Source: an uncultured Chroococcidiopsis sp. (GTDB lineage Bacteria > Cyanobacteriota > Cyanobacteriia > Cyanobacteriales > Chroococcidiopsidaceae). From it: a stretch of 64,000 bases of DNA. Within the stretch, counting starts at the first letter, position 1. Each line of letters opens with the position of its first letter. Shown one piece after another: positions 1-64,000 of the stretch. The stretch spans positions 1 through 64,000 of the forward strand of contig CAXTYC010000024.1 of NCBI GenBank assembly GCA_964248365.1, in the 5' to 3' direction. Both the position numbers and the translations under genes were made by a program. The notes below the pieces were generated by a model. The model did not search any database and was not told where the DNA came from. It worked only from the letters and a program-made list of their open reading frames with translations.

Positions 1-56
1 CTATCTCAGGCAACAATATCATTATCTGATTCTAGCCTTAACCGAGAGGTATTGCC

Positions 57-377
57 GTGCGATCGGTACTGCAAAAAGTCTACGCCGAACACCAATCTCA
101 TTTTCATCAGTCTGTGCCTTTGTTCACAAAGTTACTCGCCCCAGGTTTAGCAGTAGCAGAAGAACCAGACCAAAAATTTTCTGAACAAGAAAGTTTCGGC
201 ACGAACCGCTGTCATATTGTTGCCAATGGCTTGTTAGAAGCACGCAAGACAGGGGACCAATCCCCAGCCAGCCGGATAGCAGCAATTCTCAAACAATTCT
301 CCTTGGTTGGAATTGAACTCAATCGTTCCTACCTGAATGCCACCTCTGAAGACATCTATACCCCATTGTTTCTATGA
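57..377 (+). pseudogene. C-terminal remnant of HopA1-family (LanY-like) RiPP lyase
   Basis: VPLFTKLLAPGLAVAEEP...ESFGTNRCHIVANGLLEA...YLN is typical of the cyanobacterial HopA1-family C-terminus. In-frame stops lie just upstream (TGA 27-29), so the N-terminal part is missing. Confidence 0.75.
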
Positions 378-1408
378 AGCTCAAGGATCTCACACAACCC
401 AACTGTGTTCCAGCCAGTGAACCCGTCCCCCCCAGGGTTAAGTTTCCAGAGTCAGATTTGCTTTTTTATCGTAAATTTGGGCGCACCGATCTGACAGTCA
501 GTTGCCTGGGATTAGGTGGCAAAAGACACATATCCAGTGAGGATACCCTTTATGCTTTCGACCAAGGGATAAATTTATTTTTCTACTCTAGCGATCTGCA
601 CCACTACCTCTACAGTTCAATGGTTGGGGCATTGCGTCAGTTGTGTGGGCGCAAATCCTCAGTGCGAGAGCAAGTAGTGTTGGCAACGGTGTCTTACCTA
701 GTTAGAAGCCCAGATACAGTAATGACTTATTTATACAATCAGTTCCTAGAGCTAGGAATTGATTATATTGATGTGTTTTTTTGGGGCTAGATTGACGCGG
801 ATAATGCCAATGATTTTCAAAGGTGTGTGGGGGCTTCTAACGATATTCGCGGCAAGAATACAGTCCATCAGCGCAACATACAAAGAATTTTTGGCATCTC
901 AGAGCGCTTGAAGTAAATGGGTGCTGTGCATTACATCGGTGCTTCTTTCCACGATCACGATCTAGCGAAACAGTGGTTGGATGGTCCCTTGCTGGATGTG
1001 GCTATGGTGCGGCACAATGTCGCTCACCGTACTGCCCAGAAAAAGGTTTTCCCCTACCTAGACGCGCAAGATCCGCACAGACCAGGTATTGTGACATTTA
1101 AATCTGCGGGGATGCACAATCTTCTTTGGCATCCGCCTGCGGGTTTGCTTGCCTCTTGTTGGCAACCTTCTGTACCCGATTTATATCGTTATTCCTTAAG
1201 CCAGAACTGTGTAGATGTCTGCTTAACAGGTTTGACAAACCGAGAAGAGGTTGATGCTGCGATCGCATCTGTCCAAAAAGGCAAACTGACGAGGGCGGAA
1301 CTTGACTATCTCAACTTGTATGGTGATTTACATCGTCAACGAATCGCAATTCAAGATATTCCACTTGAGCGATTGCTTTACCAACCTGAGAAATCAATAC
1401 CAGCTTAA
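374..1408 (+). pseudogene. Aldo/keto reductase broken by two in-frame stops
   Basis: YRKFGRTDLTVSCLGLG and LGIDYIDVFF AKR motifs. ORFs 374-790 and 917-1408 share one frame, interrupted by TAG 788-790 and TAA 914-916. Confidence 0.8.
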
Positions 1409-1434
1409 TTAACTCTTTTTTGCTATAGAAAGCC

Positions 1435-1950
1435 ATGACAGAAACTTTAGAATTAGAAAAAATTACCCTCCCACAAGCTACTCCGGCAACGGATGCCGAG
1501 ATCGTTACTTATCTGCGCCATTCCTTAAAAATTGCTGACATTGCTGCCCAAGCAGAACGAATAGCACTGATTTTGAGTGCTTGCGAACGATTAGGGGTTA
1601 CGGTTTCTGACGATGAATGGCAAGCAGCGGGAGATGCTTTTCGCCTTGAAAACAATTTACCAGGAATTGCTGAAACTGAAGCTTGGCTGGAAGAGCAGCG
1701 AATTGACGTAGATGATTGGTCACAAGGAATTAAAGAAAGGCTGCTAGAGAAAAAATTAAAAGAACATCTTTTCGGATTAGCTGTTGACAGCCATTATCTT
1801 ACCAATCGTGATAATTATCGGCAGTGGCGCTGTCTCAGATTCTTGTAACTGAGCTATCACAAGCTTTGAAAATCGCTAAAGCAATTCGAGAGGAACAAGC
1901 TTCTTTTTGAGCTTTGGCATTGGAACATTCAAAGGGTAAACAATCTCAGT
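1435..1950 (+). pseudogene. PpiC/PrsA-type peptidylprolyl isomerase, frameshifted and truncated
   Basis: After a frameshift near 1822 the sequence continues VALSQILVTELSQALKIAKAIREEQASF*ALALEHSKGKQSQ (start of the rotamase domain), then homology stops. Confidence 0.7.
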
Positions 1951-2043
1951 CTAGCAGAATTAGGCTTTGCTTCAAGATTATCGTTCTACAGATCAAGCTT
2001 TGGGGGTGGTGAAATTCCCAATGACAAAAGTATAGTGTAACTT

Positions 2044-2334
2044 TTGAATCAGGCAAAATTTACCGAGGTGAAACTCATATCTACTATTAAAGTTTCCGAT
2101 CTACATCTAGCTGGCTTGGAATTACTTCAGGATGCCGAAAGCTACTTAAATGAGCTAACCGACCAGGAATTACAAGGTGTCGCCGGAGGTTTTATTGGTC
2201 TTGATGCCCTTGACCTTGCCCTTGAAGCTTTGGAGACTAATATAAATTACAAAAACGTCAAGACAGTTTATAGTGAAACTATCAGGACTGTTGGCGTTTC
2301 ATATACAGTAAAAACTGTCGCTTACAAGAAGTAA
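2044..2334 (+). CDS. RiPP precursor peptide 1 (double-glycine leader); likely ATG start mutated to ATA at 2077
   Basis: Leader (M)STIKVSDLH...ESYLNELTDQELQGVAGG is paralogous to precursor 2. RBS GAGGTG precedes ATA 2077. Confidence 0.7.
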   Translation: MNQAKFTEVKLISTIKVSDLHLAGLELLQDAESYLNELTDQELQGVAGGFIGLDALDLALEALETNINYKNVKTVYSETIRTVGVSYTVKTVAYKK

Positions 2335-2457
2335 CTTGCAATTGTCCAGTAGTGCGAGGCTTTGGAACAGTCATAATTTTTTCCACGGCGCGACTGGAGT
2401 ATCTACAAAAGTGAGCTTAGCAAATTTACATCAAACTTTTTGTTTGGAGAAAGTCAA

Positions 2458-2691
2458 ATGGCTACTATCAAAATCTCTGAACTTCGACCTACGGGTTACG
2501 ATTTGTTTCAGGATGCCGAAACCTTTTTGAATGAGCTAACCACGAAGGAAATGAATTTCGTCGTTGGCGGCGTTGAGCCATTATTAGTCGTAGCTGATGG
2601 AAACCAAGTCCAAGCTGTTACTGTTTACACCCAAGGCAAACCTTACGCTGCCACAGTTAGGGTAAAAACTGTTGCTGAGACAAGTTACTAA
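2458..2691 (+). CDS. RiPP precursor peptide 2 (double-glycine leader)
   Basis: RBS GGAGA, then MATIKISELRPTGYDLFQDAETFLNELTTKEMNFVVGG followed by a Thr/Val-rich core. Confidence 0.8.
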   Translation: MATIKISELRPTGYDLFQDAETFLNELTTKEMNFVVGGVEPLLVVADGNQVQAVTVYTQGKPYAATVRVKTVAETSY

Positions 2692-2728
2692 TACTAGCAT
2701 TTCTTAGGTGCTATTTTCTATCAATTCA

Positions 2729-2776
2729 AAAACCCTTTGGTGCATAAATATCTGCGCCGAAGGGGTTTAATGTTTT
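2729..2776 (+). terminator. Intrinsic terminator-like hairpin after the precursors
   Basis: AAACCCTTTGGTGCA...TGCGCCGAAGGGGTTT stem followed by a T-rich tract. Confidence 0.55.
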
Positions 2777-2792
2777 AATTATTTTCAATATC

Positions 2793-2911
2793 ATTAGACT
2801 TCTTGCAAGAATAACTCAAGTAGATTTTCTTTTTCCCAGTAGAGACGCGAAATTTCGCGTCTGGTACAAGTCAAATTTTGTTTAATTTATGATTCATGCA
2901 AGAGGTCTATT
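2793..2911. mobile_element. MITE-like element with terminal inverted repeats
   Basis: Ends ATTAGACTTCTTGCA ... TGCAAGAGGTCTATT; the same ends recur at 54680-54808. Contains a GTAG-type REP hairpin. Confidence 0.55.
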
Positions 2912-3915
2912 GGATAGCGCCGCGTGACTTTTTGCCACCACTGACCAACTTTCACCGTTGGGCTTGGAAAGTACGCCCGATTAATCTTGTTTTTCTGAGG
3001 TTTTTGCCCTGGGAAGGTAGGGGCTTGGGAATTTGGGATTTGGAATTTTGTCGCCACTCGCTTGACGGTGGAAGCTCTCCACCGCGACTTTGTAGCGGGT
3101 TGGACTAGATTTTCTCGCCCAGCTTGCTCTGCACTCGCTGCTATGTTGTGTCCGTTTGTCTGGTTGTCTGCGTCAGCCCCAATTATCTCTACTAGTTGGG
3201 GTAAGTAATCTAATGCGGTCTGCCAATGTTTACTGCTAAGAGTGTATAACTTGCTTGGCTGCGTTACCTGCCAAGAGTTATCCGAGTCTAAATGAGCATA
3301 AATACTCCCAGCCTGGAGTTTTTTACCTGAAGGATGCGCTAATTCCCCTCGATGGAGTAGCCAAAGCTGCTGACCTTTTACTAGGGAACTTGGCAGAAGA
3401 CCTACATTCAAAGTTTGCGCCTCAAGCAGCGATAGCATCTGCATCAATGAGTTGACAGGAGCATCGCGCAGGTGAGGGCTGGAGCGAAAGGTAAGTAGCA
3501 GATCCTGAACTAATGCCTGGTGATAAAGATGCTCTTGGATAGAGGGATATTTGAAAATCAGGTCTTGCAATAACTTGCCCGACAGATAGCACTTGAGATT
3601 GACTGAAGCTCTAACCGCATAAGGCTGAAACTGCTTCTCTGGAAACAGAGTTAATTCCCCAAACGATGTCCCCGCCTCTAGGGAAGCAATGAGGCGATCG
3701 CCCCGATCTATTAGTCTGGCTTTACCTGTAAGGATGATGTAAATTCCCGCCTTCGCCTCTGTTGCCTGCCATAATGCTTTGCCTATGTTTGGCTGTAGGA
3801 TTTTCGCTCGATCCAAGCAACTTTCCAGTTCCTGTTTTGGCAGCTGCTGACCCAAGGTTTGACAAATCTGTTGACCTAGCCTAGCTAATGAGAAGTCTAA
3901 TGAATTGTGCGCCAT
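2887..3915 (-). pseudogene. N-terminal (cNMP-binding) part of a peptidase-containing ABC transporter, truncated before the C39 domain
   Basis: cNMP-domain motif GTSFGELTLFP and linker ending AYFPSPTVKVGQWWQKVTRRYP, then the frame runs into the MITE. Confidence 0.75.
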
Positions 3916-3940
3916 AATTTCTCATAGGTTTAACGTAGGA

Positions 3941-4555
3941 TTAGCTACGAGTTGTAATCAAATTGAATGACCACAGGCTAGCTGGCGCTGTTGACGATTG
4001 CAGGTCGCAAATAGTAATTCCGCTGTCTTTAATTTGAGTAAATTTGGCTACTTTCTCTGTTGTGTGGTAGCGTTTGTGTCGGTTGGAAAGTCCTAGCTTT
4101 TGTAGCAGACGGTTAATATGGCGATCGCTAAGCTCAATCCCAAATTCTTTTGCCAAATGTTTACTTAACCATTGGGCTGTCCAAGAACGAAATCAATAGC
4201 CATATTCACGCGGACAATGGCTTACCAGTTCTTGTAAACGCTCTACATACTCGGCATTTATCGTTTTGGGACGACCAATTGGACGAGCCTGCCAGTTTTG
4301 CGCCTGACCTGTCTGTGCCATTGCAATCCAATATCTTGCCATTTCCTGAGAACACCCTAGTGCTTCACAGATCTGGGTCTGAGAATAGCCCATGTCTGCA
4401 AGCAACATAATTTCAATCCGACGACGGTATTCTGGACGTAAATCTGTCTGCATATTCTCTAGCAACAGCTTGCGTTGAAAAGCCGTTAATAATTGACTTT
4501 GCTCTGTGTAATAAGTAGCGGCAATGGTTTGTTGATCAAGGTGAGATTGCAACAT
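3941..4555 (-). pseudogene. Helix-turn-helix domain protein with one in-frame stop
   Basis: ORFs 4193-4555 and 3941-4156 are in one frame (REYGY*FRSWTAQWLSKHLAKEFG), TGA at 4193-4195. Confidence 0.75.
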
Positions 4556-5400
4556 AATTTGTTATTAACTTGAGTTTAAGTTGTTCAACTTTTTTTGTAA
4601 TGTTGATTCCTACTTCACACCACTTGAGCGCCAAGTTAGATATAACTTGGAAGGCTTCAACTTACTAACGATGAAAATTTTGCTGTATAACCTCCTGCCC
4701 TTATAAAATATCTATCTCAGCTAACAAAATTTTCTGCTAGCTGAAATTTGGTCTGTACAACCTAAGCTTAAATTTCGTTTCTACTAAAAATTAACTGCTA
4801 ATTTTCAGATTATCAGTACTTAAACTAAATTCCAATACTATTGAGTTTAAGAAACCTGTACTAAATTTGTTAATTAACACTAAAAAATAGTATAAATTCA
4901 AACTACGTAAATCAGTAAGTTCTCAAAGGGTAACAGTTCGATGAGTATTATTGTCTTCCTTAGCACCGCTTTTTAGGAAGTTAGTATTTTATTTGTCAAA
5001 ATCAACGTAAATTTTTATACTATTTTTTTAATTGTCAACAATTATTTTATTAGAAATTTATATTAAATGCGTGGAAGTGTTATAACTGTGTGACAGTTTG
5101 AGTAAAGACAGTACAAATAGTTAAACTGGCATTGATGAATTATCCGCATTGCAACGCTACTCACACTAGCCAATCTGGAAGAACCAAGTTAGCATTGCAC
5201 AAAACTAGTGATGATTATCTCCCTTCGCCTTTGCGACGAGTGCGTTTATGCACATCATCATCCTAAATCGTGCAACGCTGCTCTATGAGTGTTCAGTTTT
5301 GACACTTCCTCTTTACCCCCTGCAATCAAAACCAGAAGTATTCAATCAAGAGGATATTACTAGAGGATTAGTGCAATAGCTGGTAGATATTAAGTGTTGA

Positions 5401-7268
<1,868 letters not shown>

Positions 7269-7341
7269 TGAGTGGCATACTTGTATGGATTGTAGAACGT
7301 TATCCTAAAATTAGAAGTTAGAAATTACTAAAAGAAAGTCA

Positions 7342-7776
7342 ATGGTTGATCTGAAAACAGCAGTGAGTGCCGCCGAGAACGGATAACAAGATTTAATCGA
7401 ACTGAGCAATTTGTCCTTTGAAGATTATGATTTATTAGTGCAGATACTGGAAGATTTTCAAAAAGTTGTAACAACTCCAAATATGCTTACAGAAGTTAAT
7501 AGTCTAGCTAATCAGCTTGGTGAACCAGAACGTTCTAAATGCTCCGCAATATTTGCTCAAGCTATTTCAGAATTGGAAAAATTTTATATTGAGAGTAAAA
7601 TTGTTGCTACAAATGAAAGGTTTACTAAATTTGAACTTACTGATTGCGGCATTCTCAATTTAGCAAGATATCAATATCTTGCCTTAACAGACGACCTTAA
7701 GTTAGCAGTTTATCTTCAGAAAGAAGGGATTGATACAATTAATTTCAATAATATTCGTGTTTACGGCTGGCGATAA
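7342..7776 (+). pseudogene. PIN-domain-like protein remnant, N-terminus deleted
   Basis: VTTPNMLTEVNSL, LTDCGI and LTDDLKL PIN-like motifs without the N-terminal Asp strand. Preceded by a short MVDLKTAVSAA fragment. Confidence 0.5.
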
Positions 7777-8298
7777 TCTTTATAGCTAATAGCTTCTTGC
7801 GATCGCCCATATTCAAATTTATTTAGAGCCTCGATTTCGGCTACCCACCACAAGTCGCTGATTTAGTATGCCACCCATGCCCGCAGTACAGTTACTTGGG
7901 TAGATAGTTTTTTCAGTGTTAATTAAATTTAATTTATTAAAATTATTTATATATACTATAAGTTTTTTTGAGAATTTCAAGGATATTTACAGGTTAAAAT
8001 GTTAAGGAATGATGACATAGAGTTAATAGAAAGTTTTTAAGTTTGCATTGATGAATGTAAATCTTGTGCTTAAGATGCTGATTTATGCCCCGATGCCTTG
8101 TCTACCAGATGGGGATGTCAAGCTAAAAGTTTGCGTTGCTTTCTTAGCCTCTTGACAAATTTGAGATATTGCTTTTGCCAATGAACTTGGAATAGCTTAT
8201 GTTTGTTTATTCGTGAATTTCACAGGTGGCTAGAGCAGAATGCACAATTGTGCAAATAATTTTTCCAAGGTTGCTGTTTGTTTATTGTTGCGGAGCTT

Positions 8299-8904
8299 AT
8301 GAAACGCTATTTACCCAAAGGGCGGACTAATTACACCTATCTACCTCCTTTGAATTACAAAAACGTTCGGGTGAAATGGGAGAATTACTGGTTCAAGATA
8401 CGCGGGAGGTGGCGTTCATGTCCTATAACCTGTCCTATAGATAGACCTCATCACAGACACGTCTTTTGGAGTTGGTTCGGTAGTTTCCTGGCAATAGCAG
8501 CAACGGCTTACCTGTCTGCGAAAACCAATTCTCCTCTACTTATGGCTCCCTTTGGTGCTACTAGCGTATTAATCTTTGGCGTACCTGACAGTCCTTTGGC
8601 TCAACCCCGTAATGTGATTGGCGGTAATCTTGTAGCTGCTCTAGTCAGCCTGATTATTTTGCATCTTTTCGGTTCGTCACCTTGGGCGATGGGATTGGCT
8701 GTCGCTACTGCCATTGCGATGATGCAGTTTACCGGAACTGTGCATCCGCCTTCGGGAGCAGTTGCATTAGTCGTGATGATGACGAAGGCTGACTGGCAAT
8801 TTCTGCTAACCCCTGCCCTGGAAGGTTCTATTATTTTGGTACTCTGCGCTGTGGTTTTCAATAATCTGGCGGAAGAGAGGACTTATCCCAAGCACTGGCT
8901 GTAA
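8299..8904 (+). CDS. HPP family membrane protein
   Basis: APFGATSVLIFG, SPLAQPRNVIGG, HPPSGA and YPKHW motifs. Confidence 0.93.
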   Translation: MKRYLPKGRTNYTYLPPLNYKNVRVKWENYWFKIRGRWRSCPITCPIDRPHHRHVFWSWFGSFLAIAATAYLSAKTNSPLLMAPFGATSVLIFGVPDSPLAQPRNVIGGNLVAALVSLIILHLFGSSPWAMGLAVATAIAMMQFTGTVHPPSGAVALVVMMTKADWQFLLTPALEGSIILVLCAVVFNNLAEERTYPKHWL

Positions 8905-8924
8905 TATGTATAGCAGGGAGTAGG

Positions 8925-9040
8925 GAGTAGAAGAAAGCAGGGGAGCAGGGAAGCAGGGGAGCAAAAGGAAGCAAAAGGAAGCAATGAACAATGAACAAGT
9001 GGTAATTGATAATTGATCATTGATAATTGATCATTGACTT
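8925..9040. repeat. Short tandem repeats (STRR-like)
   Basis: gcagggga, gcaaaaggaa and attgata runs. Confidence 0.7.
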
Positions 9041-9217
9041 GTCCTAATCTATAAGACGAGCTGCTGTAAGAATTTTAACGCTTGTAGCTATTGCGGCTTG
9101 CAAACAAAACCCTCCGCTGGTGCATCCTGACTGGTTTATAGCTCAAATTGATTGCTTTAGTTTACCAGCTTCAGCAGGTAGCTAAAAGTTGATAGGTGAT
9201 AAATAATAGCTTTTTTA

Positions 9218-9646
9218 TCACTGTATATACTCACTCAAACGCTGTTCTAACCTTTCTAATAAAGTATCTACATCTGCTGCTAAAGATTCAAAACAATCAG
9301 GCGGTGCTGGTTGGGGTTCAAATTGAATTAGCTTAATTTGTCCGTTACCAATCCCAACAATCAAAACCTCTTTTTCAGGCTTGTGAGCATCTACAAATCC
9401 TAATATTTCTTGGATTTGATGCTCGACATTGTTATTTAATTTCTCTATTGCATCTCTGGGACAAAATACAAAATGGGGCGATGGTTCTAAGTCAATGCCT
9501 AGGGTATCATCGCTTTCTTCCTTTTCTAAAAATATTCCCCATGACAGCGCTGCTAATTCTTGTTGATTTGCCTGCACAAATTGATTTAGCTGCACTCGCC
9601 ATTTTCCTTCTTCCCCAATTGGCTGGGGACTACCAAACATCATCAT
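9218..9646 (-). CDS. ccmS: Beta-carboxysome assembly chaperone CcmS
   Basis: 142 aa with FVQANQQELAALSWG, GIDLEPSPHFVFCP and IGIGNGQIKLIQFEP recognised as the CcmS family. A CcmK1 with a C-terminal tail is in the window. Confidence 0.75.
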   Translation of the reverse strand: MMMFGSPQPIGEEGKWRVQLNQFVQANQQELAALSWGIFLEKEESDDTLGIDLEPSPHFVFCPRDAIEKLNNNVEHQIQEILGFVDAHKPEKEVLIVGIGNGQIKLIQFEPQPAPPDCFESLAADVDTLLERLEQRLSEYIQ

Positions 9647-9676
9647 AGTTCGTAATTCGTAGTTCGTAATTCGTAA

Positions 9677-11473
9677 TTATTTCAAACCTGATTGTACGCG
9701 CCAGAGGCTAGTATAGATACCCTGTTGCTTTAACAGTTGTTCATGGGTTCCTCGTTCTACTAATTTACCCTCCTCCATGACGTAGATGCAATCGGCATTT
9801 CGGACAGTGGAAAGACGATGAGCGATCGCAATGGTCGTTCTGTTAACTGTAATTCGTTCGAGCGATCGCTGTATAGCTGCTTCGGTTTCATTATCCACTG
9901 CCGAGGTTGCTTCATCCAAAATCAGAATCGGGGGATTTTTTACAACTGCTCTTGCGATCGCTATTCTTTGACGTTGTCCACCGGATAACTTTTGCCCTCG
10001 TTCTCCTACAATCGTCTCATAACCTTGAGGCAATTGCATGATAAAGTCGTGTGCTTCTGCAATCTTCGCCGCCTCAACTACCTCCATTGTAGTAGCGTTA
10101 GGACTACCGTAGGCAATATTTTCCGCTACAGTGCCATGAAATAAGAATACATCCTGGCTAACTAAACCAATGCAGGCGCGTAGATCCCTCAGTTTAAGAT
10201 CTCGTAAGTCATAGCCATCGAGGGTAATCGTTCCTGATTGTATTTCGTACAAGCGTAGTAATAGTTTTACTAATGTACTCTTACCCGATCCGGTTGAACC
10301 AACAATTGCGATCGTCTTACCTGCTGGAATATACAAAGATAGATCTTTAATTACGGGCATTCGCCCATGATAGGCAAAGGTGACATTCTGGAATTCCAAT
10401 TCTCCCCGTACTAAACTAGCAGGTAAACCGATATTTCCTGTATGAATAGTAATTGGGGTATCGAGCAGATTCATGACTCGATTGGTAGAAGCCATCGCTC
10501 GTTGATATTGATCGAAAGTATCTCCTAATCTGGTTAAGGGCCACAGTAAGCGCTGGATGAGGAAAACTAAAACGCTGTAAGTACCTACAGACATTCTACC
10601 TGCGATCGCTTCCATCCCCCCAAATAGCAACAAGGCGGTAAAACCAGCTAGAATGATCATGCGAATTAAAGGAACAAATGCAGCCGAAAGAGCGATCGCG
10701 CGACGGTTACTTTGTCTATAAGCCTCACTATCAGCTGCTAATCGTGCTGATTCATAATCTTCTGCTGTAAAGCTTTTGATTGTCGTCATGCCCGACAGAT
10801 TATTTGCTAGTCGTGCATTAAGTAGACTCACCTTTTCCCGTACATCTGCATAGCGGGGAGCCAAAAGACGCTGAAACGCTACAGAACCCCAGAGGATAAA
10901 TGGCATTGGTAGCATCGCCATCCACGCTACACTGGGAGCCAAAATAAAGAAAGCGCCCCCAATCACCAAGACGGTTGTAGTGACTTGAATTAATTCATTT
11001 GCACCGATATCAAGAAATCTTTCCAGTTGGTTGATATCATCACTCAGAATTGACATCAAACCGCCTGTACTGCGTTCTTCAAAATAGGCAAGCTCTAATT
11101 CTTGTAAATGATTGTATGCATCTTGGCGCAATTCGTGCTGAATTATCTGACCTAAGTTACGCCACAACCAAGCAAAGGCATACTCAAATACCGATTCGAG
11201 TATCCAGACAATCACAGTTAGGACTGAAAGGATCAAGAATTGTTGGAAAACATCTTTTACCCCCCAACGAGCAATGATTGAATCTTGTTGCTTGACTATT
11301 ATGTCAACTGCAACCCCAATTAAGGCGGGTGGTGCTAGATCGAAGATTTTGTTGAGGATAGAGCAAATCGTTGCCAGCCAAATTTGACGACGATAGTTGT
11401 GGCTATAGTCGAGAAGACGCTTGAGAGGATGAGTAGCACGAGATTTTTTTTTGATTAGCGATCGTGTTGACAT
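9677..11473 (-). CDS. ABC transporter, fused permease/ATP-binding (MsbA-like)
   Basis: TM domain plus [16 protein letters not shown] and ILILDEATS. Start could be 11530. Confidence 0.93.
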
Positions 11474-11633
11474 TTGACCAAATGTGAAGGCACCCTCCAA
11501 AGCTTGACACAGTTTTTTCAACTCAATCATCTAGTTAAGCTATTGAGGTAATAATTCGGCAGCATTCCTTTAATACTTTTTTAGGGATGAGAAACTTCGG
11601 TTGGCGCACACGTACCATTTAAAAGGTAGAGAA

Positions 11634-12040
11634 ATGCTGCGCACAATCTTTTTGGCAGAATTGCTAGGAACTTACGCGCTTGTGTTTGGCGGCTGTGGTA
11701 GCGCTGTCGTGGCTGGAGGAAAATTGGCTTTTTAGGTGTGTCATTAGCCTTTGGTTTGTGCTGGCGATGGTTTACGCCATCGGATCGATTTCAGGCTGCC
11801 ATATTAATCCTGCCGTAACTGTGGGTTTGATCATCAGCAAGAAGACGGAAGCAAAGTATACATAGCCTATATTGTAGCCCAAGTTGTGGGTGCCATTCTG
11901 GCTGCTGGGGTAGTGCTGATTGCTAAAGGCGCGCCTGGAAATTATAATCCGCTGGTAGCAGGTTTGGCGGCGAACGGTTACGACGAACACTCGCCAGGGC
12001 GTTACAGCCTGGCTTCTGCCTTCGTGACTGATTTCATCTG
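11634..12040 (+). pseudogene. aqpZ: Aquaporin Z remnant (frameshifts, 3' truncation)
   Basis: Across frames: LAELLGTYALVFGGCGSAV, ISGCHINPAVT (first NPA), YIVAQVVGAILAA, ANGYDEHSPGRYSL. The second NPA is absent. Confidence 0.8.
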
Positions 12041-12354
12041 ATGTTGCAAATACTGCCGTAACTTTGTCCAGTGTCACACCAGCTTAGATGTAAATTGCCA
12101 CTAGCACAACGGATTGCAAACCTAACGGTAGAGGCGATCGCCACCTAGACAGCTGCTGGATCTGTGGCAAATTAAAAGACCTTAGTTTCACCACCTAGAG
12201 CTAAGATTTGACATTTTCTGCTTCAATTTAACCTCTATCGGTCAGCTGACCAATATTTTTTCAATAAAAGCTGAGGATTTAATCTATACCAATCCCATTT
12301 GAGTTATAAATCCTACCTATGACAGTCCTTTGTCATTCGTCATCGCAGCGAATA

Positions 12355-12398
12355 GTTACCCACTACCAACTACCAACTACCAATTACCAGTTACCAGT
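12355..12398. repeat. Heptamer STRR (TTACCAG/CTACCAA)
   Basis: Tandem heptamers; the same family occurs at 19205-19242, 41654-41693 and 43950-43981. Confidence 0.8.
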
Positions 12399-12638
12399 GC
12401 TAAAAGTTAAAAGCTAAAGAATTAACAACAAACAGATAAAGAATTGACAAACAGCAAGATAGCTAATTGTCAATTTGAGCGATATGCTATGTGTACCTTA
12501 AATATATCTACTAGGCTTTAAGAGTTAGAAATTAACTAAATACTACCATTAATTGTTAAAGATTGCCGTTCATAAAATTATTTGCCTGAATCTTGTTAAC
12601 CAACTGGCAAAAACCATTCATCTTAAGTTGAGAAGTCC

Positions 12639-15638
12639 ATGACTCAAAAGCCATCCCCTCAGCCTGATACCAGCAAGGCAGATCGTAACGGCAAGATATC
12701 CTCCAAGCAAGTCTCGCCACATCTTCAAAAGCTAATTTCGATTCAAAAGGAAGCAGGGCAAGACAGGCAGCACTCGCAAGCCCCACGCCAGCATAGACAG
12801 CGGCAAGAATGGAGTTTGAAGAGCAAGGCAATAACCTTAGCACTTGGCGTGAGCTTGCTGCCCGTCCTTGCAGTTGGTACAGTTAGTTATTTGGGCAGCC
12901 AGTCGATTTATAAGCAGGTGAGCCAGACAAGACTGACGGATAACAATGGACTAAAAGAAACAGAAATTGCCCTCGAAAGGCAACTGCACTCAGTGTTGAT
13001 GGGAACTGGGATAACAGCAGTTGTGGCAGCTGCTTTGGCTGCTTTTTTGGCGAATCGTGCCACTCGTCGGGTGCAAAATGCTGCTAGTGCTTCTACTACT
13101 GTTGTGAATAGACTGCGGCGAGAAGATGTATATGGGCGCGATCGCGTCGCTGGTAAAGACGAACTAGTTGCTTTGGAAACAAACATCCAACTGATAGAAG
13201 AGCAGCTTCCAAATATCCTATGGAAACAAGAAGCAGAAGCCGAACGAGCGGGGATATTGATGAACATTACCCGCCGAATTGGCGAATCGCTCTCCCAAGC
13301 TGATGTGCTAAGAACGACTGTTGAAGCAGTTCGCGCAGCTTTCAAAGCTGACCGCGTGGTGATTTTCCGCTTCGACACTAACAACAATGGAAGCTTTATC
13401 GAAGAATCGGTAGCATCCGGTTTGCCAAAAATGTTGTGGGCAACCATCGACGCTCCCTTTTTCAACGGCAAGGATATAGAGCAGTATCGAAATGGTCATG
13501 TTGTTGCTATAAATAATATATATCAAGCTGGGCTGAGTGATTCTCAAATTGGGCAGTGGGAGCGATTTGCAATCAAGGCACATCTGAGCGCACCTATTAT
13601 CAAAGACAACCAGCTATTTGGCATACTCATTGCTCATCAGTGTTCCGGCTTCCGCTTTTGGCAGCAACCAGAAATTGATGTGTTTGGTCATTTAGCCGCT
13701 CAAGTAGGATTTACCCTTAAGCACGTTCAGCTTCTAGAACAGGTAGATACGAAAGCAAAGCAAGCCCAGCTATTGATAGACATTACCCACCGCATTCGGG
13801 AATCGCTCAACGAAGAGGACATTCTCAAAACAACCGTTGAGGAAGTCCGCAAAGCGATGAGAACTGACCGAGTGTTGGTTTTTGGCTTCGATGCCCAATG
13901 GTATGGCACAGTCGTAGCTGAGTCGGTCGTTCCTGGTTTACCCAAGGCATTGTGGGCGCAGATCAAAGATCCGTGTTTTGCCCAAGGGTATGTAGAACAG
14001 TATCAAAATGGTCGGGTGCAAGCTACCAGCAACATTTATGCCGCAGGTTTAACTGATTGTCACCTCAAACAACTCGAACCGTTTGGGGTGAAGGCAAATT
14101 TGGTTGCTCCAATTCTCAAAGATGGGCATTTATTTGGCTTGTTGATTGCTCATGAGTGTACTAAAACCCGTGATTGGCAGCCGTCGGAAATTGATTTATT
14201 TACACAACTAGCAACGCAAGTAGGATTTGCTCTCGATCATGCTAGGCTGCTTGAGCGCATAGATGCTGAAGGTGTGCGAACCCAATTACTGGCACACGTT
14301 ACCCGTCGCATTCGGGAATCGCTCAACGAAGAGGACATTCTCAAAACAACCGTTGAGGAAGTCCGCAAAGCGATGAGAACTGACCGAGTGTTGGTTTTTG
14401 GCTTCGATGCCCAATGGTATGGCACAGTCGTAGCTGAGTCGGTCGTTCCTGGTTTACCCAAGGCATTGTGGGCGCAGATCAAAGATCCGTGTTTTGCCCA
14501 AGGGTATGTAGAACAGTATCAAAATGGTCGGGTGCAAGCTACCAGCAACATTTATGCCGCAGGTTTAACTGATTGTCACCTCAAACAACTCGAACCGTTT
14601 GGGGTGAAGGCAAATTTGGTTGCTCCAATTCTCAAAGATGGGCATTTATTTGGCTTGTTGATTGCTCATGAGTGTACTAAAACCCGTGATTGGCAGCCGT
14701 CGGAAATTGATTTATTTACACAACTAGCAACGCAAGTAGGATTTGCCCTCGATCATGCGCGGCTTCTGGAACAGGTAGAGCAGGCTTACCAAGCAGCCTC
14801 TGCTGACTCTCACAGCCAGCGTCAACAAAAAGAATCGCTCCAGCATCAAGTGTCAGGAATGTTAACAGATAGCGAAACATCTGTCAAAACTCTTTCTAAT
14901 GAGGTGATTGCTCAGATGGAGTCTATTACAGCTGCCTACAATCATATTCAAGTGGTAGCCCAGTCGGCTCAAACAATAATTGCCGCGATTAAACAAGCCG
15001 AACCCCAAATTCAGCAAGCCGAGCAAACAGTAAAAACTGGGCATGAAATCGTTAGCCATACTGTAGATGGTATTGTTGCTAGCAAAGAAGCAATTAGAGA
15101 AGTTGCCCAGAAGGTAAAGCGACTCTCCCAGTCTGCCCAAAAGATCCCCAAAGTGTTGGACGTTATCAGTAATGTTACGTCTCAATTAAAGCTCTACGCG
15201 ATGAATATCAAGCTGGCAACATCGCGTACCACAAATAATGAATTTAGTCAAGAATTTACGTCGATAGCTGATAAAGTACTGACTTCAACTGGGCAGTTGG
15301 ATGCAGAAATTACAGAAATTAAACTTCAGGTAGCCAAAATTCAGGCAGAAACCCAACAAGCTGCGATCGCACTCGGATCAGGAACACAGCAAGCGATCGT
15401 GAGAACTCAATTGATAGAAGAAACTGAGCAAAAACTCAATCAAATTGCTTCATTCAGTGTGCAAATGATTTCGCTGTTTGAGGAAATTTCCCACGCTGCA
15501 ACCAACCAAAATCTTGCTACCGTAGAGGCAACTGGGGCTATTTTAGAAGCTGCAAGCATCGCCAGCAAGACTTCAGAAAAATCCCTCGGCTTGGCAGAAT
15601 CCTTTACCAAACTTTGTGCAGTCACTGAAGAACTTTAG
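12639..15638 (+). CDS. Methyl-accepting taxis photoreceptor with three GAF domains (PixJ-like cyanobacteriochrome)
   Basis: Two TM segments; GAF1 lacks the chromophore Cys; GAF2 and GAF3 carry DPCF and CH motifs; C-terminal MCP signalling domain. Confidence 0.88.
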   Translation: MTQKPSPQPDTSKADRNGKISSKQVSPHLQKLISIQKEAGQDRQHSQAPRQHRQRQEWSLKSKAITLALGVSLLPVLAVGTVSYLGSQSIYKQVSQTRLTDNNGLKETEIALERQLHSVLMGTGITAVVAAALAAFLANRATRRVQNAASASTTVVNRLRREDVYGRDRVAGKDELVALETNIQLIEEQLPNILWKQEAEAERAGILMNITRRIGESLSQADVLRTTVEAVRAAFKADRVVIFRFDTNNNGSFIEESVASGLPKMLWATIDAPFFNGKDIEQYRNGHVVAINNIYQAGLSDSQIGQWERFAIKAHLSAPIIKDNQLFGILIAHQCSGFRFWQQPEIDVFGHLAAQVGFTLKHVQLLEQVDTKAKQAQLLIDITHRIRESLNEEDILKTTVEEVRKAMRTDRVLVFGFDAQWYGTVVAESVVPGLPKALWAQIKDPCFAQGYVEQYQNGRVQATSNIYAAGLTDCHLKQLEPFGVKANLVAPILKDGHLFGLLIAHECTKTRDWQPSEIDLFTQLATQVGFALDHARLLERIDAEGVRTQLLAHVTRRIRESLNEEDILKTTVEEVRKAMRTDRVLVFGFDAQWYGTVVAESVVPGLPKALWAQIKDPCFAQGYVEQYQNGRVQATSNIYAAGLTDCHLKQLEPFGVKANLVAPILKDGHLFGLLIAHECTKTRDWQPSEIDLFTQLATQVGFALDHARLLEQVEQAYQAASADSHSQRQQKESLQHQVSGMLTDSETSVKTLSNEVIAQMESITAAYNHIQVVAQSAQTIIAAIKQAEPQIQQAEQTVKTGHEIVSHTVDGIVASKEAIREVAQKVKRLSQSAQKIPKVLDVISNVTSQLKLYAMNIKLATSRTTNNEFSQEFTSIADKVLTSTGQLDAEITEIKLQVAKIQAETQQAAIALGSGTQQAIVRTQLIEETEQKLNQIASFSVQMISLFEEISHAATNQNLATVEATGAILEAASIASKTSEKSLGLAESFTKLCAVTEEL
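13791..14746 (+). repeat. Perfect intragenic direct repeat, 13791-14230 = 14307-14746
   Basis: 440 bp identical by eye; period 516 bp (172 aa). Confidence 0.9.
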
Positions 15639-16136
15639 GTCAGTTACCAGTTATCAGTTATCAGTTATCAGTTACCTGGTAACTGTTTGCTGCGATGACA
15701 AATGCGATATTCAATAAAGCTAGCAATAAAATAATGACTGCTGCAAGATCAAAAGCTAATCCGTCTTGAAAAGTTTGGCGGAGGGAAACCGACACCTAAG
15801 CCAGCCATCTCAACGGAGGGAACTGGCGCACCCTCCAAAGCTCACGCGGGGTGCTACAACGGGGGGAACAGGCGCAACGTACAGGCGCAGACTTTTCGCA
15901 AAATCTAAAATTGTATCGTTGTTTAGTGATAAAGAGTAATAAGTAATTTAAAATCAGACTAAAAATTGGATTGTTTTTTAAAAAATATATTGAAAAATTT
16001 CTGGTTATTTGATAGCAGCAGTAAAAAGTATTAGTTGTAAAAAAAAGTACTTCCTTTATGCACTAACTGACTGTAAGATGCTTAGAGTTGTTAACTCACG
16101 CGAGCTTCTTTTAAAGGTTTGAGGAGTAATTTTTTC

Positions 16137-17015
16137 ATGGCTAAAATTCTCTACAAAGTTGTGTATTACTACGTTCACGCTCTTAGTACGCGCTATATTT
16201 TGACACCGTTATTTTTAGCTTCAGTGATAACTGGGATAATGTGTGTGCGATCGCCCATTGCCAAAGCAGATCCGCCAAAAAATAGTTGCAATTGGCAGTT
16301 AACGTTCAACGATGATTTCAACACAATTGATCGAACTAAGTGGAGTACAGTATGGCCACAATACTATAACGGCAAGGTTAATCTTGATGGTCGCGTACGC
16401 CGCCAAGCGTATTATCCTGACTCAAACGTGCAAACAGTCTATGACCCTGATGCTAACAGTAACGTCCAGGCAATTAGAACTGCTCGTGAAGATACAATAG
16501 TAGATTGGTTGGACAATAAGCGTTACAATTACACCAGTGGTATCCTTACTACCGAGGGTAAGTTTAGTCAGAAATACGGCTACTTTGAGGTCAGAGCAAA
16601 GCTGCCTAGTACCTTTGGTACTGCTCCTACGATTTGGCTGATGAACTTCTCAAAAACTCCCACTGAGGAGATAGATATTGTTGAAGTTTCAGGTCGTGAG
16701 AAAGGACTACAGGTAGTTCAGAACGTCCACTGGGGAGATCAGGAGAATTACAACTACCACACGCTAAGCGATGGTGACTCAGGCTCGAAGTACCGTAATT
16801 ATGGAGTATTGTGGGAACCGAATCAGATAGTTTGGTATATCGATGGACAAGAAGTGTTTCGCTCCCCTAAAGGCTCGCCATCAGATAGTTTGTCCCTGGT
16901 ACTTAGTAATGAAGTAGATGGTGGTTCTGGTAACACGTTCTATGAAGATCCAGCAAAAGGTAAACTACCACTCTTAAGCTCGTATGACTCTGTGAAAGTT
17001 TGGTCATGCAAATAA
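16137..17015 (+). CDS. Glycoside hydrolase family 16 (beta-glucanase-like), probably secreted
   Basis: YTSG, KYGYFEVRAKLP, catalytic EIDIVE, hydrophobic N-terminus, RBS GAGGAG. Confidence 0.88.
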   Translation: MAKILYKVVYYYVHALSTRYILTPLFLASVITGIMCVRSPIAKADPPKNSCNWQLTFNDDFNTIDRTKWSTVWPQYYNGKVNLDGRVRRQAYYPDSNVQTVYDPDANSNVQAIRTAREDTIVDWLDNKRYNYTSGILTTEGKFSQKYGYFEVRAKLPSTFGTAPTIWLMNFSKTPTEEIDIVEVSGREKGLQVVQNVHWGDQENYNYHTLSDGDSGSKYRNYGVLWEPNQIVWYIDGQEVFRSPKGSPSDSLSLVLSNEVDGGSGNTFYEDPAKGKLPLLSSYDSVKVWSCK

Positions 17016-17191
17016 AGAGCTTGGTAAATAGGAGTATTGTATCCGGCGCTTCAAAAAGGTAAAGCTGTTAGCAGGCGTGCTAATCCACAGTTTCTAACTT
17101 TTTGGTATTTTTAATCCGAGAGCGTGTCAATTGTATTACTACTAGCGCTCTCGCGCTCAAGCTAAAAGTAGGGTTATGACGAAGCCATACC

Positions 17192-18037
17192 TTACTCACA
17201 CAAAGCAGCGGCATGATGGCGGATGTGATCTGCAATGAACGAGGCGATGAAATAATAACTGTGGTCGTAACCCTCATGGAAGCGTAAAGTCAAAGGTTGA
17301 TTCGCTTTACCACACGCTTGCTCAAACACTTGGGGAAGTAATTGATCTAAATATTGATCGGCACTACCCTGATCAATTAAAATCGGACGGTTATAGTTAG
17401 CCTCTAGGACTAATTCACTTGCATCGTAGGTTCGCCAGCTGTCTCTATCTAATCCAAGGTATTTGGTAAATGCTTTATCAACCCACGAAGAACGCAGGGG
17501 GGCAACAATGGGTGCAAAGGCTGAAACAGATTTATAAGAATTTGGGTTGCGTAGCGCACACACAAGCGCCCCATGACCACCCATAGAATGACCAAAAATG
17601 CCAGATCGTTCTGGTAGAACTGGGAAATGCTCGGCAATCACAGCGGGTAATTCGTGGACAATGTAGCTGTACATTTGGTAGTGCGATCGCCAAGGTTCCT
17701 CTGTCGCATCTACATAAAAACTAGCACCACTACCATAGTTCGATTCTTTGTCTTCATCTTCAATCCCAGTGTTACGGGGGCTAGTATCTGGGGCTATTAT
17801 TATTATACCATACTCAGCCGCATATCGTTGCGCCCCAGCTTTAATTATAAAGTTCTCTTCCGTACAAGTTAAACCAGAGAGGAAATAGAGAACAGGAACT
17901 TGTTTTGATCTTGCTTGTGGCGGTTGGTATACAGCAAATCTCATCTCACCATTACAAGACTGGGACTGATGGCGATAAAAGCCGACAGTACCGCCAAAGC
18001 ATTTATATTCACTGGTGACTTTAAGAGATGTAGACAT
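17192..18037 (-). CDS. fghA: S-formylglutathione hydrolase
   Basis: LSGLTCTEEN, GHSMGGHG and GYDHSYYF motifs. Confidence 0.95.
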   Translation of the reverse strand: MSTSLKVTSEYKCFGGTVGFYRHQSQSCNGEMRFAVYQPPQARSKQVPVLYFLSGLTCTEENFIIKAGAQRYAAEYGIIIIAPDTSPRNTGIEDEDKESNYGSGASFYVDATEEPWRSHYQMYSYIVHELPAVIAEHFPVLPERSGIFGHSMGGHGALVCALRNPNSYKSVSAFAPIVAPLRSSWVDKAFTKYLGLDRDSWRTYDASELVLEANYNRPILIDQGSADQYLDQLLPQVFEQACGKANQPLTLRFHEGYDHSYYFIASFIADHIRHHAAALCE

Positions 18038-18107
18038 GAACTTGATACAGTTAAATGTATAGTGTGTTAGCGATAGCCTAACGCAACACTACCCAATTAG
18101 TTGGTAC

Positions 18108-18503
18108 TTACTTGTCTTTTTGTCCGATTATCTGTTCTCGTAGCCTGTTACGTAAATTACGCTTAGTTTGGGTTTCTCCCAACGTATTGCACTGCGCTAA
18201 AAATTCATAAATCATAGTTTTAGTTAATAAAGGAAAAGTAGCGCTAGTTTCAGATTCTTGATATTGATTTTGATTTAATAGATAAATAGTCAAAGTTTTA
18301 CCGTTATAACGCCAAAATTATGGCACTTTCATTTCTTGATAGAGTTGATTTTTATTAATATCTGTGTGAGTAATATCTACTTCTAAAATCAAGTCAGGTA
18401 GCGGATCAACAGCCAAATCTACCGTTTTACCGCGTACAACAGGCTCATTTTGAATGTAGTAACATTTATCTGGTTCTGCACCAATAAAGATACTAAAAGC
18501 CAA
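18108..18503 (-). pseudogene. Uma2-family endonuclease remnant
   Basis: EPDKCYYIQN...PDLILEVDIT...KVP*FWRYNG with in-frame TAA 18318-18320; N-terminus missing. Confidence 0.8.
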
Positions 18504-18577
18504 ACCCGTTTCTCTTCGTTTCTCTTAGCGACTTTGCGGCTTTGCGTGACACTAAAAACCAAACTCTGCGCAAAGCC

Positions 18578-18617
18578 AAAAAAAAAGATTTTAGCCCCGA
18601 TATCGAGGCTAAAATCT
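18578..18617 (-). terminator. Intrinsic terminator of the csbD cluster
   Basis: AGATTTTAGCC/GGCTAAAATCT stem with a poly-U tail on the minus strand. Confidence 0.7.
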
Positions 18618-18638
18618 GTAACTGAGATGACTTATAAT

Positions 18639-19163
18639 TTATTTGCGCTGGTTCCCTAGCCACTTAGCAGCTGCAATTCCCAAAACTGCTGCTACTAGAG
18701 GATTGCTGAGGAACTTGATCAGTGCTGGTTGCTCAGCCATCACTTCTTGGAAGATATCGGGGTGATTGTGATAGACAAAAGATGCTAATTTGGTAACATC
18801 ATCAGCATTCATCCGATTAGGATTGTGGGTAGAAAGACCAAGCTGTTGTTCTAGATCGCGATCGCGTAGTCCTCTTTTGCTCAGGTGTTGGAAAAATGCA
18901 CGGGCTACGTCGTCTCGCTCATTTGGTTTAATTTGCGCGATCGCTTTTTGTAGTTCCGGCTCCATTTGAGTCGCTGGGATGCGCTCTGGATGTAAGGAGC
19001 GACCAAATAATTGACGGCGTTCTTCATGGGATGAGCGCTGTGCAAAATCATCAAAGTTTTCGTATTGTTGCTCCAAATTCACTGGAGCATCATCAAGCTT
19101 TTCGACATTACCTTGAGCTAGATCATTCATGATCTGGTGTCTGTACTGATCGCTACTAGACAT
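18639..19163 (-). CDS. Hypothetical protein
   Basis: 174-aa ORF with RBS AGGAG, co-oriented with csbD. Confidence 0.8.
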   Translation of the reverse strand: MSSSDQYRHQIMNDLAQGNVEKLDDAPVNLEQQYENFDDFAQRSSHEERRQLFGRSLHPERIPATQMEPELQKAIAQIKPNERDDVARAFFQHLSKRGLRDRDLEQQLGLSTHNPNRMNADDVTKLASFVYHNHPDIFQEVMAEQPALIKFLSNPLVAAVLGIAAAKWLGNQRK

Positions 19164-19252
19164 TCTTTTTATCTCCTTTTTTCAAAGCTGTTATTATTTA
19201 GCTGTTACCAGTCACCAACTACCAACTACCAACTACCAGTTACAGCTAAAAG

Positions 19253-19693
19253 CTATTTGTATTCAATCTGATTTGATTGAACATCATACCGAGCAGTCAA
19301 AATCAATTTTTTGTCAGGAGCGTACATCAAGATATTTAAGTCTTGATTGGGGAAATTTTTATGAAAGCCCTGAGCTAGTGACTTTGCTAGTGGCTTCACT
19401 TCATTGGGACGCACTTGAGATGTAATGACAACACCTAACTTATTGTTGTCACGCACATATGCATCTTGAATTAAACCCTTACCAGTTTGGACAACCCAGC
19501 TACCAAAATCTTGTCCAGCGTTAGTGTTTCCCAGTGCTATTTTCCCATAATCAACACCACGGCTGATTGTTGGTACATTGGTGGTGTTGGGCTGCTTTGC
19601 TTGAACACTACTGCTACAAGCAGCAGTCGTAGTTAGGATAAATATCAACGAAAAGACAGTCAAAATTTTGCGAAAATGCCGCAGTAGACTCAC
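19253..19693 (-). CDS. Putative lipoprotein
   Basis: Signal peptide ending TTAAC; GTG start with GGAGG RBS. Confidence 0.75.
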   Translation of the reverse strand: MSLLRHFRKILTVFSLIFILTTTAACSSSVQAKQPNTTNVPTISRGVDYGKIALGNTNAGQDFGSWVVQTGKGLIQDAYVRDNNKLGVVITSQVRPNEVKPLAKSLAQGFHKNFPNQDLNILMYAPDKKLILTARYDVQSNQIEYK

Positions 19694-19822
19694 CTGAGTG
19701 CCTCCATTAACGATGTATAGGTAACAGAATTTCAAATTGATTTTTGGTCGATTTAATTGATTTTTATCTCAGGAAGGTAAGCAACCTTTCGGCTGCTTTT
19801 ACCTCCTTAATTAATTATTACT

Positions 19823-20005
19823 TTAGTCAATCGCCTTTTTAACATTGTCTTTTACATCTTCAACGCCTTGACGTACTTGTGCTTCACCTTGCTTGGCTTT
19901 ACCTTCTGCTTGATCTTCAGGATCGCCAGTCACATTTCCCAAAGCTTCTTGGGCTTTACCTTCAATATTTTTAGCAGCAGCTTTGGCTTTATCTTCTAAA
20001 CTCAT
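19823..20005 (-). CDS. csbD: CsbD-family stress protein
   Basis: EGKAQEALGNVTGD...AEGKAKQ motif; RBS AGGAG. Confidence 0.9.
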   Translation of the reverse strand: MSLEDKAKAAAKNIEGKAQEALGNVTGDPEDQAEGKAKQGEAQVRQGVEDVKDNVKKAID

Positions 20006-20974
20006 TTTCTTTCTCCTTACTTTTGCAAAATTGATCTCAAAGTGTTAAACAACTTTGTAGATTATTTGTGTTTATATTTACAATTTAACCGTTACTTTAG
20101 CTCTAGCCTTCTGCCACAAGGTATATTAGTTTCCTCTACTAAAAGGCTGACAAACAAGGGGTGAGGGCTGGGTTTTTCAACAGTTGTCTATCTAAGGATA
20201 GCTATTTCTTGTAAATCTAACCTACTAAGTTTGAAGTTAGAGGTTTTAATTTAAAAACAAAAAACCTGGATTGTTAGAGAACCCAAGTTATTAAAATTCT
20301 GAATCTTTCTCCCTTAGTCGAGAAAGCCAATTAAAGGCAGATCTGGGGGGCTGGGGAAGCAAAGCGGAGAAAAATCACCCGTTTGAAGGAGAAGAACTGC
20401 TTTTCAAAAGTACGTTAGCTTAGTATCAAAAACTTTGACATCGCAGAACTGCAAGCGGACGTAACCCAGCTATATTAAGTGGATCAAAAACTTCCAGACG
20501 CTAGCAACAATCAGACAAATTGGGGCTTGATTAACTGTATAAGCATTTAGTAATTCTACTTGGACAGAGACACGCTTGGTGTATCAATTTTACCACTATT
20601 AAGATGCGAGTTCTCTTACTTGAGTATCACCGTTAGGCGTTACACTTTACTTGTGATGACTTTCTCTTATCATCTTCGCGTCTTTGCGCGACATTATTAT
20701 CCAGACTATTGTGGACACCAATAGCCAAGAATTCAAGTATTGAAGTTAGGATTTTTTCTCTGTTTTGAGTTTAACTTTAAACAAGGTGTTCTAAGTATAA
20801 ATATCTAATTGGCTCTGGATAGAAAAACTTCAATATGTTACAATATATAAAGTAAATTCGGCTTAGCGGTCAGCTTTTTGAAAGTCGCGTCAGATGTGTA
20901 ATATAATATTATCCAGGGCTGATAGATGAAGGCTGATAGCTGATAGGTAATAGCTGATAGCTTAAGAAAACTTT

Positions 20975-22975
20975 ATGTCGCAATTTAGTCTTCAAGCTCC
21001 TTTTGCACCAACAGGCGATCAACCAAAAGCGATCGCCTCCCTGGTTAATCATCTCAAAAGCGGTGATCGTTACCAAACTTTACTAGGAGCCACAGGTACT
21101 GGTAAAACATTCACCGTCGCCGCCACAATTGAAAAAATCGGGAAACCTACCTTAGTACTAGCTCACAACAAAACTCTCGCTGCCCAACTGTGTAATGAGT
21201 TGCGAGAATTCTTTCCTCATAACGCAGTAGAATATTTCGTCAGCTACTACGATTACTATCAACCAGAGGCTTATATTCCAGTCACAGACACATATATAGA
21301 GAAAAGCTCATCAATCAACGATGAGATTGATATGCTGCGCCACTCAGCCACGCGATCGCTATTTGAACGGCGGGATGTAATCGTGGTTGCTTCGATCAGC
21401 TGCATATATGGACTTGGTATCCCATCAGAATATCTCAAAGCTGCTATTCCCCTACAAATGGGTATGGAAGTGAATCAACGGAAGATTCTACGGGATTTAG
21501 CCTCAGTACAGTATAGCCGCAACGATCTCGAAATAGGGCGAGGACGCTTTCGGGTGCGGGGTGACGTATTAGAAATTGGTCCCGCCTACGAAGATAGAAT
21601 TATTCGAGTGGAATTTTTCGGTGATGAAATTGACGCGATTCGTTATGTCGATCCGGTAACAGGGGAAATTCTCAAGAGTGTAGAAGCGATCAATATATAT
21701 CCAGCGCGTCACTTTGTCACACCGGAGGAACAGTTAGAAAGCGCTTGTTATGCAATTGAAGACGAATTAAAGCAGCGCAAAGCCGAGTTAGAGCAAGCTG
21801 GGAAATTACTGGAAGCGCAACGGATAGATCAGCGAACTCGGTATGACTTGGAAATGTTGCGCGAGGTGGGATACTGCAACGGCGTTGAAAACTATTCTCG
21901 TCACTTAGCAGGGCGCAAAGCAGGGGAACCACCAGAGTGTTTAATTGATTATTTTCCCAAAGATTGGCTGCTGGTGGTGGATGAATCTCACGTCAGTGTC
22001 CCCCAAATTCGCGCTATGTACAACGGCGATCGCGCTCGAAAAATGGTATTGATTGAGCATGGCTTTCGTTTACCTAGTGCAGCTGATAACCGTCCGTTGA
22101 AAGCAGACGAGTTTTGGGGAAAGGTAAATCAGTGTGTGTTTGTTTCTGCTACCCCTGGAGATTGGGAATTAGAACTTTCACAAGGGCGGGTAGTAGAACA
22201 AGTGATTCGTCCAACAGGGGTGATCGATCCAGAAATCTTTGTTCGTCCGACAGATGGACAAATTGATGATTTGCTGGGAGAAATTAAGGATCGAGTTGAT
22301 CGTCGGGAACGGGTTTTAGTCACAACTTTGACTAAGCGGATGGCGGAAGATCTGACAGAGTATTTGCAAGATCACGGCATTCGCGTCCGCTATCTGCACT
22401 CGGAGATTAATTCGATTGAAAGAATTGAGATTTTGCAGGATTTGCGAGATGGGAAGTTTGATGTCTTGATTGGAGTGAACCTGCTGCGGGAAGGGTTGGA
22501 TCTGCCAGAAGTGTCACTAGTGGCGATTTTAGATGCTGATAAAGAAGGGTTCTTGCGGGCAGAGCGATCGCTCATTCAAACGATTGGTAGGGCGGCGCGA
22601 AATGTCCGAGGACAAGCGATTTTGTATGCTGATAATCTGACAGATAGCATGGCAAAAGCGATCGCAGAAACCGAACGTCGTAGAGCAATTCAGTTGGAAT
22701 ATAACGAAAAGCATGGTATAATACCTCAGCAAATCGTGAAAAAATCGAGTAACGCGATTCTGTCTTTCTTGGAAGTCTCCAGGCGGCTAAATGCCAACCA
22801 GCTAGAAACAGCTTATGAGCAAGCGGATGAGCTACCAATAGATGCAATCCCGCAGCTAATTACTCAACTCGAAGGGCAGATGAAAGAAGCAGCCAAGAGT
22901 TTAGAATTTGAGGAGGCAGCAAAATTGCGCGATCGCATCAAGCATCTGCGAGATAAATTGCTAGGACATCACTAA
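20975..22975 (+). CDS. uvrB: Excinuclease ABC subunit B
   Basis: [22 protein letters not shown] and C-terminal UVR domain. Confidence 0.98.
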
Positions 22976-23091
22976 GTCACCCAAGGGAGAGGGGGCGAGG
23001 GGGAGAAAACAGCCTCTGGACCTCTTGCCCTCTGGATCTCTTGCCCCTTTTCTCTTTACCTTTTCCCTTTTCCCATCTTCAAAAAAGAAGT

Positions 23092-23829
23092 CTACAGTTG
23101 TTCTGGATCGATTCCTTTTTCTTGCAGTCGCGCCAACAAATCTTGATAGCGCTGTCGTTCTTGTTCTAATTGGAGGAGGGCAGCTTCCTTTGACTGACGC
23201 TCAGCTTCGGCACGTTGACGCTCAGTTTCGGCGCGTTGACGCTCTTGTTCTCCTATCTGATCGAGTTCTACAGGTGTGAGAAACCGTATTCCATCAGGAC
23301 GATAAATTTCTAGAGTGTCTGCTGTAAGTTCAAACCGCACCCCCAAGCGAGGGCTAACCCAGCCATTGATATCCTCAATCTCTTCTAGCTACTCTTGGGA
23401 ACGCACCAAACCAGTGAATTCCACTGCGTCTGGATCGTAAATGTAATATTCCAACACTCCATGACGTTGATAAAAGAGTAGTTTATTTGCCATATCTTTA
23501 GTTGTGTTTTCTGGAGATAAGATTTCAAATACTACCTGTGGAGGAATATTATTTTCTTCCCACTGCTTGTATGAACCCCTGTCTCCTTTTGGTCTACCAA
23601 AAACAACCATTACATCAGGAGCTTGGCGAATCTTGTTATTTCCCTGGACAGGATACCAGAGGAGATCGCCTGCGACAAACACATCATCTTGTGATGCAAA
23701 CAAAATCTCTAAGTTTTCTTTAATAGTTACAATCCATCGAAATTGTTTAGTATTGTCTGACATTGGTTTCCCGTCGCTATCGGGATAGATGATGTCTGGT
23801 GCAGTGTTTGGTGTTAGTTGTTGTACCAT
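23092..23829 (-). pseudogene. Uma2-family endonuclease with one in-frame stop
   Basis: YPDSDGKPMSDNT and APDVMVVFG motifs. TAG 23389-23391, then the frame continues LEEIEDINGWVSPRLGVRF. Confidence 0.85.
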
Positions 23830-23979
23830 ACGATACGATTCCTCCCATCTTGAGGTAATTAGGCTGCTGGGGTGACTACTTGATACTCGTAGTTTAGAAG
23901 GCAGATGTTGCAGTCTCCCCCAACGCTATTTAATTATGTAGAGACGCGATATATCGCATTTTTACAGCAGCAATTAATT

Positions 23980-24456
23980 ATGACTAGCGATCGCCTATTT
24001 CCTTGGCAACAACAAGCAATTATTCATCACAGTCAACGCCTACTGCACAGTTTTGAGCATTGGACTGGGCGTTCTCTGCTTGATGAGGGTGATTCACCAA
24101 TGGAAGCGGCACAGGCATTATTTGAAGCGCCTTTTGTCTTAGTCTCTCACGGCACTCAACCAGATCCGATTTTTAACTACGGTAATCGCCTAGCGCTGGA
24201 ATTATGGGAGCTTGATTGGGAGGATTTTACCCGAATGCCTTCTCGTAAAACAGCCGAACAGGTGGTGCAGGAGGAACGCGCGAACCTCCTAGCACAAACT
24301 GCAACCAAAGGCTTTAGCAATTTTTCCGGCGTTCGCATTTCTAGTACTGGCAAGCGATTTAAAGTCGAAGACGGTATCATCTGGAACGTCCTAGATGAGC
24401 AAAATCAACGCTGTGGACAAGCCGCAGTTTACTCCAAGTACATATTTATTAAGTAA
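23980..24456 (+). CDS. MEKHLA domain protein
   Basis: APFVLVSHGTQPDPIFNYGN and YS/FSGVRISSTGKRF-type motifs. Confidence 0.88.
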   Translation: MTSDRLFPWQQQAIIHHSQRLLHSFEHWTGRSLLDEGDSPMEAAQALFEAPFVLVSHGTQPDPIFNYGNRLALELWELDWEDFTRMPSRKTAEQVVQEERANLLAQTATKGFSNFSGVRISSTGKRFKVEDGIIWNVLDEQNQRCGQAAVYSKYIFIK

Positions 24457-24470
24457 TGTAGGCAATACCC

Positions 24471-25049
24471 GTGCAGTCTATGAACGCCATCACTTTGAAA
24501 ATCCCTCATTTGACAGCAAAAGGCTTTGACGAACTTTGCCATGCTAACCAAGATTTGCGGCTTGAACGTGCTGCGACGGGAGAAGTCATTGTTATGCCTC
24601 CAACATACTCATGGACAGGTAAGCAAAATTCTGGACTTATAGGTCAACTTTGGGCTTGGAATGACTCGATAGGCTTGGGTATTGTCTTTGATTCCTCCAC
24701 AGGCTTTACACTACCTAATAGAGCTGTGCGATCGCCCGATGGTTCTTGGGTGAGTAATGAACGCTGGGAGGCTTTAACAGAAACTCAACAAAAGGAAGAG
24801 TTTTCCCCTATAGCGCCTGATTTTGTAGTCGAGTTACGCGAGCAAAGTGACTCGCTCAAAAACTTGCAAGAAAAAATGCAAGAATACATCGACAACGGTG
24901 TACGTTTAGGCTGGCTGATTGACTCTAAAACCAAAACTGTGGAAATTCACCGTCTAGGGCGAGATGTAGAGGTGTTGCAGCATCCTACAACTTTATCAGG
25001 TGAGGATGTACTGCCACAATTTGAGTTGAATTTGAATAAGGTTTGGTAA
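24471..25049 (+). CDS. Uma2-family endonuclease
   Basis: FDSSTGFTLPN, RSPDGSW, APDFVVEL and EYIDNGVRLGWLID. Confidence 0.88.
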   Translation: MQSMNAITLKIPHLTAKGFDELCHANQDLRLERAATGEVIVMPPTYSWTGKQNSGLIGQLWAWNDSIGLGIVFDSSTGFTLPNRAVRSPDGSWVSNERWEALTETQQKEEFSPIAPDFVVELREQSDSLKNLQEKMQEYIDNGVRLGWLIDSKTKTVEIHRLGRDVEVLQHPTTLSGEDVLPQFELNLNKVW

Positions 25050-25054
25050 AGTCT

Positions 25055-25537
25055 TTAAGCAATATCAGGCGGTATTTGGTTGAAAGGCGAATTTTGTCTA
25101 GACGATTGTTGTAGCTGCAATTGAATTAAGTTTTGCAGATCAACACGGCGGATTTCAATTCCAGTATTTGAATCCCCAGGTGTATCAAAGAAGATGACAC
25201 TATCAACGCTTTCTAAGGCAAATAGTTGAAACAAAATGTGAGTAATAGGAATAGGTACAGCAACCACCTGTGGATCTTCAGCTTCCCTTGCGGCTGAGAC
25301 ATCTTTGAGAGTGGGAAAAGCGTAAATAACACACTTGGTATTTTGGCGGTTTGCTCTTTCGCTCAACGTGGTAACAACCCAGTCTTGATCTAGGCTTTGC
25401 AGGATATAGTACTGCAAATGACGTAACTTGGCTGCCAGCAACTTGAGTGGGGGCGCGATCGCTGCTACTACTTGCGGTGTTACCTGATCTGGGGGTGCAT
25501 TGTCAATTAGGACTTGAATTTGTTCGTCTAAATCCAT
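25055..25537 (-). CDS. Conserved cyanobacterial hypothetical protein
   Basis: 160-aa ORF with ATG start and typical composition. Confidence 0.75.
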   Translation of the reverse strand: MDLDEQIQVLIDNAPPDQVTPQVVAAIAPPLKLLAAKLRHLQYYILQSLDQDWVVTTLSERANRQNTKCVIYAFPTLKDVSAAREAEDPQVVAVPIPITHILFQLFALESVDSVIFFDTPGDSNTGIEIRRVDLQNLIQLQLQQSSRQNSPFNQIPPDIA

Positions 25538-25605
25538 ACTGACTCTTAAAAAGCTGCTTTCCTCCCCAGTCTAGCCGAATCTGAGCAAGCAATTGAAAAT
25601 AAAAA

Positions 25606-25687
25606 TGCGGATGAAAGGACTTGAACCTTCACTCCTCTCGGAACTAGAACCTAAATCTAGCGCGTCTGCCAATTCCGCCACATCCGC
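25606..25687 (-). tRNA. trnL: tRNA-Leu (anticodon TAG)
   Basis: GCGGATGTGGCGGAATTGGCAGACGCG-CTAGA TTTAGGT TCTAG, long variable arm, GGTTCAAGTCC...CATCCGCA; CCA not encoded. Confidence 0.96.
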
Positions 25688-25774
25688 TTGTCGGCTTTAC
25701 TATGATAGCAGAGACACAAGCGAAAGAATTGCTATGTTTGGAAAAAAGTTTTTTGATTTTTAATGGAGGTTATG

Positions 25775-26335
25775 ATGTCTGTACAACTGCCCCGCCGACG
25801 ATTTACGGTAAAAGACTACTACAATATGGCAAAGGCAGGTATCCTTACAGAGGATGAGCGAGCTTGTGCTGATAGATGGAGAGATCATTGAAATGTCGCC
25901 TATTGGTAGATTCCATGCAGCACAAGTAAAGCGCTTAAACAAACTATTTCTTTTGCTGCTAGGCGATCGCGTCTTGGTGGGTGTGCAACATCCTATTGAA
26001 TTAAGCGCGCGTCTCACAACCCCAACCCGACTTAACATTACTTCAAAATAGCGATGATTTCTACGCCACCAGACATCCTCAGCTAGACGATATATTGTTA
26101 TTAGTAGAAGTAGCAGACACCACTGTTGAATTTGACCGCCAGGTGAAAATTCCTCTTTGGCTAGAAGTCAACTTTCTGAAGTTTGGTTAGTAAATATTAA
26201 TGAACAATCTATAGAAGTTTACCCCAACCTGCAACTAATGGTTATGGAAATGTACAGAGTTTCCAGCGTGGTCAGAGTTTCTCCTTGTCAGCTTTTCCTG
26301 ATATTACTGTAACTGTCGAAATGTTGCGATTATAG
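25775..26335 (+). pseudogene. Uma2-family endonuclease, multiply frameshifted
   Basis: Across frames: MSVQLPRRRFTVKDYYNM, LIDGEIIEMSPIG, ILLLVEVADTTVEFDRQVKIPL. Confidence 0.8.
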
Positions 26336-26746
26336 GTGTGCGACAGCGAGTTTATAACTTATGTACATATCTATAGAACTGCGCTTTATATAAAAATCTA
26401 TCTAACATTTTTAATTTTTTAAATATAATTTTTATCATGTATTTTAGTTTAAGAATAACTGTATTTTTAATATTCCGTTTTTTACCAACAATCATAATTG
26501 AGTAGGTTTTAATTTTAAAGTATAGGTTGTAATATTTTTTATTATTTAACCTATTATTTAAAATAAACTTAATAAAGATATTTTGAGAAGTATAATATTT
26601 AAATTACTTGTCTAGCATAAGCAGAGAGTTAAAAGCAAATGTTAAGCTAATATGCTATAATTGTATGACTTTCTGCCAATAAAATTGGTCATATAAATGA
26701 TATTTAGTAGTATAATTGCATTATAAAAACGTGGCATGAGAGAATT

Positions 26747-27859
26747 ATGGATTTGAATCGAAAACCTTACTACCAAACTGCTTTTGGTAGTGCATATTTA
26801 GGAAACAGCTTAGATTTAATGGCAGAAATTCCAGATGAAAGCATTGATCTAATCTGCACTTCACCACCCTTTGCACTAGTACGTAAAAAAGAGTATGGCA
26901 ACGTTGAGGCGGAGCAATACGTAGAATGGTTTAAAGATTTTGCTGCACATTTTTATCGGATTTTAAAGCCAACTGGTTCACTCGTTATTGATATTGGTGG
27001 AAGCTGGATTAAAGGTTATCCAATCCGCTCACTCTATCACTTTGAACTAGTTATCAATCTTTGTAAACCCAAAAATAAAGGTGGACTCGGCTTCTATTTA
27101 GCTCAAGAATTGTATTGGTATAATCCTGCCAAACTACCTACTCCTGCCCAATGGGTTACGGTGCGAAGAGAAAGAGTTAAGGATGCTGTCAATACTGTTT
27201 GGTGGCTTTCTAAAGATCCTCACCCAAAAGCCAACAATAGAAAAGTATTAAAGCCCTACAGTAATGCAATGAAAAATCTGTTAAAAAATGGATATAAAGC
27301 AAAACTGCGACCCTCTGGGCATGATATTTCTAGTAAATTCCAACAAGATAGAGGAGGTGCTATCCCCCCAAACATTATTGATGCAAGAGAAAATAAAGAT
27401 AATACACAAATAGGCGATCCTATTGTGTGCAGTGTAGAAAGCCTAAATAATGAAGAGATGATACAACAGGGCAATGTTATTTCGGCTTCTAATACTGCTT
27501 CAAATGATTATTATCAGAGAAGATGTAAACAAGAGGGTCTGAAGCCACATCCTGCAAGGTTTCCTCAAGCTTTACCTGAATTTGTAATTAATATGTGTAC
27601 TGATATAGGAGATTTGGTTTTAGATCCCTTCGCTGGTTCTAATATGACTGGTCGAGTTGCAGAAACATTACAAAGGCGTTGGCTAGCTTTTGAAATTGAT
27701 GAACAATATATTGTAACTTCAAAATTAAGATTTGAGGAAAATGCCCCTCTTGTTGTTGTCGCTGTAGATTTAACTGGTCAAGGTACTTCAGAGCCTTTAG
27801 CAGAAAGCGACTTATCAGAAATACCAATTCTTAAACAACACCTGTCTGGGGAAAACTAA
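26747..27859 (+). CDS. Site-specific DNA methyltransferase, beta class (N4-cytosine type, PvuII-like motifs)
   Basis: TSPPF motif IV near the N-terminus; HPARFP and DPFAGS motif I near the C-terminus. Confidence 0.92.
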   Translation: MDLNRKPYYQTAFGSAYLGNSLDLMAEIPDESIDLICTSPPFALVRKKEYGNVEAEQYVEWFKDFAAHFYRILKPTGSLVIDIGGSWIKGYPIRSLYHFELVINLCKPKNKGGLGFYLAQELYWYNPAKLPTPAQWVTVRRERVKDAVNTVWWLSKDPHPKANNRKVLKPYSNAMKNLLKNGYKAKLRPSGHDISSKFQQDRGGAIPPNIIDARENKDNTQIGDPIVCSVESLNNEEMIQQGNVISASNTASNDYYQRRCKQEGLKPHPARFPQALPEFVINMCTDIGDLVLDPFAGSNMTGRVAETLQRRWLAFEIDEQYIVTSKLRFEENAPLVVVAVDLTGQGTSEPLAESDLSEIPILKQHLSGEN

Positions 27860-27912
27860 TTATGAAACAGCTAGGCTGCTGATTTTAGATTAATAAAACT
27901 TCAAATAGGGAT

Positions 27913-29328
27913 ATGGAAACTAGAAATCTGAAAAAATTTACTTATGGTCATTAGTTTGAAGTTGAAAATTTTTATTTAAAAGAAATAATACGTCTCTGCA
28001 AAGAATGTGAGCCAGAGAGGAATACACTAGAAGCGGGGATAGCAGAACGATATTTTTCTAGGCATTCAAAACATACAGATTATACGCAGGCATCTGCAAA
28101 CATTAGAAAGCTAGCAATGAATTGTTTTTTGTCTCTAAGAGCCTACCAGCTTATTGAAGATATACAAGGAGAACGCCAGTATAGAGTTACTGATTTAGCA
28201 GATAAAATTCTCAAGATTACGGACAATAATGAAGTTTCTCGGCTCTTTGCTGCTTATATACTAACTAATTTATCAGGAATGTCACTCTTAAAAGCTATAG
28301 AGGCAATCAATACTAGACGAGAAAAACCACAGCTAGAAACAATAGCGTATGAATTACAAGAGATGGGTTTCTCAATCTCACCAAATTCTATATATATTAG
28401 TACAATGAGAAGCAAAGCTAGCTTTGGCAGGAGTGGTTGAAGGGGAGTATGAAATAAATTGGGATGTAGTTTACGAAATTCTTGGATTAAACAAAGATTT
28501 TATAGATGAACTCTATACTCTAATACCCGCCCAAAAGCATTTTTTATTGAGCTTATTAAGTCTAGATGTAAAAGAGTTTACCCCTTGGAATAAAGTTGCT
28601 GAGCATACGCGAAGTATATATAAAATTAAACTTACCGCTAAAACTTTTGTTAAAGACATTATAGAACCAATTGTCAAGGCTAATCTGATTGAAACAGAGA
28701 AAAGCACAGAGGGTAGAGGCGCAAAGCCAAAGCAAATCAAGCTCAGATATCTGAAACTGAACTTAATCGTAGCTTTAGTGATGTAGTTAATGATTTTACT
28801 CATGAAGATAAACACATTAAAGGTAAGGCACTAGAGCTTTTAGCAATATGGATGATTCGCTTAACTAGTTTACGTTTTACAAAATGGAGAAGTAGAGAGG
28901 ATGGTAAGGGCGAAGTTGATGTCCTTGCCGCCTCAGATAGATTTGTTTATCATAGATGGCAAATTCAATGTAAAAATACAAAAAAAGTTGACATAGATGT
29001 TCTGGCAAAAGAAGTTGGTTTAACCTTTGTTACTGGTGCAGACGTAGTTATGGTAGTTACTACTGGAGAATTTACAAGAGATGCTTACCAGTATGCCTAT
29101 CGTATGATGGAAGTTTCTTGTTACTATATGATTCTTCTTCAAAGAGATGATATTGAGGCTATTAAACAAGATAAAACTAATATTATTGAAATCCTAGACA
29201 GAAAAGCTAGAAGAGTTTTTGCCAAGAAAGAGCTTAGTATCTCTAATGAAGAAATAGACGAAATTGAGTACGAAGAGGATACTGTTATTAACAGTAATAT
29301 AACAAATGGTCTAGATGAATTGGAATAA
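27913..29328 (+). pseudogene. Restriction endonuclease (C-terminal Mrr-like D...QxK domain), inactivated
   Basis: ATG 27913, in-frame TAG 27952-27954, frame breaks near 28410-28440 and 28740-28790. C-terminal KGKALE...EVDV...QIQCKN. Confidence 0.75.
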
Positions 29329-29456
29329 AAAATAGTGGGTGCGTTCACTATCGCCTTGCAATTTCTGCTCTTGCAATTCGCACATAAACATCGAGCTGCA
29401 TTACTTTTGTATCTGATACACAATTAGAGTCGCTCAATGTTTTAATACAGCACCTA

Positions 29457-29780
29457 CTACCTCTTTTGAATTATTTCACTGGGAGGGAGAGTTTCACAAG
29501 CGATCGCAAACAAATCTGTAGTTGCCAGCGGCTTACCCGTAACTGGATGGATCATGTACCCCGTCGCCGCCAGAATAGCCAACGTGTTCCACTTGGGTTC
29601 AGTATTCCCTCTTTCCAATTCACTAATCGTAGCTCGGCTGACTGTGAAGCCCGTCACCCTGTTTATCTCTACAAACAGATCGTCCATCGACCAGCTTTTA
29701 GCTGTTCTGAAATGCTTCAGGACTTGCCCCAAATCTTTTCTGCCTTTGTCGGTAATCAGGCAAACTGTTTCAACGGACAT
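29457..29780 (-). CDS. XRE-family helix-turn-helix regulator
   Basis: LKHFR...VSRATISELERGNTEPK HTH signature. Confidence 0.8.
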   Translation of the reverse strand: MSVETVCLITDKGRKDLGQVLKHFRTAKSWSMDDLFVEINRVTGFTVSRATISELERGNTEPKWNTLAILAATGYMIHPVTGKPLATTDLFAIACETLPPSEIIQKR

Positions 29781-29909
29781 AATATCTCTTGGCTCTATGT
29801 CTATTGTATAACACGTTGGATAAAAATAGCTTGCCTAACTCTTGTTATATTATATGCTATATGCTATATTGAAATAAACCATTTTGAAATAGCAATCAAG
29901 AGGTGTCAG

Positions 29910-30527
29910 ATGTCCACTTGCCTAATTGAACTGATTAAGCCCTACATCGAATCAATTAACCTGGAGGAAGTGGCGGCACATCTGAAAGTAGGCGTTGGGG
30001 ATATTCTCAAAAGTGAGTTTTGGGCGTTTGCCTTGTGGTTCAAGGTAAGTGGTAGGGGTGGAGTGTTAGTTAGTCCTCGGAAAATGTCATTTTGGCTAGT
30101 AGCAATCAAAAAAGCGATTCAAGCTTGCCTCGATTTGGAAAGTATAGAAAAACTCAAAACTGCCCTGGAAGTAGAATTTTTAAGGGTAGGCATCCGCTCA
30201 AAGCAACAACAGATATATTCCGAGCCAGTTGTCGCGCAATTACGGCAGCTAGTAACGCAAAGATTTCGACAGATTGAAATAGAAACGGCGGCGTGTCGTC
30301 AAGCACAAGCCTTAACAGAATCTTATAAACCGATAATTAAACAGTGTGGAGATCAAGAATCTCTGGATGCGGTAGCACAGCTAATCAGGAAAAATAACTC
30401 CTTTTTTGCGCCATTTCCCCACCTGCTGCAACAACTGCGACAAGTTTGGGCGCGGCGGCGCTCTGAAATTGGGGGTAAGGGTGGGTTGATTAGCCAGATA
30501 ACTGTAGGGGCGGGTTATCTGCCATGA
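29910..30527 (+). CDS. Hypothetical protein divergent from the XRE regulator
   Basis: ATG 29910 with GAGGTG RBS. The longer ORF from 29466 is antisense to the XRE gene. Confidence 0.6.
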   Translation: MSTCLIELIKPYIESINLEEVAAHLKVGVGDILKSEFWAFALWFKVSGRGGVLVSPRKMSFWLVAIKKAIQACLDLESIEKLKTALEVEFLRVGIRSKQQQIYSEPVVAQLRQLVTQRFRQIEIETAACRQAQALTESYKPIIKQCGDQESLDAVAQLIRKNNSFFAPFPHLLQQLRQVWARRRSEIGGKGGLISQITVGAGYLP

Positions 30528-30570
30528 TTGTCACACAATTCAAGGTCAAACCTGCCCCTAAGCTTTTATC

Positions 30571-30855
30571 CTACGACTCGACTTTTACACCTCGCCAGAA
30601 AGCAATATAACCCTCAATATTTTTGGCTTTCTCCTTAGCTGTAGGATAGTACCAAGCAGCATCCTTATTAACTTGCCCATCGACTTGGATGTTGTAGTAG
30701 CTAGCAACTCCTTTCCAGGGACAAGTTGTGTGGGTGGAGGATTCTTGGAAATACTGCTGATTGATAGTTTCAGGTGGAAAGTAATGATTGCCTTCCACAA
30801 CGACGGTGCGATCGCTTTGGGCTATAACCGTTCCATTCCAGATTGCTTTTGCCAT
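30571..30855 (-). CDS. DUF427 domain protein
   Basis: VEGNHYFP and CPWKGVASYY motifs. Confidence 0.9.
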   Translation of the reverse strand: MAKAIWNGTVIAQSDRTVVVEGNHYFPPETINQQYFQESSTHTTCPWKGVASYYNIQVDGQVNKDAAWYYPTAKEKAKNIEGYIAFWRGVKVES

Positions 30856-30908
30856 AAGTTGCAACAGATGAGACTTTCTATATATCTATTATTAATTGGG
30901 CGTTTGAA

Positions 30909-31442
30909 TTAATCTGACTCATACTCGGTATCATCGAGATAATAAGATGGCGGTGATTTGAGACGATTTTTTTCTAAATTTGTTAATGCCTCTGTGTTTG
31001 CTTCCCCATTGCCTGGGTACAGATGCATTGCCTGCCTTTGATTAGGTGGAAGACGATCAATACTGCGGCGATTGGATGGCGAACGGGTAAAGGTTTTCCA
31101 GGCTGCTTTCACCCCAGTTAAAATGCTCTTGGTGTTGACTTGAATATTTTGAGTTTGTTGCTTAGCTTGTTCCAGGCTTTGATCGACTTTTTTAACTACT
31201 TGCCCAGCACTTTGGACACCCTCACTGACATCATCAGTTAACTGGGTGATTTCCAAGCCAGTTAGACGGATAGCATCTAAAGTAGGTGGTAAATCTCGCC
31301 TGAGAGTATCAAATAACTTTTCAGCACTACGAGCTGCCCGTGCTAACTCTTGTATTGCTGGCAAGGCAGCCACCAACACCGCCGTCAGACTAACAGCGAC
31401 TAGTAGAATAGACAGTCCGAGCCAAAACAGGGGATCAATCAC
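30909..31442 (-). CDS. DUF948-like membrane-anchored protein
   Basis: MIDPLFWLGLS TM segment and ELARAARSAEKLFDTL coiled coil. Confidence 0.75.
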   Translation of the reverse strand: MIDPLFWLGLSILLVAVSLTAVLVAALPAIQELARAARSAEKLFDTLRRDLPPTLDAIRLTGLEITQLTDDVSEGVQSAGQVVKKVDQSLEQAKQQTQNIQVNTKSILTGVKAAWKTFTRSPSNRRSIDRLPPNQRQAMHLYPGNGEANTEALTNLEKNRLKSPPSYYLDDTEYESD

Positions 31443-31453
31443 GACAAAGGAAC

Positions 31454-31804
31454 CTATAAGCGATCGCTTAGAGTTGGATGAGATTCGGGGGGAAGCTCAG
31501 CACTTTGCCGCTTGAGTACTTGACGTTCTTGCCCACTAGCTTCTATCCCAGCAGCTAGAGCCTCCCTTAATCGCTCTAGCGTCTCATCCCAACTGCGTAG
31601 AGCCGATTCTGAAAGGCGATCTGCCTGTAGCTGCACACTTGTCGATAAATCCTCTGCCAATTCTGGTAGGGCGTCGGCAGATTTTTTTAAGATCTGCCGC
31701 GTTTCTCGACCTGAGCGCGGAGCCATGAGCAATCCGGTAAGAGTCCCAACGGCAGCACCTAGTAATACACCGCCAATAAATACTCCTGAACGGTTGTTAG
31801 ACAT
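31454..31804 (-). CDS. YtxH domain protein
   Basis: FIGGVLLGAAVG...LLMAPRSGRETR motif. Confidence 0.88.
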   Translation of the reverse strand: MSNNRSGVFIGGVLLGAAVGTLTGLLMAPRSGRETRQILKKSADALPELAEDLSTSVQLQADRLSESALRSWDETLERLREALAAGIEASGQERQVLKRQSAELPPESHPTLSDRL

Positions 31805-31922
31805 ATGCGGGGTTTTCTCCTTACACCCATTGTAGGCAGGTTTTAACCCCTTGTCAGACGATGCCATTAATGCACCACGTTTTGCTTACCATACCACGCA
31901 CGGAGTTACCTTTATCATTTGG

Positions 31923-32243
31923 TTAAAGGCGGCTTCTGATTAATGTGGATGGGCGGAGGCGCTGCCAAGCTTGTCGTCCGAGAACAAGGAGAGATAAAAC
32001 CTGTCGTACTTGTTGCAGTTGTAATTGTAACGGTTCATTACCCTGTCGCAGTCGATAAATTCCTGCTTGACCTAAAAAAATAGAATTAGGAGCGCCCCAC
32101 AAAACGGCATGGGTACTACGTTCAATCGCACTTAAAGTATTTGCTACTCGTGCCAGTCGCTGCCTCAAAAGCCTAAGCCGCCACGCTACATAGAGAAGCA
32201 TCAAGGCTATGGCTAAGTTAATAACTACAACGACCGTCACCAT
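31923..32243 (-). CDS. Hypothetical membrane protein
   Basis: N-terminal TM segment; co-oriented with ytxH. Confidence 0.65.
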   Translation of the reverse strand: MVTVVVVINLAIALMLLYVAWRLRLLRQRLARVANTLSAIERSTHAVLWGAPNSIFLGQAGIYRLRQGNEPLQLQLQQVRQVLSLLVLGRQAWQRLRPSTLIRSRL

Positions 32244-32383
32244 AGGGGCAACTCCCTCCCAACTCAAATTATATTTTAATCAACCACTGATAACATTTTG
32301 ATATTAAACAGCTATACATCGTTGGGCTGAAGATTTTTAGTAGAAACACAATAATTTCATCCCCAGGGAGCAAGAACACAGCA

Positions 32384-33925
32384 TCAAATTACAGATTTAA
32401 GTTTTTGGGCTGCTTCGTTGAGTAGCCCAGTGCTGACTTTAACTTGAGTAATACCACTAGCAGTTTCACTCGCCCCTAAATTGAGCGCGTTCATTGCTGT
32501 CACCACCTGTTGTATGGCACAAGCTTGTTGATCCGCATTGAGAGCGATTTGTTGGGTGTTGAGATAAACATTATTGATCGAATCGGCAACACCTGAGAAC
32601 TTTTCGGCTGTCTGGTAAGTCAACTTCATTCCAGAGTCTACTGTTTTAGTACCTTCATCTGCTACCATCACGGTGGTATTGATTGCCGCCCCAATATCGG
32701 CGACTAAGGCACTAATTTCCTGAGCCGATTTTTTGCTTTGATCAGCAAGTTTACGAATTTCACTAGCAACAACACCGAATCCCTTGCCATGTTCGCCAGC
32801 ACGAACTGCTTCTACTGCTGCGTTGAGTGCTAGCATATTCGTTTGGTTAGCTAAGTCTCCGACTAATCCAGAAATACCACCAATTTGATTGGTCTGTTCG
32901 CTCAGACGTAGAATCTGCTCAGCAAGTGCGCCAACTTTCTCTTTGAGCGTGGACATTCCCTCGATAGTTTCTTGGACGGCAAAAGTGCCTTCTTCAGCTA
33001 GAGATAATGCCATCCGCGCTCCCTGTGCTGAAGCTTCGGCTTGGAGGGCTGATTGACGCGAAGATGCATCTAGCTCATCCATAGTAGTAGTAGTTTGATT
33101 GACTGAACTAGCTTGCATTGTAATTGTACGTTCTTGCTCCTCTAGGGTAGTAGCAATTTCATTGGAACTTGTAGAGATAGCTATTCCAGCATCGTTAATT
33201 GCCTGAATATACCGTTTCATCATCCGCAGTACAGCTATCCAAGCAAACAGTAAAATTCCCAGAGTTACCCCAATTATCACGAGCGCTGAAAATGCCTGCT
33301 GAGATCTTGCCTTGATATTTGCTTCCACATACTTCTTCAAAGCAGTTGTAGCCTCTGACAATCCTTGGGAATAAATTTTCTTTTGCTTTTCGTACTCAGA
33401 ACTTAGTAGCAAAGATGTTGCCGCTTCGTGATGCCCTTGGTGTACTAAGTCGAATGCTTGTTTCTCCATTTCAACCAATTTATTGTTAGCGGCATTCGTC
33501 TTAGTAAATGCTTCACTTTTAAAGATACTAGGTACAAGTTTCTGGGCTTCAAACAGGGCAGCATCTAATTTTGGTACAAAGTTGAAATAACGTTCTTCCC
33601 ATCGCTTGTTGCTAGTAGTGGCGGCAAGACGAGCGCTAGATGTCAAAACTTCATCTAGATAAGTAATTTCATTACTCAAGTCCTGAATTCGCAAATCTTG
33701 AGAGGATATCTTTTTAAAAGCGCTGTACAAATCCCAAACGTACCACCCCATACCTGCACATAGAAAAATAGTAAGAGTTAAGGGAATCAGGAGGATATTG
33801 AGGCGACGTGAACCGTTAGAGGAAGTTTGGTTTTCCAAAAAAGATTTTGGAGTTGGGATGTGTTTTCCTTTAAACTTTTGAGTCATAACTTGCTTTGATA
33901 TGGGTAGGCTCTTTGGGTTCGACAA
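32384..33925 (-). CDS. Methyl-accepting chemotaxis protein
   Basis: Two TM segments; [34 protein letters not shown]. True start may be downstream. Confidence 0.93.
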
Positions 33926-34118
33926 TTTAACTAGAAAGTTTTAGTCCAAAACATGGGATAACGTGGAACGCACATTATGTATAGCGTTCATCCCTGACAA
34001 AATCTAGTATTCCCAAGATTTACACAAGATTTACAAACGAGTAACTAATCTTGGCTATTTATGTTGCCAAAAATTATTTAAATACTGCTTGACTTCTGCT
34101 ACAAATTGTATATATTTT

Positions 34119-34288
34119 CAGATCTTGCGCCTACCCGATGACCCGCCTGCAAATTAATTTGCACGAACCAATAGCGAAAGTCCTCTCTCGAGAGGACTGG
34201 CAAACACATCTAGTCTACCAATGTGAATTTAAGCTTAAGCTACGGAAATTTATTTGCTTGCTGGTAGGAGCGTTAGTGTAAGATATGA
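34119..34288. repeat. Multi-hairpin REPIN/MITE-like element
   Basis: AGATCTTGCGC...GTGTAAGATAT ends; internal hairpins TGCAAATT/AATTTGCA and AGTCCTCTC/GAGAGGACT. Confidence 0.55.
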
Positions 34289-34457
34289 ATATTGCTTTTT
34301 AAAATTTTTGCAACGCCGATTAGCCCAAGCCTTCTTTTGAAGCTTCTTAGTCCTTTAGAGACAGACTCCTTTTGCACCTTAGCGACGAGCGCGTCTACTC
34401 TTCGAGAAGCCTCCCTTCGGTCGTCTATGCGCGACAAAAATCCAAAATATAACTGAT

Positions 34458-34766
34458 TTAAGCCAAAAGCTTGTATAAACGAATATCTGGCTCAGACGCT
34501 ATCAAGCCTTCTAATTTGTCTGATGCCGCCTCAATGTGGGGTGAAGCAAGGTGTGTATCGAGAGCAGCCTGAGAAGTCCATTCTTCTACAAAAGTAAAAT
34601 CGGTTGGCTCGGTATGATTTTGCAACAGTTGATATTGAATGCAGCCATCTTCGGCGCGTGTTGGCTCGATTAATTCCATGAGGATCGCTCTTACCTCCTC
34701 TACATTTTCAGGCATAGCGACAACACGAGCAACGACGCGAACGGTTTGATTAGTCATTTCACCCAA
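34458..34766 (-). CDS. ABM-domain putative quinol monooxygenase
   Basis: TRAEDGCIQYQL and FVEEWTSQAALDTH motifs. Confidence 0.88.
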   Translation of the reverse strand: MGEMTNQTVRVVARVVAMPENVEEVRAILMELIEPTRAEDGCIQYQLLQNHTEPTDFTFVEEWTSQAALDTHLASPHIEAASDKLEGLIASEPDIRLYKLLA

Positions 34767-34872
34767 TAATTAATAAAATAAAACTGTTGCCATTGTAAGG
34801 GCTGGTTTATTCGAGGTATCTGTAGAACATCAAAATTATCAATAAACCAGCCCGTACCCACGTCATAATAAT

Positions 34873-35511
34873 TTAGAATTTAGAATTTATCTGACGAGCT
34901 GCTACCTGGTAACGAAAGATGTATTCTACCAACTCTATGTAATTACGTGCGGCGGGGAGTGAAGATCCCCAAACAGTGATGCCGTGATCTCGGATGAGCA
35001 AAGCTGGTATTCTAGGGGGAGTAGTGCAAAAGCGATCGCTAATTTCGGCTGCAATCCTGGGAACTTCTAGATGGTTCTCAAACACAGGCATTCCTACCTG
35101 TGGCTTTTCTTCCCACACCCCTAAACCTTTAAGCATTTCTAGAGAAGGCAATGGTAGCTCATCCCCACTCGTAAAGTGAGAGACTAAATTTGCTTCTATT
35201 GAGTGGACATGATAGCAAGCTTGAGCAGAGGGAAATAGATTGTAAATCGTTTGATGAATTATAGTTTCAGCCGAAGGCTTTACGTCAGCAGATGCTTGCT
35301 CTAATACCTTACCGTCAATAGTGACACGGACAAAATCGTTTTCTGTTAATTCACCTTTAGATTTACCACTGGCTGTAATCCAAAAGCTATCGTCGGCTTG
35401 ACGTGCAGACAGATTCCCCGCAGTTCCCACCATCCAGTAATGCTTATAGAAATGACGGGCGGCTTCAATTAGTTCAAAGCGTGGATCTGCTTTCTTTAAT
35501 TCATAATTCAT
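34873..35511 (-). CDS. mtnB: Methylthioribulose-1-phosphate dehydratase
   Basis: GTAGNLS, SAETIIH, HVHS and HGITVWG; ATGA overlap with the mtnX stop. Confidence 0.93.
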   Translation of the reverse strand: MNYELKKADPRFELIEAARHFYKHYWMVGTAGNLSARQADDSFWITASGKSKGELTENDFVRVTIDGKVLEQASADVKPSAETIIHQTIYNLFPSAQACYHVHSIEANLVSHFTSGDELPLPSLEMLKGLGVWEEKPQVGMPVFENHLEVPRIAAEISDRFCTTPPRIPALLIRDHGITVWGSSLPAARNYIELVEYIFRYQVAARQINSKF

Positions 35512-36131
35512 AATTGTTTTAAATAATCGCGCACCTGAAAAAAATCGTTCCAAGGAATGTAGGGCTTTTGTTGTTCATCGAGATATTCTGCTAGGCGATC
35601 GCGCGCAAAAACAACAGGTGTTTCAAGAGCCATGTTAAGATCAGTAATTGAGTCACCAATAGCAATTTTCTCATCAGCTCGATATTGTGCCATCACTTGC
35701 ACCTTATTAACCAGTTCCGTACCCCCCTCATATTCAGATACCACCCGTAAATGAGAGCCATTGGTATCAACATCAACAGCATGGATAGCATGAATTCTTG
35801 GCAATAAGCTTGCTAAGACAACTTCAACTATCCCTCTTAATCCGCCAGAAATCACTACTATAGGCACTTGCTCAGACTCTAGCCAGTTTAGCAATTCTAT
35901 AAATCCTGGTCGAATTGGCTGGAATTTTGTAAATTCGATCATTTTGGGGTATGATGCCGACGGTATCGACTCTAAAATTTGCCGAACTCCTTGGCGCAAA
36001 GTTAATTGCTGCGCATACATTTGAGGAATTATTCTCGCTGAAATTTCCGGCGCAAATCGTTTTAGTACGGCAACAAAAGTTTCTTCTGCTGTAATTGTGC
36101 CATCAAAGTCGCAAAAAATAATTCGCTTCAC
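35508..36131 (-). CDS. mtnX: HAD-IB phosphatase (HK-MTPenyl-1-P phosphatase)
   Basis: CDFDGTIT, ISGG and IGDSITD motifs; operon context. Confidence 0.88.
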   Translation of the reverse strand: MKRIIFCDFDGTITAEETFVAVLKRFAPEISARIIPQMYAQQLTLRQGVRQILESIPSASYPKMIEFTKFQPIRPGFIELLNWLESEQVPIVVISGGLRGIVEVVLASLLPRIHAIHAVDVDTNGSHLRVVSEYEGGTELVNKVQVMAQYRADEKIAIGDSITDLNMALETPVVFARDRLAEYLDEQQKPYIPWNDFFQVRDYLKQL

Positions 36132-36359
36132 TTCCGCCCTCAAATTCAGTAGATTAGTAATTTTAAGCTGATGTACCTTTAATTTGTAGTGATGATATGC
36201 AAGAGGTCCAGAGGCAATTTTTATATGCAATAGCTTAGTACTAAAAATCGGCGTTGCACAATATGTTAATAATCTTCCTTAAATCTTCCTTTAGATATTA
36301 AATTAGCCTTGGTTTTTCTTAGCGCCTTTGCGCCTTTGCGTGACACTTCCCATTCAAAT

Positions 36360-37466
36360 TTATCTGGTTCCACTAGTTCCACTAAAACGCGCCAATGCTT
36401 CAAAGAACGCCTTGACACCTGCTGCTGCACCATCGGGATGATCCATAATACCAGTGCCAGAGTTGAGAATTACATCTTTACCGTAGTCGGCTAGTACTTG
36501 GGGAACTATACCAGGATGAATGCCAGCTGAAGGAACGGGAAAGACATGACGCGATCGCAACTCATCCCGAATTTTAGCTTCCTGGGCAGCCTCAAAGGGC
36601 AAACTACCATAGTGCGCCGGATAAAGTACAGCATCCGCCCCAGCCCTCGCCATCAATGTACCCAAAATGACTGAATATGCAAAACCGTAATCTGGTGCTG
36701 CACACAGCGCCCCTGCTAACGCAGGATGAGCAAAGATTGGTACATTAATTTCCTGATCAGATGCCAAAGCTTCTAAAACAGAAAAGCCGTAGGAAAGTAC
36801 ATTTAGTAGCAGTGCATTTGCCCCTTCGCGCACGAGTAGACGCGCCCGCTCTTGTAACTTGTCGGCTCTACCCGTAACATTAACCGCATATAATACCTTT
36901 CTACCTTTTTGCTGCTGCAATTCCAGCACTTTTCGGCAAGCATGGAGACGTTCTAAAGTCGGTGCGACTTCAAGATCGCCCAAAATTTCATCATCTTTGA
37001 TAATATCAAGTCCCGCCTGGGTTACTTCTTGTAAAATTGCTGCGTGATCGGTGGCGGTTAATCCCAGTGCTGGTTTAAATATTGCCATCACCAGGGGACG
37101 ATCAAATACTCCCAAAATATTGCGAATTCCCCCAATTCCAAACTTGGGTTGTATTCCATAAGTTTCTGGTAGTCGCACCGCTATTACTTTTGCCGCACCT
37201 GCCATAGAATATTTGCCAAAGATCATCGTCAGCAAGCTGGAATTGTCGCCCTCTACATTTGCTAAAGGGAAGCCAATAGTAGCAATGCTATATCCATCAG
37301 ATTGGGTGTAAACTGATAGCACTTCACCTAGATGGGAGCGCAAAACATCTTCTCTATGGGCAAAGCGAGCATTCCAAGTACCAGCCGTTTGCCCAATAGC
37401 GATCGCCTTAGCCCCACGCCCTGCATCTGTACCTGGAGGAAAGCGGTAATCGACCTCTATTACCAT
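36360..37466 (-). CDS. mtnW: RuBisCO-like protein (form IV), DK-MTP-1-P enolase
   Basis: IFKP, IIKDDE, HPALAG and PSAGIHPG motifs; lies between mtnD and mtnX. Confidence 0.93.
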   Translation of the reverse strand: MVIEVDYRFPPGTDAGRGAKAIAIGQTAGTWNARFAHREDVLRSHLGEVLSVYTQSDGYSIATIGFPLANVEGDNSSLLTMIFGKYSMAGAAKVIAVRLPETYGIQPKFGIGGIRNILGVFDRPLVMAIFKPALGLTATDHAAILQEVTQAGLDIIKDDEILGDLEVAPTLERLHACRKVLELQQQKGRKVLYAVNVTGRADKLQERARLLVREGANALLLNVLSYGFSVLEALASDQEINVPIFAHPALAGALCAAPDYGFAYSVILGTLMARAGADAVLYPAHYGSLPFEAAQEAKIRDELRSRHVFPVPSAGIHPGIVPQVLADYGKDVILNSGTGIMDHPDGAAAGVKAFFEALARFSGTSGTR

Positions 37467-37469
37467 TTG

Positions 37470-38021
37470 CTATGCAACCACAACTGGACGAAAGTGAATT
37501 TCTTTACCTATGTATTCAGGTGTCCAGCCTTGAGTTCCACTGAAGTAACGTACTGCTTTAACTCGCCCTTCTGGAGTTAAATAAAACCAGTGTTCTGTTC
37601 CTGCTGGTACATTAATATATTCCTCTGGCTGCACTGTCAATTCCACTTGGCTTCCATCAGGTCGCACAAAGCCAAAAATTCCCTCACCGTCAACGATGTA
37701 ACGTACTTCGTCCTCAGCGTGAGTGTGGATTTGATTAAACTTAGCCAGCAGTGCATCAAGGTTAAGTAATGGATGCAACACGATTAAGTCACGGGATTGA
37801 TACCCTAGAGTGCGTTGCAGTTCCTCAAAGTAATTATCTAAAGCCGTAAGTACTTGTTCTTTCTCCTCCTCATTGAGGTTTTCCTGTGCCAGTAGAGAAT
37901 GCAACCGAGTATTATCCCCTATACACCAGTGCTTGATCTGAATATTCAGGGGAGCAAGTTCACGGGCAATATCAACAAGTTGGGTGTAAGTAGTACCGTC
38001 TTCAAGTCGTAAAATCGCCAT
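37470..38021 (-). CDS. mtnD: Acireductone dioxygenase
   Basis: HTHAEDEVRY and VPAGTEHWF cupin motifs. Confidence 0.93.
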   Translation of the reverse strand: MAILRLEDGTTYTQLVDIARELAPLNIQIKHWCIGDNTRLHSLLAQENLNEEEKEQVLTALDNYFEELQRTLGYQSRDLIVLHPLLNLDALLAKFNQIHTHAEDEVRYIVDGEGIFGFVRPDGSQVELTVQPEEYINVPAGTEHWFYLTPEGRVKAVRYFSGTQGWTPEYIGKEIHFRPVVVA

Positions 38022-38133
38022 ATCAGTTATCAGTTATCAGTTATCAGTTATCAATTTCGGTCAGAGGTTTACTGTTCACTGTTCACTGGACAAGAGTCAT
38101 TGGTGTTAAACAAATGACAAAAAACAAAATATA

Positions 38134-39015
38134 TCATGCAGTTTTGTTAGTTAGTTTAACCCAGCTAAAAACAGTTACAAATAGCAAAAACTGTAGAAGT
38201 ACAATGCTAGGACCAGAAGCGAAGTTGAAAAGACCAGATACCAGCATTCCTGCCATACTACTTATCACCCCTAAGATCATTGATGTTGCTAGAAAGCGAC
38301 TGAAGTGATGACTCAGTAGCTTAGCAGTAGTTGCCGGAATTACCAAAAACGCATTTACCAATAAAACACCTACAGCTTTAATTGCTACGGCAACAGCAAG
38401 GGACAGTAGTACAACAAAGACGTAGCGATATAATCCAACCGGAATGCCTTGTACTAGTGCTACAGATGGATTGAGCGTTAGCAAAATTTGCTGGCGTAGG
38501 GTTGACAGCAAAAAAACGCTGCCAGCCATAAGCACAAGCAGAGTTAAAATCAGATCGGTCTGGTCGATCGCTAGAATATCACCGAACAGCACCCCCATCA
38601 AGTTGCCGCGATAACCTTGGATTAAACTAGTCAGAATCACACCGAATGCCAATGCTCCAGACAATACAACACTTAGAACACTGTCACTTGCCAAATGGGA
38701 GGAGTCAATTAGGTAAAGGACGACTAAGCCAAAGACTAAAGTAAAAGGTAGCAGCATCCAAGTTGGATTTAACTCAAGCAAAACCCCCAAAGCCACCCCC
38801 ACTAAAGCAGCATGACCCACAGCATGACTAAAAAAAGATAATTGCCGCAAAGTCACAAAAGTGCCAAGTAAGCCGCCGAGTAATCCCATTAACACAGCAC
38901 CTGCGATCGCACGCTGCATAAAGGGAAACTGTAGCAGATTCACCAGATTATCAATGCCAGTCGTGGCAAGCGTACTGCAAGAATAATTGAACAAATTCAT
39001 ACTTGATTGGGTCAT
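38134..39015 (-). CDS. znuB: Zn/Mn ABC transporter permease
   Basis: LSFFSHAVGHAAL, LFGDILAI and AIKAVGVLLV motifs. Confidence 0.88.
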   Translation of the reverse strand: MTQSSMNLFNYSCSTLATTGIDNLVNLLQFPFMQRAIAGAVLMGLLGGLLGTFVTLRQLSFFSHAVGHAALVGVALGVLLELNPTWMLLPFTLVFGLVVLYLIDSSHLASDSVLSVVLSGALAFGVILTSLIQGYRGNLMGVLFGDILAIDQTDLILTLLVLMAGSVFLLSTLRQQILLTLNPSVALVQGIPVGLYRYVFVVLLSLAVAVAIKAVGVLLVNAFLVIPATTAKLLSHHFSRFLATSMILGVISSMAGMLVSGLFNFASGPSIVLLQFLLFVTVFSWVKLTNKTA

Positions 39016-39089
39016 ATCATCAACCCACGCTATACTTGGGGTGTTGCGAAGATTCAACAAAAGCAAAAATTCAAAAACCGATTTCTCAA

Positions 39090-39518
39090 ATGTCAGTTTA
39101 CTCTGCTGCTAATCAGGCTAAAACTAATTCAAATCAAAAGGCAGAGCGTCTTAATTGTAATCCGCCCCACCCTGTTGATGTAGATGGGGTTTCTCACATA
39201 CAAAGTCATATCCTCAATACCGAAAAAGCTCAGCGGATGGCTGAGTTTTTTAGCCTTTTAGGAGATGCCAACCGCTTACGAATTCTCTCTGTATTGGCAC
39301 AAAAGGAACTTTGTGTTTGCGACTTGGCAGCTGCATTGGACATGAGTGAATCAGCTGTTTCCCATCAGTTGCGGACATTACGGGCAATACGACTTGTCAG
39401 CTACCGCAAGCAGGGACGCAATGTTTTCTATCACCTCCAAGATAGTCATGTCTTAAGTCTTTATCAATCCGTCGCCGAACACCTTGATGAGCAAGAGGGG
39501 CTAGAGGCTAGGGGCTAG
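39090..39518 (+). CDS. smtB: ArsR/SmtB-family metal-sensing repressor
   Basis: ELCVCDLA alpha3 site, SAVSHQLRTLR, and DSH...EHLDE alpha5 site. Confidence 0.85.
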   Translation: MSVYSAANQAKTNSNQKAERLNCNPPHPVDVDGVSHIQSHILNTEKAQRMAEFFSLLGDANRLRILSVLAQKELCVCDLAAALDMSESAVSHQLRTLRAIRLVSYRKQGRNVFYHLQDSHVLSLYQSVAEHLDEQEGLEARG

Positions 39519-39723
39519 AGGCTAGAGGTTAGAGGCTAGAGGCTAGAGGCTGGAGGCTAGGCGCTAGAGGCTAGAGGCTGGAGGAAGCGCGAAAAAGTTT
39601 AAGGGAAAAGAGGATTTTGGAGCTATAGATTTTGGAGCCTTGGATTAGAATTTCTCCTCTGCCCCTGAAGCCCCTGAAGCCCCTGAAGCTCCCCCTAGCC
39701 CCTAGCCCCTAGCCCCCAGCCCC
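39497..39723. repeat. Heptamer STRR tracts (GGCTAGA and its complement)
   Basis: Inverted arrays between the convergent smtB and znuC. Confidence 0.8.
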
Positions 39724-40496
39724 TAGTTATGGTGATGATGGTAGCGGCTGAAGCTTGGACCATAGGTAGCTAGAAGGTTTTGGGGAGAAAGAGCAGTATC
39801 AGGTGTGCCAGTGCAAACAACTGTTTGGTTGAGGCACAGGACGCGATCGCAATGGCGGCTAACCATGTCAACATCATGGGAAATCTGCAACACTGTCCAA
39901 CCTTCCTCGCTTTTAAGTTGATGCAGCAAGGCATAAAAATCAGCTGCACCTTGCATATCTACACCTGCAAATGCTTCATCTAATACCAATAGTTGACGAG
40001 GCATTACCAAGCAGTAAGCTAGTAACACTCGCTTTAATTCGCCTCCGCTGAGGCTACCGACTGCTTGATGTCTAAGATGGTAGGCATTCACTCGCTCTAA
40101 TGCCAGTGCGATCGCCGCTTGCTTGTTTCTTACCCCTCGAAGCTCCACATATCCCAGCCCCACCAACTCGCCCACACAGATAGGAAAGCTGCGGTCAAAG
40201 ATAAAATTTTGCGGCATATAGCCTATTTGATGGGATAAATCCCCCAACCGTTTGATTGGGCGACCAAAAATTTCAATTCTCCCTGATGTGTGTGGTATTA
40301 TACCTAAAAGGGCTTGCACCAGGGTACTTTTCCCCGCTCCATTTGGACCTACTACAGCTGTATCTGTCCCTGGTAACAATTCAAACGAAACATCTCGGAC
40401 AGCTAAATATTTGTTGTGATAAACTGTTAAACCCTCTACCTTCAGGATCGGGTATTGGCTGTTAAATAATTCATTTGGCATCACGACTACCGACAA
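39723..40496 (-). CDS. znuC: Zn/Mn ABC transporter ATPase
   Basis: GPNGAGKST, LSGGELKR and a C-terminal His tract. Confidence 0.9.
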   Translation of the reverse strand: MSVVVMPNELFNSQYPILKVEGLTVYHNKYLAVRDVSFELLPGTDTAVVGPNGAGKSTLVQALLGIIPHTSGRIEIFGRPIKRLGDLSHQIGYMPQNFIFDRSFPICVGELVGLGYVELRGVRNKQAAIALALERVNAYHLRHQAVGSLSGGELKRVLLAYCLVMPRQLLVLDEAFAGVDMQGAADFYALLHQLKSEEGWTVLQISHDVDMVSRHCDRVLCLNQTVVCTGTPDTALSPQNLLATYGPSFSRYHHHHN

Positions 40497-41482
40497 GCTG
40501 ATTCTAAAGTTTGCAGATTGGCTTTCATCGCCGTGAAGTAATGCTGCGGATCGGTTGACCCTTTTTCCAAGGAATCTAAAGGACGTAGGGTTAAATTCAA
40601 ATCTTGGGAAAGACTTTTAAGCAACTTATTATCCACTCCTGGTTCTCCAAATAATGCCTTGACTTTGTACTGTTTCACAGCCGCTATAGCTCTTTGCACG
40701 TCTTGGGGTGACAATTGATCTTCTGGAATTTCTACTACGGCAACTTGCTTGAGTTGATAGCGTTTAGCTAGGTAAGGATAAGCGTCATGGAAGGTAACGA
40801 AAGTGCAGTTAGGATACTGTTGTAGCCTCTGCTTAAACTCTTTGTCTAAAGCCTGCAACTGCTGGATATAAGCCGTTGCATTCGCCTGGTAAGTTGCTTT
40901 GTTTTTCCCATCGGCTGCTATCAAGCCGTCACGAATATTTGCCACCTGCTGTTTTGCTAGAAGTGGATCAAGCCAAACGTGAGGATTACCAGCTTTATGT
41001 TCGTGTTGTGCCTCTAAAGCAGTGTTTACAACGGGTGAAATTGCCTCTAAAGCTTGAATTCCCGAACTTGCATCAATTTGTTTGAGTTGAGAATTTCCGG
41101 CATTTTTGACAGTATCATCGAGAAATTCCTCCAACCCTAAGCCATTTTTAACTAATACATTAGCCGTTGCGATCGCACTCACATTTGCTGGTGTCGCTTG
41201 GTATTCATGTACTTCTGTTCCTGGTGGCACTAAAATTTCTACCTTCGCGGATTCTCCCGCCACTGCTTTGGTAAACCAATACATCGGCAAAAAAGTAGTT
41301 ACTACTTCGAGTTGCTTTGATGGTGATGCTGTTTCCCCCGCCCCAGATGTAGGCGACGAATTTGATGAATTGCAGCCAGTGGTAGCTGACAACACTAGTA
41401 TTGGCAGTAGGGCTATCCTCTGCCTACCCGCTTGATGCCAACTCTTGCGGCTCAAATTTCTCCTTTGATTGGCGATCGCCAT
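40487..41482 (-). CDS. znuA: Zn/Mn ABC transporter substrate-binding lipoprotein
   Basis: Lipobox TTGC, PGTEVHEY, NPHVWLDP and TFHDAYPY motifs. Confidence 0.9.
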   Translation of the reverse strand: MAIANQRRNLSRKSWHQAGRQRIALLPILVLSATTGCNSSNSSPTSGAGETASPSKQLEVVTTFLPMYWFTKAVAGESAKVEILVPPGTEVHEYQATPANVSAIATANVLVKNGLGLEEFLDDTVKNAGNSQLKQIDASSGIQALEAISPVVNTALEAQHEHKAGNPHVWLDPLLAKQQVANIRDGLIAADGKNKATYQANATAYIQQLQALDKEFKQRLQQYPNCTFVTFHDAYPYLAKRYQLKQVAVVEIPEDQLSPQDVQRAIAAVKQYKVKALFGEPGVDNKLLKSLSQDLNLTLRPLDSLEKGSTDPQHYFTAMKANLQTLESACR

Positions 41483-41508
41483 CGCTGTTTTTTCACCCAC
41501 TCACCCCA

Positions 41509-41523
41509 TGATAATGAATATCA
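41509..41523. promoter_or_regulatory. Zur/Fur-type 7-1-7 box upstream of znuA
   Basis: TGATAATGAATATCA has one mismatch to TGATAATnATTATCA. Confidence 0.7.
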
Positions 41524-41567
41524 TTTTATCTAAAAATCAAATATATTCTTGCTTTATTTTTCTCTCC

Positions 41568-41823
41568 TACGGGGGATGTTTAATCATAAAATTTGAGGAA
41601 TAGAAGTTTACTTGTAAAGCTCGCCTGTACGAGTAGGGACTGGTTGTTTGAATCAGTTACCAGTTACCAGTTACCAACTACCAACTACCAGTTCTATTAC
41701 TGACATTCAATTATCTTGTGAGTTAAGGTATTGTAGCGAACAATGTTTATTAGTACATTAGTACTATAATACGCCAAAAGCTTCGCTACTTTTACCTATC
41801 AAGTATGTCCGAGCAGCCCCGTA
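41568..41823 (+). ncRNA. Candidate retron msr-msd region
   Basis: Short hairpins at 41620-41633 and 41639-41657; long hairpin AGGTA..GTAGCGAA / TTCGCTAC..TACCT at 41726-41797, directly upstream of the RT. Confidence 0.45.
41752..41770 (+). promoter_or_regulatory. Cyanobacterial LexA-box match overlapping a TATAAT -10 element
   Basis: AGTACATTAGTACT (41752-41765) fits RGTACNNNDGTWCB; TATAAT at 41765-41770. Confidence 0.5.
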
Positions 41824-43208
41824 CCCGCCAGGAACTTTACGATCGCATTCGTTCCACTTCCAAACAAGAATTTATCCTTGAAGAAATGATTCGCTTGGGA
41901 TTTTGGTCTGCACAAGGTCAAATTCCAGAAGATCCAGCAGATGAAATTCGGCGGATAGGAGAACTGCGACGAGAACTAGAGCAACTACGGCAGGAGAATG
42001 CCCGTCTTTTCAACGAAAAAGCCCTACGCAGGCAGTTACTAAAGCAACGACTAGCCGAATTGCGGCATAAGCAGCAGGAAACTAAGGAACGAAGAGAACG
42101 GGAAAGACTTGAAAGAGCAGCAGCTTGGCAACAAAGAAAACAGCAACAAATCCTTTATCTCGGTGAAAACGTCTCAGGTGGACTCAATCATACCAATTGC
42201 AATCAGGAGCGTTTAAATAGCTATGGCTTACCAGTTTTAGCCACAGCTGAACAAATTGCCACTGCGATGGGAATTAGTGTGGGACAACTGAGATTTTTGG
42301 CTTTTTCTCGCCAGACTTCTACCATAACCCACTATATTCGCTTCAAAATTCCCAAAAAAACAGGTGGAGAGCGGTTAATCTCAGCCCCCATGCCGCGCTT
42401 AAAAAATGCACAACATTGGATACTTGTCAATATATTAGAAAAACTGGAACTGCACGATGCGGCACATGGTTTTCGACGCGATCGCTCTATCGTTAGCAAT
42501 GCTCAACCCCATGTAGGGCGTGACATAATCATCAACTTTGACCTCAAAGACTTCTTTCCCTCAATTTCCTATCAACGAGTTAAAGGGCTATTCCAATCCT
42601 TTGGCTACACTGAAGCAGCAGCCACAATTTTCGCCTTGCTATGTACCCAACCAGAAATCGAAGAAGTAGAACTAGACGGCAAAACCTACTATGTAGCATT
42701 GACACAACGACATTTACCCCAAGGTTCCCCAGCTTCACCAGCCATTACCAACCTACTATGTCGCCGCCTAGATCGACGCTTAACTCTTATGGCTGAATCA
42801 CTAGGCTTTATTTATACCCGCTATGCAGACGACCTGACATTTTCTGCTTCTGGTGACAGCCTGCGACATATCTGCAATATCCTCAGACGCACCGAGTCAA
42901 TTGTGGCTCACGAAGGATTTACCATCAACGAACAAAAGACGAGAATCTTACGCAAAAATCGGCAACAAGAAGTCACAGGGATTGTAGTCAACACACATCC
43001 CAACATATCCAAAGAAACTCTTCATAGCTTCCGCGCCACCCTATATCAAATTGAAAAAGACGGAATAGAAGGTAAACGCTGGGGAAACTCTACCGATGTG
43101 ATAGCTGCAATTGCAGGCTTTGCTAATTTTGTTGCTATGGTTAATCCTGAAAAAGGAGCGAAGTTGCAACAGCAAGTCAAATTAATTAAAGACAAATACA
43201 GAACGTAG
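41805..43208 (+). CDS. Retron-type reverse transcriptase (Mx162-like, long charged N-terminal extension)
   Basis: IPKKTGGER, AAHGF, NAQPH (NAxxH), DLKDFF, LPQGSPASP, YADD and VTG motifs. Confidence 0.93.
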   Translation: MSEQPRTRQELYDRIRSTSKQEFILEEMIRLGFWSAQGQIPEDPADEIRRIGELRRELEQLRQENARLFNEKALRRQLLKQRLAELRHKQQETKERRERERLERAAAWQQRKQQQILYLGENVSGGLNHTNCNQERLNSYGLPVLATAEQIATAMGISVGQLRFLAFSRQTSTITHYIRFKIPKKTGGERLISAPMPRLKNAQHWILVNILEKLELHDAAHGFRRDRSIVSNAQPHVGRDIIINFDLKDFFPSISYQRVKGLFQSFGYTEAAATIFALLCTQPEIEEVELDGKTYYVALTQRHLPQGSPASPAITNLLCRRLDRRLTLMAESLGFIYTRYADDLTFSASGDSLRHICNILRRTESIVAHEGFTINEQKTRILRKNRQQEVTGIVVNTHPNISKETLHSFRATLYQIEKDGIEGKRWGNSTDVIAAIAGFANFVAMVNPEKGAKLQQQVKLIKDKYRT

Positions 43209-43249
43209 TGCTTTGCCTCGCTCTCAAGCTGAGCCTGGGAGCAAGAATA

Positions 43250-43943
43250 TCTCATCATCGTCAGCACTCTTTCAGCCCATTCGAGCAGTTCTGAATTTAT
43301 CCCTTGAGGTTGGCGATCAAATTGAATACCATGCTCTGCCAACACGGTTAGAGCGTGGGACGATATGGAAGTACCCTTAAACTTTTGACACTCCCACCGA
43401 GCCTTCGGGGGATTCTTCATTCAACAAGTCCACTTAGTTTAAACCCCTTGCGGTATCTAAACCAGAGGTGGTTCTCTCCTGAAGCGTTAACTTTCGGTCT
43501 GCCCGACCGTAGTTGCATTACTGCAAAACTTTGCTTGATTTAGCTACAAAGCTAAGTACTGTTCGTTTGGTGTGGGTGAATCTTTTACCTACTTTCAGGA
43601 GCTACTATTGTAGCAACCGGAACAACAAAGTAGAACCAGCTAGATTCAATTACCAAGGTGCAGCGCGTTAACCGTTTAGGTTACTAGGTTTTTTGAGAGG
43701 TTAATTACCTTGCCTGTGTGCCAAAATATACAACATAATCGGGTAGGAACGCAAGCCCCTGCCCGATATTCATCCCCCGATCCTTCGGGGTCTTCTATCG
43801 GTTGAAAGATAAAGTCCAGCCGATCGCACCTGAATTTCACCGCAGCTCTGGTCTAACCTATTTTCTTCAATCTTGTGCTGAAATAGCGCCTCTGCCATTG
43901 GGTTACGACAAGTGTTACCAGTACAAACAAATAGAACTCGCAT
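43250..43943 (-). pseudogene. Low-molecular-weight protein Tyr/Arg phosphatase, split by an IS derivative and 3'-truncated
   Basis: 43943-43809 encodes MRVLFVCTGNTCRNPMAEALF...VRSAGLY. After the insert it continues KFKGTSISSHALTVLAEHGI...LLEWAERVLTM. No DP loop follows. Confidence 0.85.
43385..43808 (-). mobile_element. Non-autonomous IS200/IS605 derivative lacking tnpA and tnpB, with an omegaRNA-like right end
   Basis: Inserted 3' of TTTAT with no target duplication; subterminal hairpins at both ends; right end terminates in TCAA; TnpB-tail-like ACGGTCGGGCAGACCGAAAGTTAACGCT segment. Confidence 0.8.
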
Positions 43944-43978
43944 TTAGCAATTGGTAATTGGTGATTGGTAATTGGTAG

Positions 43979-45090
43979 TTGGGAAAAGGGAAGCTGATCA
44001 TGTGGTCATTGTCAGTACCACAGCTAGGAGCAACTTTGGCAGCAACCTTGGTAGGCTACGAAGCTGGGTTGTTAGATCAAAGAATATTAAACAGCGTCAT
44101 TGTTTTATTGTTGGTAACGGCAACTTTAGGACTCCTATTTACTAGTCGCGTAGCCCCAAGTTTGGTCGTAGCGGCAAATAATCTTGAGCCAGAGACAACG
44201 CCGCCTGATTGGAATACCCAGCCAGCAGACAGCCCATTTAAGGTAGTAGTTCCAGTCTATAAACCCCAAGACACAGCAGTATTTGATTGAAATGGCAGCT
44301 TTATTCGCACGTCAGGCGGGGGGGGCAGGTAGTACCATTAGCTGATCGCCAAAGCAACTGCCCATATGGATGCGCCCCAGTTAGAAGCTGCTTTCCAACA
44401 AGGAGAGTTACTTCTAGACAATGCCACTGCTATTAGCCAACAACAAGGCATGGAGGCTGAACCTGTATTGCGAATTGACGATGCGATCCCACAGGGAATT
44501 TGTCGAGCAAGTCGAGAGCAAAAAGCAAGTTTAATTGTTCTAGGCTGGGGTCAACGTACTGGCTTACGCGCTCGCTTGTTTGGTAATGTAATTGATAGCG
44601 TTTTGGCTGAGGCTCATTGTCCTGTTGCGGTGTCACGCTTAGTGAGTTCCCCCACCCAAATGCGGTGCATTTTAGTACCATTGGAAAATCTCACTTCCCA
44701 AGCACTGCGTAAAGTCAAGTTTGCCCATAGAATAGCCGCTGCAACTGGAGCATCAGTTACAGTCTTACACATCTGCCCTCCCAATAGCTTGGATGCGATC
44801 GCAACTGGCGCTACTATTTGCTAAATTATCTTTGCCAAATCAATTAGAAATTCAAATCCTTCCTCACGACAATATATTTCAAGCAATTCTAGAGGTAGCC
44901 GAAGGATGTGATGAACGTGGTCTTACGTTCTGTTCGCCCTCGCACCAGTACAAGTAGCGCTTTAGTAGTTGGCGGTGTGACAACCCAACGTGTGAGTGCA
45001 CTTACCTGTTCCCTCGTCATGCTAGGAGAACCGCAACCTGTTGCCACAGCAGCTTTTGCCCTGACTCGCCCCCTAAAAACGTTGCTTTGA
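43979..45090 (+). pseudogene. Cation:proton antiporter with USP domains, C-terminal remnant
   Basis: MWSLSVPQLGATLAATLVGY and LFGNVIDSVLAEAHCPV in broken frames; most TM segments are missing. Confidence 0.8.
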
Positions 45091-45588
45091 GCAACCGATT
45101 GTCCTAAGTACAAGGACATAAAAAAATGGCTCTTTTGTGCAAAAGGCGAAAGGATTGTGCGGTAAGAGTTATCTAGTTTGACAAGCGCCATTTTTTTGCC
45201 TTTCTCCTCCTTAGTAAGTAGGTGGACATAATTAAACGTAAAATGCTTAATTCTAAGAAATAAAAAGGTAAAGTACTTACCTTCTGCCTTCTACCTTCTA
45301 CCTTCTACCTTCTACTTAAAATCTTTGCTAAATCTTTAAGGTGGTGTGTATTTACTAAATTTTGAGCGGTAAAAGATACTTTGGGAATAATTGTTTGTTA
45401 AATTTTTTAAATTAGGGAATAATCAGTTAAGCAGTTAGTTGAATAAACAACAAATGCGCCTTGTCAGGCGTTGCTAATATAACAACTGCCTTTCCGTGCT
45501 GTAGGGCAAGATTCTCGCAAACGCATACGCACTTATTGAGATGCATTGCCAACCCTAATTGAAACACTTGTAACAAACTAGAAAATCT

Positions 45589-46539
45589 ATGAGAATTTTG
45601 GTCACTGGTGGCGCTGGGTTTATTGGTTCTCACCTAATAGATCGGCTGATGGCTAATGGACACGAAGTTATTTGCTTGGATAACTTTTATACTGGTCACA
45701 AACGCAACATCGTTAAATGGTTAGATCATCCATACTTTGAACTTATCCGCCACGACATCACTGAACCAATTCGATTAGAAGTCGATCAAATCTATCATCT
45801 AGCTTGTCCTGCTTCTCCAGTACACTACCAGTACAACCCAGTCAAAACCGTCAAAACCAATGTGATGGGAACAATGAATATGCTGGGACTGGCAAAGCGA
45901 GTTAAAGCTCGCTTCCTTCTAGCCTCAACTTCGGAAGTGTATGGCGATCCCGAAGTACATCCTCAAACAGAAGAATACCGAGGAAATGTAAATCCTATCG
46001 GCATTCGCTCATGCTATGACGAAGGCAAGCGAATTGCCGAAACCCTAGCTTTTGACTATCATCGGCAAAATGATGTAGATATTCGGGTAGCGCGCATCTT
46101 CAATACCTATGGTCCAAGGATGTTGGAAAACGATGGACGGGTAGTGAGTAACTTAGTAGTGCAAGCTTTAAGGAATATTCCTTTAACAGTGTATGGCGAC
46201 GGTTCTCAAACCCGCAGCTTCTGCTACGTCTCTGACTTGGTAGAAGGACTAATGCGGCTAATGAATGGCGACTACATTGGTCCTGTCAACTTGGGAAATC
46301 CAGAGGAATACACAATTTTACAACTGGCTCAAAACGTCCAGAACCTAATCAATCCTGATGCCCAAATCAAATTTGCTCCCCTACCTCAAGACGATCCGCG
46401 TCGTCGCCGTCCAGATATTACTAAGGCGAAAACTTGGTTAAATTGGCAGCCTACAGTTGGGCTGTCACAAGGTTTAAAACTTACAGTAGAAGATTTCAGG
46501 CAACGCATTCAAAGTGAGCAGCCAGCTTCTTTAGCTTAG
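45589..46539 (+). CDS. UDP-glucuronate decarboxylase (UDP-xylose synthase family)
   Basis: [24 protein letters not shown] and YDEGK motifs. Confidence 0.93.
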
Positions 46540-46742
46540 AAGTCTGGAATTGCTAAGAAAGCAAAACAAACATTGACAAATAAGCTTATTAGTGCCTTAG
46601 AGCGAACGTGCAGTGAAGAGTTGCCCTTGCTGATCTACAACTCATACCATTTTGGGAACCATAGATATTGGATGCCCAGATTTTAGAGACGCACTCATAG
46701 AGCGCGTTTCTACACCCTAAACAATAGAGGAGATATACGAAT

Positions 46743-48131
46743 ATGCGTGTTTGTGTAATTGGTACAGGCTACGTTGGCTTAGTAACTGGTGCAAGCCTCG
46801 CCCACATCGGGCATCACGTAATTTGCGTGGACAATAACGAAGAAAAAGTCAAATTGATGAAGGCTGGACAGTCACCGATTTTTGAACCAGGGCTGTCAGA
46901 AATTATGCACTCGGCAATTCAATCTGGCAGGATTGAGTTTACAACAGATATTGGTGCTGGAGTTGCTCATGGGGATATTTTGTTTATCGCGGTAGGAACT
47001 CCGCCTTTGCCGAATGGGGAAAGTGATACACGCTATGTAGAAGCTGTTGCTCGTAGCATTGGGGCAAACCTTGATGGTGGCTACAAGGTAATTGTAAACA
47101 AATCGACAGTACCAATTGGTTCCGGTGACTGGGTGCGAATGATTGTACTTGATGGAATTGTCGAACGCCAGAAGGTACTAGTCGGAGCGGGTGGCGCAAG
47201 TGATATCACAACTTTGGAAAAAGTGCCTGCGTTTGATGTAGTCAGTAACCCTGAGTTCTTGCGGGAAGGTTCAGCCGTGTATGACACCTTCAATCCCGAT
47301 CGCATTGTACTGGGAGGAAGCAATCCCAAAGCGATCGCCATGATGAAAGAACTTTATGCCCCGATTGTCGAGCGCCAGTATGCGGAAGATAAAGCTTTAC
47401 CACCAGTACCAGTGCTAGTTACCGATATCAGTTCGGCTGAGATGATTAAGTACGCCGCTAATGCATTTTTAGCAACCAAGATTAGTTTTATCAATGAAGT
47501 TGCCAATATCTGCGATCGCGTCGGTGCTGATGTTACTCAAGTCGCCAAAGGCATTGGTTTAGACTCTCGCATCGGTAACAAATTTTTGCAAGCAGGCATC
47601 GGCTGGGGCGGTTCCTGTTTCCCCAAAGATGTCTCGGCATTAATTCATACCGCCGACGACTATGGTTATGAAGCCCATCTTCTCAAGGCTGCTGTGAGTG
47701 TTAACGAGCGCCAACGTCTGATTGCTATCGAAAAACTTCAGCAAGTACTAAAAATCTTGAAAGGTAAAACCGTAGGACTGCTGGGGCTTACCTTTAAACC
47801 AGATACAGATGATATGCGCGATGCACCCGCTCTCAACTTAATCGAGCATCTCAACCGTCTGGGAGCCAAAGTAAAGGCATACGACCCAATTGTTGCCCAA
47901 TCTGGTATGCGTCATGGACTAACTGGCGTATTAGTGGAAACCGATCCAGAGCGTTTAGCTGACGGCTGTGATGCCTTAGTACTAGTAACTGACTGGCAGC
48001 AGTTCCGCACTCTAGACTATAGCAAAATGGCGACTCTAATGAATAACCCTGTCGTAATCGATGGTCGCAACTTCCTCGACCGAGAAGCACTGCAACAGGC
48101 TGGGTTCTACTACGTCGGAGTGGGACGATAG
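46743..48131 (+). CDS. ugd: UDP-glucose 6-dehydrogenase
   Basis: GTGYVG, NPEFLREG and GGSCFPKD motifs. Confidence 0.95.
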   Translation: MRVCVIGTGYVGLVTGASLAHIGHHVICVDNNEEKVKLMKAGQSPIFEPGLSEIMHSAIQSGRIEFTTDIGAGVAHGDILFIAVGTPPLPNGESDTRYVEAVARSIGANLDGGYKVIVNKSTVPIGSGDWVRMIVLDGIVERQKVLVGAGGASDITTLEKVPAFDVVSNPEFLREGSAVYDTFNPDRIVLGGSNPKAIAMMKELYAPIVERQYAEDKALPPVPVLVTDISSAEMIKYAANAFLATKISFINEVANICDRVGADVTQVAKGIGLDSRIGNKFLQAGIGWGGSCFPKDVSALIHTADDYGYEAHLLKAAVSVNERQRLIAIEKLQQVLKILKGKTVGLLGLTFKPDTDDMRDAPALNLIEHLNRLGAKVKAYDPIVAQSGMRHGLTGVLVETDPERLADGCDALVLVTDWQQFRTLDYSKMATLMNNPVVIDGRNFLDREALQQAGFYYVGVGR

Positions 48132-48283
48132 GAGGGGCTAGGGAAAAAGACGCAGGGGACAAGGGGACAAGGGGAAGAATCAACAGTCGTCCTCTCCTTG
48201 TCCCCCATCTCCTTGTTTCCCCCTCCTCTTCTAGCCCCTAGCCTCTAGCCCCCAGCCTCCAGCCCCTAGTCCTCAGCCCCTAG

Positions 48284-49078
48284 TTAACCATTACCAGGAA
48301 TCCTCTCAATTTGGGCGTAGCCGCTGAAAACAAGGTTTTTGCCTTGAGTTTCTAAGCGGTTAAGCCGCATGGTCACTCCATCGAGGTCAAAGCGATCCAA
48401 ATCGACCATATTATTTAAAATGTCAGCCATAGCTTTGGCTAGAGCTAGAGAAATTTCCTGTTGGGATTCTGGTACAGCGTCTAATTCAAACTGAGGATTT
48501 TGGAAGGCAAGCCGCCGCCGCCGTTCTATTCCTATAGTTGCCCTTAAACTAATTGGCACTCGGTTATCATCAGATAAGTCTGCTATAGCCATAATCTGCA
48601 CTTGGTTTTCAGGCAAAAGTTGCAGTTGGACTTGATCGAATGAAACTGGCTTACCTGCAGACAAGTCTGTCAAGGCAGGTAAACTAAGGTTCTGAAGGCG
48701 CTTTTTTACCAATTCGGCACTAAAGGCTTGGTTAATGCCTGTTTCAGATAATGTAACAGAGGCAACAGCTTGAGTGGGTTGCTTCAGTGCTAATTTGCCA
48801 CTGAGAACCGAACTAAAGTCAATCGCAACGGCATCTGTTTCAAATGACATTTCTTCTACCCAGAAGTCTTTGCGGATGACTAAACCGCGACCGCTCATTT
48901 TGAAGCTATCGATGCTGCCCTGCAAGAGTTTACTGGAAGGATAGCAGCGTACAGAGACTTCTACTGATTCGCTTTGAGTAAACAAGTGGCGAATCGTTTT
49001 GCTGGCAACGGTATTGAGCATTTTCTCTCCCCAATCAGTGCCAGTTGGATTGGTTAAACCAGTAAATCCGCCGAACAT
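48284..49078 (-). CDS. DUF2993 / LmeA-like protein
   Basis: SSKLLQGSIDSF and LETQG-type cyanobacterial DUF2993 sequence. Confidence 0.75.
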   Translation of the reverse strand: MFGGFTGLTNPTGTDWGEKMLNTVASKTIRHLFTQSESVEVSVRCYPSSKLLQGSIDSFKMSGRGLVIRKDFWVEEMSFETDAVAIDFSSVLSGKLALKQPTQAVASVTLSETGINQAFSAELVKKRLQNLSLPALTDLSAGKPVSFDQVQLQLLPENQVQIMAIADLSDDNRVPISLRATIGIERRRRLAFQNPQFELDAVPESQQEISLALAKAMADILNNMVDLDRFDLDGVTMRLNRLETQGKNLVFSGYAQIERIPGNG

Positions 49079-49512
49079 TGTTGTTTCGCGCTTATAGAAG
49101 TTATTTATACTTTTGTAACAAACACTGACAGTTACAGCAAGCTCCCGTAGATATAGTATTTAAATAGAAGCTGCTAGGAAAACTAATATGCACTCATGAA
49201 GCTGGAGACTAGAGGCTAGAGGCTAGGGGATCTGGGATTGGAAGAGATGGGGAAAATCATCAATGTCGAAAGTCGAAATTCGACTTTCGACTTCTACTAG
49301 TGTGCTTTTGCTATGAGCGATCGCTCATAGCGCATAAACTTACATAAGCAAGGCTAAACGTGTGACTGCATAAGAGTTTAATCATTGCGGTAAAATATTT
49401 TGTGTTAGAGTATTTACTGAGAGTGAGTTCGGCAGTTGTGTTTGGTTGTGCTAATTCAGACGCTTCTTTCGAATCGACGTCTCTACATCATCAAGATTCG
49501 GGAGAAGTTTGA

Positions 49513-49839
49513 ATGTCTATTTATGTGGGTAACCTGTCCTTTAAAGTTACACAGGAAGACCTAATGAGCGTTTTTGCCGAATATGGCACAGTTACAAGAG
49601 TACAATTACCCACAGACCGAGAAAGTGGTCGTCCACGCGGCTTTGGTTTCGTCGAAATGGAAACAGAAGCCGAAGAAGATAAAGCTATAGCAGAGCTTGA
49701 TGGCGCTGAGTGGATGGGGCGAGTAATGAAAGTGAATAAAGCCAAGCCACGCGAAGACAGAGGCGGTGATAGAGGTGGTCGGTCTGGTGGCGGTAACTGG
49801 AAAGGAAATAACCAGCGTGGTTACTCCAAGAGTTACTAG
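49513..49839 (+). CDS. rbp: RRM RNA-binding protein with Gly-rich tail (Rbp family)
   Basis: RNP2 IYVGNL and RNP1 RGFGFVEM. Confidence 0.95.
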
Positions 49840-49899
49840 TATAAGTTAACGGTTGGTTAAAGTCAAGCGATCGCGCTAAAAGCGTAAACAAAGTTTTAG

Positions 49900-49937
49900 A
49901 GTGGGGTGCGTTAAAAAAGCACCCCACTGCTTTTTTA
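49900..49937 (+). terminator. Terminator hairpin between the convergent rbp and cmpR
   Basis: AGTGGGGTGC/GCACCCCACT stem followed by a T tract. Confidence 0.7.
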
Positions 49938-49940
49938 CAG

Positions 49941-50861
49941 TTAAGTCATGGGTGGCGTATAGTCGGGCATTTGTCTTGCTACACCCAGCAGGTAGTCAAA
50001 ATAGGTACGAGCAACAACAGACAATTGTTTGCCTGCTGGATATACCATGTACCAATAACGGCGAATTGGAAAGTATTCTACATCCAAAATTGCTAACTGG
50101 CTGGGATATCCTTCGGTTGATATGGTATGGCGAGATAAAACTGAGATTCCTAAACCACCAGCGATTGCCTGCTTAATTGCCTCATTACTACCCAACTCCA
50201 GCTTGACTTTGAGAGTAACTGAGTGTTCATCAAACAGTTTTTGCACGGCTGTGCGAGTACCTGAACCTGGTTCTCGCAAAATAAAAGGCTCTTCACTCAA
50301 ACGTTGGATTGAGATCTTTTTTTCTTTCGCCAGAGGATGATTGATTGGTGCTAATACTATCAATGGGTTTTCCAAAAACGGCTGGCAGGTGATATCGAGA
50401 TGCTCTGGCAGTTGACTCATAATATACAAGTCGTCCAGATTCTCTTTCAGACGTTCCACAATCCCTGAGTGGTTCGTCACTTGTAAAGCAATATCGATTC
50501 CTGGGTAAAGCTGGCAAAATGGACCTAATAAACGCGGTACGAAATATTTAGCAGTTGTAATCACTGCTAAGCGTAGTTTTCCCTGCTTCATCCCTTTTAA
50601 GTCTGCTACCGTCATTTCAAACTGGGAAATCCTTTCAAATATTTCCCGACAGGTAGCAAACAGTTCCTGTCCCGCTTGGGTGAGGTAAAGCCGTTTACCT
50701 ACTTGTTCAAACAATGGCAAACCAACTGCCTTGGTTAGCTGCTTCACCTGCATAGAGACAGTTGGTTGAGTCAAGAACAGTTCTTCCGCCGCGCGAGTAA
50801 AGCTACCATTGCGCGCGGCAGCTTCAAACACCTTTAACTGATGGAGCGTCGCCTGTTTCAC
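49941..50861 (-). CDS. cmpR: CbbR-type LysR regulator (CmpR-like)
   Basis: ATLHQLKVF...SFTRAAEELFLTQPTVS and REPGSGTR; located downstream of the ccm operon. Confidence 0.75.
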   Translation of the reverse strand: MKQATLHQLKVFEAAARNGSFTRAAEELFLTQPTVSMQVKQLTKAVGLPLFEQVGKRLYLTQAGQELFATCREIFERISQFEMTVADLKGMKQGKLRLAVITTAKYFVPRLLGPFCQLYPGIDIALQVTNHSGIVERLKENLDDLYIMSQLPEHLDITCQPFLENPLIVLAPINHPLAKEKKISIQRLSEEPFILREPGSGTRTAVQKLFDEHSVTLKVKLELGSNEAIKQAIAGGLGISVLSRHTISTEGYPSQLAILDVEYFPIRRYWYMVYPAGKQLSVVARTYFDYLLGVARQMPDYTPPMT

Positions 50862-51194
50862 GGCAATTCACTCAGCAGACTTCGTATATAATTATAACTC
50901 TATAACATCTATTAAAAACAATGACTTTTATTTATGAAATTTTTAGGTTAGTATCTAAACAACTGAAAGAGCGTAAGATGACTTCCATCAAAGCGTTGCA
51001 CAATTATAGGGGATTTGTTGATTTATATCCTGTATTTGGGCTGGTTCCAGATAGGGAAAATTGCCCTCATGCCGCCCCATTATGTGCAACGCTTTTTCTT
51101 AGGTTTTAGGGGCGTGCGTGAGAGCGGGGGAAGCGCAGGGAAGCTGGGGGAGAATAATTAATTACGAATTACGAATTACGAATTACGAATTAAT

Positions 51195-51973
51195 TTAAAT
51201 TTCTTCCTTGAGTGGTACGGGCAAAGTTGTTAGATCTGGCAATTGCACAAGTTCAGTTTCAGTTTCCTTTTCCTTTTCCTTGATGGTGACTGGCAATTGT
51301 AAGGGCTGTGGCTGCTCGATCCAGCAACTAGCAAGGGGCAGAGTTTGTTCCAAATCATCCAACGGTCTGGGAATTACCATTACGGCATTTAATTCCCCAA
51401 TCTTTTCTGCCTCAAACATTCCTGCCTCAACTGCTACGGCGACATTAGACACAGAGCCGCGAATAATAACTGTACACAAGCCATCTCCAATCCTTTCATA
51501 GGATGCTAGCTGGACATCAGCAGCCTTAAGCATGGCATCAGCTGCCCCTACCATTGCTGGAAATCCCCGCGTTTCCAACAGCCCAACAGCTTGATTACTC
51601 AAACGACTATAACCACCTCTTTGAGTCAATTGATGCAGGCGATTGCCAATCGGTAGCACTGCCTCTAGATTGGGTAGAGGACGGGGAATGACCAATGTGG
51701 AAACTAGCTGACCAAAGCCTTCAGCCGTTTCTGCACCGATTTTTACAGCGAGGCGGACATCAGCAGTACCACCACGCACGATCGCAGTACAGTAGCCACT
51801 ACCAATTTTTTCATAACCTACCAGGGTGACTCCAGCGGTCTTAAGCATCATATCTGCTGTCCCAACGATTGCTGGAAAACTGCGGGTAGATACTAAACCC
51901 AAAGCCATGTCCTGAAAGCTATCTCTATGTTTCTCTTGTCCAGAGAGGACAAGCCCTTGATTTTCTGCCTGCA
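51195..51973 (-). CDS. ccmO: Carboxysome tandem-BMC shell protein CcmO
   Basis: Two BMC domains (STRSFPAIVGTADMMLK; ETRGFPAMVGAADAMLK). Confidence 0.92.
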
Positions 51974-52170
51974 TTTTAGACCTACTCGCTGCCCACACGC
52001 CCATTATCAACTAAGAATTTGAGATTTGAGATTTGTTTTTTGGTTCACGTCCCAGAATGAACAGAAATAAATTCGGGCATCACCAATTTTGCCTATCCTC
52101 AAGCTCCAAAGGGCAACTAGCGTTAGTTTAATCTTTGAATGGACAATTTAAAATCTACGCATCGGTTGAT

Positions 52171-52845
52171 TTATGTACTTTCAGGTGGAGATGAACCGTC
52201 TTGCCCTTGCTGGCTTAGGGAGCGATTGTAGGGAAGCAAAGTTGATATTAGCTGTGACAACGAGGCTTTTCCATATACCACTGGAGTAGCAGTAGTTGGG
52301 GCTGATTCGGGTTGGGGTTGAATTTGTTCAGATTCTAGCTCTGACTGACTGGGAGAGTCAGTGTCGAGGGCTTCTGTATTGGTGGATTGTGGTTGGGCGT
52401 TGGAGCCACTAGTATCTTCCTGCCGAGAACCTGGTGCTACAAGTTGCCCCCGTTCAGGCTGGGTGTGGTTGGTGGATTGTGGTTGGGCGTTGGAGCGACT
52501 AGTGTCTCCCAGCAGAGAACCTGGTGCTACAATTTGCCCCCGTTCAATTGAACAATTTAGTATTGTTGTGGCTGAACCGATGCAAGCATTTGCCCCAATT
52601 TTACCCGCACCAACCACCAAAACCCCTGCCCCAAGGATTGCCCCTGTCTCGATTTCCAGAGTACCGTCATGAGCGTGTAACACAGCCCCCATGCCGATAC
52701 ACACTCCAGCACAGATGTTAATCCGACTGTTTGGAGTTGCAATGAGCATCACTCCGCTTGCGATCGCTGCATTTGGATCAATCATTACCTCGCCACTTAC
52801 GTAGGAATTAAAGTTGGTAATCAGATGTAGTGGCGACACAGACAT
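52171..52845 (-). CDS. ccmN: Carboxysome assembly protein CcmN
   Basis: Hexapeptide repeats and C-terminal encapsulation peptide VYGKASLSQLISTLLP. Confidence 0.92.
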   Translation of the reverse strand: MSVSPLHLITNFNSYVSGEVMIDPNAAIASGVMLIATPNSRINICAGVCIGMGAVLHAHDGTLEIETGAILGAGVLVVGAGKIGANACIGSATTILNCSIERGQIVAPGSLLGDTSRSNAQPQSTNHTQPERGQLVAPGSRQEDTSGSNAQPQSTNTEALDTDSPSQSELESEQIQPQPESAPTTATPVVYGKASLSQLISTLLPYNRSLSQQGQDGSSPPEST

Positions 52846-52931
52846 TAGGATTGCAACCTCGTACGTTCCGAAAATAATCGGATGAGACAGTAGCCATTAT
52901 AGTAGGCATTCATTACGAGCAAGTGTAGATC

Positions 52932-54596
52932 CTATTGACCTGGGCGTTGGATAATTGTTTCCATTACCCGTTTTTTCGCTTTGGGTTCAATACCAAACAA
53001 GCGGACATATTCGCCTTCGTGATTTGCTATGCACTGCTCCACAGCGGCGATCGCTTCTGATTCTGAGCGAGTATCAATTGGACTGCAACTTTGCCATGAA
53101 CCAGTGCGGAAACGGCGCTGATCTACGTGTTCTGTGCCAATCTTGTATCCACCAGCCAAGATATTGCGAACTTGCTCTAAAATTTCTGGACTCAGCTGGG
53201 AACTTGTACTCGCCCTTGTACTCGCCCTTGTACTATTCATTGTACTTTGGCTACTGGTATTCGGATATGCTGTTGCTGTTCTAGCTGAACCAGAAACCTG
53301 ATCTTCTGGGCGTTGAATAATTGTTTCCATTACACGCCGCTTACCTTTGGGATCGATACCAATTAGGCGCACGTACTCGCCAGCGTATTCGGCTAGATTT
53401 GCCTCAATTGCTGCCAATACCGTCGATGCTTGCCCAGAATCAATCGCACCGCAGCTTTGCCAAGACCCAGTACGAAAGCGGCGCTGATCTACGTGTTCTA
53501 TACCAATCTTGTATCCTGAAGCTAGAATATTGCGTACCTGCTCGACAATATCTGCACTCAGTCCTGTTGTAGTACTTGTAGTATTACTGAAATTACTTAC
53601 TGCTGGGGCAGGAACAGATGTTTTAGTAGTGGTTGGCTGGTAACTGCCGTCTGGACGTTGGATAATTGTTTCTAAAACCCGTTTTTTCGCCTTGGGGTCA
53701 ATGCCAAATAAGCGGACATATTCGCCTTCGTGTTCAGCCAGACAAGCTTCTAAAGCGGCGATCGCTTCTGACTGCGAACGAGTATCAATCGGACTACAAC
53801 TTTGCCATGTACCAGTACGGAAACGGCGCTGATCTACGTGTTCTGTCCCAATCTTGTATCCACCTGCCAAAAGATTACGTACTTGCTCTAGGGCATCGGC
53901 ACTTAGGCGATCGCTTCTCACTGTACCCCCATTTCCATTGCTGCGATTTAATCCATTACCTGTATAAGAGCCTGCTAACTGATTGCGGAACGTAGTAATG
54001 CTTGCCTCATCTTTAGCAGAAAGATAACTATGACGCAAGGCATCATTCATGCCTACTACGTGACGGGCAATTTCTTGGTCTACCTTTTGCACATTGGGTA
54101 AACTGTCAGCTTGCTGCTGATTAGTAATAACTGCTCCCGAAGCCACATACTTGCCTGGAGGAATTTCTACATCTTGGATCAGGGCGTGCATCATCACAAT
54201 ACAGCCATTACCCACCCGCGCATTAAATACTGTCGAGCGAAAGCCAATAAAGCAGTCGTCGCCAATATAAGCAGGTCCATAAATTAAAGCCATGTGGGTA
54301 ATAGAAGAATTTTTCCCTATCCACACTGAGTATTGGTTTTTGTCGTCTCCAATTACTTGACCTTGCTCCAAACCTCGAATTACTACACCATCGAGTATGT
54401 TAGTGCCTTCACCAATATAAAAAGGACTACCTTCATCGGCGCGAATTGATGTCCCTGGTGCAATCATCACATTCGGACCTATCCGAACATCCCCAATAAT
54501 GTTAGCTAAGGAATGTACGTAGGCGGTTTGATGAATTTTTGGCTCTGCCAAATTTTTCGACCTAGTCGGCGGGGCAGCAAAGCTGCGGGCTACCAT
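52932..54596 (-). CDS. ccmM: Carboxysome scaffold CcmM (degenerate gamma-CA domain plus three SSUL repeats)
   Basis: GTSIRADEG; three [10 protein letters not shown]...EYVRL repeats; probable internal GTG start at 53921. Confidence 0.96.
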
Positions 54597-54679
54597 ACAA
54601 CAATTCCTCTAAACTGAAAAAGCGTTTCCATTCAATTAATCTTCCAACAAGTGGGACACTAATCCCAAGCGCAATTAAC

Positions 54680-54808
54680 AATAGACCTCTTGCAAAAGTT
54701 ACTTTTGCCCCGTAGGGGAAAGGGAAAGGGGGACTTGGAAAAGGTAAATTTCTACCCTCTTCCCTTTAACCTAAAACCAGCGTCCCGACTAATGCCACGA
54801 AGTCTAAT
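54680..54808. mobile_element. MITE-like element, same termini as 2793-2911
   Basis: AATAGACCTCTTGCA ... TGCCACGAAGTCTAAT. Confidence 0.5.
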
Positions 54809-54853
54809 GTACAATTGATAATTATTTAGACCATAATTACGAATTGTACATTG

Positions 54854-55153
54854 TTAGCGGTATTGATCTCTTTTGCTGTAGATATTGCGGTTATCAACAC
54901 TGACAGTATCAATAATACCCACAACTATTGCATCAAGCGGACGTTCACTACCACCAACTTGACGGGCTGCACTTCCACGACTAACTAAAACCCACTCATC
55001 TATTCCAGCACCTACCTGATCAGCTGCCACCTCGTATTTTGGCAGCAGCTGACCTTCTAGATCTACAAACTGCAATAGCAGCAGTTTTGATCCTCTCAAA
55101 GAGGGTTCTTTCTGGGTACTAACAACAGTACCCCGAACAAGGGCAATTTGCAT
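54854..55153 (-). CDS. ccmL: Carboxysome vertex protein CcmL
   Basis: GTVVSTQK and GAGIDEWVLVSRGSAAR (EutN/CcmL family). Confidence 0.96.
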   Translation of the reverse strand: MQIALVRGTVVSTQKEPSLRGSKLLLLQFVDLEGQLLPKYEVAADQVGAGIDEWVLVSRGSAARQVGGSERPLDAIVVGIIDTVSVDNRNIYSKRDQYR

Positions 55154-55159
55154 TTAAGC

Positions 55160-55501
55160 TTATGGTCTGTTATAAGGGCGAATGCCGCTAACACTCTCAC
55201 GGAATTGTTCTACAGCTTCGGTGTAGCGAATAGGCAGCACATATTCTAGGTTTTCGTGGGGACGGGCGATGATGTGGGTAGACAATACCTGACCGCCGTT
55301 TACACGCTTGACTGAATCAACACCAGCTGCTACCGATGCTTGCACTTCCGAAACATCGCCCCGCACAATTACCGTTACCCTTCCGCTACCAATTTTTTCA
55401 TATCCTACCAATGTGACACGGGCGGCTTTGACCATCGCATCGGCGGCTTCCACGACTGCGGGAAAGCCCAAGGTTTCAATCATTCCAACTGCAATTGCCA
55501 T
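55160..55501 (-). CDS. ccmK1: Carboxysome shell protein CcmK1 (C-terminal extension)
   Basis: BMC domain plus [12 protein letters not shown] tail. Confidence 0.9.
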
Positions 55502-55563
55502 TTTAATACTCCGTTGCTGAAAGTCGCGTAAGGTTGTTAACTGAAAGCTTATCTTCCGAATAT

Positions 55564-55872
55564 TTACATTCGGAATTGTTCAACTGCTTCGGTATAGCGG
55601 ATCGGCAATACATACTCTAGGTTTTCGTGGGGACGAGCAATAATGTGTGTAGACAAAACTTCACCACCATTAACCCGTTTTGCTGCGTCAATACCAGCAG
55701 CTACTGATGCTTGTACTTCCGAAACATCGCCCCGCACAATTACAGTTACCCTTGCGCTTCCGATTTTTTCATAGCCCACGAGTGTGACGCGGGCAGCTTT
55801 GACCATTGCATCAGCTGCTTCCACAACAGCAGGAAAACCTTTAGTCTCAATCATTCCAACTGCGATCGGCAT
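55564..55872 (-). CDS. ccmK2: Carboxysome shell protein CcmK2
   Basis: [25 protein letters not shown] domain; no tail. Confidence 0.9.
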
Positions 55873-56666
55873 TTTTGAACTTCTCCTTAATTATGTCTTG
55901 AAAAACCTAGTGGAATCAGTTTTTTGCAATCTTTGACGGGTATACCCATCATTTAACTTAGAAAAAAGTCATCCTGCATTTAAGCATAGGGAAGCTTTGC
56001 CCCCCTGACAATATAAATCACTATGATAATTTTGAATAAGAAAGTTTAAAAAAACTTAACGGTCTAAACGAGGGCAGGTAGCTCATCTAAACTGCAACGA
56101 TTTATCGAACAGCTGCTTTTATTTTATAATTTCTTAATTACATTGGGATAAAACAAACTTATAACCAATCAAATTGCTACTAATGAGTGATTGCCTAAAA
56201 GCGCAAAATATGAATAAAGCAATTCTATTTGAGTCATGAAATACCAGGAGTCGTCATTTGTCATTTGTTGTTGGTTTTGGACAAAGGACAGCCATCTAGG
56301 ACTACTTCACCATCATGCGCTTGGCTATTGAAGAGTTCTCACTTGCGTATTAGCTGCAAACAGTCAATACCTTGAGAACCAAGTGATATAATTTCCTTAG
56401 AATAAAGTCAGATCAGGCTTAGCTAAACGCGATATGAGTCCCAATGGTTGATGAATTTGAATTAGCTTACTTAACTATAACCCGACTACTTACTTCATAC
56501 ATTAGCGAAACTCAAGTTGTGGGTAATTTATTTAGCTAAGTAGAAAGCTTGAGGATTCAAACTAAAAGTTTGAGTTGAAGGGAAATAATATTTAAGAGTC
56601 ACAAATTCAATTGTAGCTGTTAATGAAACAATAGTTTTTGATTGTCATTTTTTTAGGAAACTTTCA

Positions 56667-58517
56667 ATGACGCAGTTTTTATTCCTCACAAGTTGGTGGG
56701 TGCCATTCTATGGCTTAATCGGTGCGATTTTGACTTTGCCGTGGACGATGGGAATAGTCAGGCGTACGGGACCACGACCAGCCGCCTACTTAAATTTGGC
56801 GATGACGGTTGTGGCTTTTTTCCATAGCTTGGTTGTCTTAAAAGACATCTGGAACTCTGAGCCACAAAGTTTTCTAATTACCTGGTTAAAAGCTGCGGAT
56901 TTAGATTTATCGTTTGCTTTGGATGTATCCCCAATTACTGTGGGAGCAACGGTTTTAATTACTGGATTGAGTTTACTGGCACAAATTTACGCGCTGGGCT
57001 ACATGGAAAAAGATTGGGCTTTAGCTCGATTTTTTGCCTTAATGGGATTTTTTGAAGCGGCGCTTTCGGGTTTAGCTCTAAGTGACTCGTTGTTTCTGAG
57101 CTATGCTCTATTGGAAATGCTTACCCTTTCCACTTACCTGCTAGTGGGCTTTTGGTATGCTCAGCCGTTGGTCGTGACAGCTGCCCGTGATGCTTTTTTA
57201 ACCAAACGGGTGGGAGATTTGTTGTTGCTGATGGCTGTAGTGACACTCTCGACTATGGCTGGAAGTTTGAACTTTTCAGATTTGAACGAGTGGGCGCAAA
57301 CTGCTGAACTTTCACCTATGACATCCGCTTTATTGGGCTTAGCATTAATTGCTGGACCTGCGGGTAAATGCGCTCAATTTCCCCTCCACCTGTGGTTAGA
57401 TGAAGCGATGGAGGGACCCAACCCAGCTTCGGTTCTACGGAACTCAATGGTAGTATCTGGGGGTGGATATATACTGTTTAAACTTCAGCCAGTCTTGGCA
57501 CTGTCGCCCGTCGCTTTGATAGCTTTGGTGATATTGGGAACTATGACAGCAGTGGGTGCTTCTTTAGTGTCGATCGCCCAAATTGACATCAAACGAGCCT
57601 TATCCCATTCGACCAGTGCTTACATGGGATTAGTGTTTCTAGCAGTAGGGTTGCAGCAAGGTGGTGTCGCCCTAGTGTTGCTATTTACTCATGCGATCGC
57701 TAAGGCACTTCTATTCATGAGTGCAGGCTCAGTCATTTACACTACCACCAGCCAAGACTTGACAGAAATGGGCGGTTTGTGGTCAAGAATGCCAGCCACT
57801 ACTACTGCCTTTGTGGTAGGAGCAGCTGGAATGGTATTTTTGCTACCACTAGGAAGCTTTTGGGCAATGCTGACATGGGCTGAAGGCTTTTGGGTGATTA
57901 GCCCTTGGGTAGTTGGAGTTTTGCTAGTAGTCAATTGCTTGACTGCCTTAAATCTTACCCGTGTATTCCGGTTAGTTTTTTGGGGGGAGGCGCAGCCGAA
58001 AACACGGCGATCGCCAGAAGTTGGCTGGACAATGGCACTGCCAATGGTAATTTTAACTGTGATGAATCTTTTAGTTCCCTTGATGCTACAGCAGTCGCAA
58101 CTGTTGCCTAGCTGGGAAAGTATTGATTTATCACTGCTTGTCCTACTGTTTGCCTCCGGTTTACTAGGGTTAACCATTGGTTGCACAATATATTTGCATA
58201 AAGCTTGGTCTAGACCAATCCAACTGCAATGGAGATTTGTGCAGGACTTGTTGGGCTATGACTTTTACGTTGCCGACCTTTACAAAGTGACTGTAGTGTT
58301 TGGAGTTAACTTAGTTTCCAAAATTTCAGCTTGGATTGACCGCTATATCTTAGATGGTTTGGTTAATTTGGTTGGTTTAGCAACAATTTTCAGTGGTCAA
58401 ACCTTGAAGTACACTATTTCTGGTCAGTCTCAGGGATATATGCTGACAATCCTACTGGGGGTAAGTTTACTGGGCTTAGCGATCAGCTGGTCGTTGGGAT
58501 ATATCTTTTTTGAATAA
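56667..58517 (+). CDS. ndhF4: NDH-1 CO2-uptake subunit F4
   Basis: KCAQFPLHLWLDEAMEGP; clustered with cupB. Confidence 0.9.
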   Translation: MTQFLFLTSWWVPFYGLIGAILTLPWTMGIVRRTGPRPAAYLNLAMTVVAFFHSLVVLKDIWNSEPQSFLITWLKAADLDLSFALDVSPITVGATVLITGLSLLAQIYALGYMEKDWALARFFALMGFFEAALSGLALSDSLFLSYALLEMLTLSTYLLVGFWYAQPLVVTAARDAFLTKRVGDLLLLMAVVTLSTMAGSLNFSDLNEWAQTAELSPMTSALLGLALIAGPAGKCAQFPLHLWLDEAMEGPNPASVLRNSMVVSGGGYILFKLQPVLALSPVALIALVILGTMTAVGASLVSIAQIDIKRALSHSTSAYMGLVFLAVGLQQGGVALVLLFTHAIAKALLFMSAGSVIYTTTSQDLTEMGGLWSRMPATTTAFVVGAAGMVFLLPLGSFWAMLTWAEGFWVISPWVVGVLLVVNCLTALNLTRVFRLVFWGEAQPKTRRSPEVGWTMALPMVILTVMNLLVPLMLQQSQLLPSWESIDLSLLVLLFASGLLGLTIGCTIYLHKAWSRPIQLQWRFVQDLLGYDFYVADLYKVTVVFGVNLVSKISAWIDRYILDGLVNLVGLATIFSGQTLKYTISGQSQGYMLTILLGVSLLGLAISWSLGYIFFE

Positions 58518-58715
58518 GTAGGGTAGTGGGTAAGGGAATCGCGCCCAACACGCGCCGTCATTAAAAAACCAACTATAGCAATCCTATCCCAATTGTGAAA
58601 TTTGAGCGCGATGGTGGGCATTGCCCACCCTACTTTTATCAAAATTGTGAAATTTGATCGCGATGGTGGGCGAAGTGTGGTATTACCACCACACGGAGGG
58701 ATTGCCCACCCTACT
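58516..58715. repeat. GTAG-type REP palindromes (GGTGGGCATTGCCCACC family)
   Basis: Repeated aattgtgaaatttga.cgcgatggtgggc units; same palindrome at 7145-7165. Confidence 0.7.
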
Positions 58716-58747
58716 CAAAACCATCTAGCCACAAGAAGATTCTATCA

Positions 58748-60256
58748 ATGCTGAGTGCTTTAATTTGGTTGCCCGTCTTAGGTGCTGCTCTGATCGGATT
58801 TTTGCCCACAGCTATCTCGCCGATGCGATCGCGCTATATATCCCTAGTTGTTGCCATTGTCACTTTGATTTTAACTGTTGTGCTGGGAATTGGGTTTAAC
58901 CCCAGTGATGTCGCCTTGCAGTTTCAAGAAGAAGTGCCTTGGATTGAAGCTTTAGGCTTAAGTTATCGGCTGGGTGTTGATGGCTTGTCTTTTCCTTTAT
59001 TGGTTTTAAATAGCCTTTTAACTTGCATTGCGATCTATAGCACTGATACAAACGTGCAGCGATCGCGTTTTTATTACTCTTTGGTACTGCTATTAAGTGC
59101 TGGGGTAGCAGGAGCCTTTTTAGCCCAAGATGTGCTGTTGTTTTTCCTGTTTTATGAAATAGAACTGATTCCCCTGTATCTATTAATTGCGATTTGGGGC
59201 GGTGCTAGGCGGGGATATGCATCAACAAAGTTTCTGATCTACACCGCGATTTCGGGAATTTCGATTTTAGCTGCTTTCTTAGGCATGGTGTGGCTATCTG
59301 GCGCTGGTTCATTTGCTTACGAACCATTGCGAAGTGCAGCCATTGGTTTACCACTCACCACACAAATCATCCTGCTATTGGGGATATTAATCGGTTTTGG
59401 AATCAAAATTCCCCTTGTTCCCTTTCATACCTGGCTACCAGATGCCCACGTTGAGGCTTCAACACCAGTTTCCGTACTGCTGGCGGGGGTGTTGTTGAAG
59501 TTGGGAACTTATGGTTTACTGCGATTTGGCATGGATTTGTTGCCAGAGGCTTGGAATACCTTAGCACCTGGGTTGGCAACTTGGGCAGTGGTAAGTGTGT
59601 TATATGGTTCGTCGTGTGCGATCGCGCAAACAGACATGAAAAAAATGGTAGCCTATAGCTCAATTGGTCACATGGGCTATGTGCTACTAGCCGCTGCTGC
59701 TGCTACTCCTTTAAGTACTTTGGCAACCGTACTGCAAATGATCAGTCATGGTTTGATTTCACCACTGATGTTTTTGTTAGTAGGCGTTGTCTATAAAAAG
59801 ACAGGTAGCCGCGATTTAGGGGTTTTACAAGGTTTACTCAACCCAGAACGAGGCTTACCCCTAGTTGGTAGCTTGATGATATTGGGAGCAATGGCTAGTG
59901 CTGGTACTCCTGGCATGGTGGGTTTTATTTCCGAATTTTTAGTATTTCGGGGCAGTTTTGCCGTTTTTCCAATTCAAACCCTCATGTGTATGATTGGCAC
60001 AGTCTTGACTGCTGTGTATTTCTTACTGCTGGTGAACCGCACCTTTTTTGGCAGACTTTCTCAACAGGCGATCGACTTGCCAAAAGTGTACTGGTCAGAT
60101 CGCGCTCCTGCCGTAGTTTTAGCTGTCTTAATTGTTTTATTGGGCATCCAACCAAGCTGGATGGTGCGTTGGACTGAACTTAAGACAACAGCAATGGCGA
60201 GTCATGCAGAAGCGATCGCCACAATTCGCAATTCGCAATTTGCCATTCGCAATTAA
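58748..60256 (+). CDS. ndhD4: NDH-1 CO2-uptake subunit D4
   Basis: KIPLVPFHTWLPDAHVEA and GLLNPERGLP motifs. Confidence 0.9.
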   Translation: MLSALIWLPVLGAALIGFLPTAISPMRSRYISLVVAIVTLILTVVLGIGFNPSDVALQFQEEVPWIEALGLSYRLGVDGLSFPLLVLNSLLTCIAIYSTDTNVQRSRFYYSLVLLLSAGVAGAFLAQDVLLFFLFYEIELIPLYLLIAIWGGARRGYASTKFLIYTAISGISILAAFLGMVWLSGAGSFAYEPLRSAAIGLPLTTQIILLLGILIGFGIKIPLVPFHTWLPDAHVEASTPVSVLLAGVLLKLGTYGLLRFGMDLLPEAWNTLAPGLATWAVVSVLYGSSCAIAQTDMKKMVAYSSIGHMGYVLLAAAAATPLSTLATVLQMISHGLISPLMFLLVGVVYKKTGSRDLGVLQGLLNPERGLPLVGSLMILGAMASAGTPGMVGFISEFLVFRGSFAVFPIQTLMCMIGTVLTAVYFLLLVNRTFFGRLSQQAIDLPKVYWSDRAPAVVLAVLIVLLGIQPSWMVRWTELKTTAMASHAEAIATIRNSQFAIRN

Positions 60257-60338
60257 TCTCAAGTGCGTTAATTATGTACGGGCGAATCATATTCGCCCCT
60301 CATTTCTACAAAACACCATCTAAAGATAACTAGCACAA

Positions 60339-61469
60339 ATGGTCAGCATCTCTAAATCGCCTTCTAGCCATCCCTTAGCAGAATATATTCAAAGATTGCA
60401 AACAGGCGGAGCCTTACTCGCTGATTCTCCTGAAAATGTCATGGAAGTAGTCGGCATTCTCAAAAGCTATGGTGTTGTTTTGGATGCCTACTCTCGCAAT
60501 TTAATCTACATTTCTGAAAATCAATTTCTAGTATTTTTTCCCTTTTTTAAGTATTTTAATGGGGAAATTTCCCTAATAAAATTACTGCGTCATTGGTGGC
60601 ATAACCGAATTAATTTTGAATATGCCGAATACTGCATGAAAGCTATGTTTTGGCATGGTGGCGGCGGTTTAGATAAGTATTTGGATAGCGAGGAATTTCT
60701 TGAGCGATCGCGTCGTGCTATCGAGGCGAAATTTAAAAACAATCCTGTAATGCTGGGCATGAACCAGCTATTTCCTGACTTTCTACCAGAACTAGTGCGC
60801 CAGCAATCTTATTACAGTGCACTAGGTCAATTTTGGCGAGTGATGAGTGATATGTTTATTGCTTTAAGCGATCGCTATGACCGAGGAGAAATCAAATCAA
60901 TTCCCCAGGTAGTAGAACACATTAAAAACGCTTTAGTTGCAGCAGCGAATTTACCTATCACCTACGCTGTCAAAATCAAAGGTAAAGTGTATGAAATTAT
61001 TCCCGCCAGTGTGGGTTTAACTTTCCTAATGGATACAGCAGTACCTTATGTAGAGGCGGTTTTCTTCCGAGGAACGCCGTTTGCTGGTACAGTTTCATAC
61101 AACGCCCAAGCACACCAAGTTCCCCCCGATCAAGCTAGATTTGCTTACGGGGCGCTTTATGCCGATCCTTTACCAATTGGTGGTGCTGGTATTCCACCCA
61201 CCTTGGCAATGCAAGATATGCGCCACTACTTGCCAGATTATATGAGTCAGGTTTATCGTCGCAGCAAGCGAGGAACAGATGATTTACGGGTACAGATTTG
61301 CATCAGTTTCCAAAAGTCGATGTTTTGTGTAACTACAGCAGCAATTTTGGGATTAATGCCTTATCCCCTAGATACGAACGATCCATCACAGCAAAAAGCT
61401 AATCAAAAATATTTAGAAGGATGGATGGATCGGCTTGTAACTTCGCGTTTAGTTGAGGTGAATACATAA
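60339..61469 (+). CDS. cupB: CO2 hydration protein CupB (ChpX)
   Basis: 376 aa with RINFEYAEYCMKAMFWHGGGG and GIPPTLAMQDMRH. Confidence 0.93.
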   Translation: MVSISKSPSSHPLAEYIQRLQTGGALLADSPENVMEVVGILKSYGVVLDAYSRNLIYISENQFLVFFPFFKYFNGEISLIKLLRHWWHNRINFEYAEYCMKAMFWHGGGGLDKYLDSEEFLERSRRAIEAKFKNNPVMLGMNQLFPDFLPELVRQQSYYSALGQFWRVMSDMFIALSDRYDRGEIKSIPQVVEHIKNALVAAANLPITYAVKIKGKVYEIIPASVGLTFLMDTAVPYVEAVFFRGTPFAGTVSYNAQAHQVPPDQARFAYGALYADPLPIGGAGIPPTLAMQDMRHYLPDYMSQVYRRSKRGTDDLRVQICISFQKSMFCVTTAAILGLMPYPLDTNDPSQQKANQKYLEGWMDRLVTSRLVEVNT

Positions 61470-61476
61470 CGGACTT

Positions 61477-61980
61477 ATCAGCCAGGGGTTAAAACCCCTG
61501 GCTGATAGCAAAAGTCATCTTTAGATGACTCAAAAGCGGATTGAGTCCACTAGTGCGATCGCCCTTGGGGAAATTGCTATTAAAACCAACAAATTTATAG
61601 TAGGGTGGGTTCACAGATATATCTGTGGCAGAACAGATAATTTTAGATAACCCGCTCCTACATCTGCGGGCATAATTTATTTTATGCAATCTAAATTGAA
61701 AAACGTGTGATTCACATATTGCACCAGTTTCAATAACTGCCTCTTACTTATACCGTTTCTCGATAAACTTGCACTTTTTACGATCCCCCTAGCCCCCTTT
61801 ATAAGGGGGTTGGGGGAGCTTATTTGTCGCATCATCTAGGAAAATTGGTATTAAGTTTTGGGCTAATAGCTCAAGTCCATTGAAATGGACTGCAACCCAA
61901 TGTAGTCTTCTTAAGAAGACTTTGGCTATTAGCCTGCTAATTAATTAGCAGGCGGACTATGAAAATTGTGCAAGATCTAA
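61477..61980. repeat. Cluster of REP/REPIN-like palindromic elements
   Basis: TATCAGCCAGGGGTT/AACCCCTGGCTGATA, a GTAG-REP at 61599-61660, and a multi-hairpin unit at 61861-61953. Confidence 0.7.
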
Positions 61981-61991
61981 GTGTGATCAAC

Positions 61992-62197
61992 CCTGATTGA
62001 CTGACAAATCTTTTGAGATCCCTTCACACACGCCTGTCACTCAAGTGACAGGCTCATAGCGCGCATTCGGTTCAAACCGACTACAACCCTTGATGGTAGT
62101 CCGTTTCAACCCACTTGTGCTACGAGCCTTGGATTTGAATCCAAGCCAGGATGGCAATATGAGGATTGGGCTTTAAGAGTTTTGTCAGTCAACCAGG
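61992..62197. mobile_element. MITE-like element with 17-bp terminal inverted repeats
   Basis: CCTGATTGACTGACAAA ... TTTGTCAGTCAACCAGG (one mismatch) enclosing a four-hairpin core. Confidence 0.65.
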
Positions 62198-62270
62198 TGA
62201 TGAACCAGCTAATCATGAAAGCGCACCCTTATTAAGGATTAACTGCTTCTATCAAGCTAAGCAACCTTGA

Positions 62271-63008
62271 CTAAGCTTGTTCGATAACGCTTACCTCTCC
62301 AGTATCGAGGTCATAGTAACCCCCGACGATTTTTAACTTACCCTTTAGTATGTGTTGAGCCAAAAGCTCTGTTTGCATCAAATCTGCCACTTGATACTGA
62401 ACATTGGCAATGACTGCACTCTCAATTAAATCGCCTGATTTACCTTTTACCTTGCCTAGTGCAGGTTTGATCGCTTTAACTAAAGAACTAATATGATCTG
62501 GGAGTTGCTTAGCTTCTACAGCAGCTGTAACTGCGCCACACCGCTCGTGACCCAATACCATAATTAGGGGAGTTCCTAATACTGCTACAGCATACTCCAA
62601 ACTACCAAGTACTTCAGGGGTAACAACATTTCCAGCTACGCGGATATTAAACAAGTCCCCAATTCCTTCATCAAACAGAATCTCAGGTGGGACTCGTGAA
62701 TCTGAACAACACAGTAGAGTTGCAAACGGATGCTGAGCTTGGGCAACTTCTTGCAGACGCGCCCGTGATTGGTCGGGATGCTGAGCCTGTTGCTGTGCAA
62801 AACGTCGATTTCCATCTAACAGCCTATGAAGAGCTGCATCAGGGTTGGGAGGTTCAGGGGTTTGTTTAGGTCGTGATTCTACGCCCGTCTGGGCTGGCTG
62901 GGCGTAGCAAGATCCACCGCCTGTAACTGTACCAGCTAGACAAACACCTCCGACACCAAATAATTTCAGGAGAGTGCGACGACCAATCAATTTTTTGATT
63001 CGGTTCAT
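62271..63008 (-). CDS. Beta-class carbonic anhydrase with Tat signal (EcaB-like)
   Basis: GRRTLLK twin-arginine signal; CSDSR and HERCGA Zn motifs. Confidence 0.9.
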   Translation of the reverse strand: MNRIKKLIGRRTLLKLFGVGGVCLAGTVTGGGSCYAQPAQTGVESRPKQTPEPPNPDAALHRLLDGNRRFAQQQAQHPDQSRARLQEVAQAQHPFATLLCCSDSRVPPEILFDEGIGDLFNIRVAGNVVTPEVLGSLEYAVAVLGTPLIMVLGHERCGAVTAAVEAKQLPDHISSLVKAIKPALGKVKGKSGDLIESAVIANVQYQVADLMQTELLAQHILKGKLKIVGGYYDLDTGEVSVIEQA

Positions 63009-63044
63009 AACTTGCTAAATTTCAAAGCTGCGATCGCAGCACTA

Positions 63045-63353
63045 TCACATTGACGCAACACATCTAACCGAGCGGATCTCCATCACATCAGAAACATAGC
63101 ACGTACCCCCAAATTTATTGAGGATAGGTCTAATGTTTTCTACGACTGGTTTGATTTTATCTGGATGACAAAAAGCAAGCACATAGACATTATCAAGCAT
63201 GGTCATGTCAAAATCTTCTGTTCCCCTCAGTCCTTTGCCTGCAACATCCCGAATCACAGCGTGTCCATGAACGCCTCCCCGCTCTAAACCATCTAGAATT
63301 TTGCCAAGTTCAACTGAATTGGCGATAATTTCTATCTTCTTAACTAGATGCAT
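63045..63353 (-). CDS. sbtB: PII-like regulator SbtB
   Basis: KKIEII...VAGKGLRG PII fold; directly downstream of sbtA. Confidence 0.8.
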   Translation of the reverse strand: MHLVKKIEIIANSVELGKILDGLERGGVHGHAVIRDVAGKGLRGTEDFDMTMLDNVYVLAFCHPDKIKPVVENIRPILNKFGGTCYVSDVMEIRSVRCVASM

Positions 63354-63357
63354 AATG

Positions 63358-64000
63358 TTATCTCCACAGCATATTAATCCCGTATAAATATAGAGGAATC
63401 CCCACAATAATATTAAAGGGAAAAGTTACTGCCAGGGCAGTAGAAACATACAGACTGGGGTTTGCTTCTGGAACAGTCATCCTCATAGCAGCGGGAACAG
63501 CAATGTAAGAGGCACTTGCACACAAAACGGCAAATAACAGCGCATCTCCCTGCGGCATCCCAATAAATTTGGCAATCAGTAGCCCAATTCCTGCATTTAC
63601 TATTGGAACTAGTAGGGCAAATGAAATTAGGAAAAATCCAGTTTTTTGCAAGTCTTTAATTCTTCTAGCAGCAACCAATCCCATATCTAGTAAGAAAAAG
63701 GTGAGGATGCCGTAAAACATTCCTTGGGTAAAGGGTTCTAGAACCTGCCAGCCGTGTTCTCCTGTCAGTACTCCGATTAGCAGGCTACCAACTAAGAGAA
63801 AGACAGAGCTATTTAGAAAAGCCTCTTGCAGAACTTCAGACCAGGAAAAGTCTCGCTTCCCCTGATCGGAGGTGAATACATTAACTAAGATCAGACCAAC
63901 TATAATGGCTGGAGACTCCATCAAGGCAAGAGCTGCTACCATGTAGCCATCAAAATTAATCCCAAGCTCGGTCAAAAATGCTCCAGCTGTGATAAAGGTG
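63358..64000 (-). CDS. sbtA: Na+-dependent bicarbonate transporter SbtA family (5' end outside the window)
   Basis: MESPAIIVG, FFLLDMG, ASASYIAVPAA and TFPFNI motifs. Confidence 0.9.
   Translation of the reverse strand, partial: TFITAGAFLTELGINFDGYMVAALALMESPAIIVGLILVNVFTSDQGKRDFSWSEVLQEAFLNSSVFLLVGSLLIGVLTGEHGWQVLEPFTQGMFYGILTFFLLDMGLVAARRIKDLQKTGFFLISFALLVPIVNAGIGLLIAKFIGMPQGDALLFAVLCASASYIAVPAAMRMTVPEANPSLYVSTALAVTFPFNIIVGIPLYLYGINMLWR

Follow-up and report, generated by a model that had tools for sequence, protein, structure and literature searches.

The reverse transcriptase (RT) gene in the window, by which we mean the whole 64,000-nucleotide stretch of contig CAXTYC010000024.1 from an uncultured Chroococcidiopsis sp. 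that was analysed, probably belongs to a working type XIII retron whose parts are split between two places in the genome. Judged from the sequences, the RT would act in trans with a noncoding RNA (ncRNA) and two partner proteins encoded on another contig, C3, of the same genome (G000). Type XIII retrons are the oldest known kind of retron and are still unexplained.

Table 1. Features of the RT locus in the window and of the C3 locus
Feature	Position	Strand	Evidence or remark
Type XIII (clade 10) retron RT, 467 aa	41805..43208	+	Intact ORF; PADLOC profile; charged N-terminal extension
znuA	40487-41500	divergent from RT	Pfam ZnuA
Presumed Zur-type palindrome, one mismatch	41509..41523		Just upstream of divergent znuA
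Candidate msr/msd of the first-pass annotation	41568..41823	+	Rejected as retron ncRNA
Heptamer tandem repeat tract	41654..41693	+	One of 212 similar tracts in the genome
LexA box RGTACNNNDGTWCB, exact match AGTACATTAGTACT, predicted operator	41752..41765	+	53 nt before RT start
TATAAT, predicted -10 of the RT's own promoter	41765..41770	+	Overlaps LexA box; no sigma-70 -35 found
Noncoding dispersed element, 430 nt	43383..43813		Copy on C53 (76% identity); also in several relatives
Usp-domain membrane protein pseudogene (bystander)	43970..45087	+	5'-truncated, two frameshifts
Type XIII ncRNA	G000:C3:47624-47371	-	Family covariance model; outside the window
SWIM gene	C3:49263-47626	-	PADLOC SWIM_XIII 821 bits; frame open
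WGR/HEAT gene	C3:52534-49364	-	PADLOC WGR_XIII 1301 bits; Pfam WGR and HEAT_2; frame open

The reverse transcriptase and its neighbours

The RT carries the motifs NAQPH (residues 232 to 236), YADD (340 to 343) and VTG (390 to 392), and 27 K/R and 21 D/E residues lie within residues 1 to 115. The intact 467-aa frame with NAxxH, YADD, VTG and a long charged N-terminal extension, as listed by the first-pass annotation, was thus found in full. The resemblance to Mx162 was likewise upheld, the PADLOC profile RT_XIII scoring 665.8 bits over residues 1 to 465 against 332.5 bits for the runner-up model; the Ec107-like model reached 210 bits (RT_XIII, 666 bits). Orthologues from Nannocystis were 59 to 61% identical to the window RT and had the same PADLOC model, and the closest solved structures in a structure comparison were those of the retron RTs Ec86 and Ec67. 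By profile score, the enzyme is a clade 10, type XIII retron RT of the Mx162/Ne144 kind.

GC and GC3 contents were host-like. Four intact-length RT matches were present in the genome, and the window RT was the only retron-type enzyme among them; the remaining three scored best as group II intron-like RTs, and ten shorter fragments were found besides. None of the four intact-length matches is therefore another retron RT that could be the real counterpart of the ncRNA on C3.

The neighbours of the RT are znuA and a pseudogene, as first described, together with a 430-nt noncoding element. A second copy of this element lies at G000:C53:17567-18003, and we take its ends to resemble those of the IS200/IS605 family. 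The pseudogene matched residues 333 to 705 of a 714-aa Usp-domain membrane protein of G444, which by sequence reading may be a cation antiporter, the family match covering the Usp part alone. The palindrome at 41509-41523, which we take to be of the Zur type, appears to belong to znuA and not to the RT. Weaker matches to a Zur-type palindrome were present upstream of znuA in G444. In the closest congener (locus L170, G444:C68:7658-10473) a different gene lies upstream of znuA, so that the position of the RT beside znuA is not shared with it. A gathering-threshold Rfam scan of the window gave a tRNA gene at 25606-25687 as the sole match.

Template RNA and partner genes on contig C3

According to the available part of Mestre et al. 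(PMC7736814), type XIII comprises RT clade 10 with Mx162, Mx65, Sa163 and Ne144 (Retron-Mxa1, Mxa2, Sau1 and Nex2, respectively), and its linked partners are a SWIM protein (cluster 114) and, encoded upstream of SWIM, a protein with WGR and HEAT/ARM parts (cluster 216). The genome was searched with the parts recovered from related loci, and all three were placed on C3 (Table 1). The claim that the RT has no effector gene thus held within the window but not for the genome, where both partner genes and the ncRNA were found. A search of the genome for accessory genes had been proposed and gave the WGR/HEAT and SWIM genes in intact form; of the two options that had been left for the RT, selection without an effector or with partners in trans, the second is the one that agrees with the C3 locus.

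The three C3 parts and the RT were each present in one copy. The ncRNA was the only match to the family model in the genome (229 bits), and its predicted fold (z score -8.83) is closed by pairing of the ends and contains an msr hairpin as well as a long msd stem. In an alignment of 37 copies of the family, 31 of 51 pairs showed two-sided changes. A G within CTTGC or CTAGC was invariant in all 37 rows (position 47593 on C3), and in 16 of these rows the motif was preceded by a second priming candidate, CAGC, as in Mx162. The msd span between the conserved anchors was 131 to 136 nt in 35 of the 37 copies and 133 to 136 nt in 24 of 26, and the sequence of the msd stem varied while the span length stayed nearly fixed. 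A 28-nt palindromic repeat (C3:47398-47371), with 25 similar ones in the genome, breaks into the outer arm on the 3' side of the C3 ncRNA; despite this repeat, the arms pair in the predicted fold. The housekeeping neighbours of the C3 locus include recF, and an RNase H gene is present in the genome.

The RT is at least 84 kb away from the C3 parts, on a separate contig of a draft assembly of 102 contigs. Both loci are situated deep inside their contigs, 36.7 kb (RT) and 47.4 kb (C3) from the nearest ends. A clade 10 RT, an msr-msd ncRNA, a SWIM protein and a WGR/HEAT protein are thus all encoded, with the partners in trans; a single cassette in which ncRNA and partners are contiguous with the RT was not found, the distance being at least 84 kb. 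This non-contiguity argues against a canonical cassette and not against working like a retron.

LexA boxes and proposed separate transcription of the RT

The sequence RGTACNNNDGTWCB is the cyanobacterial LexA box, and cyanobacterial LexA controls non-SOS genes too (PMC3091678, available part). An exact box within 100 nt upstream, as for the RT, was present for only 5 of 2757 ORF regions, and 54 regions had a box with at most one mismatch. The lexA gene is present in the genome and its own promoter holds an exact match; recA has only two-mismatch sites. At the WGR/HEAT start on C3 a one-mismatch box was found at position -45. The other exact boxes are on contigs C7, C15, C17 and C25, and the boxed genes were an integrase-like gene, lexA, a 1069-aa and a 255-aa gene and an ABC-transporter-like gene, all assigned by eye except lexA.

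The position of the box ahead of the RT was conserved in eight related loci, and TATAAT was kept in related loci too. The palindrome at the RT promoter was conserved in sequence, with no compensatory changes, a pattern as would be expected of a protein site. In the linked sister loci L012 and L026 an exact box lies between ncRNA and RT; the RT therefore seems to have moved with its promoter. A box with at most one mismatch preceded 3 of the 23 certainly split RTs and 5 of the 43 linked ones, and it was found upstream of 4 of the 49 WGR/HEAT starts. The box is confined to one group of related loci, and a LexA link that would extend to cyanobacterial type XIII retrons in general is not supported. 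In this lineage, the RT and the C3 operon are possibly under shared control by LexA and DNA damage. A scan for two-hexamer sigma-70 promoters gave no match at either the RT or the C3 locus, and a look-up of RNA sequencing runs listed none.

The closing stem was followed by a terminal run of at least five T in 29 of the 37 ncRNAs, and in linked loci the ncRNA and the RT were 10 to 6240 nt apart, with passenger genes, among them RNase III and NYN, often lying in the gap. These two features suggest separate transcription of the RT in linked loci as well.

Recurrence of the split in other genomes

Related loci were taken from the best 80 of 145 GTDB loci with the RT. The SWIM gene was within the flank in 40 of the 80, the WGR/HEAT gene in 38 and a conserved 250-nt RNA in 44, and the usual order of linked loci was WGR/HEAT-SWIM-ncRNA-RT. 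The genomes of 39 loci that had no SWIM gene in the fetched flank were searched further. All 39 had an RT without stops, 38 had a SWIM gene (one frameshifted, two cut by contig ends) and 37 had the ncRNA. Many of these genomes are fragmented drafts, and just 16 of the 39 were counted as separated by at least 20 kb; adding G000, G449 and five more from the phylum sample described below brings the certain splits to 23. On single replicons, RT and partners lay 0.64 Mb (G449), 0.67 Mb (G280), 1.19 Mb (G029), 1.56 Mb (G014) and 3.4 Mb (G068) apart. The system was scattered in three pieces in some genomes (G005, G037), and in G280 the WGR/HEAT gene was apart from SWIM.

We also searched 401 genomes sampled evenly across the cyanobacterial phylum, with two to four candidates scored per genome and with kin among them that are not independent. 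RT matches at E 1e-100 were obtained in 16 genomes, 11 with full-length orthologues, one of which (linked) carried a stop, and five with other forms. SWIM was found in 13 genomes. In the 11 with a full-length RT its identity was at least 70%, and in the other two, which gave no RT match, it was 31%. The ncRNA was present in all 11 genomes with a full-length RT; blastn detected ten of these copies and the model the remaining one. The RT was unlinked from its partners in 6 of these 11. In the family sample, RT and SWIM occurred in the same 3 of 28 genomes, and none of six congeners had SWIM.

The RT gave dN/dS values of 0.07 to 0.15 in 10 split-split pairs versus 0.06 to 0.22 in 11 linked pairs. 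The earlier suggestion that the RT is under selection thus agrees with a purifying signal in the split copies. The RT of the window itself is without a close relative; its dN/dS of 0.10 was obtained from distant pairs only (dS above 1.2) and was saturated against G449. Since this value rests on distant pairs, a recent loss of function in this genome is possible. Tree distances of RT and SWIM correlated with r 0.77 for 41 rows labelled split, which include uncertain drafts, and r 0.88 for 37 linked rows (0 of 999 permutations), a congruence that is also expected under plain vertical inheritance. Among 26 ncRNAs located behind the SWIM genes of genomes whose RT locus lacks SWIM, 96.9% of the pair cells were kept and none of 500 shuffles was as high, in an alignment fitted to the model, which leans toward kept pairing.

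At least nine changes between linked and split states were counted on a tree with linked outgroups from which uncertain rows were left out, and a single split clade was rejected (p-AU 4e-6, with 21 of the 43 linked rows in this test). The split thus appears to have arisen repeatedly, with the split copies under purifying selection. In G449, which belongs to the same family and is also split, the RT is the sister of the window RT; because the split is common to both, it is probably old in this lineage.

Several variants of the locus were seen. Five of the 16 RT-positive phylum genomes were without this SWIM gene. The two distant SWIM genes (31%; G192:C1:573335-574930 and G268:C1:1065751-1067334) are in genomes of 1.7 to 1.8 Mb with no RT match at E 1e-100. 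Four congeners (L163 to L166, from G440, G443, G441 and G445) have RTs of about 350 aa without the N-terminal extension, one of them with a stop; the L163 RT scored 498 bits with RT_XIII. SWIM was not found in the four genomes, nor an ncRNA match in the three loci checked, and these enzymes appear to be truly partnerless clade-10-like RTs. Related RT ORFs of 584 to 618 aa with a different N-terminus, TPR-looking by eye, were found in G330 (L150:3892-6010), G059 (L151:3969-6033), G096 and G124. In L150 and L151 a type XIII ncRNA homologue lies downstream of the RT, and SWIM was not found at E 1e-30 in any of the four genomes.

Two diverged ncRNA copies per RT occurred in 7 of 44 loci (L039, L045, L054, L073, L074, L075 and L079). 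In G029 (C1:1854169-1863960) the order is WGR/HEAT-ncRNA-WGR/HEAT-SWIM-ncRNA, with the RT at the 1.19 Mb given above. RNase III was present in 14 of the 80 loci, and in L002, L003, L005, L009, L020, L028, L035 and L079 RNase III and NYN-domain genes lie between ncRNA and RT; these genes may be either passengers or RNA-processing partners. An orthologous VWA gene lies directly 3' of the RT in the linked loci L012 (11704-13542) and L026 (12236-14071) and in the split G449 (L171:8409-12434), and beyond it all three have a second WGR-like gene of 474 aa. Because these genes are common to G449 and the two linked loci, the G449 block seems to have moved with the RT. The VWA gene was rejected as a required part, since this genome has no orthologue of it (best match 29%).

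Predicted fold of the SWIM protein

The C3 protein has the SWIM motif C516-x-C518-x12-C531-x-H533 (CxCx12CxH) and the conserved acidic residues D139, D147, E152, D185 and E224. In the available part of PMC7736814, cluster 114 is described with a winged helix, CxCx12CxH and an acidic motif read as a transposase-like DEDE. A sequence search against the PDB gave nothing below E 0.4. A model from a shallow alignment (pLDDT 57) had weak clamp matches and was superseded by a model predicted from 79 sequences, with pLDDT 86 and pTM 0.85. The latter matched PCNA with a Foldseek E value of 1.2e-8, Z 16.1 and an rmsd of 2.8 to 2.9 A, over about 220 of 245 to 248 residues (model residues 33 to 365). The Z scores with other clamps were 14.7 for Rad9-Hus1-Rad1, 11 to 13 for beta clamps and 11.5 for UL44.

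The SWIM protein is thus predicted to hold a two-domain PCNA-like clamp fold, in common with PCNA, the 9-1-1 complex, beta clamps and herpesvirus processivity factors, where the centre of type XIII SWIM proteins had been described as transposase-like. It differs from these clamps in its 7 to 11% identity, a long helical hairpin inserted in domain 1 and extra N-terminal strands, and also in its appendages, a winged helix (residues 382 to 442 of the model) and the SWIM finger. Only one of the five predicted clamp helices is clearly basic. The acidic residues may serve in catalysis or metal binding, as they are conserved and lie in the first clamp domain of the model. In E. coli, RT-DNA is produced by clade 10 RTs even when accessory genes are absent (bioRxiv 2024.01.25.577267, available part). 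The clamp-fold protein should therefore not be needed for synthesis, which counts against the clamp being an essential processivity factor.

Proposed mechanism and alternative explanations

The split system is proposed to have arisen and to work as follows. From the ancestral order WGR/HEAT-SWIM-ncRNA-RT, rearrangements between ncRNA and RT would be tolerated, because the ncRNA ends in a stem and T run and, in the linked sisters, a promoter of its own already precedes the RT. The RT likely finds the C3 ncRNA in trans and likely copies the long hairpin of this RNA into msDNA. Its region Y would bind the msr hairpin; such recognition is established for Ec86 and Ec73, and engineered retron RTs have been expressed in trans (PMC6868368, available part). 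Priming at the invariant G of CTTGC would yield a hairpin msDNA of about 135 to 145 nt, LexA would co-regulate the RT and C3 loci in this lineage, and the WGR/HEAT scaffold would hold the complex of msDNA and RT together with the SWIM protein and its clamp fold. The most likely job, which we assign tentatively, is that of an accessory defence system sensing abnormal DNA ends or foreign replication in DNA stress.

The chief alternative to defence, considered unlikely, is a role linked to DNA repair. The parts would then still work in trans, as a domesticated accessory of host DNA repair or replication. The predicted clamp fold, the winged helix and the WGR domain, a predicted DNA-end binder, would suit such a role, as would the LexA boxes at both loci, the host-like GC and GC3, the housekeeping neighbours recF and znuA, and the vertical inheritance of type XIII reported in the available part of Mestre et al. 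(PMC7736814). The distribution is very patchy, however: the system occurs in 11 of the 401 phylum genomes and in 3 of the 28 from the family, and none of six congeners has SWIM. Most characterised retrons are anti-phage systems (PMC8632793, available part).

It is improbable that the split disabled the retron here and left the RT as a recent orphan whose decay is pending. A mobile-like remnant and a pseudogene lie next to the gene, the ncRNA has a repeat inserted in its outer arm, and the RT has no close relative from which a recent dN/dS could be taken. Against this, each of the four parts has retained its open frame or its pairing, purifying selection is seen in split pairs elsewhere, and the split is common to G449 with its sister RT and is thus probably old.

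A stand-alone retron, in which 41568-41823 serves as the template for a short msDNA and no effector is needed, is very improbable. The 291-nt region upstream of the RT can fold with closing ends (z -2.05), and 4 of 200 shuffles folded equally well. The hairpins first reported at 41620-41633, 41639-41657 and 41726-41797 can be drawn but are weak, with predicted energies of -2.6, -5.5 and -20.3 kcal/mol. The heptamer tract is present as described and is a common genomic repeat and not a retron part. TACGGGG and CCCCGTA, which had been put forward as a1/a2, form a perfect 7-bp inverted repeat, but its 3' arm lies inside codons 5 to 7 of the RT and its 5' arm is part of a local hairpin as well (41561-41576). 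Such a repeat is at chance level: of 500 random 350-nt segments of the genome, 322 contained one or more with arms at least 150 nt apart.

The covariation that was to be sought upstream of orthologues was checked in nine related promoters and not found. The helices of GTAGCGAA/TTCGCTAC were 44% and 66% paired, and no measure, that of the whole structure included, exceeded the shuffles (93 to 266 of 500 as high). The hairpins were not conserved, an outcome that the first-pass annotation had itself named as refuting its reading. With filters off, the type XIII ncRNA model reached at most 9.2 bits in 40500-45500 of the window (C3, 229 bits). The compact msr/msd upstream of the RT and the short msDNA expected from it are therefore not supported, and the region was rejected as retron ncRNA, the cognate ncRNA and the partners being on C3. 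The long hairpin at 41726-41797 is better read as the RT promoter, with the LexA box forming its inner part.

That the parts are really adjacent and were separated by the draft assembly, with its 102 contigs and the loci on different ones, is the least probable reading of all, as both loci lie deep in contigs among ordinary genes and the same split is seen on the single replicons of G014, G029, G068, G280 and G449.

Relation to known retrons

The split system that we favour shares with type XIII retrons the RT family, the N-terminal extension, the SWIM and WGR/HEAT partners and the msr-msd architecture, and the ncRNA before the RT of Nannocystis exedens, an enzyme 61% identical to the window RT, aligns base by base with the one on C3. 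Unlike in type XIII cassettes, the RT is distant from ncRNA and partners and has its own promoter with a LexA box. The stand-alone retrons of clade 2 (Ec107-like) and clade 11 also have an RT without an adjacent effector, but they keep the ncRNA with the RT and have no partners (PMC7736814, available part); here the ncRNA is distant and partners exist, so that an (msr-msd)-RT cassette of this kind was not recovered.

Near precedents for the split are the RT-less msr-msd repeats of Ne160 and engineered expression in trans. Retron-Nex1 (Ne160) has msr-msd without an RT within a kilobase, and a distant RT was suggested for it (PMC6868368, available part). The Ne160 copies are described as duplicated repeats, whereas here one intact ncRNA accompanies a partner operon and one intact RT lies elsewhere. 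That some ncRNAs are far from their operon was raised as speculation in bioRxiv 2024.01.25.577267 (available part). In the accessible parts of the literature, neither a natural split of type XIII retrons nor their LexA sites nor the clamp fold were found to be reported, the corresponding parts of PMC13712802, PMC8632793 and bioRxiv 2024.01.25.577267 describing none of these; PMC12548924 gave no match for these features. A phage-defence test of a type XIII retron was likewise not found in the accessible parts. Published surveys looked for neighbours within 30 kb (Mestre et al., PMC7736814) or for the ncRNA within 500 bp in an experimental census (available parts). Since both the definition and the detection of retrons presuppose a contiguous cassette, split systems would be scored as orphan RTs or missed.

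The broadest reading, which we consider rather doubtful as a whole, is that in many cyanobacteria the parts of type XIII retrons (RT, msr-msd RNA, WGR/HEAT scaffold and PCNA-like clamp protein) have become separate chromosomal genes whose products assemble in trans, with members under LexA in this lineage and a clamp-fold protein sitting on an msDNA hairpin of fixed length, and that they would link msDNA to DNA damage or replication stress. If the parts do work in trans, many clade 10 RTs that appear solitary would have templates and partners that can be found, and the function of the Mx162 family could be tested through DNA-damage regulation, the clamp-fold partner and the hairpin of nearly fixed length.
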